Part shown: positions 1 to 64,000 of the stretch, piece by piece
How positions within the stretch are numbered: position 1 is the stretch's first letter
How the letters are laid out: the number at the start of each line of letters is the position of its first letter
Source of the DNA: a bacterium
GTDB taxonomy: Bacteria; Bacteroidota; Ignavibacteria; UBA10030
Reading direction: 5' to 3'
DNA length: 64,000 nt
Assembly: GCA_043803945.1 (NCBI GenBank)
Contig: JAZDJN010000072.1
Coordinates: 1 to 64,000 of the forward strand
Made by a program: the position numbers and the translations under genes
The notes under the pieces: generated by a model
The model's database searches: none
The model's input: the letters and a program-made list of their open reading frames with translations, nothing else
What the model was told of the DNA's origin: nothing

Positions 1-67
1 ACTCGATCTGAGACCCCCTGAACGGCTCGAATTGAAACTCAAAAATGTAGTGCCGACTTTTTAACAT
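1..67 (-). CDS. Possible 5' part of the next gene in the dnd-like operon (runs off the window)
   Basis: ATG at 67, 14 bp after the dndE stop; open to base 1 (MLKSRHYIFEFQFEPFRGSQIE); too short to assign. Confidence 0.3.
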   Translation of the reverse strand, partial: MLKSRHYIFEFQFEPFRGSQIE

Positions 68-80
68 TTATGCCCTATGC

Positions 81-515
81 TCAACGGAATCGCCATCTTT
101 TCTTCACAACTGTCGAACTTGGGCTAGCAAATGGGGCACCATATCTTTCGTTGAGCCAAGAATAAAATTGGTTAGGTTCTTGTCTGCAATCTTCGAATAT
201 TTTTTCCAAAATTTCAGCACCCGCGTTTATATGATTCACTAAGAGTTCACCCCATTCATCTTCTGAGAGCTTTCTTTTATAAGTAAAGGAGAGAAGATTT
301 TTTACAAGGTTTCGTTGCTCCTTCTCAAAATCTCGAAGCCGAAATTCTTTTCCTTGGTGATCATATTGTTCCGTCGAGAAATTGTACGCTCCCTTTTCTC
401 GCAATGAGACGGCTAAGGCTATACGTGCAATAGCTACCTTCTGTATATCCAAACGCTGTCTAAGCAAATCAAGTATTGCATCGTGTTTTTCGCTTGGATG
501 GAATCTATCTGGCAT
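81..515 (-). CDS. dndE: DndE-family DNA-binding protein
   Basis: IARIALAVSL, GKEF and late HINAGAEIL motifs typical of DndE; begins 3 bp after the dndD-like stop. Confidence 0.75.
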   Translation of the reverse strand: MPDRFHPSEKHDAILDLLRQRLDIQKVAIARIALAVSLREKGAYNFSTEQYDHQGKEFRLRDFEKEQRNLVKNLLSFTYKRKLSEDEWGELLVNHINAGAEILEKIFEDCRQEPNQFYSWLNERYGAPFASPSSTVVKKRWRFR

Positions 516-518
516 AAT

Positions 519-2540
519 CTAATCTCCGAAATATCTATTTTCAATATAAGTTGTTTCCTTTTGATTATCTCGTTTTAAAAGGAATGTCTGAACAAGATGA
601 TCATTTAGCATTTCTAAATACTCTCCAATAATTTCATCATCTTTGGAAAGTAGAATAACCTGGCTGCCAGCGATTGGAAAATATTTACTTACAACATTAG
701 GTTTATTTATTCCATCTAAATGTCCCAAAGGAAAATCTATAACAATTGGAATGGTTCTGTTAGCAGTCTTGCATAGCCCTGCAACTAAAGATATTGCATA
801 TAGCTCTTTCCCTCCATCAGAGAGATCTCTCTTGGGTAGAATTTTTCCGTCAGCTCGAATGATTTGTGTAGAATAGTCTTTAGGATCGAATCGGATTGTA
901 CCACGATACTCCTCTATAGGTTGAAGTTGATTATATAAATCAGTTGTGTGCCTCTGCAGTTCTATGAGACGTTGTTTTTTAACAATATTTATATATTCCT
1001 CAAGCAGATTGATATATTTCTTAGTATGGTTAAGAATAAACATATCCCTCTGTTGTTCGGTTTTCCTATCCTCGATTTCGGATAATTCTCTTTCCTTTTC
1101 TGTTAACTCATGATCATTTTTCTCTCGTTGAGATCGTTGATAATCTATATTTTGTTTTTCACGGCCAATTGATTTTGCGGTATCAAGTAGCTGGAAATCC
1201 AATTTCTTTAATTGACCCAACAAGTTTTCATCGAGTGTAAAACCCTGAATTTGAGAATCGAGTTTTTGAATATCCCCTTCTAGGTCAATTTGTCCATCTA
1301 TAAGGGCTTTAACATCCTTAGCGGTCGAAAGAATAGAATCAACAATTCCAATGAGATTTATTTCCTCATCTTCCGATATACTGAATATTGGCTTTGGGCC
1401 AACGTTTGCGAATGAATTTTGAATATAAATCCTCAGTTGTCCTTTTATGAGATCTGTAACAGATATCACTGCCTCTTGAGTCTGAATATTCGTGAGTTTG
1501 CATATTGCGATGCCAAGTGTGTTACCCAAATCTTCAATTATCTCATTAAGCCTCCCCGAAATCTCTTGATTAATACGAATGGTCCGTTCATTTTGAATGG
1601 CCCTTTTCATTTCGATTAAGTCTGTCCCAAGAAGAGCAAAGGGGAAGGTGGTTTGTATGAACTCTTTACATTCTTTTTGCAGCCTTTCACTCTCAATCTT
1701 CTTTCGTTCACAATCCGATACTAATTTATCTCGTTCAACCCGAGATGCAGGGTCGATCAACTTTAAAAGGTTGCTTTTGTCAACTCCTAGTCTTTGTTCC
1801 TTTTCTTTCCATTCTCTTAATTCCTTCTCGTTATTTTCTAATTCCTCATCTATTTTTTGTGCTTTATCCTCTAAGTCTTTAATGTCAGCACGCAGTCGTA
1901 ACTCTTGGCTTTCCAGATTTTCTGTTCGCTCTTCACGAATTTTTTCCACAATGTATTTCTTCAAGTGTTCACGTAGCTCTCGAAAGAGTTCAATCCCAAG
2001 TAGGATTTCTATCGAATCCTTAAGTTTTGAGACGTCTGTCTCTTCGTCAGCGAATTGTTTTATTTCTACACCATCAAAGAAAAAGAACTTGGAAGTGGAA
2101 CTCGGCACTTCACCTTCAATCCATTGCTGAATTTCTTCCTCAGAGTATGTATCAATCCTTTTTCCATCCTCATAAAGGAGTAGCGATTCTTTCATCACTA
2201 TTGGATCATCTTTTCGGATTATTCGGGATCCCTTTGGAGTCCACGCTCTTTCAATGGTGATATCATGGTCTGCATAATCTCGATAAGAGACTGCTACAGT
2301 TATATTGTAATTGCCCAACTCTCTTTGTTTATAATTTATCAATGCGGACATATCCTCTGTTCGAGGAGGGCCAAAAAAGCAATACTGTAAAGCATTAAGG
2401 AAAGTAGTCTTACCATACTGATTGTATCCGCCAATGAGGTAAATGTTCTTTCCATTTCTTTTATCCGGCTCTTCGAAGACTAATTCAGTCGGTAAACCGT
2501 AGCACCTGAAGTTATCTATCTTGACCTTTCTCAGTATCAT
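519..2540 (-). CDS. dndD: DndD-like SMC/ABC ATPase
   Basis: KIDNFRCY start, Walker A GGYNQYGKTT, FFFFDG, long coiled coil, signature LSDGGKE, Walker B IVIDFPLGHLD, KYFP..GSQVILLS; 673 aa. Confidence 0.85.
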   Translation of the reverse strand: MILRKVKIDNFRCYGLPTELVFEEPDKRNGKNIYLIGGYNQYGKTTFLNALQYCFFGPPRTEDMSALINYKQRELGNYNITVAVSYRDYADHDITIERAWTPKGSRIIRKDDPIVMKESLLLYEDGKRIDTYSEEEIQQWIEGEVPSSTSKFFFFDGVEIKQFADEETDVSKLKDSIEILLGIELFRELREHLKKYIVEKIREERTENLESQELRLRADIKDLEDKAQKIDEELENNEKELREWKEKEQRLGVDKSNLLKLIDPASRVERDKLVSDCERKKIESERLQKECKEFIQTTFPFALLGTDLIEMKRAIQNERTIRINQEISGRLNEIIEDLGNTLGIAICKLTNIQTQEAVISVTDLIKGQLRIYIQNSFANVGPKPIFSISEDEEINLIGIVDSILSTAKDVKALIDGQIDLEGDIQKLDSQIQGFTLDENLLGQLKKLDFQLLDTAKSIGREKQNIDYQRSQREKNDHELTEKERELSEIEDRKTEQQRDMFILNHTKKYINLLEEYINIVKKQRLIELQRHTTDLYNQLQPIEEYRGTIRFDPKDYSTQIIRADGKILPKRDLSDGGKELYAISLVAGLCKTANRTIPIVIDFPLGHLDGINKPNVVSKYFPIAGSQVILLSKDDEIIGEYLEMLNDHLVQTFLLKRDNQKETTYIENRYFGD

Positions 2541-2725
2541 TTTTTCTCCCCTCCTTTGGACAGGATGTCCACTTCATCCTCAATGATCTGACGCAATGAG
2601 TCAGGCAGTCCATGCTTTCTAGCCAGTCCTTGCTTTTTCCTTTCACATTCGACCATCTTCTCGATAGTCTCGTAGAGAACTCCATACTTTGTACAGAGTT
2701 CCAGTAGGGTTTGATCCTTTTTCAT
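2537..2725 (-). CDS. Small DndD-associated protein resembling the C-terminal tail of DndC
   Basis: 62 aa, LLELC..GV..ETIEKMVECERKKQGLARKHGL; ATGA overlap with dndD, whose AGGAGGG RBS lies inside this gene. Confidence 0.65.
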   Translation of the reverse strand: MKKDQTLLELCTKYGVLYETIEKMVECERKKQGLARKHGLPDSLRQIIEDEVDILSKGGEKK

Positions 2726-2814
2726 TTGCTTATTCCCTCTGATGAAGGATAATTGTATCCTAGCGCAAAAAGTCTACTTTTATTTCGTAGAACAAGCTTA
2801 CAAGTCCCGATATG

Positions 2815-3528
2815 TCAATCCCCTTCATTGCCAGAGTTGCTCACTCCCTTTGTTATATGAACAACAAAACCAGGTGGAATTGTGAGCATCGAACTTTCTG
2901 CTTCATCCCAAGCTTTTATTGCTTCAATGTAATCGTTTGAAGGTTCTGGCTCTGTTACTTGTGCCTGTCCCATCGATTCAAGGAATGGCTTTATCCTCTC
3001 ACGCAATATTGCAACCTTCTTTTCAGCTTCCTTCGAAGCCTTCAACGGTATAATCGACGGAATCTCGCTCGCCGGCTTGATAGTGCTAAAGTCCAACACA
3101 TCCCCTCTTTGCTTTACCGATTCCATTGGTTCTGTTTCGAAGTATACATAGTCCAATAACTCTTCAAGCGGTTTATTTCCCCATTGTCCAACAATCTTTT
3201 TAATAATAAGGCTTAAACTCACATCAACTTTTGGCTTATATGCTGCCATACTCTCCGCAACTCTGAAGAGGATGAGGTCTTTATCGGATTGGATCTTCAC
3301 TTCTTTCTTCTCAAATTCAGAATCTGAAAAAATACTTTCCAGTGCTAGTGCATACGGTCCGTAATGGGAGAACAGCCATTGCAAATCAGTCAACCGATTT
3401 CCATGAGCACGGTAGTGTTCAACCTCCGTGAGATAAAGTAGTTTTACTAGCTGAGTCTTTCCGAGAGAGATGTTTTGGGAGGATGCTTCGCTGAGAATTT
3501 GAAGCAAGATATCTTTAACGGTATTCAA
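2815..3528 (-). CDS. Panacea/DUF4065 (SocA/GepA-like) antitoxin-domain protein with C-terminal extension
   Basis: KTQLVKLLYL and FSHYGPY motifs; likely TTG start at 3528 (ORF open from 3582). Confidence 0.7.
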   Translation of the reverse strand: MNTVKDILLQILSEASSQNISLGKTQLVKLLYLTEVEHYRAHGNRLTDLQWLFSHYGPYALALESIFSDSEFEKKEVKIQSDKDLILFRVAESMAAYKPKVDVSLSLIIKKIVGQWGNKPLEELLDYVYFETEPMESVKQRGDVLDFSTIKPASEIPSIIPLKASKEAEKKVAILRERIKPFLESMGQAQVTEPEPSNDYIEAIKAWDEAESSMLTIPPGFVVHITKGVSNSGNEGD

Positions 3529-3609
3529 TGGTCTTCCCCAGAAGTGCAGGTAAAATTTATGCAAACTCCCTAGTAATAACAACTATGAATATCTAAACGT
3601 ACTCTCTGC

Positions 3610-3731
3610 TCACAACACCAACTCCACTTCTCTCTTCTCTCCAAACAGGATGAACTGTAATGATCAAGTAACGGTTTCCCTGCTTCGAGATATCGGTTAA
3701 TATCGCGTATTCCGTTATCGGTGAGTTTCAT
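3610..3731 (-). pseudogene. Frameshifted N-terminal remnant of a site-specific DNA methyltransferase (type III Mod-like)
   Basis: MKLTDNGIRDINRYLEAGKPLLDHY, then after a 1-nt shift FILFGEKREVELVL-stop; resembles a known Mod-like MTase N-terminus; ATG overlaps the Abi stop. Confidence 0.6.
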
Positions 3732-4630
3732 ACTTCCTTGTTTTTCCATATAGGGCTTTCTTCCCAATAATTTGGAAAGCCCATCAGTTGGGTCGAAATT
3801 TGGTGATAATTCAAAAAAAGAGTTCTTAATCTATTTTCCCAAGAACTGGTAGGTGCGTCGAATCGAAGGAGATACCGGAGGATTGTGAGGATACCAAAAA
3901 TTCTATCTCTTGTTACTTCCACAGGGAAATGCCATTCAGGATATTTTTGCTTGCGTGGGATTTTGGGCTGGTAGCCTAATACACGGTCTATTAACCGTCC
4001 ATGATGTGCACAGATGTTTCTTACGCTATTCAGCGCAATCAGCCACGAGAGAAATATTTCATCACTCACATTGTGATGGGCTGATATTATTTGTTTCAGT
4101 TTATAGTTTAGCCCACGGAACAGCGTTAGTGTTTTTCCAAAACTCATAAGTTCTACAGCCATCCACAGGGGAGGCAAAACATGCGAGTCACCATATTTTT
4201 GTTTGAAATGGATAATAAATGGCTCCGAGCATCTCTCGATTTCTTCATGCAGTTCATTAATCCATTTTTTGTGTTGTTCTCCGTTTAAACCGGGAAGAGT
4301 ACTTGGGTCTTCATACGCAAATGGGCTGTAAACATGGCAGAAGTGATATGCAATTTTTGTCCGGACAGCTACCTCAACTCGCTCAATCGCATCCATTGAT
4401 AAAAATCTCAATTGTCTATCAAAGGTATAGCGTGACCAAACAAGATCGAGAGTTGTATTCTTTTTAAACCTTTGATCCTGTGTTCGAAAAGGGTAGAGAT
4501 ATGTACTCAGTCGATAATAATTGACAACAGAAAGACGATTAACAAGAACTTCTTTATCTGCAATAAGTCCGCGGGAGAGGAGAAGATCAGCTTGTGCATC
4601 GAGGGTAAGCGGTGGTTTATCAAATTTCAT
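3728..4630 (-). CDS. Abi family (AbiD/AbiF, Abi_2) HEPN RNase
   Basis: KPPLT..Q..LL.SRGL, VNYYRLSTY, Y.FDRQLR, PPLWMAVELMSFG, HEPN R-x4-H motif RNICAHH; ATG at 4630 after GGGGTG. Confidence 0.9.
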   Translation of the reverse strand: MKFDKPPLTLDAQADLLLSRGLIADKEVLVNRLSVVNYYRLSTYLYPFRTQDQRFKKNTTLDLVWSRYTFDRQLRFLSMDAIERVEVAVRTKIAYHFCHVYSPFAYEDPSTLPGLNGEQHKKWINELHEEIERCSEPFIIHFKQKYGDSHVLPPLWMAVELMSFGKTLTLFRGLNYKLKQIISAHHNVSDEIFLSWLIALNSVRNICAHHGRLIDRVLGYQPKIPRKQKYPEWHFPVEVTRDRIFGILTILRYLLRFDAPTSSWENRLRTLFLNYHQISTQLMGFPNYWEESPIWKNKEV

Positions 4631-4640
4631 ATCACCCCGT

Positions 4641-4697
4641 ACAAAAAAAACGCCCACCGAATTTCGCATGCAAGGCAGAGGCGCGGCAGGCTTGCTG
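4641..4697 (-). ncRNA. Candidate abiF-type leader ncRNA (RNA antitoxin or attenuator)
   Basis: Minus strand GCCTGCCG pairs with CGGTGGGC (two G-U) and is followed by T8; lies between the promoter and the Abi start. Confidence 0.55.
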
Positions 4698-4701
4698 GGT
4701 T

Positions 4702-4730
4702 AATATAGCCACTGTGAAGCGAACTGTCAA
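4702..4730 (-). promoter_or_regulatory. Sigma70 promoter of the abi leader/operon
   Basis: TTGACA-17 bp-TATATT on the minus strand. Confidence 0.75.
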
Positions 4731-5015
4731 CAGGTTTTATCTTAAAGTTGATACATTCTTTCTTGTGATATATGGGCGCGTTCGAGAAATAGAATATTCG
4801 CATGCAACATCGGAATTATTTATCAAGTGTGATTTTTACAATGAACAAAATCTTTGGAATTCCGGTGGTATTAAGCTATTATCAACATAATCAAAAGCCC
4901 AACAATTAACAACAAGCTTGCAATTGCCGTGGAATACCTAGTCGCTGGGGCTCGTATTATCAGCCCCCTTCTTGAAAATTATCAAATATCCCTTGATAAC
5001 ATTTTTTGCTCCAAC

Positions 5016-5480
5016 TCATAATCCCAATTCCATATACACCGCTTCATCTGATGGATTGAACCGGTATGGTGTAATAGATTTAAAACCAAGGGATTTATAG
5101 AGTGCGATTGCTTCCTTCATAGTACTCATGGTATCCAGCCGCATTCGGAGGTACCCCTTTTCTTTGGCACGATTAATAATTGCGTTCGCCAACTGACGCC
5201 CATATCCCTTTCCTTTGAAGAGCGGACGCACATACATACGTTTCATTTCACAGATTCCCTCTTCGAGTTTTCGCAACGCCACACATCCGATAACTACATC
5301 CTCTTCGTACCCCAGCAGCAGCGCTCCATCCGGCGGTGCATAATCTCCGGGAAGCCGCTGTAACTCTTCTTTAAATCCCTGAAAGCAGAGATCAATTCCT
5401 ATGGCGCGCTGGTATTCCTGAAAGAGTTCTCGAACCTCCTTGATTTCTTCCTCACTCACTGCCTCAATGAGCCGTATCAT
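5016..5480 (-). CDS. GNAT-family N-acetyltransferase
   Basis: [37 protein letters not shown]; likely start MIRLIE. Confidence 0.9.
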
Positions 5481-5504
5481 TTTTCTTCTCTGTTTTTTGT
5501 AGTC

Positions 5505-5590
5505 TGTCAACTGTCATCTGCTGTCTGTGATACTCACTACTTTCTACTTACTACTTTTTACTCTTCACTCTTTACTCTTTACTCTTCACT
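5505..5590. repeat. Degenerate heptamer tandem repeat
   Basis: ctgtcaa ctgtcat ... tactcac tactttc tacttac tactttt tactctt cactctt tactctt. Confidence 0.7.
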
Positions 5591-6765
5591 ATTTTCCTTA
5601 TCGCTCCCAGTGGATTCGTCACACTCACAACATAATCTTTGAGTTTTGCATAGCCCACATTGATACATTCGTGTGCACCATTCTTCTGATAATCTTCGAT
5701 GAGATCATGCATGAGTTTCCGGGCAAGTGGACGGTGATTTCGATTCAAGGCATATGTTAGCCAGCCCGCTGCCGTACCCCAATACGCTCCATTCTGATAG
5801 GTCTCAGGATCGATTGGAATTAATGTACGCTCCCAGTGTTCTTTGTTCGGCAGGTGTCGTATTTGACCCTTATAGGTATAGCGATCAAAATTCACAGCAA
5901 GGTAATGCTCGATGTACTCCCGTTTCTGGCCGAGTGGAAAACCGATATATATTGCAAATGCATTTCCCCAAATATCAATCTGACGACAATGGCCCGTTGC
6001 GGCAAAAAACATCTTTGATTCATCATCCCAGAGCCTGACGCAATTCTTTTCTATGAGCAGAGCACGTTGAGAAAATTCATCTGCTAAGGAATGATCATTC
6101 GTTTTCATGAACAATGCCTCAAGCCTCTTACATGCTTCCCAATAGAGCAGTGAAGGAAAAAGCGATTCACCGGTCTCGGCAACCGTGTCGGTGAATCCAT
6201 AAGGGGAGCGGAGTTTCGTTGAATCGATAACAATTAATCCGCGCTCACCGCGCGGCAGATAGTTCATCGCTGCGATGAGTCTCCCGGCGGATCGTTTGAA
6301 GAAGTCGAGATCCCCGGTATGGTCGACATAATCTGCAACCAGCTTGACCATGAATTGTGAGTTATCAGCCGGTGGCAGACCGACGGGATGTCCAACCGGG
6401 CCGGCTTCATACACGGCAAGCCGATCGGCATCGACCCGATCGGGAATGCATCCATCCTCTCGTTGATAATCGAGGAGATACTGGATGGCAACACGAAGTT
6501 TGGAATCCTCAAAACTATCGATATCATTTTCAACCATATACGCAAAGTCGCGTGTCCATTGCGCATTGTAATTAGCGTGACCATCCGGTGTGAAGATCGT
6601 AATCCCGCTTCTGCTTCTCATAGCGCAGCCGTTGATCTGTCGCTTTGATTCCTGTTCCAGCCATTCATACTGCGCTGAAGTAATAGGTATAGACTTCCGC
6701 ATTTCGCATCCTGAGTTCATAGAAGCAAGAATGATCAATGGGATCCTGAAAAACCAGGACTTCAT
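5572..6765 (-). CDS. Six-hairpin (alpha/alpha)6 glycoside hydrolase-like protein, probable lipoprotein
   Basis: YNAQWTRDFAYM, YGFTDTV, YQNGAYW motifs; signal with NSGC lipobox if started at MKSWFF (ORF open from 6816). Confidence 0.7.
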   Translation of the reverse strand: MKSWFFRIPLIILASMNSGCEMRKSIPITSAQYEWLEQESKRQINGCAMRSRSGITIFTPDGHANYNAQWTRDFAYMVENDIDSFEDSKLRVAIQYLLDYQREDGCIPDRVDADRLAVYEAGPVGHPVGLPPADNSQFMVKLVADYVDHTGDLDFFKRSAGRLIAAMNYLPRGERGLIVIDSTKLRSPYGFTDTVAETGESLFPSLLYWEACKRLEALFMKTNDHSLADEFSQRALLIEKNCVRLWDDESKMFFAATGHCRQIDIWGNAFAIYIGFPLGQKREYIEHYLAVNFDRYTYKGQIRHLPNKEHWERTLIPIDPETYQNGAYWGTAAGWLTYALNRNHRPLARKLMHDLIEDYQKNGAHECINVGYAKLKDYVVSVTNPLGAIRKIVKSKE

Positions 6766-6805
6766 ATCGGCCATTTTTAACTTTGAATTTTTCACTTTGA
6801 ATTGA

Positions 6806-8566
6806 TCATTGTTCATCCGGTGAAGGGAGATTTTTATACCAGGTAAAGTAAAGAACGATCATAGTAATCAGGCAGACAATACCCCAAATGCTGGCCTGCA
6901 TCCAATTTCTGAGTAAAATATAAAACGGAATAATCCCAAGGCAGAGCTGGAAGAGCGATGCGATAAGCGCATTCAGCATGTCGATCTTCGGCATGGGGTC
7001 ATTCTGTGGAATGAGCCCGCGCCATTCTGCTTCTTCCCGAATCGGTTTCCAGAATCCAAAGGGACGAACCTTTGCATAGAATTTCACCAAAACCTCGATG
7101 TCGGTGGGTTTCGTCAAAAATGTTGCAACGATTGTCCAGACGAAGGCCGCCGTCATGACAACTCCGACCGCAGTATAGACCGGCCATTCCGGAAAGAGAA
7201 TTTTCTGGGCGAAAGCAAGAATCGCTGTGCCAACCATGCTCAGCACAAATGATTTTGCATTGAACCGCCACCAGTGCCACCGGAATGTCCCCGGCAGCAG
7301 CATCATCGTCAGAATAACAAAGATCATCAGTTCCCAGATCGACACGATCTGATCGTAGAGAAAGCTGAAGGAAAAGCTGAAGACGATCGTGACTGCGGAA
7401 GCAGCCATGCCGAGCCGAACAAGCTGCTTCTCATTCATATTTTTCGCGAAGTAGCGTTTAAGAAAATCGTTGAGGATCACCGAGCTGGTCACGTTGATCA
7501 TGGCGATGATCGTCGACATCAGGGCAGCCAGCATGATTGCCATGAAAATTCCAGCCAGCCCAACGGGAAGTTTCTTCAGCACCAGCGGCATTATTTTCTC
7601 AGCATCGAAATCGGCCGTCGAGCCGAGAGAATAGAGTCCAAGCATCATGAATGAGCCTGCAAGAAACCACCGGGCTGTGTGGCCCAATGTCCAAATGCCC
7701 GCGGCCAGCGACGCATCCCGTGGAGTTCTCGTTGTCAGAAAGAACGTAAAATCCCAGACGATGGGGCCCGCCAGGAGTTTAAACACCATCCAAATGAATC
7801 CAGCGATGAGAATCGGGCCCATCCAGTAGTAATGCTGATGGCTCATCGGAGTTTGTCGAAGGTAGTCCGACCAGAGTGTCCATGATGGCCAGAGAGAACT
7901 CCACTGCGGATCCTTCATCGAAAGAAGTGCGGCACCATCGGGAATATTGAATACCATGATGGTGAGGATGACGGTTCCGATGAGGATCAGGATGGTTTGA
8001 AAAATATCTGTCAACAGTACGCCGAAAAACCCGCCAAAGGTCACATAGATGCCGACCACTGCGAAGATAATAAATGTCGATTGTGCGCGAGTAAGCGGAA
8101 GAAATTCCTCGGCAAACTTTCCAGTACCAACGGCAAGATACATCAAATTGAAAATCATGATAATGAGCAGGAATGTTGCCGTGGCAATTCGCACATGTTC
8201 AGCATCCCGAGTGGCGCCAAATCGAGTTTCGTTCCATTCAGCGAGTGTCATCACACCGGAGCGCCGGATATATTTTGCCTGGAACGCCATGTAGAACGCC
8301 ATCATGAAAAATCCCCAGAAGATGTGAAAGATCCATACCGACTGAATCCCCACATAGAACATGACACTGATAATCAGCATAGTGCCGCCGATATCGATAT
8401 AGCTCGACGAACCCGAGAGGCCCAGCATCCACCACTTGACACTGCGATCGGCGAGAAAGTACGAGTCTAATTTTTGCACAGCACGGGTTCTCATCATCAG
8501 ACCGATGAAGATAGTAGCGATGAGATAGACGATGATAATCGTTAAGTCAATGAAATGAAGATCCAT
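6806..8566 (-). CDS. Sodium:solute symporter (SSS family)
   Basis: YFLADRSVKWW, GG..GV..TD..Q, LAALMST; about 14 hydrophobic segments. Confidence 0.9.
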   Translation of the reverse strand: MDLHFIDLTIIIVYLIATIFIGLMMRTRAVQKLDSYFLADRSVKWWMLGLSGSSSYIDIGGTMLIISVMFYVGIQSVWIFHIFWGFFMMAFYMAFQAKYIRRSGVMTLAEWNETRFGATRDAEHVRIATATFLLIIMIFNLMYLAVGTGKFAEEFLPLTRAQSTFIIFAVVGIYVTFGGFFGVLLTDIFQTILILIGTVILTIMVFNIPDGAALLSMKDPQWSSLWPSWTLWSDYLRQTPMSHQHYYWMGPILIAGFIWMVFKLLAGPIVWDFTFFLTTRTPRDASLAAGIWTLGHTARWFLAGSFMMLGLYSLGSTADFDAEKIMPLVLKKLPVGLAGIFMAIMLAALMSTIIAMINVTSSVILNDFLKRYFAKNMNEKQLVRLGMAASAVTIVFSFSFSFLYDQIVSIWELMIFVILTMMLLPGTFRWHWWRFNAKSFVLSMVGTAILAFAQKILFPEWPVYTAVGVVMTAAFVWTIVATFLTKPTDIEVLVKFYAKVRPFGFWKPIREEAEWRGLIPQNDPMPKIDMLNALIASLFQLCLGIIPFYILLRNWMQASIWGIVCLITMIVLYFTWYKNLPSPDEQ

Positions 8567-8689
8567 CTGTGCTCCTTCGAGTTGTATGGAATCAAGAAGT
8601 CAATGGTACCAGACACCATCGATTCAATGGTAATATCAATCGATGCTTGCTGCCTAACGTAAAGACGGACCGCAATGCCCGCACTTGCA

Positions 8690-9124
8690 TCATTCAGAGT
8701 GTTCGTCGGTTGTCTTGGGGCCCGGTCTTGGTCCATAGCGCAGTAAAAGGAAGACCAGCAGCGTGGTAATGACGGCAAGTGCAATCATTCCAGTCCCAAC
8801 GGCGAGGCCAATCGCGGCCGTGACCCAGAGGCTTGCTGCCGTGGTCAGCCCCTGCACATTACCCTGGTTGCGAAGAATCGCACCTGCTCCGATGAAACCA
8901 ATACCTGTGACGATTTGAGCCGCCACACGGCTTGTATCGGTGCTGACACCAAACCCATAGATGGAGATAACGGTGAAGAGTGCAGCTCCTATGCAGACCA
9001 TTCCATGTGTACGGACACCAGCCGGTTTACCGGTGCGTTCACGCTCATATCCCAGCAACGCTCCAAGCAGGAGGGCGGTGATCACCCGCAACACCATCTC
9101 TGGGTGAAATTCAAGAAGATTCAT
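8690..9124 (-). CDS. MgtC/SapB-family membrane protein (short form)
   Basis: GYERE..GKPAGVRTH, RVAAQIVTGIGFIGAG, GLTTAASLWVTAAIG. Confidence 0.92.
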   Translation of the reverse strand: MNLLEFHPEMVLRVITALLLGALLGYERERTGKPAGVRTHGMVCIGAALFTVISIYGFGVSTDTSRVAAQIVTGIGFIGAGAILRNQGNVQGLTTAASLWVTAAIGLAVGTGMIALAVITTLLVFLLLRYGPRPGPKTTDEHSE

Positions 9125-9312
9125 AGTCGGTCTCTGATATCAAAATGGTAGTCATTATGAATTTGTCACTGCGAACAGGCTGACTTGTTGAATGTATGAA
9201 CCAAAATCCGTTATCTCAAGAGGAAGTCGTAACTCTACAGGAATAATTTGAAGGTTTGATTCCGCTTGTGTATTTTGTTCATACAATAGCAGTAACTGCT
9301 CAGCGAAGCTCG

Positions 9313-9479
9313 GAACACTGATAACACAGATTCAACTGATGCTCACTGATCAGTGAAAATCTGTGCTGTTTCAGTGGGCTCAGTGTTCTATCTTCTAAGA
9401 TCTGAACATTGATAATACGGATTTAACTGATGCTCACTAATCAGTGACAATCTGTGATGTTTCAGCGGATTCAGTGTTC
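9313..9479. repeat. Two tandem 76-bp imperfect palindromes (period 91 bp)
   Basis: gaacactga...tcactgatcagtga...tcagtgttc at 9313-9388 and a variant at 9404-9479. Confidence 0.8.
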
Positions 9480-9507
9480 TATTTTCAAAGATCGGAACTA
9501 ATGGACA

Positions 9508-10539
9508 ATGACAAATAATCCTATGACCAGTCGAGAACGAATCAGAGCAATCATCCAAGGCGAACCGGCAGACCGGTGCGGTTTCTGGCTGGGCAATCCG
9601 CACGATGAGACTCTCCCGCTCTATCACCGGTATTTTGGAACGAACACGCTTGAAGAACTTCAGCGAGCGGTTGGTGATGATTTCCGCTGGATTACGCCGC
9701 TCTTTATCAACTCGACCTACAAGCATCCTCAAGGGAAAGGCATTTTCGACCTCTGGAAATACAAGAAAGAACTGGGCGAGCCAGGGCCCCTGGCACATTG
9801 CGATAGTCTGGAAGAGGTGGAGGCCTTCGATTGGCCCGATGTTCGCTACCTCGATCTCACCGATTGCATCACCGCCTTACAGAATGCGGGCAATTATTAT
9901 CGGGCAAGCGGATTCTGGACATGTTTTTTTCATGATGTGAGCGATATCTTCGGCATGGAAGCATACCTCACGAAAATGTACACGCACCCCGAAATTGTCC
10001 AAACGGTGACCGACAGAGTGTGCCAATTTTACTTTGAAGCAAATGAGCTCTTGTATCGTCAGGCTGGCTCTCTCATCGATGGGTATTTTTTCGGTAATGA
10101 TTTTGGAACGCAGCGCGACCTCATCCTCTCGCTCGATCTGTTCGATCAATTCATTCTCCCATGGTTCCGTACCTTCACTGAACAGGCGCACCGGCATGGG
10201 TATCAGGTGATACTCCATTCCTGCGGGTCAATCTATCGTGTTCTCGATCGGCTCATCGATGCCGGTGTGAATTGTTTACATCCATTGCAGGCACGAGCAT
10301 ACAACATGGACGCTGCGACATTGTCCGGTTACTGCAAAGGAAGAATAGCATTTCTCGGCGGTATCGATACACAGCATGTGCTCGTTCATTGCACTCCGGA
10401 ACAGATCAAGGAAGAGGTGCGGCGTGTGAAAAGTCTCCTCGGACCACGGTTGATCGTCAGCCCCAGCCACGAGGCTCTTCTTCCCAATGTACCGCCGGAG
10501 AATGTTGTTGCGATGGCTGAAGCTGCAAGAGAACTTTGA
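9508..10539 (+). CDS. Uroporphyrinogen decarboxylase/MtaA-CmuA-family protein
   Basis: MTSRERI start, GNDFGTQ, LHSCG, FLGGIDTQ, SPSH..LPNVPPENV. Confidence 0.85.
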   Translation: MTNNPMTSRERIRAIIQGEPADRCGFWLGNPHDETLPLYHRYFGTNTLEELQRAVGDDFRWITPLFINSTYKHPQGKGIFDLWKYKKELGEPGPLAHCDSLEEVEAFDWPDVRYLDLTDCITALQNAGNYYRASGFWTCFFHDVSDIFGMEAYLTKMYTHPEIVQTVTDRVCQFYFEANELLYRQAGSLIDGYFFGNDFGTQRDLILSLDLFDQFILPWFRTFTEQAHRHGYQVILHSCGSIYRVLDRLIDAGVNCLHPLQARAYNMDAATLSGYCKGRIAFLGGIDTQHVLVHCTPEQIKEEVRRVKSLLGPRLIVSPSHEALLPNVPPENVVAMAEAAREL

Positions 10540-10706
10540 AGAACGGAGAGAGTTCCTAACAACGAAGAGTGTCCAGGCGTCGGAAGGTCGCCTCGTTTGG
10601 TGATTGTTTGCAGTGGTAGGGTAAAAGCCGGAGCCGCGTTCTGGCTTCGGCTTTGCTCATGATGAGAATAACCTCGATGCATCACGCGATGTGAAGCAGA
10701 GAAGTG

Positions 10707-11030
10707 TCACACGGTGGCTTTGTGAAGCTTTCGTTTCAATAAATGAATTTTTTTTCGGATATCGTCGAGTTGTTTATAATCCTTTCGTGCGATGGCACCA
10801 TCACGTTCGAGCTTGAGCGCTCGAATATCCTGTTTCACTTTCGTTTTGTCTATTCCCACAATATGATGGTGGGCATGGGCATCAACGCCGAGTGCTGTGC
10901 AGAGCGCAGGAAGGAGCACCTCCTTATGCATGGTGCTGTGGCCCTTCACCGCTTCATGGTCGATTCCATCGGCAATTTGGCGAAGTTGTGCTACCGTCAT
11001 CTTACTTAATTCTTCATAGGTGTGTGCCAT
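10707..11030 (-). CDS. Small basic hypothetical protein with Rho-N-like helix-extension-helix start
   Basis: YEELSKMTVAQLRQIA; GGAGG RBS before MAHT; His-rich middle, Lys/Arg-rich C-terminus. Confidence 0.7.
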   Translation of the reverse strand: MAHTYEELSKMTVAQLRQIADGIDHEAVKGHSTMHKEVLLPALCTALGVDAHAHHHIVGIDKTKVKQDIRALKLERDGAIARKDYKQLDDIRKKIHLLKRKLHKATV

Positions 11031-11310
11031 ACGCGTCCTCCGATACAAGCTGATCGATTAGTGAACCTGAGCAGGAACTCAGGGGTTGATTCTCTCTGTT
11101 GATGAATACTCCTTTCCTTCAGTCCATGGAAAGCGAAACGCCAGTCCGGGATGTCAAAACTGACAGAATGTTATAATGTCTTTAGAAACATGCAAGAGAA
11201 GAAATCGCAGCGCTGGTTACGGGGTATCCTTCGAGGAATGTAGCCCCGCTGGAATTTACTCGCATTGAACTCCTCCTCTTTTAACTTCCAGGGATACTAT
11301 CAACGTCAAT

Positions 11311-12081
11311 TCATGTTGAACGAAGCCGCTCCAGGCGTCGTTTCGCTTCTTCCTGAAGCTGCCGCTCACGCGCATTTTGGGGTGCAAGGCGAATCATCTG
11401 TTCGAGCGCACCGATCGCTTTTTGCTTGTTCTCCAATGCACGATAGGTGGAAGAAAGTTCATACAACGCAAATGAATTTTTGGGGTCGTACTTCAATGCC
11501 GTCAGGAGGTACTGTTCGGATTGTAAAAGTGTTCCGGATAAATCTGTTCCAAACACCACTCGTACAATCGCTTTCTCGTACCATTTCAACCGTGCCCCCT
11601 CGCGTTCGAAGATGGCAAGCACGACATACGTCATTGAAAAGGTAGAATCGAGCGCGAGCGCTTGCTGTGCATGGAGCCGCACATCTTTTCCAATGCGGAT
11701 CTTTTCCCTCGTGCTCCTGAAAGGAATTAAACTCCCTTTGGCAAGCGCTACCCAAAAATGACTCGCCGCATTCCTGGGATGATGGACCAGGAGCGACTCG
11801 GCATAGGCAACTGCTTTCAGATAGAGCTGCTCGGAGGTGCTGTCACGCCGAAGGGCAATTCTCCCCAAATCGTTATACACCCGCACCATGCGTTGCAGAG
11901 TCTCTGCATATCGAGGATTCTGGCTATATGCTTTTTGATACTCTGTCAATGCACGCTGATTATCAAAAGCTCGAAAGTATTCATCCCCCTTGCGGAGATA
12001 GTCTGAGATACCATCTGCAAACAAGCAATCAGAGGGAAAGAGCAGTAATAACAGGATGAGAAGCTTGGACAATGATGGCAT
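11311..12081 (-). CDS. Secreted TPR-repeat protein (RMD1/FAM82-like)
   Basis: Signal peptide and helical TPR patterns (A..YQKA..NP, A.ALD, ALKYDP). Confidence 0.75.
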   Translation of the reverse strand: MPSLSKLLILLLLLFPSDCLFADGISDYLRKGDEYFRAFDNQRALTEYQKAYSQNPRYAETLQRMVRVYNDLGRIALRRDSTSEQLYLKAVAYAESLLVHHPRNAASHFWVALAKGSLIPFRSTREKIRIGKDVRLHAQQALALDSTFSMTYVVLAIFEREGARLKWYEKAIVRVVFGTDLSGTLLQSEQYLLTALKYDPKNSFALYELSSTYRALENKQKAIGALEQMIRLAPQNARERQLQEEAKRRLERLRST

Positions 12082-12085
12082 AATC

Positions 12086-13729
12086 TTATCTTCCTTTTAC
12101 AATTTCTTGTAAGACTTTTCCATTTGCGGTTTTTGGGACAGGTACTCGCAACAAGTTCGCAATGGTTGGAGCAATATCGACCGTTGCAACAGCACGTTCT
12201 ACTTTCCGTGGCTTGAGTCCGTTTCCCCAGAATACCAGAGCCACATGGGTATCATATCGATAGGGTGAACCATGAGTTGAACCGGTCAAGGATGTGGTGA
12301 CTAAAAAATTTTCTCGAAATCGAACCTGGAAATCTTTACCCCTGGGCGGGTAATAGCTTCGTTGATAACAGCCGAGAAATGACGGTGCCCATGATCGCTT
12401 TTGCAAATCCCGACGGAAATAGACATCAGCAACACCATCGATGGATAACACTCCTGCCCTCACTTTCTTTTCGAATGCGAGGCTATCAAGACCGGCTCGT
12501 GCGGCAGCAGTGTAGTTGAGAAATGCATTATTCCTGACAAGTGTTTCGGTAGTATGCAATTCAGCTTTGAAGACTTTCTGAAGCGAATCAATTTTTGGTT
12601 CTATATCACGTTGAAACAGTAATCGCCGTGCAGATTTGTTTCCAAATTGCTGTTCATATTCCGGCATGTGCTGAACGGCATGGTCGGCACTAAGGGCAAT
12701 CAGAATATTTTCTTTACCAAAAGAGTTCTCAACGTCATGAATAAACTTCCCTAACTCGCGATCAAGGCGTAGGAGGTAATCCAGCATTTCATGACTATCG
12801 GGGCTATAGGCATGCCCCACATAATCGCCTCCGGAGAAACTGATACAGAGAAGATCGGCAACCCCACGTATACCAAGCTGTTCCGACTTCATGACTTCAC
12901 GGATAAAATTGAGCACAAAGAGATCCGCAAACGGGCTGGTAACAATTTGTTCCTTCATTGTTTTGGGATCGAAGGGATGGGGAAAACTTGTCGTACTGTT
13001 TTTCTTCGCTTCTCCCATTAATTCATCCGGACCGTATTTTCCGTAGACTCCTTCCGGCAACAATTGTTCCCAGCGGCCAGGTACATTCTGCTCAAGCCAT
13101 TTCGAAGCATTGTACTTCTTTACATACTCCGGCAGGGCCTGCGTATAGTAGCTGGATGTTACCATGCGGCCATTCTTCCTGTCATACCAATAGACATAAT
13201 CGGGATGCTGCCCCCCCATGAGAATTGCTGCCCGATCTTTGACTGAAGCGGTAATCACCTTGGATGAGGATGACACCTGCTTCATCCAGTCTCCCAATCC
13301 CGTGACTATGAGATTTCTCGCTGAAAATCCGCCTCCCTCGCCTTCGACCGGCTTCGCAAGACTGTCTTCCACGCAATAAACTTCCCGACCTGTCAGCCGA
13401 TTGAACCATTCATTTGAGAGAATTCCACTATTGCCGGGATAGGTGCCAGTACCCAATGCTGCGTGGCCCGGCCCTGTTTCGCTAATGGCATAATTCAGAT
13501 CGGCATTTAAATACCAAACTCCCTGAGCCGTTAATGTTTTTAATCCGCCTGAATATTCCTTTTGATATTTCGTCAGATAGTCAGCACTAAATTGATCGAT
13601 TGAAATGAAGATGATCAACTTTGGATTCTTCCCTGAGAGAACTGTTGTTGACAGAACAAAGAGCAGCAGAGTAATGCCGAGACACCAGCGTCGTACTTCA
13701 TGGAAAGAGTGATTCCGGCTCATAAACAT
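12086..13729 (-). CDS. Alkaline phosphatase family protein (PafA-like)
   Basis: ISIDQF, ETGPGHA, S.KDRAAILMGG, DYVGH, SADH, THGSPY.YDTHV. Confidence 0.9.
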   Translation of the reverse strand: MFMSRNHSFHEVRRWCLGITLLLFVLSTTVLSGKNPKLIIFISIDQFSADYLTKYQKEYSGGLKTLTAQGVWYLNADLNYAISETGPGHAALGTGTYPGNSGILSNEWFNRLTGREVYCVEDSLAKPVEGEGGGFSARNLIVTGLGDWMKQVSSSSKVITASVKDRAAILMGGQHPDYVYWYDRKNGRMVTSSYYTQALPEYVKKYNASKWLEQNVPGRWEQLLPEGVYGKYGPDELMGEAKKNSTTSFPHPFDPKTMKEQIVTSPFADLFVLNFIREVMKSEQLGIRGVADLLCISFSGGDYVGHAYSPDSHEMLDYLLRLDRELGKFIHDVENSFGKENILIALSADHAVQHMPEYEQQFGNKSARRLLFQRDIEPKIDSLQKVFKAELHTTETLVRNNAFLNYTAAARAGLDSLAFEKKVRAGVLSIDGVADVYFRRDLQKRSWAPSFLGCYQRSYYPPRGKDFQVRFRENFLVTTSLTGSTHGSPYRYDTHVALVFWGNGLKPRKVERAVATVDIAPTIANLLRVPVPKTANGKVLQEIVKGR

Positions 13730-13814
13730 TCAACAATTTCCTTCCCAAAGAAAAGTTTTCTCGTTATCTTACTTTCACACTATCATACAAAATATTTTTG
13801 GAGAATAAAAGGAC

Positions 13815-15341
13815 GTGAGGACTGTAACCAGCATGATTCAACAGACAGTGTTTCTGGTGATCGCTATTGCATTTTTGACCAGCGACGCTCATGGACAACC
13901 AAAGACTATTACCATCTTTCATACGAATGACATGCACGCAAGCTTTATTCCTCATGAAGCCGCCTGGATCCGGTCGGAGCCCAAGCCTTTGGTTGGTGGA
14001 TTCAATGAACTTTCATTTGTGATCGACAGCCTGCGTAAAGTCAAAGCCTCTGCGCTTCTGCTCGATGCAGGTGATGTAATGACCGGTAATCCCATCACCG
14101 AGTACGATTATCATGGAGCACAGGGGGGAATACTCTTTGAGATGATGAATCGACTTGGGTACGATGTCTGGACTGCAGGCAATCACGATTTTGATATCTC
14201 AAAAGAAAATTTCATAGCCCTGACGAAGATAGCGGCATTTCCGACCCTCTCTGCCAATCTGGTAGATGCTAACGGAAAACTCGCCTATAACAATAAAGAG
14301 TACCTCATCCTCGAGAAAAACGGTTTGAAAATCGGTGTCATTGGTGTTATGTCGCGCTTATTTTACAACCTGGTCAGCCAAAGCAGCACGGTCGGTATCA
14401 AGCTGTTGGATCCGATGGCAACCTTACAACGGCTTGTGAATGAGCTCGATCCAAAAACTGATCTGCTCATCGCACTGACGCATGTGGGGATTGAAGACGA
14501 CTCAGTACTTGCGATGAATGTGCACGGGCTCGATGTTATCGTTGGCGGACATTCTCATACCCGTCTTCGAACTCCTAAAGTTGTGAACGGCACCATCATC
14601 GTACAAACAGGGTCCAATTGTGAAAACCTCGGCGTGCTCGATCTCACGGTGGAAAACGATCAGGTGACCGCATTCAACGGCGGACTCGTGCAATTATGGT
14701 ATACTAGTGAGCGACCGAAGACGGCGCTTTCGCTCTTCATTGATTCTATCCAGACCAGGATCGATCACGATTATGCGGAAATCATTGGGACATTAGAGAC
14801 TGATTGGGTCCGTGGACGCGGCGTTGAAGGCAATATTGGCAATTTTGTAACCGATACGCAGCGGGAGGCGGTTCAGGCGGATGTCGCCTTTACAAATTCA
14901 CAAGGGATTCGGAAAGATGCCGCAAAAGGCCTACTGACGAAGCGTGATCTCTTTGAAGCTCTTCCCTTCCGGAACATTTTGACAACCTTTACACTGAGCG
15001 GCAAGGAATTGAAAACGATTATCATGGGAATTATCGAAAATCAGAAACGACGATCGGAATCGATCCAAACCTCCGGGATTATTTGTGAGTGGAAACAGTT
15101 GGAAGGAGGAGAGGTCGAGATTGTGAAACTCCTTATCAATGGGCAACCCTTCGGCGAAGCGAAGACCTACACGGCTGCGGCGAATGATTATATGATGGGA
15201 GAATCGGACCGCTATCTTGGGATCCCAACTCCGAAGCTCACCTATACAAATTATACTCTCTTTGAAACTGTCGAGAAAAAAATCCGGGCTTTAAAAAGTA
15301 TCTCTTCCCACGTAGAAAACCGAATTCGAAAAGTGCAATAA
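13815..15341 (+). CDS. Bifunctional 5'-nucleotidase/UDP-sugar hydrolase
   Basis: HTNDMH, LDAGD, GNHDFD, LTHVG, GGHSH and C-terminal nucleotidase domain. Confidence 0.92.
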   Translation: MRTVTSMIQQTVFLVIAIAFLTSDAHGQPKTITIFHTNDMHASFIPHEAAWIRSEPKPLVGGFNELSFVIDSLRKVKASALLLDAGDVMTGNPITEYDYHGAQGGILFEMMNRLGYDVWTAGNHDFDISKENFIALTKIAAFPTLSANLVDANGKLAYNNKEYLILEKNGLKIGVIGVMSRLFYNLVSQSSTVGIKLLDPMATLQRLVNELDPKTDLLIALTHVGIEDDSVLAMNVHGLDVIVGGHSHTRLRTPKVVNGTIIVQTGSNCENLGVLDLTVENDQVTAFNGGLVQLWYTSERPKTALSLFIDSIQTRIDHDYAEIIGTLETDWVRGRGVEGNIGNFVTDTQREAVQADVAFTNSQGIRKDAAKGLLTKRDLFEALPFRNILTTFTLSGKELKTIIMGIIENQKRRSESIQTSGIICEWKQLEGGEVEIVKLLINGQPFGEAKTYTAAANDYMMGESDRYLGIPTPKLTYTNYTLFETVEKKIRALKSISSHVENRIRKVQ

Positions 15342-15365
15342 CCAGACCGAAAGAAGGAGTCGATT

Positions 15366-16082
15366 ATGAGCAAGCATGTTCCCATACTGATTATTACCGG
15401 ACGGCCCGCAGCGGGGAAATCGGAAGTGATCGATTTTTTGAAAAAGTGCAATCCCCAGGAACGATTGGAACGGTTCCATATCACTGATTTTGAAGAACTC
15501 GACGACTTCCTCTATGTCTGGGAAACATTCGAACTGGATGATCTGATGGCCAAGTTCGGCCAGCCGCGAATCTGGTCGGATGAGAAATACTGGTTCAAGG
15601 ATCACTACATCTGGAATCTGTACATGGAGCGAATCAATCTCGAGTATCAGAAGAAAGTTGCCAGGAATCCCCGCTATCACGACACGACGACAACGCTCGT
15701 TGAATTTGCTCGCGGCGGCGAGAACGGAATTTTTGAAGCCCTTAGTTACCTGAGCGATGACATTCTCCATCAAGCCTCGTTAATGTATATTCGGGTGTCG
15801 TACGAGGAATCAGTTCGGAAAAATCAGCGCCGGGCTCGCAAAGGCCAGGAAGATTCTATCCTCTACCACTCCCTTCCCGACGAGAAGATGGATTACTACT
15901 ATAAAACCAACGATTGGGATAAGCTCGAAGCGAAAGATCCGAATTACATCGAGGTCAAAGGTCATAAGATTCCTTACGCCGTGTTTGAGAACATGCCCGA
16001 AAAGACACTCGATCCAAAACTAATTGGCGAAGAATTGGATCGGGTGGCGAAGAAATTATGGGAGATCCAGGTGAAACGGTAG
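15366..16082 (+). CDS. Uncharacterised P-loop NTPase (NMP-kinase-like)
   Basis: IITGRPAAGKS, LVEFARG; AAGGAG RBS. Confidence 0.75.
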   Translation: MSKHVPILIITGRPAAGKSEVIDFLKKCNPQERLERFHITDFEELDDFLYVWETFELDDLMAKFGQPRIWSDEKYWFKDHYIWNLYMERINLEYQKKVARNPRYHDTTTTLVEFARGGENGIFEALSYLSDDILHQASLMYIRVSYEESVRKNQRRARKGQEDSILYHSLPDEKMDYYYKTNDWDKLEAKDPNYIEVKGHKIPYAVFENMPEKTLDPKLIGEELDRVAKKLWEIQVKR

Positions 16083-16125
16083 ACGGGAGAAGATAGACGT
16101 GAGATGACTTGAGACTCTCTCCCGC

Positions 16126-16368
16126 CTAGCCCGAAGGCATCCCCGCCAGAACGCATGGCGGGCTGGTTGCCGAGGGCGAAGGAATAATTATGAGAAGCGT
16201 GAGAAATAAGAAGAAAGATGTGAAATGCATTTACTCCGTATGATGTTCTACGACCTGCCCGCCGATCTGAACCTTTATTGGCAGGCGGGGACACCTTCGC
16301 TCTAGTCTTTTTCCCTCTAGCCCGAAGGCATCCCCGCCAGAACGCATGGCGGGCTGGTTGCCGAGGGC
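16126..16368. repeat. REP cluster upstream of the RAYT
   Basis: ctagcccgaaggcatccccgccagaacgcatggcgggctggttgccgagggc at 16126-16177 and 16317-16368; degenerate inverted partner ending ccttcgctctag at 16305. Confidence 0.9.
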
Positions 16369-16441
16369 GGGGATACATTATCAGCAGATCGGGGAACAGG
16401 GAATGTGTCCCTAGATCTTCTGAAATGAGATCTGCACCGTA

Positions 16442-17035
16442 ATGTATTTTCATCAGGGAATAAGTGTTGTGAAGTATAAAACAATTCCAAGCCACAGTGG
16501 ACTGTACTTTGTCACTTCGGCTATTACCAATCATTCTAATCTCTTCTTCGATGAGCACTGTGCTCTCATTCCCCTAAGATCACTTCAATGGTTACGTAAG
16601 CAATGTATATGGAAATTATACGTCTTTTGCCTCATGCCAAATCATTTACATATCTTAATAAAGAAAATCGATAAGAGACCAATTGAGAAGGTGATGGGAC
16701 AATTCCATTCATTCACAGGGCTTGAGCTTGTTCATCAATTGTATAAAGAGGGGTCGAGATTACTTCTTGAAGAATTCGCTGTTGCCGGGAGGAAGAAGGG
16801 TGATAGAGAATTTTTGATTTGGGAGGATAGTCTTGCCCGAATTATTGAGACAGAACATGTTCTGCTTGAGACTATCGAATACATACACAACAATCCTGTC
16901 AACAAGCATTGGCGCCTCGTGGATGAACGCAGTGAGTACGCATATTCTTCTGCCTGTTTTTACGATTTAGGGAAAAATCCAATTATTGATATTGATAACT
17001 ACGAGGAATTGCTCGGCGGGACGCCTTCGCTCTAG
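16442..17035 (+). mobile_element. REP-associated tyrosine transposase (RAYT, Y1 HUH)
   Basis: YFVTS, FCLMPNHLHIL (HUH), catalytic Tyr in YIHNNPV, Y.YSS; flanked by REPs on both sides. Confidence 0.9.
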
Positions 17036-17415
17036 TGTGTTTTGTACCCACTAGCCCGAAGGCATCCCCGCCAGAACGCATGGCAGGCTGGTTGCCGAGG
17101 GTGGAGATGTGAACTGAACCATCGTCAGAACGCTCGGCGGGACGCCTTCGCTCTAGTTTCATTTTCTCACCTAGCCCGAAGGCCTCTGGCTGAGGGCAGA
17201 GATGAGAATTGAATCATCAACCAGATTGCTCGGCGAGACGCCTTCGCTTGAGTTTCTTTTTCTCGCCTAGCCCGAAGGCCTCTGGCCGAGGGCAGAGATG
17301 TGAATTGAAGTATTAGTCAGCTTGCTTGGCGAGACGCCTTCGCTCTAGTGTCTTTTTTCCACTCTAGCCCGAAGGCATCCCCGCCAGAACGCATGGCGGG
17401 CTGGTTGCCGAGGGC
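17012..17415. repeat. BIME-like array of four REP doublets
   Basis: Alternating A (ctcggcgggacgccttcgctctag at 17012, 17133, 17229, 17325) and B (ctagcccgaaggc..gccgaggg at 17051, 17171, 17267, 17364). Confidence 0.92.
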
Positions 17416-17421
17416 GAGGAA

Positions 17422-18891
17422 TTAATTAGCGTTATGAAACATAGTTTTTCTTGCTTCAAAAGCGAACCTCGAAGCTGGAAGGATAAACATTGCGAGTAAT
17501 GAACAAATGAATGGAAACGTAATTCCAATAAAAACGTTTCGATATTCGAGGGCGATGTGACCGAGGATCAATACTCCTACTGCCTGCACCAAGATGATTG
17601 GTATCGCTATCGAGGGACGAAACCGAATCGTAACAATAAATGCAATACCCAGGCATGGTATTCCCAAAATCCATCCGATCCATGAATAGAAGGTGACATA
17701 TCTCTTTGCGAGAAGGTCTTCCATGATAAATGTATAAGCCATCATATCGCCTCGAAAAGAAGTATTCCCATTAATCAAGAAAACAACTTTGCCTCTCAAC
17801 AATTTTTGAAGCTCCTTTTGCGAATTAAAATCTTCATTTTTTGACGCTCCCCATTTTCGATATTTCAGGCTCTCACTCTCGGTGCTGTATTCAACAAAAA
17901 AACTCGGAGGACCTACATACGAGGGCAATCGTAAATATATCCAACCATTAGAATGTACTGGTATTTTGTGACCACCAAAGATCAGATAATTACTTTCTTT
18001 CACTGGTTTAAGCGAATCTGGATATCCGCTATACTTCCGAAGCACTTCAATGGCAACATCTAAAAATATGCTGGGATTTTCTGAAAAAGGATCATTCTTA
18101 GATTTAAATGGCATGATCCTGAAAGGATAGTCTGCTAATGGAGACAAATATTTTTGGTCTTGTGTTGCCGTGAATCTATAAGACGTTCTTTCTACAATCA
18201 CTGTTCCATCTTCCGTATGACCTCGCTTCTGAAGTTTCCCATGGTCACCGACAATTACATTACCTGCTGCAAGCTTTAAAATCTCTTGATACGGTACCCC
18301 TTGTGGAAATTGTTTTTGATCCATGAGAATTGCTTTTACACCCAGGCTTTCCATTTCAGCGATGAATCTCGAACAGAAACGAAGAAATGATTCTGCCGTT
18401 TGTCCAGGGGAAAGTACATCACATATTACGACGGGGGATTCAGTTGTCCTGTTCCTTTTGGCTTTACCAGAATAAGTCGACATTTCTAATTTCAGCAACT
18501 CTTGATGCATAGAATCATTGAGAGAAAAATAGAGAAACGATGCCACTAAAATGATTGAGGCCCATGAAACGAGTCGAAAATTTAAATTCTTGCCTTTTTC
18601 CAAACTCAATTGATACACCGATGGAATCCAGCCATAAGAATATACCAGACCTAAGAATCCTCGAAAATTCACCCGTCGATGAAGTGCCTTCAACAACATA
18701 TTAATGAGCAAAATAAGTGAATAAACTGCTACTGCTTTAAAGATGAATTCAATTTCTCTCACTCTAAGGAAAAATCTAAACATATCCGGCATATTGATAT
18801 CAGTTATCCGCAATGAGAGAAAGATAGTCAATACTCCAAGAATAGCGATCGCAGCGATCTTCAAAGTTTCTTTACTCAACCATGCTTTCAT
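17422..18891 (-). CDS. Membrane protein with CHASE2-like extracytoplasmic domain and no output domain
   Basis: SPVVICD..LGVKAILMD and LRGKVVFL resemble CHASE2 ends; N-terminal TMs and three C-terminal TMs. Confidence 0.6.
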   Translation of the reverse strand: MKAWLSKETLKIAAIAILGVLTIFLSLRITDINMPDMFRFFLRVREIEFIFKAVAVYSLILLINMLLKALHRRVNFRGFLGLVYSYGWIPSVYQLSLEKGKNLNFRLVSWASIILVASFLYFSLNDSMHQELLKLEMSTYSGKAKRNRTTESPVVICDVLSPGQTAESFLRFCSRFIAEMESLGVKAILMDQKQFPQGVPYQEILKLAAGNVIVGDHGKLQKRGHTEDGTVIVERTSYRFTATQDQKYLSPLADYPFRIMPFKSKNDPFSENPSIFLDVAIEVLRKYSGYPDSLKPVKESNYLIFGGHKIPVHSNGWIYLRLPSYVGPPSFFVEYSTESESLKYRKWGASKNEDFNSQKELQKLLRGKVVFLINGNTSFRGDMMAYTFIMEDLLAKRYVTFYSWIGWILGIPCLGIAFIVTIRFRPSIAIPIILVQAVGVLILGHIALEYRNVFIGITFPFICSLLAMFILPASRFAFEARKTMFHNAN

Positions 18892-18916
18892 ACTCTTCCT
18901 CCGATCTTAAAAATGA

Positions 18917-19321
18917 TCACTGAATTAACTCTCGGCTCTCAAACGAACTTGAGCTCTCCTGCCGGCCGTTCGCGGAAGGTGGAGAAGAGAAAAACGATAT
19001 TGCCAGCAGGAAGGCAAGTAAGAATGATATTTTCACAGAGAGTGGTATTGTCGCTCTCTGAAGCGGAAGGTAAACAGGTGGATATTCCATTCGGTTAATT
19101 TTACGGTGAAGGGAATTTTCTAACCTCCCCTCCAATGTAAATTCTGGAGTCGGGATACCGGATGGCTTCAATAAATCCGTGCGAAGATTGACCGTAATCC
19201 TTAAGAAATCCCGACACTGTGGACAAGATGCAAGATGAGTAAAGACTCTCTCCTCATCATCTATCCTTAATTCATTATCTACCCATTCACTTATTTTTCG
19301 TTGGAATTCCTCACAATCCAT
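18917..19321 (-). CDS. Zinc-finger (zf-HC2) anti-sigma factor
   Basis: MDC.EF...IS...D.EL, HLASCPQC (HxxxCxxC), one TM. Confidence 0.85.
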   Translation of the reverse strand: MDCEEFQRKISEWVDNELRIDDEERVFTHLASCPQCRDFLRITVNLRTDLLKPSGIPTPEFTLEGRLENSLHRKINRMEYPPVYLPLQRATIPLSVKISFLLAFLLAISFFSSPPSANGRQESSSSFESRELIQ

Positions 19322-19331
19322 AGCTCACCTC

Positions 19332-19871
19332 TCATCCATAATATGGTTTTAATTTCTTCCCCAATTCGATTCTTGCTCTATGTATGCGGGCTTTCACGTT
19401 AGCCTCAGAGATTTGCGTAATGACAGCAATCTGAGCATATGATAGCTGTTCATACTCTCGTAAGATCAACACTTCGCGATATTCCGGTTTTAATAGAGAC
19501 AGGTACTTTTGCACAATCTCCGATGTCTCTGCTCGAAAATATTCCTCATCGAATGATGTTGTCGAAGTCCAAATACTGTCTTCTTCCGATGGTTCACTAT
19601 TATTCCTCTTCCGTAAATAACAGAGTGCCTCGTTGCGTGCAATCGTAAAAAGCCAACACTGAAATGTATTAGCATGTCTTAGTGTATCGAGAGCCTGTAA
19701 CATTTTAAGAAATGTATTTTGAGTTGCATCTTCTGCATGAAATCGATCCTGAAGTAATCGATAGCAATAGCCAAATATACGATGCCAATAACGTTTGCAG
19801 AGATCCATTCTAGCCGTCTCGTCGCCAAGACGAATTTTCTCAATTAATTCACTATCGACTTGAATATCCAT
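19332..19871 (-). CDS. ECF RNA polymerase sigma factor
   Basis: AEDATQNTFL, F..WLFTIARN, REVLILRE....SY.QIA, VKARIHRAR. Confidence 0.93.
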   Translation of the reverse strand: MDIQVDSELIEKIRLGDETARMDLCKRYWHRIFGYCYRLLQDRFHAEDATQNTFLKMLQALDTLRHANTFQCWLFTIARNEALCYLRKRNNSEPSEEDSIWTSTTSFDEEYFRAETSEIVQKYLSLLKPEYREVLILREYEQLSYAQIAVITQISEANVKARIHRARIELGKKLKPYYG

Positions 19872-19914
19872 TAAGGAAAGTATGTTGAGGATATGGAAAT
19901 TGCTTTATAAGCAA

Positions 19915-19940
19915 AGATGCGAAAAAGGGAAAAAAGTTAC
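19915..19940 (-). promoter_or_regulatory. Candidate autoregulatory ECF promoter
   Basis: GTAAC-16 bp-CATCT about 45 bp upstream of the sigma start. Confidence 0.5.
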
Positions 19941-20050
19941 TACTCTGGTTTGAGAAAAGATACACTTAATAAACGCGATAACTTTCGAAATTAAGAATCC
20001 AGAGGCATTTCCCTTATCATAGAGATTTTTAGAGAAGCGCTGACTTTATA

Positions 20051-20141
20051 CTCGGCGGGACGCCTTCGCTCTAGTGTGTTTTGTACCCACTAGCCCGAAG
20101 GCATCCCCGCCAGAACGCATGGCGGGCTGGTTGCCGAGGGC
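20051..20141. repeat. REP doublet, near-exact direct copy of 17012-17102
   Basis: 91 bp with two differences by eye; shares the spacer tgtgttttgtaccca. Confidence 0.92.
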
Positions 20142-20218
20142 CAAGGGATAGTTTTAAATCTGAAGGAGTGAGAAGAGAGATGTTAGAAGAAAGATGAGAT
20201 TTGCTTCGATCACCGAAC

Positions 20219-21607
20219 CTATTCCGGCTCGGCGTGGATGGTAATTCGGCGAAGCTGTTTGAATCGTTTAAAAAGGATTCCTTCGATTTCAGAGATGATG
20301 CTGTGCACCTCTCCCAGTGTTTTGCTATGTTCCAGATGGCATGTCAGTGTCGCAGTGTATTGAGGGCCCTCCTGAAGCAGCGTCAAGTCTTTGCAAGTCA
20401 GTACCCCTTTATGTTTTTCCACGACTGCCTGAATCTCTTTCGAAAGCTTCAATTCACTCGCAGTGACATTACTCAATTCCCTCTCCGCCGGATGATATTC
20501 CTCCATATGGATGGTCACTTTCCCAACCGGTTTGAGTTGCTGCTGAATTTCCTGCTCAATGTCTGAAGTGATGCTGTGCGCTTCGGCAAAGCTGTGACCT
20601 TTTTCGTACTCGACGTCAAAATCGATATAGTATTTTCCGTCGGTCAGATAGACCTCAAGATTATGCGGCGGCCGTAATCCCTTGTTCACTACAATCATTC
20701 GTATCTTTTCGATGATTGTCTCATCTTGAGTTTCCGCTGGTTCTCCATGGATAATCACATCGGCATTCGGTTCAGCATCTCGTACCGCCAGCTCAATGTT
20801 GTCCATGATCGCATGGGCCCGTTCGAACGGCAGGGTTCTTCTAATCGCGACAGTTGTATCGACAAATATTTTTGGACCGGATGCCCTGAGGCGAATCGAA
20901 CGTAATTTCTCAATCCCTTTGACACTCCTGATGGCTTCTTCAATTTTCATTTTCTCAGCGTGCGGTACCCGATCCATCAATGCATCGATTGTCCGCCGGC
21001 CCAGTTGATAGCTCACAAAGAGCACAATGAATGCGACAACAATAGCAGCGACAGAATCAAAAATTGGATACCCAAAGGAGACAAACGCCAAACCTCCCAG
21101 TACAGTCAGCGACGACCAGATATCGCTTGAAAAATGCAACGCGTCGGCCTCCAGTGCCTGACTATTGTATTTCCTCGCAACCCGATACAGAGCGCGTGAA
21201 CGGCTATAATCGATTACGATCGCCGTACCCATAACAATATAACTCCAGACATTCGCCTCCACATGATGGCTATGAGTAATTAATCGATCAACAGCCTCCC
21301 AGATAATCCAGGTGCATGTGAGGACGAGCAAGAGAGTCTCAACAAAAGCAGATATGTTTTCAATCTTCCCATGGCCATATTGATGTTCCTCATCGGCAGG
21401 TTTATCGGCAACCGAAACTGCAACAAGTGTGATAATTGCCGCAAGGAGGTCGAGGCCGGAGTGTGCCGCTTCCGACAGAATGCCCAAACTGTTTGTTTCT
21501 ATCCCGATATACAGTTTGAACGCCGTCAGAAATACGGCTGCGACAACTGAACTGAGAGCAACAATTTTTTTCTCGTTCTTTTCTGATGGAATGGGCATCG
21601 CCTGCAA
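20219..21607 (-). CDS. Cation diffusion facilitator with three C-terminal dimerisation domains
   Basis: SEAAHS..D, H.YGHGK.E, ADALH..SD; three AH/VH..I.IH.EP-type units. Confidence 0.9.
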   Translation of the reverse strand: MQAMPIPSEKNEKKIVALSSVVAAVFLTAFKLYIGIETNSLGILSEAAHSGLDLLAAIITLVAVSVADKPADEEHQYGHGKIENISAFVETLLLVLTCTWIIWEAVDRLITHSHHVEANVWSYIVMGTAIVIDYSRSRALYRVARKYNSQALEADALHFSSDIWSSLTVLGGLAFVSFGYPIFDSVAAIVVAFIVLFVSYQLGRRTIDALMDRVPHAEKMKIEEAIRSVKGIEKLRSIRLRASGPKIFVDTTVAIRRTLPFERAHAIMDNIELAVRDAEPNADVIIHGEPAETQDETIIEKIRMIVVNKGLRPPHNLEVYLTDGKYYIDFDVEYEKGHSFAEAHSITSDIEQEIQQQLKPVGKVTIHMEEYHPAERELSNVTASELKLSKEIQAVVEKHKGVLTCKDLTLLQEGPQYTATLTCHLEHSKTLGEVHSIISEIEGILFKRFKQLRRITIHAEPE

Positions 21608-21774
21608 AAAAAGTTATGATGAATGAACGACGAAATATTTTCTACTTGATTCAACGTCAATATACATACCGATTTTCTGAAGTCAAAGTATTTCAGCATC
21701 TTCAGGAAATGGTGCTTCTCAGAGTATTGTTTACTCTCTGGCGATTATTGCAGAATGGCAGATCGTACTGGCTT

Positions 21775-22779
21775 TTAAGACGATGCCAAATGGAGGATTT
21801 CTCCTGGGGTTGCGGTACCTGTTAGTTTCAGTTTACGAATTGCAACTGCTGCCGCAAGATTTGCAAAAACACCTGCTTCATCAAGGCTGGCACCAGCCGC
21901 AAGGGCACATGCAATAGCAGCGACCGTTGTATCACCTGCACCGACCGGATCGATAGGACCGCTTACCATGTGTGCGGGCAATTCTCTGCATGATGTTCCA
22001 TCGAATAGAAGGAGTCCAAGCGAGCTTCGCGAGATATAGACCGGCTTTTCAAAACGCTCATAAAGAAGCCGTGCATACTGCTGCAACTCTTCGACGGGTA
22101 CATCCTCATTGTGCAGTACGCTCTTACCAAATATCCTTGCCGCTTCAATTGCATTAATTTTGTACATCATATGATGAAAGTCGAGCGTTCGATCACGCGA
22201 ATCGAGGAGGAAGAGTTTTTCCCTGTAACCGTCTGCTGCTTCGTTCAGCATCGCAATAACAGATGGTGTATAGATACTCTTTAACAATTGCTCGTTCACA
22301 ATCAGTGCATCAAGGTGCGGCAATCTCCGTTTTACGCTCTCGAGCAGAATGTCTGCTGTCTGAGGACCAAGAGTGTTCTTCCCCCCGAAGTCGATGCGGC
22401 GCTGCTCAACACCGGACAGAAAAGGCTTTGCATAAACCGGTGTATCGAAGAATAACGATTGAATGATCATCCCCGAACAATTCACACCGAGTGTCGCGAG
22501 TTGGCGGATAACTTCATTTCCGAAGAGATCATTACCAAGAACTCCGAACGCATGGATATTTCCCGCACCCAGCGTAACCACATTATGGATAACGTTTCCC
22601 GCGCCACCCAATGAGTACCGTTGCGATGAAACGGCAATAATCGATTTTCCTGTTTCGATCGAGGTTTCATGAGTATCCTCATGGATCTCCCAATAGGCAT
22701 CGAGACAAAAGTCACCGATAACCCCGATTTTTACCTCTCGAATAGCGCTAAGAATTTTCTGTAACCGGTCAAGTACCAT
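21775..22779 (-). CDS. PfkB-family kinase, HldE/RfaE kinase-domain-like
   Basis: VIGDFCLDAY, LGGAGNV, DPVGAGDT, ANLAAAV. Confidence 0.85.
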   Translation of the reverse strand: MVLDRLQKILSAIREVKIGVIGDFCLDAYWEIHEDTHETSIETGKSIIAVSSQRYSLGGAGNVIHNVVTLGAGNIHAFGVLGNDLFGNEVIRQLATLGVNCSGMIIQSLFFDTPVYAKPFLSGVEQRRIDFGGKNTLGPQTADILLESVKRRLPHLDALIVNEQLLKSIYTPSVIAMLNEAADGYREKLFLLDSRDRTLDFHHMMYKINAIEAARIFGKSVLHNEDVPVEELQQYARLLYERFEKPVYISRSSLGLLLFDGTSCRELPAHMVSGPIDPVGAGDTTVAAIACALAAGASLDEAGVFANLAAAVAIRKLKLTGTATPGEILHLASS

Positions 22780-22922
22780 TGCGTGGCAACCTTATGCTAA
22801 GATTTATTCCTGAATGTCTCGGGGGCTAGCTGCATCTTCTCGGCCACTGACGGAGAGCCTGGCCTGATCTATTCGTTGTGGATGAATCCACAGCCTTCGG
22901 GCGGGAGAAATCGCAAGCGAGG

Positions 22923-23672
22923 TCATAAAAGCACCTTTAACCGTTCATAACCAGACCGGCTCACCTGCAGCTTTGTGCCATCTTTCAGGATGGCGATCCT
23001 ACTGTCGCGTGCATACATCTCGATACGCGCCAATCGGTCAACATTGAGGATGAAGGAGCGGTGGATTCGGACAAATCGCTTCGGATCCAATGATCCCTCG
23101 AGATCGGTGAGGCGATGTTGCTTCAGGTGTGTTTTTCCTTCAGACTGTACAGCAATATAATCATCCTGAGCTTCGATATAATCGATCTTATCGATTGGTA
23201 TAACATGCACTTTTGAGCCATCGCGAATCAGGATGCGTTCAATGCGTTGAAGGCCCTGCGCCTCATGGACCAGTTCAGATTTCGGAATCCGCTGATGAAG
23301 TTTCAACCGCTCTCTCGCACGTGCCACAGCCTCTCCAAACCGCTCAACGTCGAATGGCTTGAGGAGGTAATCTACGGCATGAACCTCAAATGCTTTCAGT
23401 GCATACTGGTCGTAGGCTGTAATAAAGATGACAGCAGGTTCCTGCTCAACCAGTTCGAGAACTTCGAAACCGTTGAGTTTTGGCATTTGCACATCGAGGA
23501 AGAGGAGTTCGGGTTTCAGCTCGGTAATCGCCTTTACCGCTTCAAAGCCATTCGAACACTCTGCAATAATTTCGATATCGGTGTGTTGCTGCACGTACTC
23601 ACGAACCACACTTCGTGCAAGCTGCTCATCGTCGACAATGATGGCATGGAGTATTTCCTGCTGGGTTCCCAA
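22923..23672 (-). CDS. LytTR-family response regulator
   Basis: VDDE, FLDVQMP, FITAY, DYLLKP; FVRIHRS and VSRS in the LytTR domain. Confidence 0.95.
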   Translation of the reverse strand: MGTQQEILHAIIVDDEQLARSVVREYVQQHTDIEIIAECSNGFEAVKAITELKPELLFLDVQMPKLNGFEVLELVEQEPAVIFITAYDQYALKAFEVHAVDYLLKPFDVERFGEAVARARERLKLHQRIPKSELVHEAQGLQRIERILIRDGSKVHVIPIDKIDYIEAQDDYIAVQSEGKTHLKQHRLTDLEGSLDPKRFVRIHRSFILNVDRLARIEMYARDSRIAILKDGTKLQVSRSGYERLKVLL

Positions 23673-23885
23673 GGTGGGTTATTCTAACCATCTTTCCGGT
23701 TAATGTCCATAGTCGAATACATGTTCACTCTACCCTGATGTGTGAGTATGAAATTAAAAATCAAAATGAAAAAGGCAAAATGACAAAGCAAATATTTAAA
23801 TGAAAATTGAATGCCGTCGGCACCTACGATCAGTGCACTGTTCATGATTTTGAGATGAAACAGTTCTTGTCGTTTGTACAAATGA

Positions 23886-24989
23886 CTAAGAATGGCCGTT
23901 GGGACGCTTTGCCGTGAGGAATGCTGACCCTTCCGTGCGGGCCGGCATAATAATTTCAATGCGATAGGATTCCGGCGCCGGATGAAAATCCACGAAAGCA
24001 TCGGTGCCATAGACTGCCCGAAGTCGTTTCTTTACATTATCGAGGCCGAGACCGTTTGTCTTTCCTGGAGGCCGATCGGGATCACATGGATTTTCGACAA
24101 CAAGATGCAGCCTGCTGCCGCGCCATTCTGCCGTGAGTTGAATCGCGCCGCCATCGATAAGATGGGCAATCCCATGGCGTACGGCATTTTCCACCACAGG
24201 CTGGAGAATCAGCGGCGGTACCAGGCAGTTTTTTGTGATCGGATCGATCTTCGTTTCAAATCGCAGCCGATCGCCGAACCGAACCTTTTCAATTTCCAGA
24301 AAGTTTGAAATCAATGCCAATTCCTGAGCGAAGGTGATGGTATCTTCACCGCCATAATTCATTCCCTTTCTCAGAAATTCAGCAAGTAAAAGAGTCATCG
24401 TCCGTGCACCGTGAGGATCCTGTGTGGTTAATGCGCTGATGGAGTTGAGGCTATTGAAAAGAAAATGCGGATCGATTTGTGCGCGCAGGGCTTTCAACTC
24501 AGCGTCCTGAGCGAGAATTCGCATCTGCAACGCATGCTGTTCGGACTCTTTGGACGACTCAAATGCTACGATGAGGTAATGGAGTGCAACGCTGATGATG
24601 TAAAGGACAATGCCCAGTCCGAGCATGACGGGTACCTGATTGAAATACAACTCGTTCTCAATTTTAAGTGAGAAGAGCCACCGCTGAACAAGCAGCCATC
24701 CATATCCGAGGAGAATCCAGATTATACTGGTGACAACGCTCGCAATAAGGAAAAGGAGAAAGAGTTGGAGGAAGGGTGTTTTTTGCAGAGGAAAAACCCG
24801 GCAGAGGTACCAGGAGGAAAGACACATCAGGCCGTAAATCAGCGTCAGAGGAAGAGCCAACGGAGCAGCCTGAAGCAGCGTAAAGCTTCCGCCGCGCAGT
24901 GTAAGCATCGCTGTGAGCATAACACCAAACAGCAGCCAACCAGCCATGTAAATCGCGAATCGTTCGCGATGAGCAAGTATTGGATGCAT
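23886..24989 (-). CDS. LytS/YehU-type sensor histidine kinase
   Basis: LRAQIDPHFLFNSLN, RFGDRL, LQPVVENAVRHG, GLGL.NV..RL. Confidence 0.95.
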   Translation of the reverse strand: MHPILAHRERFAIYMAGWLLFGVMLTAMLTLRGGSFTLLQAAPLALPLTLIYGLMCLSSWYLCRVFPLQKTPFLQLFLLFLIASVVTSIIWILLGYGWLLVQRWLFSLKIENELYFNQVPVMLGLGIVLYIISVALHYLIVAFESSKESEQHALQMRILAQDAELKALRAQIDPHFLFNSLNSISALTTQDPHGARTMTLLLAEFLRKGMNYGGEDTITFAQELALISNFLEIEKVRFGDRLRFETKIDPITKNCLVPPLILQPVVENAVRHGIAHLIDGGAIQLTAEWRGSRLHLVVENPCDPDRPPGKTNGLGLDNVKKRLRAVYGTDAFVDFHPAPESYRIEIIMPARTEGSAFLTAKRPNGHS

Positions 24990-24992
24990 CGG

Positions 24993-25703
24993 TTAGCTCT
25001 TAATCTCCACACCACCCATAATCGCGTATCCCTTGATGACCAGTTTTTTTCTCGGTCCGCCCTTCGGAGGCATGGTCCGATCTTCAAATCCACCCAATAA
25101 CGGAATTCCTTCGAGCACAATTATCCAGTCTTCCGGCACACGAATCTCAATCCCTCCCCAAAACGCAAAGAGGTCAAGAACCGCCTCCTCGCCTTCTTTA
25201 ATGGATGCACGACGCAGGTCTACTTCAATTCCACCCATAATCGCCGTCAGTTCACCGCCGGAAAACTCCTGTGAATCGTTAGTGCGTTTGAATCCACCCA
25301 TCAAAGCAAATCCGCTGATCGTTGAGTTGCTATCCTTAGACCGCTCACCGGAGAAAATATTGACCACAGTCTTTCGTTTCATACTGCCCCAGATCATACT
25401 GAAGCCGAGCAGAACGAGGAATAATGGCCAGAGATTCCAGATACGGAAGAAGAAAATATCCAGGCTGCGCAGAAGTATTAGCGAACCGACGAGAATCCAT
25501 AATCCTCCCCAGAGCCTGCAGGGCAATCCTTCACACTGAACCACCTTTACGGTACCATACAGGATCAAAAGCGCAGGCCAGTAAACAAGGAATTCTCCTG
25601 CCTCGATGAGTCCCATGTTGTCAAGCGTGAAGACAACACCGATTCCGATGATGATCAGTCCAATAATCAGTTGGAAACTGATATCCATTTTCTTAGTTTG
25701 CAT
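24993..25703 (-). CDS. LiaF-like membrane protein (DUF5668 TM plus DUF2154-like C-terminus)
   Basis: YWP/LWP helices; F.GG....MGG.E.DLR.A, GG.EI.VP.DW. Confidence 0.8.
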   Translation of the reverse strand: MQTKKMDISFQLIIGLIIIGIGVVFTLDNMGLIEAGEFLVYWPALLILYGTVKVVQCEGLPCRLWGGLWILVGSLILLRSLDIFFFRIWNLWPLFLVLLGFSMIWGSMKRKTVVNIFSGERSKDSNSTISGFALMGGFKRTNDSQEFSGGELTAIMGGIEVDLRRASIKEGEEAVLDLFAFWGGIEIRVPEDWIIVLEGIPLLGGFEDRTMPPKGGPRKKLVIKGYAIMGGVEIKS

Positions 25704-26103
25704 TTTTTTGCTCCTCCACAGTCTCTTCCTGTATTTTCCAGGGGAATGCTTTAATCACCATACTCACACCCACAGCAACAATCGCCAATGGCCAGGTTTC
25801 TCTGAAACTCAAGTCCCAAAGATTTGCAATTGAGATCTGTAACCAGATACCAATGAGAATCCAGAATGCCGCGCCCCCAAGATCATCCGAATTCCGTGCA
25901 GCTACCGCCTTTGCCACGCCGAATACAATAATAAGAAGCGGCCAGTATTGCCAGAATGAACCGACATAGTAAATGTCCAGATTATCGAGTAAAAAAAGAA
26001 TTCCAAGAACAAGAATAACTACACCGAAAGCAATTTGTCCTATTGGTCTGTGGGCTCTAAGGAATGTCATGGTCGATCTCCAAAATAATGTTATGTTCTG
26101 CAT
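25693..26103 (-). CDS. LiaF/LiaI-like DUF5668 membrane protein
   Basis: G.LFLLDNL, YWPL, TWPL; may start at the internal Met (26070). Confidence 0.75.
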   Translation of the reverse strand: MQNITLFWRSTMTFLRAHRPIGQIAFGVVILVLGILFLLDNLDIYYVGSFWQYWPLLIIVFGVAKAVAARNSDDLGGAAFWILIGIWLQISIANLWDLSFRETWPLAIVAVGVSMVIKAFPWKIQEETVEEQKNAN

Positions 26104-26140
26104 GAAGATACTTGAGAGAGGCCAAGATGTTACAGGGATT

Positions 26141-26170
26141 TCGGTGAATCCTGTAAGACACTCGGTAAAT
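26141..26170 (-). promoter_or_regulatory. Candidate LytTR direct-repeat binding site
   Basis: tcggtgaat (26141) and tcggtaaat (26162), 21-bp period, upstream of a TATCTT -10-like box of the operon. Confidence 0.55.
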
Positions 26171-26334
26171 GGCGCGGAAAGACTCTTTTCGATGGTCGAA
26201 GATATTCACCTTAGAGCCTGATTTTGACCTTGCATCAGACGATACAGAAGATCCAATCTTACCCTAAGTCATAGTTCCTTCCGGTCGTTCGACAACCTAT
26301 CCAGATGCTGTGAGTTCTCACTACACCTGGAGGA

Positions 26335-26835
26335 TTATTGCGGCGCCTGCATGCCAAATTGTGACCATTCTTCACGGGAAGGGCCATAAATTCCAGGAAC
26401 CTTTATTCCCGCTTGCCGCATCAACACAGTCATCTGGGCCCGATGATGAATCTCATGCTTTACGAGCGCATGAAGTGTTGCGGCACGCGTCCACTTCTCA
26501 CCATACATCTCAATTTCACCTTTGAGCATCTCATCTGTCCACTTTGCTTTCAGACTTTCTTTCAGCGATTGAGCAGCGGTGTCGTACGCTTCTGCAATAG
26601 TACCAGGAGAGGATGGAACCGGTGTGCCTTCGGTCGGTGCAGTGATATCAAGTCCGGCTTTTCCTCCCATCTCGCCAAGCGTCAGCACAAGATGCCAAGC
26701 CAGGAAACCCAGGGAACGGCCTTCTGACGTTACCCGTTGTGTTAGCGATGGAGCCGTTAATACATTGAGAATTTTCAGCGTTGAATCACTTTCATACTGC
26801 CAATCTTTTTCAAATGATTCGATGGATGAGTACAT
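26335..26835 (-). CDS. DinB-family protein
   Basis: RSLG.LAWH, HEIHHRAQM..L.RQAG..VPG.YGP. Confidence 0.9.
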   Translation of the reverse strand: MYSSIESFEKDWQYESDSTLKILNVLTAPSLTQRVTSEGRSLGFLAWHLVLTLGEMGGKAGLDITAPTEGTPVPSSPGTIAEAYDTAAQSLKESLKAKWTDEMLKGEIEMYGEKWTRAATLHALVKHEIHHRAQMTVLMRQAGIKVPGIYGPSREEWSQFGMQAPQ

Positions 26836-26863
26836 ACTTACTCCTTCTTTAGTTTGTCTCTGG

Positions 26864-28687
26864 TTATTTTTTTAGACGGTTCAGGATCAACTCAATTTCA
26901 TCGATCACACGATTCATTTTCTGCATTGTCAGTGTGAAAGGAACAGATGTGGTCATATCAACTCCGGCGTTCTTCAGCAAATTGATCGGATAGTCCGATC
27001 CGCCGGACGACAGGAACTTGAGAAAATTTTTTGTTGCTATCTGATCACCGGAGAGAACCTGCTCAATGATCGCGGTCGATGCAGTGAACGATGTGGCATA
27101 TTGATAGACATAGAAATTATAATAGAAATGTGGAATGTAGCTCCACTCCACCTTAATCTCATCGTCAACGATACAGACTCCCTTTTCATGACCATAATAG
27201 CGCTTCGTGAGTTCGTGATAGCATTCGTTCAACGAGTCGCCGGTCAGGGATTCGCCGCGCTCGACGCGTTCATGGATTTGCAATTCAAACTCGGCAAACT
27301 GTGTCTGGCGGAAGAGAGTGCCTTTGATCCCTTCGAGATAATTCCCGAGGAGAGAAAGCCGGACCTGATCATCCTTGATTTGTTTCAGCATATAATCGAT
27401 TAAGAGCGCTTCGTTGAATGTCGAAGCGACTTCAGCGACAAAGATGGGATAGTGGGCTGTTGGATATGGCTGTGCCTTATTGGAAAAAAAGCTATGCATG
27501 GTATGGCCTAGCTCATGCGTCAGTGTGCTCATATCGTCGTACTTCCCATTATAGTTCATGAGAATGTACGGATGAACATCATAGACCGATCCATTCGAGT
27601 AAGCTCCGGACCGCTTTCCTTCCGTCGGATACATATCAACCCAGCGTTCGCTGAACGCTTTCTTCGTTACCGACTCATACTCATCACCCAGCGGAACGAG
27701 TGATTCCATGATATGTCGTTCCGCCTCTTCGACCGAAAACTTCAGATCGACTTCGCTGAGCAACGGCGCATAGAGATCGTAATAATGAAGTTCTTCAACA
27801 CCAAGGATTCTCTTTCTCAAACTGAGATAGCGATGGAAGATGGAGAGGTTTTCATTAACACTGTTTACCAGCGCATGGTATACTTCTTTCGGAATGTTGT
27901 TTGCATCGAGGGCAGCGGCAAGACTTGAGGGATACTTTCTTGCTTTCATGTAGAAGAGGTTTTTTTTCACCTCGGCATACAACTGCGTGCCAAACGTGCG
28001 TCGATAGTCATTCATCTTTCCGAAGAATGCGGCAAAAGCTTTTCTTCGGTCTTCACGAACGATACTGGCCCGAACCAGGCTGAAGTTTGCTTTAGTCAAC
28101 TTCACACTTTTTCCATCGCTCAGCATTATTTCAGGATTCGGGAAATCTGCATCAGAAAATATACTGTAGATGCTTTGAGCGCTATCTGCCATCAATCCGG
28201 CGTCAGCAATGATTTTTTCCTCACCCTTGGTCCCTGTGTGATCTTTCCGCCGCAGGATGTCATCGAGATAGTGTCGATAGACTTCAAGCTTCTTTTCCTC
28301 ACTTAGGAATCGATCTATCGTCGGTCGTTCGATTTTCAGCAATTCCGGCTCAATGAACGCGACGGATGCCGCAAAGTCCGAACCAATCTGGCTGATCTCC
28401 TGCTGCATTCCGAGATAGGTCGAATTGCGTGTATCCTGATCGGACATCATCGATGCGTAACACTGGAGGCGCATATATTCTTTGCTGAGTCTCGTGACGA
28501 GTTCAAGGCATATCGTGAGCTGGCGAGCTGATTGGCCCAGCGATCCAGTGTACGCTGCAACCGCTGCAATTTCCGACTTCAGCAATTCTTTCGCAGATGT
28601 CCAGGCTTCATCAGAAAGATAGATAGCGGTGAGATCCCAGGTATCGTGAATGGGAATAGAAGTTCTATCCTGGTATTGGGTTGTCAT
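26864..28687 (-). CDS. pepF: Oligoendopeptidase F (M3B)
   Basis: WDL..IY, GKRSGAY, HPYILMNY, HELGH, AEVAST, HFYYNFYVYQYA. Confidence 0.93.
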   Translation of the reverse strand: MTTQYQDRTSIPIHDTWDLTAIYLSDEAWTSAKELLKSEIAAVAAYTGSLGQSARQLTICLELVTRLSKEYMRLQCYASMMSDQDTRNSTYLGMQQEISQIGSDFAASVAFIEPELLKIERPTIDRFLSEEKKLEVYRHYLDDILRRKDHTGTKGEEKIIADAGLMADSAQSIYSIFSDADFPNPEIMLSDGKSVKLTKANFSLVRASIVREDRRKAFAAFFGKMNDYRRTFGTQLYAEVKKNLFYMKARKYPSSLAAALDANNIPKEVYHALVNSVNENLSIFHRYLSLRKRILGVEELHYYDLYAPLLSEVDLKFSVEEAERHIMESLVPLGDEYESVTKKAFSERWVDMYPTEGKRSGAYSNGSVYDVHPYILMNYNGKYDDMSTLTHELGHTMHSFFSNKAQPYPTAHYPIFVAEVASTFNEALLIDYMLKQIKDDQVRLSLLGNYLEGIKGTLFRQTQFAEFELQIHERVERGESLTGDSLNECYHELTKRYYGHEKGVCIVDDEIKVEWSYIPHFYYNFYVYQYATSFTASTAIIEQVLSGDQIATKNFLKFLSSGGSDYPINLLKNAGVDMTTSVPFTLTMQKMNRVIDEIELILNRLKK

Positions 28688-29316
28688 TTCCATTGTAAAG
28701 AGGTATCGGATTGAATCACTTCAATAAATGCTTCGACAACACCTTCGGTAAAATTATAGCGTTTAATACTCGATTGATGAGTTTGAAGTATGTCGCGGCA
28801 ATCAGTGAGCAGGGCCGCATTGACAAATGGATTCGATGTGCTTGCCTCTACTATGCCATTTCCTTTAACCATCACACGCTCACCTGCCGATACTTTTATC
28901 TCCCCGTCGACGCGGAATATCATGGCTATGATGCCGACACTCTCGCTCGATAGTGATCGCCGGATGAATTCAAGGTGGGGCGAAATTTCCCACGTCGGGA
29001 TTGGTTCGAGGATGAGATGAAGTACGGATATACCTCCCTGCGTCAGATTCTCTTTTTCTGTTTCCGGTGCATTATCGTAGGCTAAGGTGAAAATCTTTCC
29101 GCTGGAAATGCTCTTCGCCCTCTTATTTACTATCGCTGCATCCAGCGTGCTGCTTCCTAAAGTGCCGGTTGTCTCTCCCTCTTCCGTAATCAGCATCCGC
29201 GCCCCAGGCCGGCAAGTGGAGGATCCTCGGACATTGACAACCATGGCCAGCACTCCGCTCCTATGTTGTTTCTTCATCGCATCATACGACTGGAGTATCT
29301 CATGGAGTGCTGTCAT
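28684..29316 (-). CDS. XdhC/CoxI-like protein lacking the C-terminal Rossmann part
   Basis: LA.VV.V.GS....PGARMLI...G...G; second similar domain; ATGA-type overlap with pepF. Confidence 0.7.
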   Translation of the reverse strand: MTALHEILQSYDAMKKQHRSGVLAMVVNVRGSSTCRPGARMLITEEGETTGTLGSSTLDAAIVNKRAKSISSGKIFTLAYDNAPETEKENLTQGGISVLHLILEPIPTWEISPHLEFIRRSLSSESVGIIAMIFRVDGEIKVSAGERVMVKGNGIVEASTSNPFVNAALLTDCRDILQTHQSSIKRYNFTEGVVEAFIEVIQSDTSLQWK

Positions 29317-29346
29317 AGCGTACGCTAACCAGGTTTTCTCATCCTG

Positions 29347-30108
29347 TTATGGTTCTCTATGGCAAACAACAATGAAGTCTTTTGATGTTGAATCCAGAGG
29401 ACCCTCGTTATAATCGCCGTGGATTGTTTTCAATTTCAATTTGGAGCAGCGAACAAGATGTTCCAGTTCATAGCGATAAAATATCCGCATCGGTGTTTCC
29501 CACACTTCCTGCTTGAGCTCTCCCTCTTCTTCCCATTCAAGTTTCATCGTCAACCGGCTTAGTTGATTTACAATATCCGTTGAAGAGGACACGAAGCGTC
29601 GAAGTCTTTTTCCGGGGGCATATTCGCCGTCAAAATCAATCACGTTATCCAGGCCTTGAGAAAGAATCAATGGATCCGGTACAAAGAGATCAAAGATAAA
29701 TCTGCCATGAGGCTGAAGGTGATCATAGACTCTGTTGAGAATACTCAATTGATCTTCCACTTCAACGATATGAAGAAACATCCGAAAGGGTGCAACGATG
29801 AGGGCAAACTGTTTCTCCAGAGTAAAATTTCGTGCATCAGCAATACCCACCCGATGATGGTGTTCAGGAGCTAGGTTTTTCTTCAGTACATCAATCATTT
29901 CCGGGCTGACATCAATGCCATAGATATCGGCTCCCGATGCGAGCGCATCAAGGAAAAACCGCCCCGTTCCGACACCGATTTCCAGAACAGGGCCTTGAGT
30001 CTCATGAATCTTCTTCAGAAAATAGTCCGTATCCACCGTGCGGAGATGTTTATAAATGATATCATAAAACCGGGCGAATGCCGGTGGATAGGAAACCGTA
30101 TGACTCAT
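29347..30108 (-). CDS. Class I SAM-dependent methyltransferase
   Basis: VLEIGVGTGR, GIDVSPEM, ADARNF; likely start MSHTVS. Confidence 0.9.
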   Translation of the reverse strand: MSHTVSYPPAFARFYDIIYKHLRTVDTDYFLKKIHETQGPVLEIGVGTGRFFLDALASGADIYGIDVSPEMIDVLKKNLAPEHHHRVGIADARNFTLEKQFALIVAPFRMFLHIVEVEDQLSILNRVYDHLQPHGRFIFDLFVPDPLILSQGLDNVIDFDGEYAPGKRLRRFVSSSTDIVNQLSRLTMKLEWEEEGELKQEVWETPMRIFYRYELEHLVRCSKLKLKTIHGDYNEGPLDSTSKDFIVVCHREP

Positions 30109-30112
30109 AGCG

Positions 30113-30658
30113 CTATAATCTCCACTTGATAGTACACCCGATTGAAAATGTCTCCGGCTCCGCGACTTCCTGACCGGAAAGAATTGCATCGACAGCGTTC
30201 CGGAGGTAGGTCGACTTTACGGCGGAAGGATCCTGATAATTGTCATCCATCTTGCCGATGTAGCGAAGTTTGCGTTCCGCATCGAAGACAAAAAACTGAG
30301 GAGTGTGCGTGGCGTTAAATGCACTGGCAACGATCTGATTTTCATCCCGGAGATAAGGATAATTGAAGCCCTTTTCCTGTGCACGTTTCACCATACTCTC
30401 AAAATCGTCATCGGGATAATCCTTCGTATCATTCGCGTTAATAGCCACCAGTTGCACTCCCTTCCCCTCATAGTCCTGCTGAAACGCCTTCATCCGTTCT
30501 TCATAGGCTTTCACATAGGGACAATGATTGCAGGAGAAGACAATCACGAGAACCTTCTTTTCGTTGAAGGTGCTCAGGGAATATTGCTTGCTGTCAGTTC
30601 CCGGCAATGCAGAGAATTCTGGTATCACGGTTCCGATTGCTAGTTGATTTGTTCCCAT
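30113..30658 (-). CDS. Thioredoxin-fold AhpC/TSA-family protein
   Basis: FSCNHCPYV, A..TP.FFVFD, Y.G.MDD, GCTIKW. Confidence 0.9.
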   Translation of the reverse strand: MGTNQLAIGTVIPEFSALPGTDSKQYSLSTFNEKKVLVIVFSCNHCPYVKAYEERMKAFQQDYEGKGVQLVAINANDTKDYPDDDFESMVKRAQEKGFNYPYLRDENQIVASAFNATHTPQFFVFDAERKLRYIGKMDDNYQDPSAVKSTYLRNAVDAILSGQEVAEPETFSIGCTIKWRL

Positions 30659-30729
30659 CGAGTTTCTCTCTTCTGTTTTATTGAACCGCCAAAACGCCAA
30701 GAGAATAATTAGATTTTATTAAAAAGAAA

Positions 30730-30940
30730 CTAGAGCGAAGGCGTCCCGCCGAGCATCATACGGAGTAAATGCATTTCACATCTTTCTTCTTACTTCTCAC
30801 GCTTCTCATAAATATTCCTTCGCCCTCGGCAAGGATGCCTTCGGGCTAGAGGAAAAGTGCGAAGGCGTCCCCGACTTCACACTGTGTTTTCCGCCTGCGC
30901 GGTGCTTCGGCGGACAGGTCGTCGGGCAGGCCCGCCGAGC
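30730..30940. repeat. Dispersed RAYT-family REP cluster in inverted orientation
   Basis: ctagagcgaaggcgtcccgccgag (30730), gccctcggcaaggatgccttcgggctag (30822-30849) and a third degenerate copy. Confidence 0.85.
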
Positions 30941-30998
30941 GCTAAAGTTACTCTCTATCCCTTGGCGGTTTTTGCGATTCGGTGTTTACCTGGAATAG

Positions 30999-33827
30999 TT
31001 ATTTCTTCTTTTCCGGGTACAGCACGCACTTTACGAAATTCTTTGTCGAAAGATATTTCTTTGCTGCATTCAGTACTGACTTCCCATCCAGCTTCTCAAC
31101 ACGTTTGGAATAATTCAGAATCTCTTCCGGATTCTCATTGTTTGCATAATACGTTCTGAAAGCCGAAAGCCAGAAGCCATTCTCCTTCATTTGTACTTCT
31201 CGGGTACGGCGGTGTTGCTCCTTCACCTTATCGATGTAGATTTGATCAGGCGCTTTCATCTTCAGGCTGTCGATCTGCTGTAATACTGCTTTCACCAATT
31301 CATCGACGCGGCCGGGATCACATCCCCATTGTATCATGATGGAATATTCTTTCCGCGGATAAAGCGATGGAGATCCACCGATGCTAATTCCATAGGTGCC
31401 TCCCTTTTCTTCCCGCACTATTTCGCGCAGCTTGATATTCATAACATCAATCAACGCTGTGAAATCATATCGATTCTGAGCTGTCCACTCGAATGGCCCC
31501 GAGAGCATAAGCTGCACTGTACTCTTAGGTTCCATTCCTCGGAATACCTTCTTATCGATTTTTCCAACGGGCAGTTTCACCCCGACATCCTTCCACGATT
31601 CCTTCCGACCTGTGGTTGGCAGACTTGCAAGGTATTGCTCGACGAGCGGTTTGATTTTCTCCAGTTGGAAATTGCCGACCAGGAAGAATGTGAAATCGCT
31701 GAAATCGGCAAACCGGTCTTTATAAATCTGCAGTGCTTTGTCTGGATTGATTTCATTCATCCGGTCAATCGTCATGGGGCGGCCTCTGAAATGGTAATTC
31801 GTCAGTGTCACCTGGACTGTATCGCTGAACACCGCTTCGGGATTTGCACCGCGGTTTTTCAGGGATTCCTTCATCCGTGTCATCAGTGAGGAGATCGCGG
31901 AAGTATCTTTCCGCGGAGCCGTGCCATACAGATAGGTTAACTGGAACATCGTCTCAAGATCCTGAGGCGATGCACTTCCCGAGAATCCTTCTGATAGTGA
32001 GCTAATCATGGGATAAACGCCCGCGCGCTTACCGGTGAGCATCTTCTGAAGAACGATCGCATCAAATTCACCGACCCCGGATTGTGAAACAATAGAGGTG
32101 GCATTCGTGGCAGTGAGAAAGTCTTTGTCCGCTACAAGTGAGTTTCCGCCATTGCTGTACGCCGAGAAGAGTATTTCATCATTCTTGAAGTCGGTCGGCT
32201 TGAGAACAACGCGCGAGCCGTTGGAGAGTGTCCATTCCGTCACTCCCAATGATTCAAGTTTCTTCTCACCGACGACCTTGCCCGGCTGCGGCATCTTGGC
32301 GATCAACGGTTTCGTGCTTACCTTGTCGACATACGCATCCAGTTGCTTTGTGCTCGCTTCGAGAAAGACTTTCTTTACTTCCTCTTCCGTCGGCACCTTC
32401 ACAGTTGCTTTTTTCGGCAGCCAGAGTGTGATAACCCGGCTCTCATCGCGAAGACGGACAGATGCAAGTTTATTCACCTCAGCTAATGCAATCCCCGGTA
32501 AAAATTGTTTCACCAGCTCATACTCTACTTCGATTCCGGGAATCGTTTCATTGGTTAAAAAGTTTCTGACGTACTCATCCGCGAGGGCACGTGATTGCCG
32601 CTTGTCCCGTTCCTTGAATGAGTTCTCGAAGCTGCTCAACATTTGCTTCCTCTGCCGCTCAAGCTCGGTTTCAGTGAAGCCATGTTGTTTCACACGATAG
32701 GCTTCAGATACTAGTGCATCAAGGCCTTCCAGAATGGAAGTCTCTTTAAATCTTGCCGCCAGGATGTAATATTGTTTTTTACCGATAACCCGCTGATCGA
32801 TACTTTGAGCCCCGAGAAACGGCGGATTTGGTTTTTGCGTGCGTTCCATGTAACGTGCGGAAAGCATTCCGTCGTAGATCTGACCGATAATCTCGTCACG
32901 ATAATCGCCTGCCTTATAAGTGTCACGCGCTTCACGCTTGATGAAGATCTGTGCCATGGTCATAGGCCATTCAGCATCGGTTGCAATGGAGACGAACGTC
33001 TCTTTATGATCGGGGACAGGGAATTCCTGCCGCGGCCGTTCCGACGCTGGATTTTTCAAACCGGAAAAATTCTCCTTAATGAGCGCCTCGATCTGTTTCT
33101 TGTCAAAATCACCCACGGCAACGATCGCCATCAAATCCGGTCGATACCAATCCCGATAATAGCGTTTGATGGTCTCGTAAGTAAAGCTTTCCAGAATTTC
33201 CTTTTTACCAATGACAAAACGGTTTGCATACTGAGAGTTGTACAGCAAGTAGGGCAGGTGTTGTAACAGCATGCGCATTTGTGCCCCGCGGCCAAGCCGC
33301 CACTCCTCAATGATAACGCCGCGCTCCTTGTCGATTTCCTTATCGTCGAATGCAACACCGCCCGCCCATTCCTGAAGAATTTGAAAACCCTTTTTCATGA
33401 TGTGAATCGAATCTGTCGGAAGCTGCAGCATGTATGTGGTTTCATCAAAGCTTGTTCCTGCATTGACCTCAGGCCCAAACTTCATTCCAGCCTTCTCGAG
33501 CAGGTTGATGATATCCTGTTTCGGAAAATTCTTCGTTCCATTGAATGCCATATGTTCAACAAAGTGTGCTAATCCCTGCTGGTCATCATCTTCAACAACA
33601 GAACCGACCTTTACCGCGAGACGGACTTCGCAGCGTTTTTCCGGTTTTTTATTTTCCCGGATATAATAGACCATCCCATTATCGAGCTTGCCGATAATTG
33701 TGGCGGGATCCGGCACAAGTGTTTCATTGACGTTCCAGACTTTTTCCTGTGCAACACTCCCTGTGAGCAAACCGGCTGCAGCACAGAGTGTGAGTAACAA
33801 TAAGAGACGCTGAAGAAAGCACTTCAT
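30999..33827 (-). CDS. M16 zinc protease (PqqL-like)
   Basis: GLAHFVEHMAFNG (HxxEH), NA.TSFDET.Y, ERGVI.EE.R, signal peptide. Confidence 0.93.
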   Translation of the reverse strand: MKCFLQRLLLLLTLCAAAGLLTGSVAQEKVWNVNETLVPDPATIIGKLDNGMVYYIRENKKPEKRCEVRLAVKVGSVVEDDDQQGLAHFVEHMAFNGTKNFPKQDIINLLEKAGMKFGPEVNAGTSFDETTYMLQLPTDSIHIMKKGFQILQEWAGGVAFDDKEIDKERGVIIEEWRLGRGAQMRMLLQHLPYLLYNSQYANRFVIGKKEILESFTYETIKRYYRDWYRPDLMAIVAVGDFDKKQIEALIKENFSGLKNPASERPRQEFPVPDHKETFVSIATDAEWPMTMAQIFIKREARDTYKAGDYRDEIIGQIYDGMLSARYMERTQKPNPPFLGAQSIDQRVIGKKQYYILAARFKETSILEGLDALVSEAYRVKQHGFTETELERQRKQMLSSFENSFKERDKRQSRALADEYVRNFLTNETIPGIEVEYELVKQFLPGIALAEVNKLASVRLRDESRVITLWLPKKATVKVPTEEEVKKVFLEASTKQLDAYVDKVSTKPLIAKMPQPGKVVGEKKLESLGVTEWTLSNGSRVVLKPTDFKNDEILFSAYSNGGNSLVADKDFLTATNATSIVSQSGVGEFDAIVLQKMLTGKRAGVYPMISSLSEGFSGSASPQDLETMFQLTYLYGTAPRKDTSAISSLMTRMKESLKNRGANPEAVFSDTVQVTLTNYHFRGRPMTIDRMNEINPDKALQIYKDRFADFSDFTFFLVGNFQLEKIKPLVEQYLASLPTTGRKESWKDVGVKLPVGKIDKKVFRGMEPKSTVQLMLSGPFEWTAQNRYDFTALIDVMNIKLREIVREEKGGTYGISIGGSPSLYPRKEYSIMIQWGCDPGRVDELVKAVLQQIDSLKMKAPDQIYIDKVKEQHRRTREVQMKENGFWLSAFRTYYANNENPEEILNYSKRVEKLDGKSVLNAAKKYLSTKNFVKCVLYPEKKK

Positions 33828-33951
33828 GAGGACCTCCTGCTTATGATGAATGTAGTGAATTATGATGTATGCGATTGTTGGAGAAAGCCGACCAAAAGAA
33901 ATATACTCTTTTTTTTTAAACTACTCACTATCCTGAAGATTTCTAACCACA

Positions 33952-33980
33952 TTGGATTTTAAGCCCCACTTCATTATCTT
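33952..33980 (+). promoter_or_regulatory. Candidate sigma70 promoter for tkt
   Basis: TTGGAT-17 bp-TATCTT. Confidence 0.4.
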
Positions 33981-34030
33981 TCCTTCCAAAATTATCGTAA
34001 AGAATCCATTAAGCACATTTGCGGAATAGC

Positions 34031-36037
34031 ATGACCTCAGCCTCAACCCCACTCGACCAGCTTTGCATCAATACGATCCGAACACTCAGTATGGACGGCG
34101 TCCAAAAGGCAAAATCCGGGCATCCGGGTATGCCGATGGGTGCCGCAGCAATGGCCTATGTCCTTTGGACACGGCATCTAAAACATAACCCGCTTAATCC
34201 GGACTGGAGCAATCGTGATCGGTTCGTGCTCTCTGCCGGGCATGGCTCAATGCTCCTCTACAGCCTTCTCCACCTCACAGGCTACGATCTGCCCCTGGAG
34301 GAATTGAAATCTTTTCGCCAATGGGGAAGCAAAACTCCCGGCCACCCTGAGGCATTCCATACGCCGGGTGTAGAAGTTACAACCGGACCCCTCGGTCAGG
34401 GATTTGCAACCGGTGTTGGTATGGCGATCGCTGAAAAACATCTTGCCTCACGCTATAACAAATCGAATTGCGATGTGGTGAATTACCGCATTTATGCCAT
34501 TGTCAGTGACGGCGATTTACAGGAAGGTGTCGCTTCTGAAGCAGCCTCGCTTGCCGCTCATCTTAAACTCGGGAATATCATTTACCTCTACGACGATAAC
34601 CATATCAGTATCGACGGGCCGACCTCTCTCTCGTTCAGTGAAGATGCGGCAAAACGATTTGAGGCTTATGGCTGGCACGTCCAGATTGTCAGTGACGGCA
34701 ATGACCTTGCAGCAATTGACGTAGCGATCAAAGCAGCGCAGGAAGAGTCACAGCGCCCATCGCTGATTAAAGTCCGCACACACCTCGGCTATGGGAGTCC
34801 GAATAAACAGGATACTGCAGAAGCTCATGGCGCACCTCTTGGTGAAGAGGAAGTTCGGCTCACAAAGAAAAATCTTGGATTCGATCCCCAACAGCTTTTT
34901 CATATTCCCGATGAAGCGTTGGCACACTTCCGCCGCGCGGTAGAGATGGGAAAGAAATGGGAATCGCTGTGGCAAACAAAATTTGAGAACTACCGCAAGA
35001 TCCACTCTGAATCAGCGGTGGAACTTGAAAAGATTCTTTCTGGTGAGTTGGGTGAACAATGGAAAAAAGCTGTTCCGGTATTCGGCGCCGAGACAGGCTC
35101 GGCGGCTACAAGGGAAGCTTCGGGAAAAGTTCTCAATGCGTTAGCGCCTCATCTCCCCTCGCTTATCGGTGGTTCGGCAGACCTGACACCTTCGAACAAC
35201 ACAGCCATTAAAGGATTCTCGGATTTTCAACCCGGATCCTACTCAGGCCGTTACATCCGATTCGGCGTCCGTGAACATGCCATGGGAGCAATTCTGAATG
35301 GCCTCGCTCTTTCGAAAGGGATGATTCCCTATGGCGGCACATTCTTCGTCTTCTCCGACTACATGCGTCCGACTATCCGCCTTGCTGCGCTCATGAAGAT
35401 CAGACCAATTTATGTCTTCACACATGATAGTATTGGTGTCGGTGAGGATGGACCGACGCATCAGCCCATTGAACATTTAGCAGCGCTGCGTTGCATCCCC
35501 AATGTTACCGTTATCCGCCCTGCGGATGCCAATGAGACCGCACAGGCATGGCGTGTTGCGATCGAACATAGGGACGGCCCGGTAGCTTTAATCCTCACTC
35601 GGCAGAAATTACCCGTCTTCGATCAAAATAAATTTCCATCGGCTGAGAATGTTGCGAACGGTGCATATACCCTGTGGGAAAATTCACCCAACCCCGAGCT
35701 GATTCTCCTTGGAAGCGGATCGGAAGTCCATCTTGCCCTCGGAGCTGCGACACAATTGTCTCAGAAAAATGTTAAGGTCCGTGTCGTGAGTATGCCGTCG
35801 TGGGAATTATTTGAAAGGCAGTCGAAAGAGTACCGGGATTCTGTTCTGCCCCCTGCTGTGAAAAAGCGGGTCGCAATAGAAGCAGCAGTGACAATGGGCT
35901 GGGGAAAATATACCGGTGATCAAGGAAGTATTATTGGTATTGATAGGTTTGGCGCGTCGGCTCCAGCAGAAACAGTGTATCGAGAATTTGGTATCACCAT
36001 CGAGAATATTCTCGCAGCAGTTCGCGAACTGAGTTAG
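34031..36037 (+). CDS. tkt: Transketolase
   Basis: [48 protein letters not shown]. Confidence 0.97.
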
Positions 36038-36236
36038 AATAGAAAAGGAAAATACTTGCCGCCAAGAACGCCAAAACTCCAATAATTTTTTATGAATTAT
36101 TTTCACATCCTAGTGAAAAACAAATACATCTAATATTCTTGGCGCACTTGGCAGTCAGTTCTTTCTCCAAAGAATCTCTTTTTAGTTTTTTCGTAACGTG
36201 AGTGAGCAACTTTCTTTTCAACAGATCTAGGATCCT

Positions 36237-37537
36237 ATGAATTCTGAAAAACCAGTCCATAGCCGTGAATTCCGTATGCGGCGTTCCATGAATTGGCTCA
36301 CACTCGGTTTTACTTACGCGTCAATGTACATGGGTCGCTACAATCTCTCCTTTGCCAACAAAGCCCTTTCCGATACCTATGGCTGGGATAAAACACAGAT
36401 TGGATCGATCATCACTATTGCCCTGACCATCTACGGCATATCGGCATTGTTTAATGGGCCAATTGCCGACCGGATTGGCGGGCGCAAGGCAATGCTCATC
36501 GGAATATCCGGAGCCGTCGTTTTCAATCTGGCGTTCGGGCTTGGAGCATACATCGGCTTCCTCGGAACAGGAACGCTGCTCATAAGTTATTTCGCAGCGG
36601 CCTGGGCGATGAATATGTATTTCCAATCGTATAGCGCACTAGCCCTCATCAAAGTCAATTCGGCATGGTTCCATGTTCGTGAGCGGGGTGTCTTCTCCGC
36701 TATCTTTGGATCGATGATCCAGAGCGGACGTGCATTGATCTTCTTCGTCGGTGGAATTGCTGTGACGTTCCTTCCCTGGCAATGGGTGTTTTTCATTCCG
36801 GCTAGTGTGATGCTGCTCTTCGGTATTCTTACCTACTTTTTCGTTCGGGATACTCCAGAAGAGACCGGCCATCCGGCATTCGATACGGCAGACGCATCAA
36901 GCGGCGACACAGACACAGTCAATTTCAAATATCTCTTCAAGAAGGTGTTCAGCAATCCAATCACGTTAACAATTGCCGCGGCTGAGTTCTGCACGGGATT
37001 CGTGCGGCATGGATTCGAGCAATGGTTTCCCCGCTATATGCAGGAGGCACAGCAACTTCCGCTCGATTCCGAAGTGTTTCAAAAGGGAGCGATGAGCGTC
37101 GTTGTCGCAGGAATTGTCGGTGCGTTTGCCGCCGGGACAATTTCTGATTGGATCTTCAAATCACGCAGGCCACCGGTGGCCTTTGTTGGATATTTTCTCC
37201 AGATCATCTGTCTCGCCATCATTTGGATGGCGCCAGGCCTGGAGTGGATCATCGGAGCATTTGTTGTGAACTCCTTTGCCATCAGTATGGTTCACTCGAT
37301 GCTCTCCGGCACAGCTTCGATGGATTTTGGCGGGAAGAAAGCAGCAGCACGGCAACAGGTATGTTCGATGGTATGCAATATATCGGCGGCGCAGCAGTCG
37401 GTACCGGTATGGGATGGATGCTGCAAACATGGGGATGGGGTGTGTGGGGACCGAGTATGATTGGATTCTCAGTCATCGGTGCCATTCTCATGGTGCGCTT
37501 GTGGAATGTGGTTCCCAAAGGCAGGGGCGGACATTAA
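36237..37537 (+). pseudogene. GlpT/UhpC-like MFS transporter with a single frameshift near 37348
   Basis: Frame 1 is MFS up to DFGGKKAA; the continuation TATGMFDGMQYIG and last TMs are in the other frame, ending at 37537. Confidence 0.8.
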
Positions 37538-37649
37538 TAAGATAGTGAGTGAATGGCCACCGCTAAAGACGGCGGCTTCCTAAAAACAACATGTCATTCC
37601 GTGATGCTTCTACACGGAATCCAGATGATTGGAAGAACTTGAAAGAGTA

Positions 37650-38285
37650 ATGAAGCAAATAACAATTTTCGGAGCGAGTGGAAAGCTAGGGCGTAAATGT
37701 ATCGCTGATGCCATAACTCGGGGATTCCATGTCAAAGCTCCCACGAGAACTCCCATTCCGTTCCCGGGTATGATCGAATCGCTTGAGGCGATTCAAACAA
37801 CATTCGATGATAGTGAATCACTTCGATCTGTCATACGCGATTCACAGGGTGTCATTATCGCTCTTGGGCCTCGCTCATCGAATGCTCCTGCAATCTTTGC
37901 CTCTCTGACAACGAATATTATAAGAGCAATGGAGGCGGAAGGTGTACAACGTCTGGTGTGTGTTACAGGAGCGATGATAGGTGACTTACCGGTTCGACGT
38001 ACAAAATTTTTCCAGAGGCTGACGAACTTTATCAATAGCCACGCACCCGAATTAGCAAAGGATCGAACCGAGCAAGAGCATGTAATTCAACGGAGTTCGC
38101 TTGATTGGACCATTGTCAAACCGCCTCGACTAACAGATTCTCCTGTTTCCGGGAAGGTCAAGGCAGCACCAGATTTGGAAGTCGGACTTCTTTCAAAGAT
38201 TTCACGAAAAGATTTGGCGCAGTATATTCTTAACGAACTCGAATCACCGAATTATATTCGGCAAGCAGTTGTGGTTCACTATTGA
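37650..38285 (+). CDS. NAD(P)H-binding oxidoreductase (flavin/biliverdin reductase-like)
   Basis: IFGASGKLG, SSLDWTIVKPPRL, ISRKDLA. Confidence 0.88.
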   Translation: MKQITIFGASGKLGRKCIADAITRGFHVKAPTRTPIPFPGMIESLEAIQTTFDDSESLRSVIRDSQGVIIALGPRSSNAPAIFASLTTNIIRAMEAEGVQRLVCVTGAMIGDLPVRRTKFFQRLTNFINSHAPELAKDRTEQEHVIQRSSLDWTIVKPPRLTDSPVSGKVKAAPDLEVGLLSKISRKDLAQYILNELESPNYIRQAVVVHY

Positions 38286-38300
38286 CAACCTGGAGAAATT

Positions 38301-38849
38301 ATGGTCATTCACCCTTGGCACGATGTTACACCGGGCGATGAAGCCCCAAGAGAGTACAACGCAATTATCGAAATACCGTATGGATCCAGTGTAAAGTATG
38401 AGCTGGACAAGAAAAGCGGATTGATCAAACTGGATCGTGTGCTGTACTCGGCGGTATTTTATCCGGCAAACTACGGATTTATTCCACAGACACTCGCCGA
38501 TGATGATGACCCGCTAGATGTACTTGTCTTCTGTCAGGAAGCTGTGGTACCATTGACGATCATCCATGCTCGCACGATCGGTCTCATGACCATGATCGAC
38601 TCCGGCAAAAAGGACCACAAGATTATTGCCGTAGCGACGCAGGATCCGACGTACAATTCATACACCTGCGCGTTAGATATGCCGCCGCATCTGATGAGTA
38701 TGCTTCGAAGATTCTTTCAGGATTACAAGCAGCTCGAGGGTAAGGCGGTTGAAGTGGATGAAATTGCACGGGCAGAAGACGCATTCCCAATTATTCAGTT
38801 AGCACTCGAGCGGTACAGCCAGCAGCGGCGTGCGGGATTTAAGGATTGA
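38301..38849 (+). CDS. ppa: Inorganic pyrophosphatase (family I)
   Basis: HPWHD, KYELDK, YP.NYGFIP.T, DDDPLDVL, D.KIIAV. Confidence 0.95.
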   Translation: MVIHPWHDVTPGDEAPREYNAIIEIPYGSSVKYELDKKSGLIKLDRVLYSAVFYPANYGFIPQTLADDDDPLDVLVFCQEAVVPLTIIHARTIGLMTMIDSGKKDHKIIAVATQDPTYNSYTCALDMPPHLMSMLRRFFQDYKQLEGKAVEVDEIARAEDAFPIIQLALERYSQQRRAGFKD

Positions 38850-38856
38850 CTTAGTG

Positions 38857-38961
38857 AACCCTTCCGAAGGTTCCTTGGTTTCCACTCAGACCTTCGGAAG
38901 GTTGATATTTATTTGGAACCTTCGGAAGGTCTGAATGAAATCCGCGGAACCTTCCGAAGGG
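38857..38961. repeat. Four copies of the palindrome aaccttc(c/g)gaaggtt about 30 bp apart
   Basis: Copies at 38857, 38890, 38917 and 38948. Confidence 0.8.
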
Positions 38962-39080
38962 CGCTCTTTTTCTGTTTGGGAGCAGACCTGCCCCCATCAC
39001 GAACCTGGTCGGGAGTACAACTCCCTCTCAGATTGGGAACGGACATCTTTCCGCGATGGTCAGGAACCGAAGCTCTTTAT

Positions 39081-39109
39081 CTAGCCCGAAGGCGTCACGC
39101 CGAGGGCTA
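39081..39109. repeat. Solitary minimal RAYT-family REP
   Basis: ctagcccgaaggcgtcacgccgagggcta. Confidence 0.8.
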
Positions 39110-39212
39110 ACGAGCAAATTGTTGCCGGCGGGGCTCCCTCCCAGGATGTATTGGTAGAAGTCCGTCTTTAATCCGAGATTTATCAGAGCGAAAAGACGGA
39201 CTTCTTCATTTA

Positions 39213-41036
39213 TCACTTCGCCTTTGCAATCAGCTTCAAAAACTCTTCCGCATTGACAAAGCCGGTTAACCGCTCTACCTCTTCTCCCTTTGCGTTGATA
39301 ATCAGCACAGTCGGTACACCTTTGATCTTGAACCGCTCAGTTAATTTGGTCGTCTCGTCCGACTCCGATTGTGTCATATCAGCTTTATAGGCAGTGAACT
39401 TCTTCAACTCGTCAACAACTCTTGAATCCGAAAAGGTCATCGCATCCAGCTCTTTACACGGAATGCACCAATCGGCATAGAAATCGATGATCATCCGCTC
39501 CTGATTCTTTAACGATGCATCATAAGCCTCAATGGAAAACTTCTGCCACTCCGGACTTGTTTTCTTTGACGGAATCAAAGCATAAATAGAGAGTGCAAGT
39601 ATTGCCAGCGAGAAGATATACTTGAATCGCTTGAAGAACTTTACGCTGTTCGCCGTCTTATCGAAGAGGACAAAGATAAGCACTGCGAGAATACCATAGA
39701 CAGGAAGAACATACGATTGAATCGATTTCGGCAGAATTGGATTGACGAAATAAAATGCCATACCCAAAAGCAAAAATCCAAACAAATGCTTTACCCCTTC
39801 CATCCATTCGCCCGAGCGCGGAAGTTTTTTGATCTTTCCAGAAAAGAGAGCGAGCAGCAAATACGGGAAACCCAATCCCAGCGCAAGCACAAAGAACATC
39901 AGAAATCCATTGAACGGATCTCCTTTCGCTGCGACATAGGTCACCAGCCCTAAGACGAACGGACCAATGCAGGGAGCGGCAACGATGCCCATGGTTAGTC
40001 CCATAAAGAATGCTCCAAAGGTTCCGCTCTTCGCACCGCCTGCCATTGCTGTTAGTGAATCGGGAAGTTTGAATTCGTACACACCGAACTGACTGAGGGC
40101 GAGCACCACGAACAACGCTGCAATACCGATGATGACATACATATTCTGGAGCAGTGCGCCAAACATCGCTCCGCTCAGTGCAGTCACAACACCCACCACC
40201 GAATAGGTCAGAGCCATACCAAGCATATAGAGAAGACCGAGCAGGAAAAGCCTGCTTGTTCTTCCTTCACTTTGTCCGCCAAAGTATCCGATGGTAATCG
40301 GAATAAGAGGATAGACACATGGAGTAAGGTTCAAGGCAAGCCCGCCGAGGAAGATGAGCAACAGACTTATGGCCATTCCACTTTTCTCCAATGTCGAACC
40401 AAGTGAGCTTTGTTCTTCACTCATTTGCGTTTGTGCCTGTTGAGAAGTTGTTGTGGCCGGTGTGTTCTGCTGCTGAACCGGCTGATCCTTGGTTGGTTTT
40501 TCCGGAGTCTTCGGATCCTCCTTTGTTGCGACCGATACCGGTGCTGCTTCTTTCGCTGCACCACCTGCGGTATTCACTTCCAGTATCGTTGTCACCTTGT
40601 TAGGAGGGAGGCAATTGTCGGCATCACAGGCCTGATATTTGAGTTGCACCTCAATCTTGTGCATTCCTGCCTTAGCTGTCTTCTCTACCTCAAAGGTCAT
40701 CTGACAGACCGCGTCTCCTTCATACACAGAAAGTGCTTCTTTGGAAAAACGAGGAATCACATCATGGGCTTCGGGATAGTCGACTTTGACCAGCTTGATC
40801 CCCTCAGCCATTGCTGTTACAAGCGTGGGGATGAGGCTTTCATCTTTCGGTGTGCAGGAGTTGATGTGCCAGGTTGATTTGATATTCACCTGAAGTGTGA
40901 CCTGGAACTGCTCACCTGCTTTACCTCTGATTCCTTTTTGGGAAATGGAGATCTGCACAATATCTTCATTCTGTGCCGATGTCTTGTACACGAGTGCCAG
41001 GAGGATAAGGAGAATAAAGCTGCTCATTTTTTTCAT
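39213..41036 (-). CDS. dsbD: Protein-disulfide reductase DsbD
   Basis: YQAC....C.PP N-domain, LTPCVYP, AAPC.GP, FYADWCIPCK. Confidence 0.92.
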   Translation of the reverse strand: MKKMSSFILLILLALVYKTSAQNEDIVQISISQKGIRGKAGEQFQVTLQVNIKSTWHINSCTPKDESLIPTLVTAMAEGIKLVKVDYPEAHDVIPRFSKEALSVYEGDAVCQMTFEVEKTAKAGMHKIEVQLKYQACDADNCLPPNKVTTILEVNTAGGAAKEAAPVSVATKEDPKTPEKPTKDQPVQQQNTPATTTSQQAQTQMSEEQSSLGSTLEKSGMAISLLLIFLGGLALNLTPCVYPLIPITIGYFGGQSEGRTSRLFLLGLLYMLGMALTYSVVGVVTALSGAMFGALLQNMYVIIGIAALFVVLALSQFGVYEFKLPDSLTAMAGGAKSGTFGAFFMGLTMGIVAAPCIGPFVLGLVTYVAAKGDPFNGFLMFFVLALGLGFPYLLLALFSGKIKKLPRSGEWMEGVKHLFGFLLLGMAFYFVNPILPKSIQSYVLPVYGILAVLIFVLFDKTANSVKFFKRFKYIFSLAILALSIYALIPSKKTSPEWQKFSIEAYDASLKNQERMIIDFYADWCIPCKELDAMTFSDSRVVDELKKFTAYKADMTQSESDETTKLTERFKIKGVPTVLIINAKGEEVERLTGFVNAEEFLKLIAKAK

Positions 41037-41193
41037 GATTATGTGTTGTCTTTCGATAATTCAAAAATCAGAAGTCTATCTTTTCACACCGAGCAATCTA
41101 AGGAAAAAGACGGACTTCTAAAAAAGAAACCGTATGTAATTCTACAGGAGGACTTGCAGGAATGGCTTTGCATAGTACATCGAGCAAGAGATT

Positions 41194-42561
41194 CTACAAT
41201 CCCTCCTGGGCCATGAGATACGCCATCAACGCTATTGCCGATGAACCAAGTGCAAGCTCGCGTTCATTTACGTTCCCGATCACATCATTTGCAGAATGAT
41301 GATAATCGAAATAACGCTGCACATCGACAATCATCGACATCAGGACAACTCCCTTTGCTCCAAGCGGGCTGATATCGGAACCTCCTCCGCCTCGTTGAAT
41401 TTTTCCCGCATCGAAGAGCTTGAATAGTGGTGCCCATTGAGATATTTTCTCGAAGGCTGCTGAGTCACTCACACCGAATCCCTGCGGGCTGAATCCCCCC
41501 ATATCAGATTCGATTGCGACAATCTGCCGTTCGCCGGGACGCTCTTTTGCAGCATAGGCAGTACCGCCGCGCAGGCCGTTCTCTTCATTCATAAACATCA
41601 CCGCACGGATAGTTCGCTTCGGTTTCAATCCAAGTTTCTTGAGAATCCTCAATGCCTCAATGGATTGCACGCATCCGGCTCCGTCGTCATGCGCACCCTG
41701 CCCAACATCCCAGCTATCCAGATGCCCGCCGATGACGATCACCTCTTCAGGCTTCTCTGTTCCGCGTAGTTCACCGATAACGTTTGCCGATTCAACCTCA
41801 GGCAAAGTATGGGCTGAAAGATTGATTTGTACTTTCACCCTCTCGCCCGATGCGAGAATTATACTGAGTTTCTCTGCATCCCTTGTTGACACTGCAATTC
41901 CCGCTACTTTTTTTAAAGAATCGACATAGCCCATTGCACCGGTGTGCGGGACATCATCGATGGTTGTCGTCATCGAACGGACTAATGCTGCCACTCCGCC
42001 GGCACGCGCCGCTTCAATTGCACCTGCACTCCGCTGATCTACTGCACCTCCATATGCTGGGAAAGTATTAAAGAGTGTCCGATCCATCGGCCGGTTAAAG
42101 AAGATTATCTTTCCATGTGCCTTCGATCCAAGCATTCGGAGTTCCTCAAACGATTTGACCTCCACAACTTCAGCTATGATCCCGGCCCTGGGGGTCCCGA
42201 TTGTCCCACCAAGCGCTGTGATTTTCAGGCTCTCCCTCTTTCCATTTTCACGGATCAGAGTTGCTTGTTCTACGGAACCCCGAACCCAGTGAGGAACCAT
42301 AACAGGTTCGGACCAGACACGATCAAACCCAAGTTTTTCCATTTGTTGTTTTGACCAGCGAACTGCCTTTTCCGCACCAGGGGATCCGGCGAGCCGATGG
42401 CCCACTTTGGTTGCAAGTTCGTTCAGCATCTCATAGGAATAGTTGGAGCCTAATGCCTCCTTAAGAATATTCTGGGCAACCGGTTGATAGGTATCGATCG
42501 TTTGCGCTTGAATGCCCGAAATTACAGCACTCACTAAGAGGATCACGAATTTCATTCTCAT
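41194..42561 (-). CDS. M28 peptidase (carboxypeptidase Q-like)
   Basis: G.RL.GS, GGHLDSWD, GAHDDGAG, NEENGL, YHH. Confidence 0.9.
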   Translation of the reverse strand: MRMKFVILLVSAVISGIQAQTIDTYQPVAQNILKEALGSNYSYEMLNELATKVGHRLAGSPGAEKAVRWSKQQMEKLGFDRVWSEPVMVPHWVRGSVEQATLIRENGKRESLKITALGGTIGTPRAGIIAEVVEVKSFEELRMLGSKAHGKIIFFNRPMDRTLFNTFPAYGGAVDQRSAGAIEAARAGGVAALVRSMTTTIDDVPHTGAMGYVDSLKKVAGIAVSTRDAEKLSIILASGERVKVQINLSAHTLPEVESANVIGELRGTEKPEEVIVIGGHLDSWDVGQGAHDDGAGCVQSIEALRILKKLGLKPKRTIRAVMFMNEENGLRGGTAYAAKERPGERQIVAIESDMGGFSPQGFGVSDSAAFEKISQWAPLFKLFDAGKIQRGGGGSDISPLGAKGVVLMSMIVDVQRYFDYHHSANDVIGNVNERELALGSSAIALMAYLMAQEGL

Positions 42562-42814
42562 GAATTACCTTTCACATTAAAACTTCTGATAGTTCGTTCC
42601 AGTACATTGTATCGACTCCCAAAGTGGGCAGGCAAGAACGTCGATACAGGAGTGGTTCTTCTCAGGTTGAAACGACGGTGCTTGACCCGCTATGCTATTT
42701 AAAAGCTAATAAAATTTACACCCCTCTTCAATGATGACATTCTGAAATCCAGACATTTTTACATGAAGATAGCTTTGGTGAAAAGGGAAATATCCAGATG
42801 CCAATAAGAATTGC

Positions 42815-42843
42815 TTGCAGGATACTACTCCAAATGTTACATT
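42815..42843 (+). promoter_or_regulatory. Candidate sigma70 promoter
   Basis: TTGCAG-17 bp-TACATT with extended TG. Confidence 0.5.
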
Positions 42844-42902
42844 TAATACAAAAGATTTCCTGATCTCGAAATTTGGGATGGGATCTGATCTGAAAGTGGA
42901 CC

Positions 42903-43295
42903 ATGGAAAAGAAACTACAACTTCATCTCCTCAACGAAACATTTACCATTAATAAGCTCCCCCAGTTTGGCGAAATTCCTTCGATCTTCACACGGGGAGA
43001 GATGGTATTCATTGCACGTACAGATGAAGAACTCTCAGTTATTTGTCCTGAATTCATGGCACCGAACAATGTCCAGCAAGAAACAGGCTTGCGCTGCATC
43101 CGTCTTGAAGGGCAATATAAATTGCAGGATCTCGGTATTATCATCGCCGTACTTAATCCTCTCCAGGAAGCCAATATTCCTGTACTCACCATCAGTACCT
43201 TCAATACCGATTATATTTTTATTATGGAAGATCTTTTGGTAAATGCAGTTCAGGCGCTTCAGCAAGCCGGACACGAATTCGTCCACAAAGAATAA
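42903..43295 (+). CDS. ACT-domain protein (CASTOR-like)
   Basis: RTDEELSVIC, ISTFNTDYIF, A..AL..AG. Confidence 0.88.
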   Translation: MEKKLQLHLLNETFTINKLPQFGEIPSIFTRGEMVFIARTDEELSVICPEFMAPNNVQQETGLRCIRLEGQYKLQDLGIIIAVLNPLQEANIPVLTISTFNTDYIFIMEDLLVNAVQALQQAGHEFVHKE

Positions 43296-43299
43296 GCGT

Positions 43300-43458
43300 T
43301 CCATACAGCCATTGCCTTGTTCTGCTCTATAAAGTTACACTCTTTTCTTGAATTGTCCGTTGCAGTACTTCACGATTCATAAACCCCGCCGCCAGCATCT
43401 GGTGAGTCTTTACATCCGGGATAATTACTTCATAGAGATCGTCGATATCTTTTTTCAT
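43300..43458 (-). pseudogene. hisI: Decayed N-terminal fragment of phosphoribosyl-AMP cyclohydrolase
   Basis: DDLYEVIIPDVKTHQMLAAGFMNREVLQRTIQEKSVTL*SRTRQW resembles HisI GL.P.IVQD..T..VLM..YMN.EA...T......FWSRSRQ with Trp changed to a stop. Confidence 0.55.
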
Positions 43459-43521
43459 GGGGTGGCTCTCGATATACAAGAAAATATTTCCTATGCTTAC
43501 CACCACGAAAGGAAAACAACC

Positions 43522-44469
43522 ATGATCACATACGCCGATATTGAAGCTGCTTATCGTCTCGTTCGGCCCATCGTTCACAAAACACCCATTCTCACGTCTC
43601 GGATATTCAATCGGCACTGCGGAAACGAAGTGTTTCTGAAAGCGGAGAACCTCCAGAGGATCGGGGCATTTAAAATCCGCGGGGCTTACAATAAACTCGC
43701 CACCCTCACGCCGGAAGAACGTTCGCGGGGAGTCGTGGCTCATTCCTCAGGAAACCATGCCCAGGGTGTCGCTCTTGCAGCATCGCTCCTGGGAATGAAA
43801 GCGACTGTTGTGATGCCGAAAAACTCACCGCCGAACAAGGTTGCAGGAGCCGAAGCATACGGAGCGGAAGTCGTTTTTTGTGAAGATTCATCAGATGAAC
43901 GGGCGAGAATAGCAAAGGAGCTTGAGCAGCGGTTCAACTACGTGCCTGTCCCTCCCTTTGATGATGACAAGATCATTGCAGGCCAGGGAACGGCAATGAT
44001 TGAAGTTGCACAAGACCTTCAGAACCTTGATTACTTGTTCGTTCCCATCGGCGGAGGAGGATTGATCGGCGGGAATGCCATTGCGGCCAAGGCACTCTTC
44101 CCTTCCATTAAAGTGATTGGTGTCGAAACAGAACCGGCGAACGATTGCCAGCAGTCCTTCCGAAAAAAGGAGATTGTGAAAATCAATCCGCCGGATACTA
44201 TCGCCGACGGCATGCGCACACAGGCAGTGGGAAAACGGAATTTTGAGATTATCCTGAATTATGTCGATGATGTCATCACAGTGACTGATGCTCAGGTCAT
44301 TGCGATGATCAAATTCTTTCTCGAACGAATGAAGATTGTTGTAGAACCAACCGGTGCTGTTGCACCGGCGGCAATCTACCATAACATCCTTCAACTCTCT
44401 GAAAAGAAAGCTTGCGCAATCATCAGTGGAGGGAACATCAACATGGAACTTCTGAAGAAACTCCTATGA
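43522..44469 (+). CDS. PLP-dependent serine/threonine dehydratase or serine racemase family
   Basis: LKAENLQR.GAFKIRGA, SSGNHAQG, GGGGL, EPTGA, SGGN. Confidence 0.93.
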   Translation: MITYADIEAAYRLVRPIVHKTPILTSRIFNRHCGNEVFLKAENLQRIGAFKIRGAYNKLATLTPEERSRGVVAHSSGNHAQGVALAASLLGMKATVVMPKNSPPNKVAGAEAYGAEVVFCEDSSDERARIAKELEQRFNYVPVPPFDDDKIIAGQGTAMIEVAQDLQNLDYLFVPIGGGGLIGGNAIAAKALFPSIKVIGVETEPANDCQQSFRKKEIVKINPPDTIADGMRTQAVGKRNFEIILNYVDDVITVTDAQVIAMIKFFLERMKIVVEPTGAVAPAAIYHNILQLSEKKACAIISGGNINMELLKKLL

Positions 44470-44579
44470 CAGAGGAGCACTGAAACGAGGGATTGAGCTG
44501 ACTGCGATCCTGCCGAATCTTCCCGCGGCTGTGCTTTGTTTCAGAGCTATAGTCCCGACTACTGGATCATATCCCGCTA

Positions 44580-46034
44580 TTAGAAAAAGAGGTGAAGCAG
44601 GCTGTTTTTCTTTATCAGTTGTGTAATCTTCTTTTTGAATCCCTTTCGGTTATCTTTCTCTTTTTCAATCTCCACCACTAATTGCTGCCAATCGCTTCGT
44701 TTCGCTTGAGAGTCAGATTTCGACCTATGCGGCTGTTTTGTATGCTCATGCTTGTGTTTATCCACACCATGGTCTTTCTGACGGAGTGGGCCTCGATGTT
44801 CATGCCTGGAACCCTCATGACGACGCTCTTGCCTGTGAGGCCTCTGCTCCTTATGAGTTTCAGCTTTTTCAGGCTGCTTGTGTTCCGGTGCGGGGGCAGG
44901 GCTCTTCGAGTAATCAAAGCCATGGTATTCCTTCACGTCGAATCGTTTTCCGATGAATCGTTCGATTCTTTTTATGTACTCCCGCTCCTGGTGGGAAACA
45001 AATGTAATTGCATCGCCTGTCGCTTCGGCGCGGCCTGTACGGCCAATGCGATGAATATAATCTTCAGCAAAGGTTGGCGTGTCGTAATTGATAACGTGCG
45101 AGATGCCTTCCACATCAATCCCACGCGCAGCAATATCAGTCGCTACAAGAATTCTATAGCGCCCTTGTTTGAATCCTGCCAATGCTTGTTGGCGTTGCGC
45201 CTGGGTCCGGTTGGAGTGAATTGCAATTGCTTTCAGATTGCTTTTTTCGAGGCGTCGTGTGATTTTATCGGCGCCGTGCTTCGTGCGGGAGAACACCAGG
45301 ACACTATCCATCTCCTGTTTATTGATGATGTGCACAAGGAGCGACAACTTCAACTCATGGGGGATAGCATAGAAATGCTGACGTACCGAATCGACCGGTT
45401 TGCGCTGCTCGCCAATCTCAATCAGTTCGGGATGCTTTTGTACCGAGCTCACAAGCTCTTTCACCTGCGTGGATATTGTTGCGGAGAACAACAAGGTTTG
45501 ACGTTTCGCCGGAATCTGTGCGATAATCTTCCTGACATCAGTGATAAATCCCATATCGAACATTCTGTCTGCTTCATCGATCACAAGAAACTCAACCTGG
45601 GAAAGAGAGATTGATCCGCGGTTCATATGATCGATGAGGCGCCCCGGTGTTGCTACAACGATATCGATGCCGCGACGGAGGCGTTTTACTTGATTTTCCA
45701 TATTGACGCCGCCGTAAACAGCCAGGCAGCGAATGGATGTAAACCGACCATACTGGGTTACAAATTCTTCGACCTGCTGAGCAAGTTCACGGGTAGGTGT
45801 TAAAACGAGCCCGCGCACGTGGAGCCTGGTAATATGATGCTTGATAAATCTATCGAGCATCGGCAAAACAAATGCTGCGGTTTTTCCTGTACCGGTTCGT
45901 GCGCAGCCGATAATGTCTTTCCCCGCGACGGAAAGGGGAATCGCACGAGATTGAATTGCGGTTGGTGCGGTATACCCGGTGGCGAGAATACCCTGAACGA
46001 GTTGGTCTGAGAGACCAAGTTTTGAAAATGGCAT
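44580..46034 (-). CDS. DEAD-box RNA helicase (RhlE-like)
   Basis: TGTGKT, PTRELA, TPGRL, DEAD, SAT, ARGID, HRIGRTGR; basic/His-rich tail. Confidence 0.96.
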   Translation of the reverse strand: MPFSKLGLSDQLVQGILATGYTAPTAIQSRAIPLSVAGKDIIGCARTGTGKTAAFVLPMLDRFIKHHITRLHVRGLVLTPTRELAQQVEEFVTQYGRFTSIRCLAVYGGVNMENQVKRLRRGIDIVVATPGRLIDHMNRGSISLSQVEFLVIDEADRMFDMGFITDVRKIIAQIPAKRQTLLFSATISTQVKELVSSVQKHPELIEIGEQRKPVDSVRQHFYAIPHELKLSLLVHIINKQEMDSVLVFSRTKHGADKITRRLEKSNLKAIAIHSNRTQAQRQQALAGFKQGRYRILVATDIAARGIDVEGISHVINYDTPTFAEDYIHRIGRTGRAEATGDAITFVSHQEREYIKRIERFIGKRFDVKEYHGFDYSKSPAPAPEHKQPEKAETHKEQRPHRQERRHEGSRHEHRGPLRQKDHGVDKHKHEHTKQPHRSKSDSQAKRSDWQQLVVEIEKEKDNRKGFKKKITQLIKKNSLLHLFF

Positions 46035-46386
46035 AAATGTATCCTAAGAAAAATATTGAAGAAACACGCTGCGAAAGATGGAAATTGGCAGAGATGAAAT
46101 CACGGCAGGTTGAACGCCAGGTTCAAGACAACTGAACACAGCATCCTTTTGTGAGTACCTTAGCTTGTCATCATCAGAGAGCGAGTCTCAAATGTCCGCT
46201 CTCAATGCACAAGTGCAAAAAAGCGGTAGCCGCTGCTTGCGGCTAAATTAAGATACGCTATTTTGCGCTGAGTTCCTACAAAATAGTTGATCGAACAGAG
46301 GATCACGGCGTAGAGCGTTCCACCATACGAAGATCGCTCAGGCTCTATTCCACACCAGATGATAGTCAGGTTTACCACTTTCTTAC

Positions 46387-46415
46387 TTGCCAGGGGATAA
46401 ATTCTTTCCTATTTT
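46387..46415 (+). promoter_or_regulatory. Candidate sigma70 promoter for etfBA
   Basis: TTGCCA-17 bp-TATTTT. Confidence 0.45.
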
Positions 46416-46544
46416 CTGAACCACCGGATTCATTTGAGACAGTTTATTGTTTGAAAAAGATAGACGGTGATTGAAGTACCCAATAAGATTCTTCTGTCGC
46501 TGAGAAAAACTCTAGACACCATTCACTATTAAAGCACAAACTTT

Positions 46545-47291
46545 ATGAAGCTCGCAGTCTGTATCAACCACGTTCCTGACACGGCCGCAAAAATCAATGT
46601 CGGCCCTGATGGAAAAACTATTGATAAAACCGGCATCACCTACATTATCAGCCCGTATGATGAAATCGCCATTGAGGAATGCCTCCGGCTGAAAGAAAAA
46701 AATGGCGGCGAAGTGTATGCAATCTCTCTGGGAACCGATTCTCACAAAGAGTCGCTCCGCAAAGCGTTTGCCATGGGAGTTGATAAGGCGGTTCTTCTGA
46801 AAGACGATACAACACGCGATTCCTTCAGTGTTGCACAGGCACTTGCCGAGTACCTGAAAGAGCTCGCACCTGATGTAATGTTCTTCGGCAAACAGTCGGT
46901 TGATTACGACGACTCTGCTGTTGGCGTGATGGTGGCTGAAATGTTAGGACTCCCTTCCGTTGCCGTGACCGTAAAACTTGAAATTGCAGACGGCATTGTG
47001 AAGGCAGAGCGGGAAATCGAAGGCGGATTCGAGATTGTTGAGACAAAACTCCCGGCGGTTTTTACAGCACAGAAGGGATTGAATGAACCGCGTTATCCCT
47101 CCCTCAAAGGAATCATGGCGGCGAAGAGTAAGACTATCGAAGAACGTCAACCAACGCCGCCTCAAGTGAAGGTCGAAGTCATCCGTATGCACAAACCGGC
47201 AGGCAAAAGCGCCGGCAAGATTATCGGAACCGATACAACGGCTGTCCCGGAACTTGTCCGTCTTTTACATGAAGAAGCAAAGGTAATATAA
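46545..47291 (+). CDS. etfB: Electron transfer flavoprotein beta subunit
   Basis: C..VPD, PYDE.A.EE, AMG.D.A, GKQSVD, NEPRYPSLKGIM.AK. Confidence 0.96.
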   Translation: MKLAVCINHVPDTAAKINVGPDGKTIDKTGITYIISPYDEIAIEECLRLKEKNGGEVYAISLGTDSHKESLRKAFAMGVDKAVLLKDDTTRDSFSVAQALAEYLKELAPDVMFFGKQSVDYDDSAVGVMVAEMLGLPSVAVTVKLEIADGIVKAEREIEGGFEIVETKLPAVFTAQKGLNEPRYPSLKGIMAAKSKTIEERQPTPPQVKVEVIRMHKPAGKSAGKIIGTDTTAVPELVRLLHEEAKVI

Positions 47292-47385
47292 CGGTATACC
47301 GTTTACTGGATACGGTAGACAGTGGACAGTTTACCGTATACCGTTTACGATTCACCATTTACTATTGACTATTCACCAATATTCA
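47291..47385. repeat. Degenerate heptamer tandem repeat between etfB and etfA
   Basis: acggtat accgttt actggat acggtag acagtgg acagttt accgtat accgttt acgattc accattt. Confidence 0.75.
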
Positions 47386-47404
47386 TTAACGATCTGATAT
47401 TCTT

Positions 47405-48379
47405 ATGAAAATTTTAGCATTTGCCGAACAGCGTGACAATAAATTCAAAAAGGTTGCCTTTGAAGCCATCACTGCTGCAAAATCCCTAGCTGCTTCCATG
47501 AACGGTGAAGTGATCTCTCTCCTGATCGGCTCAGAGGTGACGGGAATTGCATCAATACTAGGAGGTTATGGGGCAAGTAAAGTATACACCATTGAGGATC
47601 CCCGGCTCGCCAATTACTCTCCAACCGCCTATGCAAAGTGCATTGCTGAAGTTGCCAAAGAGCAGGGGGCGGATATTATCTTCATCCCTGCGACAGCAAT
47701 GGGCAAAGATCTTGCACCCAGAGTTGCAGTGAAGCTGAGTGCGGGACTTGCTTCAGATTGCGTCAGCATCAAACATGAGAATGGAGAACTTATTGCTTCG
47801 CGCCCGGTGTATGCCGGTAAGGCAACACTCGACATTAGAATTTCATCTCCCGTGAAAGTGTTTGCTCTTCGTCCGAACGTTTTTCAGCCGGGCATCAGCG
47901 AAGATACTGCCGCTCCGGTTGAAAAAGCAGGTGTCGCTCTCACCGATCAGGACTTCTCCGTCGTTGTCAAAGAGCTCAAACAATCCACCGGCAAGCTTGA
48001 TGTGGCTGAAGCGGATATCATCGTTACCGGTGGACGGGGATTGAAAGGACCGGAGAACTTCCAGTTGATTGAAAATCTCGCCGCCGCGTTAGGTGGTGCC
48101 GTTGGAGCCTCGCGTGCTGTTGTCGACGCAGGCTGGCGTCCACATAGCGAACAAGTGGGGCAAACCGGAAAAACTGTTTCACCGACACTCTACGTTGCGG
48201 TTGCCGTGTCCGGCGCGATCCAGCATCTTGCGGGAATGTCTTCTTCGAAGTATATTGTAGCCATCAACAAGGATAAAGATGCACCGATATTCCATGTGGC
48301 CAGTTATGGCATTGTGGGCGATGCGTTTGAGATCGTTCCTGCTCTCACAGTAGAGGTAAAGAAGCTGTTAGGAAAATAA
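47405..48379 (+). CDS. etfA: Electron transfer flavoprotein alpha subunit
   Basis: [40 protein letters not shown]. Confidence 0.97.
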
Positions 48380-48398
48380 CGAGAGACGAAAGGCAGTT

Positions 48399-48980
48399 GT
48401 GGAGAGAATTCAGGTCGATATTCTCGGATTACAAACAAGTCCATCGAGCGGAGGCGCGTACGCGCTCATTCTTAAAGAGTTGAACGGACCGCGTCGGCTC
48501 CCGATCATTATCGGTGCATTCGAAGCTCAATCCATTGCCCTTGAGATGGAAGGCATCAAACCGCCACGGCCTCTTACTCATGACCTGCTCAAGAATATCA
48601 TCGATACGCTCGGCGCAGAGTTGAACGATGTCTTCATCAATGAACTCCGCGAAGGGACATTCTTCGCCAAGTTGAGCGTCGATGCTCAGGAAATCGATTC
48701 ACGCCCAAGCGATGCAATCGCGCTTGCTGTCCGTTTCGGAGTGCCCATTTACGTTGCTGATAAAGTGATGGACGAAGCTTCATTCGTTCCGGAAAACGAA
48801 GACCAGGAAAAAATCACCCCATTAATATCCGCTCCGGCAGAAGGCGAAGCGATCAAACCGAAAACCTCAAGACTCGAACAATTGCAGCAACAGTTGCTCG
48901 ATGCCGTTGCCAAAGAGGAATACGAAAAAGCGGCACGACTCCGAGACGAAATCCATAAACTCGAATCACGAAATACATAA
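48399..48980 (+). CDS. Bifunctional nuclease (DUF151) with C-terminal UVR domain
   Basis: LPI.IG.FEA, PRPLTHDL, DSRPSDAIALA, E.YE.AA.LRD. Confidence 0.93.
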   Translation: MERIQVDILGLQTSPSSGGAYALILKELNGPRRLPIIIGAFEAQSIALEMEGIKPPRPLTHDLLKNIIDTLGAELNDVFINELREGTFFAKLSVDAQEIDSRPSDAIALAVRFGVPIYVADKVMDEASFVPENEDQEKITPLISAPAEGEAIKPKTSRLEQLQQQLLDAVAKEEYEKAARLRDEIHKLESRNT

Positions 48981-49024
48981 GCATTATCGTTACTCACCAA
49001 CTCAATAATTCTGGAGGTCTCATT

Positions 49025-49810
49025 TTGAAAGCACAACTACTCACCATGCTGCTCACACTGTGTTGCCTGTTGCTTCTTGCCGGACCATTGCTTGCCCAAA
49101 ATCCTGAAAAGGTAAAACAACTCATGACCGAAGGGGATGAGTTTGCTGAAAAAACCTTTGATAATCAAAAGGCGCTGAAGAGCTACCAGGAAGCACTCAC
49201 TCTTGATCCAAATAACTTTGATCTGCTCTGGCGGATCAGCCGTGCCTACGTCGATATTGGTGAACATCTTCCGGCGGGCACTGAAATGGAGAAACAAGCC
49301 CAGCTTGATCATTATGCAAAGGCTCTCGACTTCGCAAAGAAAGCCATTGCCGCTAACGCATCGGGATCGATGGGCTATACCCGAAAAGCGATTGCCAATG
49401 GCCGTATTGCATTGTTTAAAGGTATCTGGGAATCGCTCGATCTGGTGAAACAAACGAAGGCAGATTGTGAAAAAGCGATTTCGCTCGATCCAAATAATGC
49501 GGCTGTCTACTACGTCCTTGCCCGGACACACCTGAAGGTCTGCGAAAAACCAAAAATCGTTCGCTGGCCACTCGGTCTTGGCTGGGCTAACCTCGAGGAA
49601 TCGGTCAAACTCTTCGAGAAAGCGATTGCCTTACGTCCGGAGTTTGCCATGTATAAACTGGATTGTGCACGAGCGTATGTTGAACTCGATGAATTCAACA
49701 AAGCACGCACTCACCTCACTGCGATGGCATCGCTTCCAAAACTTGATGAAGATGATGATCAGTTTAAAAAAGAAGCGAAAGAGTTATTGGACAAGATCAA
49801 GAACGAATAG
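49025..49810 (+). CDS. Secreted TPR-repeat protein (RMD1/FAM82-like)
   Basis: Signal peptide; LWRISRAY.D.G, EKAI.L.P; similar layout to 11311-12081. Confidence 0.75.
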   Translation: MKAQLLTMLLTLCCLLLLAGPLLAQNPEKVKQLMTEGDEFAEKTFDNQKALKSYQEALTLDPNNFDLLWRISRAYVDIGEHLPAGTEMEKQAQLDHYAKALDFAKKAIAANASGSMGYTRKAIANGRIALFKGIWESLDLVKQTKADCEKAISLDPNNAAVYYVLARTHLKVCEKPKIVRWPLGLGWANLEESVKLFEKAIALRPEFAMYKLDCARAYVELDEFNKARTHLTAMASLPKLDEDDDQFKKEAKELLDKIKNE

Positions 49811-49835
49811 TAGATTGATTCCCACGATCATCACG

Positions 49836-49869
49836 AATCCGGATCACATGCTACGATCCGGATTTTTTT
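49836..49869 (+). terminator. Rho-independent terminator
   Basis: aatccggatc-loop-gatccggatt followed by a T run. Confidence 0.8.
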
Positions 49870-49895
49870 GTCTTAGTACAGATACATCATTCGTT

Positions 49896-50035
49896 CTACA
49901 AATATCTCGTCCCTACGGGACTATTACTCAATGGAATTTGATAGACATAGTCCCAATTTTTAAAGCTCCGATAGGAGCAAAATGTTTGTAGTAACGCACG
50001 AGCATCAGTGTTCGAGCCCCGGAGGGGCGACTATA
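49896..50035. repeat. GTAG-type REP-like inverted pair
   Basis: ctacaaatat.cgtccctacgggact ... agctccgataggagcaaaatgtttgtag, plus gccccggaggggc. Confidence 0.6.
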
Positions 50036-50152
50036 GGTTTTTGTGCTTTTACGTAACGTGAGTTGGTAAACATCAATTCTTACCTTGGTGTCTTTTTCGG
50101 TTCAACTTCACGCTCATGAATAAACAAAAATTCCTTCCGTAACAGTAGTGAC

Positions 50153-51325
50153 TTAACTACTCGATTTCTGAAGTGCCAGCCGCTTAAAGCGATCAGCGAA
50201 ATAGAGTCCGAGCAAAAGAAGTATGGCAGAAAAGATATACGGTAATGAATGGCCAGCTTCATAAAGATACCCTGAGAGAATCGGAGCAATGACCATGTGT
50301 GCCGCCATGAGTGCGGTCAGAATACCCATCGTTTCCCCCTTCTTCGTTGGATCCGATGCACCTGCAGCCTGGCTTGTCAGCACGACTCTGAGGACGGCCT
50401 GTCCTGTTCCCATTCCCAGCAGCCCGAAATAAAACAAGGGAAGCATTTTCGACGAGATCAGGAGCAAACCGGATGACAGGATAACAAGCATGATCATTTC
50501 GAGTGTCGACTCTGAAAATTTGGCAATCCAGAACTTTTTCAGGAGAAGCGCCTGATTCAAAACCAGCGTTCCTCCAACCACCGTAAAAAGCATTCCCGTC
50601 TGGAAGGAGCTGAATCCAAAGACATCCTTCGTAAAGAGTGCGAACACCGATTGGCCGGTGACATTTGCAAAGGCAAAGAATGACCAGGTGAAATACAGTG
50701 GCCGGAGTTTTTTATCTTGTGCTGCACGGGCGAGTGGAGCAATGGGATTAAAACTCATCGGTTTGTGAGGGTCACGTTTCTTATTGCTTTCGGGAAGAAT
50801 GAAAAATGCCATCACGGCATTGAATGCTGCCATGCACCCTGCGATCCAGAACGGAAAGGAATGCGACACCTGACTTAACAAACCGCCAATGAGCGGCCCA
50901 AGAATGAAGCCGATACCAAATGCCGCTCCGATGATTCCGATATTTGCTGTTCGCTCCTTCTCGTCCTTCGCAATATCGACCATATAACTCTGTGCAATTG
51001 TGAAGTTGCCGGCCGCAGCCCCATCGATGATCCGTCCGAGAAAAAGCTGCCAGAGCGAACCGGCGCTCGCAAAGACAAACCAACCGATCGCTGTGCTCAT
51101 AATGCTCAGGATCAGAACGGGCCGCCGCCCGATGCGGTCGGACCACGCTCCGAGGAGTGGAGCACTGAGGAATGCAAAGAACGAAAATGAGGCAAACATC
51201 AGCGTAATGGTAGATGGCAAAGCGCCAAACTCAGTTATGTAATAGGGCAGGATTGGAATAACAATGCCGAATCCAATGACATCGACAAGAACCGAGGAAA
51301 TTATGATCAGCTTTTCTTTTTGCAT
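50153..51325 (-). CDS. MFS efflux transporter (TetA/DHA1-like)
   Basis: D.IGFGIV.P.LP, G.WSDRIGRRPVL, GR..DG, G.GFILGP..GG. Confidence 0.9.
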   Translation of the reverse strand: MQKEKLIIISSVLVDVIGFGIVIPILPYYITEFGALPSTITLMFASFSFFAFLSAPLLGAWSDRIGRRPVLILSIMSTAIGWFVFASAGSLWQLFLGRIIDGAAAGNFTIAQSYMVDIAKDEKERTANIGIIGAAFGIGFILGPLIGGLLSQVSHSFPFWIAGCMAAFNAVMAFFILPESNKKRDPHKPMSFNPIAPLARAAQDKKLRPLYFTWSFFAFANVTGQSVFALFTKDVFGFSSFQTGMLFTVVGGTLVLNQALLLKKFWIAKFSESTLEMIMLVILSSGLLLISSKMLPLFYFGLLGMGTGQAVLRVVLTSQAAGASDPTKKGETMGILTALMAAHMVIAPILSGYLYEAGHSLPYIFSAILLLLGLYFADRFKRLALQKSSS

Positions 51326-51372
51326 AACATTCTAAAATTTCAACACAGAGTCAGTTGTGCGAGTTTCTTCCG

Positions 51373-52557
51373 TTAGAGACAAATCTTTCCAAGAATTGTT
51401 CTTCCACTGGCACCGGTGACACCAGGTAGATTCGATTCGTTCCCTGCAATTGCTTCATTCGCGAGGAGTGCAAAACAGATCGCCTCTTTTGCATCGGAAG
51501 AATAGCCGAGTGATTCCATCGGCAGCACCTCCGCATTCGAAAAATAATCTCCTAACGCTCGCATCATCACCCTATTATGGATCCCGCCGCCTCCCACCAA
51601 CAGCTCATCGACATTCATCCGATGTGCAACGAAACGGCGGTATTGATCGAAAATGGTGAGCGGAGTGAATTCGGTGAACGTTGCTATCAAATCCTCTTTT
51701 TTCTTCCGCCGCAGCTTGTTTAGTACAAGGGTAACGAACTCCGATCCAAACATTTCTCTCCCTGTAGACTTCGGGGGCTTTTCGGAAAAGTAATAATGAT
51801 ACAGCATACTGTACAAGACATCCGTAATCACTTCGCCTTTGGCGGCCACAGATCCATTTGCATCATACTCTCTCTGGTAGAGAATTTTCATCGCATTATC
51901 GATGAGCATATTTCCCGGGCCGGTATCAAACGCTCTTACATCCTCCATCGAACAGTTTTTCGGCAGAACGGTAATATTCGCGATCCCTCCAATATTCAGA
52001 ATGAGGCGGTTTTTCTTTGGAGACCGGAACAAGAGGTAATCGATATTCGGAACCAGCGGTGCGCCCTGCCCGCCCAGCGCCATATCCGCCATCCGAAAAT
52101 CGCCGACCGTCGGTATCCCGGTGAGCTTCGCGATCGTCGATGGATCGCCGATCTGCAATGTCGATCGAAATGTCTTACCGTACATTATTGAACGGATCGG
52201 CAGGTGTTGAATTGTCTGGCCATGGGAACCGATAAGATCGATCCTGGCAAGCGGCACCCCACCCTTTTTTGCAATCGCCTTTACCGCCGAAGCAAACACA
52301 TGTCCAAGCAGTACATTAAGACGACAGATATCGTCCACACTACTCGTCTTCGGGGAACAGTTTTTCAGAAGTCTTTCCTTTAATCCCTTCGGATAAGGGA
52401 AGGTCTTGAAGGACAATTGCCTGAGACGGGTTGAATGCCCGCTGCCCGAAACCCGAAGGAGGACCGCATCAATACCATCCATTGAAGTACCGGACATCAG
52501 GCCGATGATCAGTTTTGTTTGTTTCCGTTGCAGTGTACTAAGAGTTCGCTTTGCCAT
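51373..52557 (-). CDS. anmK: Anhydro-N-acetylmuramic acid kinase
   Basis: GLMSGTSMDGID, GSHGQT, GGQGAPLVP, NIGGIAN, DTGPGN, PKSTGRE, KEA..FA. Confidence 0.96.
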   Translation of the reverse strand: MAKRTLSTLQRKQTKLIIGLMSGTSMDGIDAVLLRVSGSGHSTRLRQLSFKTFPYPKGLKERLLKNCSPKTSSVDDICRLNVLLGHVFASAVKAIAKKGGVPLARIDLIGSHGQTIQHLPIRSIMYGKTFRSTLQIGDPSTIAKLTGIPTVGDFRMADMALGGQGAPLVPNIDYLLFRSPKKNRLILNIGGIANITVLPKNCSMEDVRAFDTGPGNMLIDNAMKILYQREYDANGSVAAKGEVITDVLYSMLYHYYFSEKPPKSTGREMFGSEFVTLVLNKLRRKKKEDLIATFTEFTPLTIFDQYRRFVAHRMNVDELLVGGGGIHNRVMMRALGDYFSNAEVLPMESLGYSSDAKEAICFALLANEAIAGNESNLPGVTGASGRTILGKICL

Positions 52558-52587
52558 AGTGCTCGTCTCCTTGCGTGGTTAAGACAC

Positions 52588-54105
52588 TTAGTGAGTAATC
52601 TGAAGAGGAACAGAAAGTGAATCTCGTTCAACATCCGCGCTACTGAGCGACGGATTTAATCTCCGTGCAATCGTCAAATGAATCAAAGCGCTATCACGAA
52701 TGCCCAGACCCTTGTAGGTTTGGGAGAGGCTGTAATGTGTATACCAAAGATTTGGTTGAATATCCATCGTTTGCATGAATTCAGATCTTGCCCGTTCCAG
52801 TTTTCCTTGAGCCAGCAATGCTGCACCGAGATTATGATGCGCCAGCCAGTTATTCTCAGTCTTTGCAATAGCATGTTCAAAGAGAGTAAGAGAATTTTTC
52901 CAAAATGATACCTGGCGAGCAGTAAGCATTGTGAGAACAAGGATTAGGCAGGCAGCGGAGATGGAGAGGATCGGGACTCGAAATTTCCATCGTGCAGTAA
53001 GATCGGCAATTCCCCAGCTCATGATGATAAATATCCCCAGGAGCGGAAAATAGGTATACCGATCAGCGTATGCCTGAGCACCAACCTGAACAAGGCCAAT
53101 CATTGGAATCAGCGTACCAAGATACCAGAACCAGCCAACAAAAAGGTATGGAAGATTTTTTCGATAGCGCCAGGCAAGCAGGCTAAGAATGAGGAGAAGC
53201 ACCGTGCTTCCAACGACCATAACGAACGAAATTCTCTCACTCGTATGCGGATAGAATACGGCAAGATCGACCGGCAAGAACATTTTTCGTAAATAGATCA
53301 CATACGCGAGTGCTGCGTTGGCAAATCGATCCAGGAGTGGAATTGATGTTGAGGAAGAGACCGCACCACCGCTGCGCTGAACCAGATACGTCACGATACT
53401 CGATCCGATTGCGATAAGGAATAGCGGCACCTTCTCAATCACGAGTGGAACGATTGCGGTTTTCCCTTGATCCTGAAATTCTTCGGAGGAGGATTCCTTC
53501 TGATAACTCATCCGATTCAGAGGCCAGTAATCGAGCAGCAGGAGCAAAAAGGGAAATGTAACACCGACAGGTTTTGCCAACAGGCTCATCGCGAAGGAGA
53601 CAGAGGTCCAGACCAGGTAGAGTCGTTTCTTCTCCATAGCATAGACAGAGTACCAATAAATCGAAAGGAAGATCAGAAGAGTGCTTAGAAGATCCTTGCG
53701 AGCCGAAGCCCAGGCGACAGATTCCACATGCAGTGGATGAAGTGCAAAAAGAGCTGCAACGAAGAGCGACTGCCAAATCGAATAAGTGAGTTTTCGCAGG
53801 AGAATAAACATCAGTACCGAGTTCAAAATATGGAACACCATACTCATCAAATGATGTCCAGCCGGATTCGACCCAAACCGTTGATAATCCCAGATGTGTG
53901 AAAGCCATGTCAGAGGATGCCAGTTTGATGCATAACCCGTTGAGAATGCCCAGGAAATACTCTCCAGGGTAAAACCAGTTTGGATATTGATGTTATCGAG
54001 AATATACACCGGATCATCGTAATTGACAAAGTCGTGTTCGCGCACCTGCCAGTACACGAGAAGTGTCACTAACACGAGAAGAACGATGAATCCCAAGGTT
54101 CGCAT
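52588..54105 (-). CDS. TMTC-like GT-C membrane glycosyltransferase with short TPR tail
   Basis: F.NYDD, WHPLT, LFALHPLHVESVAW...RKD, ADRYTY, W.NS..LF, AH.NLG. Confidence 0.85.
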   Translation of the reverse strand: MRTLGFIVLLVLVTLLVYWQVREHDFVNYDDPVYILDNINIQTGFTLESISWAFSTGYASNWHPLTWLSHIWDYQRFGSNPAGHHLMSMVFHILNSVLMFILLRKLTYSIWQSLFVAALFALHPLHVESVAWASARKDLLSTLLIFLSIYWYSVYAMEKKRLYLVWTSVSFAMSLLAKPVGVTFPFLLLLLDYWPLNRMSYQKESSSEEFQDQGKTAIVPLVIEKVPLFLIAIGSSIVTYLVQRSGGAVSSSTSIPLLDRFANAALAYVIYLRKMFLPVDLAVFYPHTSERISFVMVVGSTVLLLILSLLAWRYRKNLPYLFVGWFWYLGTLIPMIGLVQVGAQAYADRYTYFPLLGIFIIMSWGIADLTARWKFRVPILSISAACLILVLTMLTARQVSFWKNSLTLFEHAIAKTENNWLAHHNLGAALLAQGKLERARSEFMQTMDIQPNLWYTHYSLSQTYKGLGIRDSALIHLTIARRLNPSLSSADVERDSLSVPLQITH

Positions 54106-54352
54106 AATGCCTGTAGAAAGAGTCTGGAATGACCGGTAACCGCCGCCGCTGTAACATGGGAGAGCAAAACTTAAAAATCAAATACGAAATTGAATTTGAA
54201 TTTGTGATTTCATTTTAGCTTCTTAGGAGGTGATGAACGTTTTGTGAAATTCCTCATTCCTGAATCGTGGAAAGCATGGAACCAGCAACAATGTCCCGAT
54301 ACGATAATCAGAACTATTTTAATCCACGACGCGAGCGGATCAATCCAGAATA

Positions 54353-56668
54353 ATGTCATATCTCAAGCACATAGTTCAAAATTTTTCCTCAAAGGAAGCT
54401 CATACAGAGCCTGTTGAGGAAAAAATTGTGCGGGTTGGCTGTCCGGCACACAATTGCGGAGGGCGCTGTTTGCTTGTTGCACATATTCGGGATGGTGTGA
54501 TCACACGACTCGACACGGATGACCGCCCGGACACGATCGCCTCACCTCAACTCCGTGCTTGTGCACGCGGCCGCGCATACCTTCGCCGCCAGTATCATTC
54601 CGATCGATTGCAGTATCCTCTGAAGCGCATGGGAAAGCGCGGTAAGGGAAGATTTGTGCGAATTTCCTGGGAAGAAGCAATCGAAACTGTCGCTTCGGAG
54701 ATGATGCGTGTCAAAGAGCAGTACGGAAACAGTGCAATGTTTGTTCCGTATGGAACGGGGAGCTACAACCAAATCAACGGTTCGCAAACCGCACGGCGAC
54801 TGATGAACTGTTTTGGCGGGTGCCTGGGTCATCATAATAGTTACAGTTGGTCGGCAATCAATATTGCGACCCCTCTCGTCTATGGAACTCTCATAACCGG
54901 CAATCAGCGGCAGGACTGGCTCAATTCAAAATACATCCTGATGTGGGGCTGGAATCCAGCCGAGATGCGCGATGGAACAAACAGCGATTACTTCCTCAAA
55001 CTTGCAAGGCAGAATGGCGCGCGTATTGTTTGCATCGACCCGCGTCATACGCTCAGCGCGGCAAGCTTGGCCGATGAGTGGATTCCAATCAGGCCGGGAA
55101 CCGATGTCGCTCTGATGAGCGCGATGGCTTATGTGATGATAACAGAAAACCTTCACGATGCTGGGTTCATTCGAACACACTGTGTCGGATTCGATCAATC
55201 GCAAATGCCGCCGGGAACGGAACAAGAAGAAAATTATCGTGAATACATCCTTGGGACACGCGACGGTACGCCTAAAACACCTGAATGGGCTGAACGTATA
55301 ACTGCCATCCCGCGAGAGACCATCGCCCGCATTGCACGGGAGTATGCAACAATCAAACCTGCTGTCCTCTATCAAGGATACGGCATGCAGCGCCGGGCTT
55401 ACGGCGAGCAGGTTGTGCGGGCGGGCTGTATTCTGGCAGCAATCAGCGGCAATGTTGGTATTCCAGGCGGATGGGCAAGCGGTTTAGCTCTGCAGGCACC
55501 TGATGGCGGAGCGCGGTGGATTATGTTTCCGATGGGAACGAATCCCGTGCCCGCATCGATTCCGGTATTTATCTGGCAGGAGGCAGTGGTGCGCGGGAAG
55601 GAACTCGGTCCGGAGCATGGTTTGCTCGGTGCCGATCACCTCGACAACAATATCAAACTCATCTATGCAGTGGCATCGAATTGCCTGGTGAATCAACATG
55701 CGAATATCAACCGCACAGTGAAAGTACTTCAGGATGAATCGCTTGTTGAATTTATCGTTGTACAGGATAACTTTCTCACCTCGACGGCAAGCTTTGCCGA
55801 TATTGTCCTCCCCGCTTGCACACAGTTTGAAACCTGGGGAATTGAAGATGGATGGAAGTACGGGGATGAACTCATTCTTATGCCCAAGCTGGTCGAGCCG
55901 CTCGGAGAAAGCAAGAGTGATTACCGAATCTGTGCCGATATTGCTGCGCGCCTTGGCATTGGTGCTGCCTACACGGAAGGACGGGATGAGCGGGCGTGGA
56001 TTTCATGGATTCTCGATCAGTACCGTGCCACCCAATTTCCCGATGCACCGACTCTGGAGGAATTTGAGCGCTCAAATATCGGCATCCATGCAAAGCCGGT
56101 ATCAAAGCCTGCGATTGCATTTGAGCAATTCCGTGAAGACCCGGAACGATATCCCTTGAAGACACCATCGGGAAAAATTGAAATCTTCTCGAAACAACTG
56201 TATGACCGAAAGAATTCTGAAGAGATTCCTGCTCTCCCCAAATATATTCAGGAATGGGAAAGCCCATTCGGTCCTGAAGGGGTACTCTACCCTCTGCAGG
56301 TCATCAGTCATCACTACCTCCACCGTGTCCATTCAACCCATGATAATGTCGATTGGCTTGAAGAGGCGTTTCCGCAGAGGGTTTTCATTAACACCATTGA
56401 CGCGGAAGCCCGGCGGGTGCATGATGGCGATGAAGTCAAGGTCTTTAATCATCGCGGGGCAACGGTAGTTCGCGCGCGGGTTACAAACCGCATCATGCCG
56501 GGTGTCATATCCATTCCGCAAGGAGCATGGTGGTCGCCCGATGAATCCGGAATCGATCGGCGGGGTTCGGCAAATGTACTGACATCGGATCGATGGACCC
56601 CCATTGCCTGCGGTCCTGCACTGCACACCGTTATGGCACAAGTCGAGAGGTGGAGTAATGATCTATAG
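54353..56668 (+). CDS. dmsA: DMSO-reductase-family molybdopterin catalytic subunit, no Tat signal
   Basis: CPAHNCGGRC..C FeS motif, RL.YP.KR, WGWNP.E, IRPGTD, TPSGKIE, R.HS; in-frame stop at 54320 excludes a longer N-terminus. Confidence 0.88.
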   Translation: MSYLKHIVQNFSSKEAHTEPVEEKIVRVGCPAHNCGGRCLLVAHIRDGVITRLDTDDRPDTIASPQLRACARGRAYLRRQYHSDRLQYPLKRMGKRGKGRFVRISWEEAIETVASEMMRVKEQYGNSAMFVPYGTGSYNQINGSQTARRLMNCFGGCLGHHNSYSWSAINIATPLVYGTLITGNQRQDWLNSKYILMWGWNPAEMRDGTNSDYFLKLARQNGARIVCIDPRHTLSAASLADEWIPIRPGTDVALMSAMAYVMITENLHDAGFIRTHCVGFDQSQMPPGTEQEENYREYILGTRDGTPKTPEWAERITAIPRETIARIAREYATIKPAVLYQGYGMQRRAYGEQVVRAGCILAAISGNVGIPGGWASGLALQAPDGGARWIMFPMGTNPVPASIPVFIWQEAVVRGKELGPEHGLLGADHLDNNIKLIYAVASNCLVNQHANINRTVKVLQDESLVEFIVVQDNFLTSTASFADIVLPACTQFETWGIEDGWKYGDELILMPKLVEPLGESKSDYRICADIAARLGIGAAYTEGRDERAWISWILDQYRATQFPDAPTLEEFERSNIGIHAKPVSKPAIAFEQFREDPERYPLKTPSGKIEIFSKQLYDRKNSEEIPALPKYIQEWESPFGPEGVLYPLQVISHHYLHRVHSTHDNVDWLEEAFPQRVFINTIDAEARRVHDGDEVKVFNHRGATVVRARVTNRIMPGVISIPQGAWWSPDESGIDRRGSANVLTSDRWTPIACGPALHTVMAQVERWSNDL

Positions 56669-57293
56669 TACGCGGCAGCTCGCCTTCTATATCGACACCT
56701 CCGCCTGCTCGGGATGCAAGGCCTGCCAGATTGCATGCAAAGATAAGAATCATTTACCGATGGGAGTACTCTGGCGCCGTGTTTATGAAGTGAGCGGAGG
56801 AGGATGGGAACAATCAGGGGCTGCGTGGACTCATGATGTTTTTGCCTACACGATCTCACTTTCATGTAATCATTGTGAACATCCCATCTGTGTCGGTATC
56901 TGTCCGACAACGGCCCTTACGAAAAGGGATGACGGAATCGTTTTCATCGATGCAGAGAAATGCATGGGCTGCCGGTACTGCAGCTGGGCTTGCCCCTATG
57001 GTGCTCTTCAGTTCAACGAGGGAACAGGGCAGATGACGAAGTGTAATTTCTGTATGGACAGAATCGATGCCGGGCTCCCTCCATCCTGCGTCGCTGCCTG
57101 CCCGATGCGGGTGCTCGATTATGGAGAACAAAAGGATCTCGAAGCCCGCTACGGAGATCAATCGAAGATCTACCCGCTGCCAGAGAGACGATTTACTGAA
57201 CCCGCACTTTGTATAACGCCGCATCGTGATTCCCACCGTGCATCGGTGGAGACAGCCTCCCTGGCAAACGAAGAGGAGGTGAAGCCTTTGTGA
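56658..57293 (+). CDS. dmsB: 4Fe-4S electron-transfer subunit B
   Basis: CSGCKACQIAC, SCNHC..P.C...CP, CMGCRYC..ACPY, KC.FC, P.CV.ACP. Confidence 0.92.
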   Translation: MIYSTRQLAFYIDTSACSGCKACQIACKDKNHLPMGVLWRRVYEVSGGGWEQSGAAWTHDVFAYTISLSCNHCEHPICVGICPTTALTKRDDGIVFIDAEKCMGCRYCSWACPYGALQFNEGTGQMTKCNFCMDRIDAGLPPSCVAACPMRVLDYGEQKDLEARYGDQSKIYPLPERRFTEPALCITPHRDSHRASVETASLANEEEVKPL

Positions 57294-58153
57294 AGGAACG
57301 ATCGCTCCTGGTTTTTACGATTCTTTCGCAAGCAGCCGTTGGCACAACTCTGTTCACATGTGCATTATATTTCTGGCCGTTAAATACATTGAACCAGGGA
57401 GAGTTGGCATCTCTCCTTGAAACACCCTTGCTTCTCTCCTTCCTCGCAGCCCTTGCTGCGCTTTCCATTTCATTTTTCCATCTCGGAAAACCTTTGAATG
57501 CATTCAACGCCTTGAGGCATTTGCGATCCTCCTCGCTCAGTAACGAGGTGTTCTCTGCATCACTCTTTCTTCTGTTTCTTTCTTTCACTCTTGCGGATAT
57601 CCATTACTCTATCCTTCCGGAAATCGTGCATCAACTTTTATTAGCAAGCCTGTATGGAATCGGAATTTTCTTTATGTACGAAATGGCACAATTGTACCGG
57701 TTGAAGACAGTGCCATTCTGGAATTCAAAACTCACGCTGGCTTCATTCTTCACGACAACACTGCTTCTGGGATCGGCGTCTCTGTATGCGCTGATCCCTC
57801 TCTATGGGGAGAACAATGGCACCCTCCTTCAATCACCGAAGTTGATTCTCGTGTTCGCCTGTGGTTTCTTCTGCCTGGTTCAAGCAGCAATCACACTCCT
57901 CCATCTCCGAACCATAGAAACATTTCCAGAAGACATCCGTGTCCATCTTGTGATGAGAAGAAAGTCGAACCGAACTTTGATTACTGCCAGGCTCAGCATT
58001 CTCTCATTCCTTGCCATTCTGAGCATCGCTCTCTCTATATTGCCTGATCTTGGAAGCTCAGATATTGGAATAGTCCTTTTTCTACTAACTCTCATTGCAG
58101 AATTTCTTGGTAGATCAATTTTTTATTCCATGTTTGTTCGTGTTGGAGTTTGA
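57290..58153 (+). CDS. dmsC: DmsC-type membrane anchor
   Basis: E.SL..FT.L.Q.AVG, S.FHLG.P..A, S.LS.E, E..GR..FY. Confidence 0.88.
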   Translation: MKERSLLVFTILSQAAVGTTLFTCALYFWPLNTLNQGELASLLETPLLLSFLAALAALSISFFHLGKPLNAFNALRHLRSSSLSNEVFSASLFLLFLSFTLADIHYSILPEIVHQLLLASLYGIGIFFMYEMAQLYRLKTVPFWNSKLTLASFFTTTLLLGSASLYALIPLYGENNGTLLQSPKLILVFACGFFCLVQAAITLLHLRTIETFPEDIRVHLVMRRKSNRTLITARLSILSFLAILSIALSILPDLGSSDIGIVLFLLTLIAEFLGRSIFYSMFVRVGV

Positions 58154-58201
58154 CAAACCCATTGTTCATGCCAGTGAACGTACTATGTGCGGAGACTTAC
58201 C

Positions 58202-59191
58202 ATGGCACTATTATTAAATCGCGATAACGTAAAACAACTGCTCACAATGCGTGAAACGATCGATATCGTTGAAGAGGCATTCCGGCAACAGGCACTTGGA
58301 AGTGTCGTCATGCCGCTTCGGACGACTATGCATCTGCCGGATTCTCATGGAGCACATCTCGGTATGCCGGCGTATATCGGGGGTGCTGTCGATGCACTGG
58401 CATTAAAAGTCGTGACAGTCTTTCCCGATAATCCCGCTCTCCATGGCTTGCCCACTACCATGGGAATTCTTCTTCTCAATGATGCAAAGACTGGTACACC
58501 GCTTGCAGTGATAGAAGCCGGATTCCTGACTGCGATGCGAACAGGAGCCGTGACGGGAGTGGCAGCAAAATACCTCGCCAAAAAAGTTGCCAGGAGGGTC
58601 GGCATTTTTGGAGGAGGAATCCAGGCGCAAACACAATTGATGGCATTGAGTGAAGTTCGTGACATTGAATCGGCTGTTGTCTTTGACCGAGATATGGGCA
58701 AAGCGAAGGTATTTGCTGAAGAGATGAAGCGGATCCTTGCCATTTCTATGACGATCGCCGAAGATGCCCGCGGGGCTGTGGAAGGTGTTGATATCATTGT
58801 CACAGCATCCAGCGCAACGCAACCACTCTTCGATGGTGCCTGGCTGACGCCAGGCCAGCACATCAGTGCCATAGGAACGCACACTCCCGCCACGAGAGAA
58901 ATCGATTCGACCACAATTGTACGGTCCAAAGTCGTTCCAGATTTTATCGATGCATGCCTCAGCGAGGCGGGAGATATTCTGATCCCCATTCAGGAAGGTG
59001 TGTTCAGGAAAGAACTGATCCATGCTTCACTCGGCGAAATCATCGCGGGGAAAAAACCGGGGCGGGTTAACAACGAGGAGATCACATTCTTTAAGTCTGT
59101 CGGGTTAGCGCTGCAGGACGCAGCAACTGCCAGTTATGTTTATAAAAAAGCATTGGCGGAGAATATTGGTGTTGAATTTAATTTTACCTGA
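58202..59191 (+). CDS. Ornithine cyclodeaminase/mu-crystallin family protein
   Basis: MPAY, K.V.V.P.N, LT.MRTGA, FKSVG.A.QD. Confidence 0.92.
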   Translation: MALLLNRDNVKQLLTMRETIDIVEEAFRQQALGSVVMPLRTTMHLPDSHGAHLGMPAYIGGAVDALALKVVTVFPDNPALHGLPTTMGILLLNDAKTGTPLAVIEAGFLTAMRTGAVTGVAAKYLAKKVARRVGIFGGGIQAQTQLMALSEVRDIESAVVFDRDMGKAKVFAEEMKRILAISMTIAEDARGAVEGVDIIVTASSATQPLFDGAWLTPGQHISAIGTHTPATREIDSTTIVRSKVVPDFIDACLSEAGDILIPIQEGVFRKELIHASLGEIIAGKKPGRVNNEEITFFKSVGLALQDAATASYVYKKALAENIGVEFNFT

Positions 59192-59334
59192 CTTGTAAGC
59201 GCTCGGAAAGAAGAAACTAGACAGATTGCCATGATGTCTTCGGTGAACTGGGGGACTAATTCAAAAATTTCTTATCAACGATATTTCAAACTTCGAATAC
59301 AAGCTGAACACTAACTTTAGGCGCACTCATTATT

Positions 59335-59358
59335 GAGCGAGTCGGCGACTCGTCCTAC
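59335..59358 (-). repeat. Solitary GTAG-footed REP-like hairpin
   Basis: Minus strand gtaggacgagtcgccgactcgctc. Confidence 0.5.
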
Positions 59359-59488
59359 AATATTGCATACTGATCATTTCTTTAGTTGTTTCGTTCTCCA
59401 TGATTTTCCTCCCTCATTCTACTTGCAGAGTTCGGAAAAATATGTACATTCTAATAAGCGGTTGAAATGAGAAGGTGAAGGTTACCCT

Positions 59489-59887
59489 ATGAACACAAAA
59501 AGCAGACTCTTGCCTGGAATGTACAAAGTCATCGCTCCGCATCATGCGACTGGTCATCACGACCTGAAATTGAAAGAAAATGAGGTGGTGCAGGTATCAG
59601 AAGACTGGGTTGAGTTTCCGGGATGGGTTTGGTGCACAAAATCAGGCGGAGAAAGCGGATGGGTTCCCGAAGCGTATTTGACACGTGACAGCTCCCGTGC
59701 AATTCTTAAAAAAGAATACCATTCTATTGAACTCTCAGGGGAGCGCGGCGATGTGGTAGAAGGATTCTTTGAAGAGACAGGCTGGATGTGGGCAAAGAAT
59801 AAGAAGGGAAAAAACGGCTGGATCCCATGTGCAAATTTGGAAAAGCTCAAAGAGCATCCGCACAAACCGAAACGGCACCATCGCTAA
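59489..59887 (+). CDS. Tandem SH3-domain protein
   Basis: Two units with L...G/E.V, GW.W and GW.P..L. Confidence 0.8.
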   Translation: MNTKSRLLPGMYKVIAPHHATGHHDLKLKENEVVQVSEDWVEFPGWVWCTKSGGESGWVPEAYLTRDSSRAILKKEYHSIELSGERGDVVEGFFEETGWMWAKNKKGKNGWIPCANLEKLKEHPHKPKRHHR

Positions 59888-59952
59888 GTCAGGCAACACC
59901 TCCTTCTCTCATACTCAACTGAGTTCCTTCACCGAAACAACCTGGATATTTC

Positions 59953-61047
59953 TTACATCCGTTTTATTACTGCAAGCGAGAGATCGTCATTCGCCCGAGC
60001 ATCACCGAGAAATTCATCAACTTCATGCACCAACCGCTCGCCAAATTCCTCCGTTGGCAAACCCGCGCGACGGGATAAGAAATCTGAGAGCCGCTGTTCA
60101 CCAAAAAACTCTTCCTGTTCATTCTGCGCTTCTGTCAGCCCATCAGAATAGAGAATGAGAACATCGCCACTCTTCAGATCCAGTTGTTGCTCTTCATAAC
60201 TAACGCCCGGTTTTAATCCCATGGCAATTCCCCCCTTTGGTGTTTTATCAATGTTCGTCCCTCTGCAAACAAACGGCGGCAAATGTCCGGCGTTAAAGAA
60301 ACGGACAGCACCCGAATTAGGTTGAAGCTCAAGGTAGACAAGCGACGAAAAGAGGCTGGGCAGGCTATCGCGGCAGAATATCTCATTCAACTTTGCTGCG
60401 AGAATGCTGAGGGAAGAATATTCCGGTGCCAATGCCCGCACAGTTGCCTGCAGCTTCATACTCATCAACGCTGCAGTTAATCCCTTTCCTGCAACATCAC
60501 CGACGGCAACCTCATAGCGGTCATTGGTAATCTTACAAAAATCCACCAGGTCGCCCCCCACCTCATTTGCTGATCGTGTAAAAAGCCAAATACTCCATCC
60601 GGGTACTTCGGGATTCCGCTTTGGCATCAGCGCTTTTTGAACTGCATGGCCGGCTTCCAATTCTTTCTGTGCCACCAGTTTATCCTTTACTTCAAGCATA
60701 ACAACAAAAGTGAGCAGCAATCCTCCCAGGATCTGGAACTTCTTGTCATCCCCGGCATCACCCTGACTTGGGATAAGAAGAATGAGAAGGCCAAGCACAA
60801 GCATGAGCCTTCGTAACGGTGTCAGTTTCAAAATCATGCTCTTCAGCAGCCACCAGAAACCGTAGAGGTATTGCTGAATAGTGTTCATGGACCTCAGCCG
60901 TTCCTGACGCCCTTCGCTCAGCATGTACTCCTTGAGTTCTTTAAAATCCCGCTGGAGATGCCGCTTCAAATCCGGCTGTCGGAGATCTTTACGGATTGTA
61001 TTGACAATAGAGGGGTCTTCGTTCTGTCGCTTGCTATCCTGACTCAT
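59953..61047 (-). CDS. PP2C/SpoIIE-type phosphatase with N-terminal TMs
   Basis: VGGD, GDVAGKG..AAL, NAGH.PP, YSDGL.EA, DDL. Confidence 0.92.
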   Translation of the reverse strand: MSQDSKRQNEDPSIVNTIRKDLRQPDLKRHLQRDFKELKEYMLSEGRQERLRSMNTIQQYLYGFWWLLKSMILKLTPLRRLMLVLGLLILLIPSQGDAGDDKKFQILGGLLLTFVVMLEVKDKLVAQKELEAGHAVQKALMPKRNPEVPGWSIWLFTRSANEVGGDLVDFCKITNDRYEVAVGDVAGKGLTAALMSMKLQATVRALAPEYSSLSILAAKLNEIFCRDSLPSLFSSLVYLELQPNSGAVRFFNAGHLPPFVCRGTNIDKTPKGGIAMGLKPGVSYEEQQLDLKSGDVLILYSDGLTEAQNEQEEFFGEQRLSDFLSRRAGLPTEEFGERLVHEVDEFLGDARANDDLSLAVIKRM

Positions 61048-61148
61048 AGTTGCTCCTTAGAGGTTGCCTGCATGTCACCTTTTGTTACGTGGGCAAGGAG
61101 AGAAAGTTCTAGAATGGATACCGGTGGTAGGAAGTAAGTCCCAGCCGG

Positions 61149-61778
61149 CTATGTTGGCCACACACCTCCCGTTTGTTCGAGCCAATCGGCAATGGAATCC
61201 GCAGCCCGTTGTACACTGTTCTCAGAAACATCAACCTCCAACATTTTCAGTGTTGATTCACCAACGAGCCTGCGCAGTAACTCCTGTTCGCGGATGAATT
61301 GTTGGAGGTCGTCGTATTGAGATGGTTTACCGGAAACCTTGACCCGTTCTGCCCGTGCAGCTTCAAACGACTCCGGAGTACGCGTGCAGAGAATAACCCT
61401 GAAGTCAAGTCGAGCCAGACGCTCTTCAAGCCAATCGAAATTATAATCCTTTCCATACGCCGTGAGTTGATAAGCACGCGTTGAAATATGGAACCGGTCG
61501 ACAATCCATGAGTAGTAACGTTGATATTCGAAAAGCTGAATCCATGTGCGATAGGTGTTCAGCGCCAGTTCTTCTTCGTCGGGATTGAAATTAATGAGTC
61601 CTCTGCCCCATGGATAATTTGTGAAAGCACACCATTCGGCAGAAACAATTGGAGAGTGGTATCGGTATTTTCGCGGCCCGACGATGCGCGGGTGTTCATT
61701 CAACGCAAATGCAATTTCGGTCTTGAGCGTGAGCCGTGTACCTTCAAGTATTATTTTCGGACAGAGTTTTGGCGGCAT
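61149..61778 (-). CDS. Thymidylate-kinase-like fold protein with degenerate P-loop
   Basis: IILEGTRLTLKT, WIVDRFHIS. Confidence 0.6.
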   Translation of the reverse strand: MPPKLCPKIILEGTRLTLKTEIAFALNEHPRIVGPRKYRYHSPIVSAEWCAFTNYPWGRGLINFNPDEEELALNTYRTWIQLFEYQRYYSWIVDRFHISTRAYQLTAYGKDYNFDWLEERLARLDFRVILCTRTPESFEAARAERVKVSGKPSQYDDLQQFIREQELLRRLVGESTLKMLEVDVSENSVQRAADSIADWLEQTGGVWPT

Positions 61779-61895
61779 TGGTTCTATTATCGTACGGTAA
61801 GACTACCACACATGGATCAGTAAGAATTACCAACCACAAAGATGCAAAGGGTATTTTTTTGAACTTTTCCTTTTGAATTTTTCATTTTGAATTGA

Positions 61896-63161
61896 TTATT
61901 CTCCAAACGGCATATCGATGGCGGTTGCTTCCAATCCTCCAAAGAACTTTGGTTCGTTCTCCGTCACCACAAAGCAATCTTCGATGCGTATCCCGAATTC
62001 ACCGTAGAGGTAAATTCCCGGCTCATTGCTAAAGGTCATTCCCGGTGCAAGCTTCAAAGTGTTCCCCTTGACCAGGTAGGGATACTCATGACCTTCCATG
62101 CCAATGCCATGGCCAACACGATGCGGAAAATATTTATACCCGGGACCAAAGCCGGCATCTTCAATCACCTTTCTTGCAGCGGCATCGACCTGCTCACAAG
62201 CGGCGCCGGGGCGAGCGGTCTTCATGACAGCCAATTGAGCTTTCCGTACGATATCGAATACTTTTCGGTGCTTATCGGTGGGCTTGCCGAATACGACAGT
62301 GCGGGTCACATCCGATGAAAATCGTTCAATGCTGCAGCCGCCATCGACCATCACGGCATCGCCCTCTTTTAATGTCCGTGCGACTTGTGAACCATGGGGA
62401 AATGCTGTTCCTAAGCCGAATTGCGGTCCGCCGCTTCCGCTCACTCCCATCTGCCGGTGTGCTGCACTAATGGCGCTTGAAAGATCGCCGGGACTCATTC
62501 CTTCGCGAAGGCTTTTGAATCCTTCGCGGAATGCAAGTTTGGTTATCTTATTTGCGAGTTCCATGTATGCCAATTCTTTTTCTGTTTTAATTCCCCGGCA
62601 GCCTTCCGTGATCTTTGCGCCATCGACAAGTTGAAGATGTGCAGCATCCCGCTTTAATCCCTGTATCTGAAATTCACGCACTTGCGGTCCGACGCCCATC
62701 CGGCCATTCGGAGCACCCAGATCTTTCATTACTCCTGCAATCAGTTTATAGGGACTTTCATGTTCTTCCCAAGCCCTGATTTTCTGATCCGAAGGAATAC
62801 GTTCCTTCCACCCCTCCAATTCAAATGCAGGGACTACCCAAACAGGATTCCTTTTTTGTGAGAGGATCACACCGGTTGTCCGTTCACTCACCCATGTGCT
62901 CATATTGGTGAAGTAGAGCATGTCCGGGCTGCTGATAAGGAAGAGTCCATCGATCTTTTGTTTTTTCATTAATCGACCGGCTTGATCCCGTCGCGCCTCG
63001 TAATCCTCAGGAGTCAATGGTTTTACATCTTTCACCATGTTCTCCAGCCTGGCCTGCTGCTGAGGTGTTTGCTGCCCCAGCACCTGATCGACAAATCCGA
63101 TTGTTGAGACTGAGAGACCACCGATTTTCAAAAAACTGCGTCGAGTTACCATCTGGGGCAT
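61896..63161 (-). CDS. Tat-exported Xaa-Pro peptidase (M24)
   Basis: TRRSFLK signal; PH, DGGC, SDVTRT, HRVGHGIG..GHE, EPGIY, RIED. Confidence 0.92.
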   Translation of the reverse strand: MPQMVTRRSFLKIGGLSVSTIGFVDQVLGQQTPQQQARLENMVKDVKPLTPEDYEARRDQAGRLMKKQKIDGLFLISSPDMLYFTNMSTWVSERTTGVILSQKRNPVWVVPAFELEGWKERIPSDQKIRAWEEHESPYKLIAGVMKDLGAPNGRMGVGPQVREFQIQGLKRDAAHLQLVDGAKITEGCRGIKTEKELAYMELANKITKLAFREGFKSLREGMSPGDLSSAISAAHRQMGVSGSGGPQFGLGTAFPHGSQVARTLKEGDAVMVDGGCSIERFSSDVTRTVVFGKPTDKHRKVFDIVRKAQLAVMKTARPGAACEQVDAAARKVIEDAGFGPGYKYFPHRVGHGIGMEGHEYPYLVKGNTLKLAPGMTFSNEPGIYLYGEFGIRIEDCFVVTENEPKFFGGLEATAIDMPFGE

Positions 63162-63446
63162 TCCTTTCGAGAAAGTAGAATTGTTAGCCGCGTAAAATTA
63201 TAATTCCTAAAACCTTTGTCATTCTCCGATATGAATCCATTGAAGATGAAGCATTCAGATTTTATTGACAACTCTACAAACCCTCTCTTCAAGGGGATGT
63301 CCAAAAAGTAAAAAACTAGGGCGTCACGAACCACTTCGTAACGCAAAATGCGGAAAACATTCAGATTTAATGTGTCACGGTGTGGACCGTGACACCCTTG
63401 GTGTACTTCTTAGTCAACCCCGTTTTTTCAGATTCAATCGAGCTAA

Positions 63447-64000
63447 CTATCGACTTCTCTGCTGCGCAGGAGGCTGCCAACTCACTTTTATATTATGTGC
63501 ACCGCGGGTTGTTACCTCAGGATGAAGATCGAGCTTCAGCATCTGAGGTTTGTTGCCGATATCCATTAGGGTGTAATACACCAGCTTGGTGACTTTCTCC
63601 AGCTTCTTATAGTCGACCCTCTCTTCAATATCTTTTTCCTGATGGTAATCCTCTGTTGTCCCGCAGAAAAACCACACGCCCGGAATACCGTATCGGATGT
63701 ACGGATACTGATCGCTCCGGAAGAAGAAGCGGTCAGGGTGAGCCGGACTTTCATATTTATAATCGAGCTTGAGCTTGATATACTTTTTGTTCATCTCGTT
63801 GATCGAGCGGTCCAGGCTGGAGCTCAGCTTATTTGATCCAATGAGATAGAGGCTGTCGGGATGATTCCGGCACAGCATATCCATATTCAGATTGGCACTG
63901 ATGTTTTCCACAGGAACCGGACAATGGGAGACAAAATGATAAGCACCCAATAATCCTTTTTCCTCACCAGTGTGCCAGACAAAGATGACCGACCGTTTGG
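63447..64000 (-). CDS. M28 peptidase, C-terminal part (5' end outside the window)
   Basis: Open to the edge: RSVIFVWHTGEEKGLLG, NMDM, RSD, DYH. Confidence 0.88.
   Translation of the reverse strand, partial: KRSVIFVWHTGEEKGLLGAYHFVSHCPVPVENISANLNMDMLCRNHPDSLYLIGSNKLSSSLDRSINEMNKKYIKLKLDYKYESPAHPDRFFFRSDQYPYIRYGIPGVWFFCGTTEDYHQEKDIEERVDYKKLEKVTKLVYYTLMDIGNKPQMLKLDLHPEVTTRGAHNIKVSWQPPAQQRSR

What the first reader, a model, noticed from the sequence alone, without database searches (positions are those of the whole stretch)
81..2725. dndD-dndE module headed by a stand-alone DndC-tail-like microprotein instead of dndC
Seen: tightly coupled order of 62-aa protein, dndD, dndE, then a further ORF off the edge. 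The slot upstream of dndD holds no PAPS-reductase-like gene, and no cysteine desulfurase or DndB is in the window. Known: canonical phosphorothioation loci are dnd(A)BCDE, with DndC doing the sulfur chemistry. Inference: the microprotein resembles the helical end of DndC and may be only a DndD-docking element. The SMC-like DndD/DndE scanner could then be coupled to a different effector, making a sulfur-independent defence system.
Basis: partly seen in the sequence, partly recalled or inferred. Interest (0 to 1): 0.75.

Follow-up and report, generated by a model that had tools for sequence, protein, structure and literature searches.

The report
IS-split DndC-less Dnd-like defence module
A three-gene relative of the DNA-phosphorothioation machinery that lacks the sulfur enzyme DndC and keeps only a DndC-tail-like 62-residue protein; it is of a kind already catalogued, and here its third gene is cut in two by a jumping element.

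Summary
The three minus-strand ORFs exist and are tightly coupled: a 62-aa protein (2725..2537), DndD (2540..519) and a DndE-like ORF (515..81). The assembly has no dndC or dndB. The microprotein does resemble the last ~50 residues of DndC.

Two parts of the observation are wrong. The "dndE" is only the first ~130 codons of a ~515-codon gene that fuses DndE to a HerA/FtsK-type ATPase. An insertion sequence (window 1-123, 4-bp duplication CTAG at 124-127) cuts it. The other half lies at the end of contig C40. The "ORF off the edge" lies inside that insertion sequence.

The closest intact homologue is 513 aa and matches both halves (85% and 89% identity). Metagenome contigs of relatives read straight across the insertion point.

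The small protein is weakly Pfam PF20306 (Sp-DndD). Stand-alone copies sit just upstream of dndD in other genomes, two of which also lack dndC. DndC-less DndD-DndE cores and DndE::HerA/FtsK fusions are already in print (Rakesh et al. 2024).

Verdict: a new, IS-disrupted member of a known but untested kind. The DndC-tail homology is the one point I could not find in print. Docking on DndD has only weak model support (0.49 against a best control of 0.00).

The parts
1..123 (.). Terminal 123 bases of an insertion sequence of the DDE (IS4/IS5/IS1634-like) type. The contig starts inside it. The + strand 2-61 plus stop 62-64 is the 3' end of its transposase gene.
   Evidence: The same end recurs at >=95% identity in 7 other contigs, mostly at contig ends. 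Its interior encodes a transposase C-terminus. A related full copy on C87 encodes a 606-aa protein with DDE_Tnp_1 and DUF4277. The core end is defined by aligning 8 copies.
124..127 (.). Target-site duplication CTAG of the IS. The second copy lies at the C40 junction.
   Evidence: All 8 copies of this end and all 10 copies of the other end are followed by YTAR. Both junctions of this insertion read CTAG. Relatives' contigs carry the C40-like sequence directly in front of window 124 (table 7).
81..515 (-). 5' part of a split DndE::HerA/FtsK gene. Codons 1 to about 130 are native (DndE domain, residues 5-105). The last 13-15 codons and the stop come from the IS. The 3' part is on contig C40 (C40:70299-71477, minus strand; L041:18300-19478).
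   Evidence: PF08870, 34.1 bits. P0030 (513 aa) aligns at 1-131 with this ORF (85% identity) and at 130-513 with the C40 ORF (89% identity). The C40 ORF has HerA/FtsK-type hits.
519..2540 (-). [quoted passage not shown] It has a Walker A at residue 38 and LSDG at 573, and no CxC motif.
   Evidence: TIGR03185, 263.5 bits, above the 245.85 cut-off. PADLOC DndD, 305.8 bits. Motif scan.
2537..2725 (-). Sp-DndD-like microprotein of 62 aa, predicted to form three helices. It is a homologue of the C-terminal ~50 residues of DndC. Its stop overlaps the dndD start (ATGA).
   Evidence: HMM hits at DndC C-termini. (hhalign, SP 6-53 against DndC 393-440 of 450, E 4.9e-4, probability 31.8%). (helices 7-13, 18-38, 42-58; mean pLDDT 73). 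(7 stand-alone homologues of 59-67 aa).
2815..3582 (-). Neighbour, not shown to belong: a 255-aa SocA/Panacea-domain protein, 90 nt upstream of the microprotein gene.
   Evidence: PF13274, 29.7 bits. In run X1 a relative's contig stops resembling the window just beyond 2736, so the linkage is not conserved there.
3728..4669 (-). Neighbour, not shown to belong: a 313-aa AbiD/Abi_2 abortive-infection-type protein.
   Evidence: PF07751, 175.9 bits. PADLOC AbiD, 232.6 bits.

Best explanation
This is a horizontally acquired three-gene module: Sp-DndD microprotein, then DndD ABC ATPase, then DndE fused to a DndH-type HerA/FtsK ATPase. It is the DndC-less form of a Dnd variant. In this genome a simple IS insertion with a CTAG duplication has cut the third gene in the linker between the DndE domain and the ATPase. 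The two halves therefore lie at the start of contig C72 and the end of contig C40.

SHOWN: the gene content, the split, the absence of dndC, the likeness of the microprotein to the DndC tail, and its conservation as a free-standing gene.

INFERRED MECHANISM. The microprotein is the detached DndD-binding tail of DndC. It was kept because DndD needs it for assembly or control. DndD and the DndE domain scan DNA, as proposed for Dnd cores (PMC10853773). The fused HerA/FtsK motor supplies DNA translocation in place of sulfur insertion. This would make the module a defence or DNA-handling device that does not use phosphorothioate.

In this strain the IS probably disables or at least uncouples the motor half. 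The N-terminal product, a DndE domain with a short IS-coded tail, may still be made.
For: SPLIT GENE.
- A representative-library search with the 144-aa ORF found 11 proteins at E <= 0.001. The best is P0030, 513 aa, 85% identical over residues 1-131.
- P0030 residues 130-513 are 89% identical to the ORF at the end of C40.
- That ORF carries HerA/FtsK/TrwB-type hits. P0030 matches the C-terminal ~380 positions of PADLOC DndH (125.6 bits).
- The IS junctions on both contigs read CTAG, within a YTAR rule seen at 18 of 18 copy ends.
- Contigs of relatives in runs X2 and X3 (one soil sample) continue leftwards from window 124 into 30 letters that match the C40 end at 29 of 30 by my comparison.

NO DndC. 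NO DndB.

TAIL HOMOLOGY.
- Six DndC models and PF20306 all hit the microprotein co-linearly at the DndC C-terminus.
- hhalign gave E 4.9e-4.
- In reverse, PF20306 hits the last ~50 residues of 450-453-aa frames directly upstream of dndD in 3 genomes, and of a Rhizobium DndC (19.4 bits).

A REAL GENE, NOT DEBRIS.
- Seven homologues of 59-67 aa are 81-94% identical.
- Two of them come from contigs of the same length and source (8185 nt jgi; 5495 nt lgn) as DndD homologues that are 80% and 68% identical.

A RECURRENT KIND.
- 14 DndD loci were found in 13 of 400 other genomes of the phylum.
- 3 of the 14 have a 60-72-aa PF20306 protein upstream and 11 have a 436-454-aa DndC.
- 11 of the 14 have a 517-531-aa ORF downstream that matches the HerA half.
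- G187 and G239 have the small-protein form and no dndC. G275 has both forms.

DOCKING. Co-folding scored 0.49 against a best control of 0.00. The tool's verdict was 'weak support'. That mark was reached by 58 of 80 solved complexes and 2 of 110 mismatched pairs, but scores of 0.60 or under were seen in only 7 of those 80. Runs agreed in at least 98% of contacts, and the partner's pLDDT was at least 68. phmmer found no solved DndD or DndC relative, so recall of a solved complex is unlikely.

FOREIGN ORIGIN. GC is 35-42% over window 1-5000 and the C40 end, against 46.5% for the genome.
Against: - The microprotein is below the PF20306 cut-off (20.5 against 27.2). The hhalign probability is only 31.8%, so the tail homology rests on many weak but concordant hits.
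- The link between small-protein homologues and DndD homologues on shared contigs is inferred from equal contig length and source. I did not see the contigs.
- That one IS copy joins C72 and C40 is inferred from complementary halves and a matching duplication. No read spans the IS.
- Of the 11 homologues of the DndE part, only 3 are about 510 aa. The other 8 are 152-300 aa, so stand-alone or other forms of this DndE type exist too.
- In L038 the 531-aa downstream protein shows HerA hits but no Pfam DndE hit.
- Nothing here shows activity, defence, or the absence of phosphorothioate. No nuclease was found in the module.
- The other small-protein loci carry further upstream partners that have no homologue in this genome: a 734/746-aa HTH/HA-domain protein, or a methylase plus a ResIII helicase. 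The module here may therefore lack a partner.
Confidence: 0.8

Rival explanations
1. Decay product. The 62-aa ORF is just the leftover 3' end of a deleted dndC in a dying dnd operon, which an IS has also hit. It has no function of its own.
For: It aligns only with the DndC tail. The locus carries an IS insertion. A different gene pair lies where dndC would be.
Against: Seven homologues keep the same start and a length of 59-67 aa at 81-94% identity. That is at least as conserved as the DndD proteins inferred to share their contigs (80% and 68%). A curated family of free-standing small proteins holds the same slot in other lineages. Only 90 nt separate it from the next gene, and the HMM search found no other dndC remnant.
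Confidence: 0.08
2. Regulator rather than adaptor. The small protein is a negative regulator or a sensor of phage triggers, as proposed for the small proteins of CxC/Pbe systems. It would not be a structural DndD-docking piece inherited from DndC.
For: PMC10853773 (section 16, read) proposes this role for the small protein of CxC systems. The small proteins of L037, L038 and L039 are very unlike the window's (alignment), which fits fast evolution across lineages.
Against: The window's protein gives no hit to PF20304 Sp-CxC, whereas a Pbe-type small protein does (41 bits). Within its own clade it is well conserved and predicted to be helical, not disordered. Co-folding with DndD gave weak support. 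The two roles do not exclude each other.
Confidence: 0.2
3. Still a modification system. DndD and DndE recruit some other modifying enzyme encoded elsewhere (for example a methylase), and the module marks DNA rather than attacking it.
For: PMC10853773 (sections 12, 24 and 25, passages read) raises alternative modifications for cores lacking DndC. One small-protein locus (L038) has an N6/N4 methylase and a ResIII helicase upstream. Methylase homologues exist elsewhere in this genome.
Against: No methylase lies next to the module in the window or on the C40 side. Nothing links the distant methylases to it.
Confidence: 0.1
4. The IS insertion is tolerated. It un-fuses the gene into a stand-alone DndE-like protein and a separately expressed HerA/FtsK ATPase, and the system still works.
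For: The cut falls in the linker after the complete DndE domain. Both halves keep open frames and 85-89% identity to the intact homologue. Stand-alone DndE is the canonical form.
Against: The ATPase half has lost its start and its upstream operon. No promoter was shown. No RNA run holding this stretch was available.
Confidence: 0.2

Closest known systems
Sp-DndD / DndD / DndE::HerA-FtsK systems (Pfam PF20306; Krishnan et al. NAR 2020, as cited in Rakesh et al. NAR 2024, PMC10853773 section 22)
   Same: A small protein lies directly upstream of a DndD-clade ATPase, followed by DndE fused to a HerA/FtsK ATPase, with no DndC. I saw the same layout in L037, L038 and L039.
   Different: The window's small protein is below the PF20306 cut-off and looks more like DndC tails than like those family members. 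Its DndD is only 21-28% identical to theirs. The third gene is split by an IS. The upstream partners seen in those loci are absent.
Canonical DndABCDE phosphorothioation module
   Same: DndD passes the DndD equivalog, and a DndE domain is present and tightly coupled to it. The small protein equals the tail of DndC.
   Different: There is no DndC PP-loop enzyme and no DndB in the assembly. DndE is fused to an ATPase rather than free, as it is for example on the Rhizobium plasmid.
PbeABCD / CxC-ATPase systems
   Same: The order is small protein, then coiled-coil ABC ATPase, then DndE-like protein. PADLOC PbeC models score nearly as high as DndD models (285.9 against 305.8 bits).
   Different: The ATPase has no CxC motif. 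There is no PF20304 Sp-CxC hit. No HKD-helicase PbeA lies upstream.
DndH (DptH) of DndFGH
   Same: The HerA/FtsK half matches the C-terminal ~380 positions of DndH models and plasmid DptH genes at 26-27% identity.
   Different: Only the motor domain is shared. The rest of DndH is missing. I did not search for DndF or DndG.

Membership tests
Canonical Dnd PT-modification system | DndC PP-loop sulfurtransferase present | tested here: not met
   TIGR03183 over the whole assembly hit only the 62-aa ORF (12.9 bits). tblastn with 11 DndC proteins gave a best E of 0.02.
Canonical Dnd PT-modification system | DndD equivalog | tested here: met
   TIGR03185, 263.5 bits against a cut-off of 245.85.
Canonical Dnd PT-modification system | Free-standing DndE | tested here: not met
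   The Pfam DndE domain is met (34.1 against 25). The NCBIfam equivalog is below cut-off (29.6 against 71.85). The gene is natively a ~513-aa fusion.
Canonical Dnd PT-modification system | Phosphorothioate in the DNA | not testable with these tools
   Needs LC-MS/MS or iodine cleavage of the strain's DNA.
Pfam PF20306 Sp-DndD | Score at or above the gathering cut-off | tested here: not met
   20.5 bits against 27.2. One 90%-identical homologue (P0025) carries a precomputed PF20306 label.
Pfam PF20306 Sp-DndD | About 60 aa, free-standing, immediately upstream of dndD | tested here: met
   62 aa with an ATGA overlap with dndD. The same position is seen in G187, G239 and G275.
DndE::HerA/FtsK variant (clade-3 HerA/FtsK of Rakesh et al. 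2024) | DndE and HerA/FtsK in one polypeptide next to a DndD-related ATPase | tested here: inconclusive
   Met in the intact homologue P0030. Here the two domains are on separate contigs, split by an IS. I did not test clade placement.
PbeABCD / CxC system | CxC Zn-hook ATPase, Sp-CxC small protein, HKD-helicase PbeA | tested here: not met
   No C-x-C in the ATPase. No PF20304 hit. The upstream genes are a Panacea-domain protein and AbiD.
DndFGH | DndF, DndG and full-length DndH | not tested
   Only a DndH-like motor domain was seen. I ran no DndF or DndG search.

The most novel reading that the evidence does not exclude
Sp-DndD proteins are detached DndC tails: a portable peptide that binds and licenses DndD. 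On this reading the DndD/DndE scanner was re-used without sulfur chemistry and coupled through the fused DndH-type HerA/FtsK pump. The result would be a phosphorothioate-independent, nuclease-free DNA-scanning-and-pumping defence module. The tail would then also be the handle by which DndC docks on DndD in canonical systems.
Probability: 0.3. Interest if true: 0.55.

Novelty: new member of a known kind. Interest (0 to 1): 0.3.

Why it matters
No DndC-less DndD-DndE system has been tested at the bench, as far as the papers I could search show. How DndC is held on DndD is also unknown: phmmer found no solved relative of either protein.

The likeness between the free small protein and the DndC tail gives a concrete, cheap hypothesis for both questions: a ~50-residue docking helix bundle.

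This genome's copy is a poor test object because an IS has split its third gene. Intact relatives exist (P0030 with its partners; G187 and G239). For annotation, the lesson is practical. A 'DndE' at a contig edge can be the head of a DndE::HerA/FtsK gene, and a small ORF before dndD should not be discarded.

Tried and rejected
CONTEXT OF CLOSE RELATIVES.
- The search for related loci with the DndD protein or its 5-row alignment found nothing in genome contigs or viral contigs.
- In metagenome contigs it found one error-ridden 2057-nt contig (L025).
- I therefore could not read the gene context of the closest relatives.

OTHER SEARCHES THAT LED NOWHERE.
- The search for homologous proteins with the 144-aa ORF, limited to 79-252 aa, returned only the L025 fragment. 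The full-length relatives are about 510 aa.
- The eLife 2020 paper PMC7159879 has no Dnd text.
- Krishnan et al. 2020 (PMC7544218, doi 10.1093/nar/gkaa726) is not held.
- No RNA holder was listed for this stretch.

NOT USED AS EVIDENCE.
- Promoter and terminator scans gave counts no higher than shuffles (13 against 12.8; 3 against 4.2).
- On the DndD tree (24 rows, quick method) the 11 DndC-linked proteins sit on one side of a branch, with small-protein-linked rows outside. The tree has long branches (L038 3.7) and 7 unlabelled rows. I draw no conclusion from it on single or repeated origin.
- Four further PF20306 hits (G212, G237, G080, G233) cover at most 36 of 51 profile positions inside 296-748-aa frames, and are not beside a DndD hit. 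I treated them as chance.

REJECTED: membership of the Pbe/CxC system (no CxC motif, no Sp-CxC hit, no PbeA).
Full report
WHAT IS IN THE SEQUENCE.
The minus strand of the window's first 2.7 kb holds three ORFs:
- a 62-aa ORF at 2725..2537;
- a 673-aa ORF at 2540..519;
- a 144-aa ORF at 515..81.
The first two overlap by ATGA. The second and third are 3 nt apart.

The 673-aa protein is a DndD. It scores 263.5 bits on TIGR03185 (cut-off 245.85) and 305.8 bits on PADLOC DndD. It has a Walker A at residue 38, LSDG at 573, and no C-x-C motif. The 144-aa ORF has a Pfam DndE domain at residues 5-105 (34.1 bits, cut-off 25).

The 62-aa protein hits nothing except the very end of DndC models and, below threshold, PF20306:
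- TIGR03183, positions 401-446 of 447, and NF005316, positions 410-458 of 505;
- four PADLOC DndC models, best E 3.7e-6;
- Pfam PF20306 'Sp-DndD', 20.5 bits against 27.2.

THE EDGE OF THE WINDOW IS AN INSERTION SEQUENCE.
The window is the start of contig C72. Its first ~127 bases recur at >=95% identity in 7 other contigs, mostly at contig ends. They continue into the C-terminus of a DDE transposase. A related full copy on C87 encodes a 606-aa DDE_Tnp_1/DUF4277 protein.

Aligning the copies puts the core IS end at window 123, followed by YTAR in 8 of 8 copies of this end and 10 of 10 copies of the other end. The last 13-15 codons and the stop of the 'dndE' ORF are therefore IS sequence. The 'further ORF off the edge' is an antisense frame inside the IS. 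The transposase's own last 20 codons are on the + strand at 2-61, with the stop at 62-64.

THE 'dndE' IS THE HEAD OF A SPLIT FUSION GENE.
A search of 1.84 billion representatives with the 144-aa ORF found 11 proteins at E <= 0.001. The best, P0030, is 513 aa and 85% identical over residues 1-131. Two more are 508-517 aa and eight are 152-300 aa.

Proteins of 517-531 aa that follow dndD in other genomes combine an N-terminal DndE domain with a HerA/FtsK-type ATPase. tblastn with four of them hit one place in this genome: the last ~1.3 kb of contig C40. The open frame there (L041:18300-19478, minus strand) is 89% identical to P0030 residues 130-513. It carries HerA/FtsK/TrwB-type hits. P0030 matches the C-terminal ~380 positions of PADLOC DndH models (125.6 bits).

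The C40 contig then ends in the other end of the same IS. Both junctions carry CTAG.

Independent support comes from metagenome contigs of relatives. In runs X2 and X3 (one soil sample) they run from window 124 leftwards into 30 letters that match the C40 side at 29 of 30, by my comparison. A 3506-nt contig in run X1 extends 1412 nt beyond window 142.

So one IS inserted into the linker between the DndE domain and the ATPase of a ~515-codon gene. Both halves are otherwise open. That a single IS copy joins the two contigs is inferred. No read spans it.

NO DndC, NO DndB.
The TIGR03183 search of the whole assembly (completeness 100%, 118 contigs) found only the microprotein. tblastn with 11 DndC proteins gave nothing better than E 0.02. 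PF14072 (DndB) gave nothing. An assembly gap cannot be excluded.

THE MICROPROTEIN IS A REAL, CONSERVED GENE AND A DndC-TAIL HOMOLOGUE.
Seven homologues of 59-67 aa, 81-94% identical, exist in the 5.8-billion-protein collection. Two of them come from contigs of the same length and source (8185 nt, 5495 nt) as DndD homologues that are 80% and 68% identical. I infer they share contigs but did not see the contigs.

A profile of the eight small proteins aligns with a profile of 11 DndC proteins at DndC positions 393-440 of 450 (hhalign E 4.9e-4, probability 31.8%). The alignment shows the shared pattern, including an R-K-[RH]-G-L core.

In the reverse direction, PF20306 searched over 401 genomes of the phylum hit 11 (2 above cut-off), as follows:
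- Four hits are short frames directly upstream of dndD (G000, G187, G239, G275).
- Three are the last ~50 residues of 450-453-aa frames directly upstream of dndD (G151, G243, G383).
- Four are partial hits elsewhere, which I regard as chance.
A Rhizobium plasmid DndC also gives a sub-threshold PF20306 hit at residues 405-448.

AlphaFold2 predicts three helices for the microprotein (mean pLDDT 73).

HOW COMMON, AND WITH WHAT.
The window's DndD has few close relatives: four at 47-81% identity in 5.8 billion proteins. It is 21-28% identical to the DndDs of its own phylum. The module's GC is 35-42% against 46.5% for the genome. It is therefore an import.

There were 14 DndD loci in 13 of 400 other genomes sampled from the phylum:
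- 11 have a 436-454-aa DndC upstream. They are aligned. PAPS_reduct was confirmed for one and TIGR03183 for one.
- 3 have a 60-72-aa PF20306 protein upstream.
- 11 of the 14 have the 517-531-aa downstream ORF. In L038 Pfam saw only the HerA part.
G187 and G239 have the small-protein form and no dndC. G275 has both forms.

The three small-protein loci carry extra upstream genes. Two have a 734/746-aa protein with HTH, HhH-like and HA domains. One has a methylase, a ResIII helicase and RhuM. None of these has a homologue next to the module here, and the 734-aa type has none in this genome.

In the window the upstream genes are a Panacea-domain protein and AbiD. In run X1 the likeness to the window ends just beyond 2736. 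The three genes therefore look like the unit.

MECHANISM.
Shown: the composition, and the absence of the sulfur enzyme.
Inferred:
- The tail of DndC is what holds DndC on DndD, and it survives as a separate peptide because DndD needs it.
- DndD and DndE scan DNA, following the model of PMC10853773.
- The fused DndH-type motor translocates DNA.

One co-folding job of DndD with the microprotein scored 0.49 (best control 0.00). The tool's verdict was 'weak support'. That mark was reached by 58 of 80 solved complexes and 2 of 110 mismatches, but scores of 0.60 or under were seen in only 7 of those 80. Runs agreed in at least 98% of contacts, and the partner's pLDDT was at least 68. phmmer found no solved relative of DndD or DndC.

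In this strain the IS probably uncouples or silences the motor half.

COMPARISON WITH WHAT IS KNOWN.
From Rakesh, Aravind and Krishnan 2024 (PMC10853773) I read the outline, sections 14, 16 and 22, and searched passages. The paper states the following:
- The DndD-DndE pair is the core of the system.
- DndC is present in 70% of taxa that have the system.
- Systems lacking DndC may use another modification or mechanism.
[quoted passage not shown] This is credited to Krishnan et al. 2020, which I could not obtain.

The small proteins it discusses are those of CxC/Pbe systems. That is a different Pfam family (PF20304), which the window's protein does not hit.

'Sp-DndD' occurs in no paper of the searchable library. 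Only PMC10853773 holds DndD, DndE, HerA and 'small protein' together. My phrase searches of its main text found no mention of a DndC C-terminal tail. I therefore cannot say the tail homology is unpublished, only that I did not find it.

VERDICT.
This is a genuine DndC-less Dnd-like module of a catalogued but experimentally untested kind. It belongs to a rare subclade and is broken here by an IS. The gene model at the window edge, the claim of a missing effector, and the degree of novelty do not.

Noticed in passing
window 2815-4669, minus strand: A Panacea (SocA-like) domain protein of 255 aa and an AbiD/Abi_2 protein of 313 aa lie just upstream on the same strand and in the same low-GC stretch. 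The best promoter-like site in the first 5.1 kb (11 of 12 matches) is at 4730-4702, in front of AbiD. They may form a toxin-antitoxin or abortive-infection pair of their own.
   Followed up: partly
window 1-127; G000 contigs C58, C98, C64, C85, C14, C116, C79, and C40, C111, C113, C46, C107, C89, C62, C114, C112: An IS of about 1.9 kb with YTAR 4-bp duplications is present in roughly 8-10 near-identical copies. It accounts for many contig breaks in this assembly. A 78%-identical relative lies whole on C87 at about 51,900-53,800.
   Followed up: partly
L041:16050-17772 (G000:C40:68049-69771), minus strand: Downstream of the HerA/FtsK half lie a 330-aa ClpP-like SDH-type serine protease (PF01972) and a 187-aa protein with no family hit. 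Neither has a PADLOC hit. They may be another island gene pair.
   Followed up: partly
L037:7750-9954 and L039:10195-12435: In two small-protein-type loci of another genus, a conserved 734/746-aa protein (54% identical) overlaps the start of the Sp-DndD gene. It has sigma-70 region 4 HTH, RNAP alpha-CTD-like and helicase-associated (HA) domains, and no PADLOC hit. It is a candidate fourth component of that variant.
   Followed up: partly
L039:3202-6189: Directly downstream of the DndE::HerA gene in G239 lies a 995-aa protein that matches PADLOC MkoC (Mokosh) at 969 bits. This indicates a defence-island context.
   Followed up: no
L053 (Rhizobium leguminosarum plasmid NZ_CP007048.1, 258610-272547): A canonical dndBCDE plus cysteine desulfurase cluster lies back to back with a Pbe/CxC set (helicase, Sp-CxC small protein, 659-aa ATPase, 160-aa protein). 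This is the tandem arrangement described in PMC10853773.
   Followed up: partly
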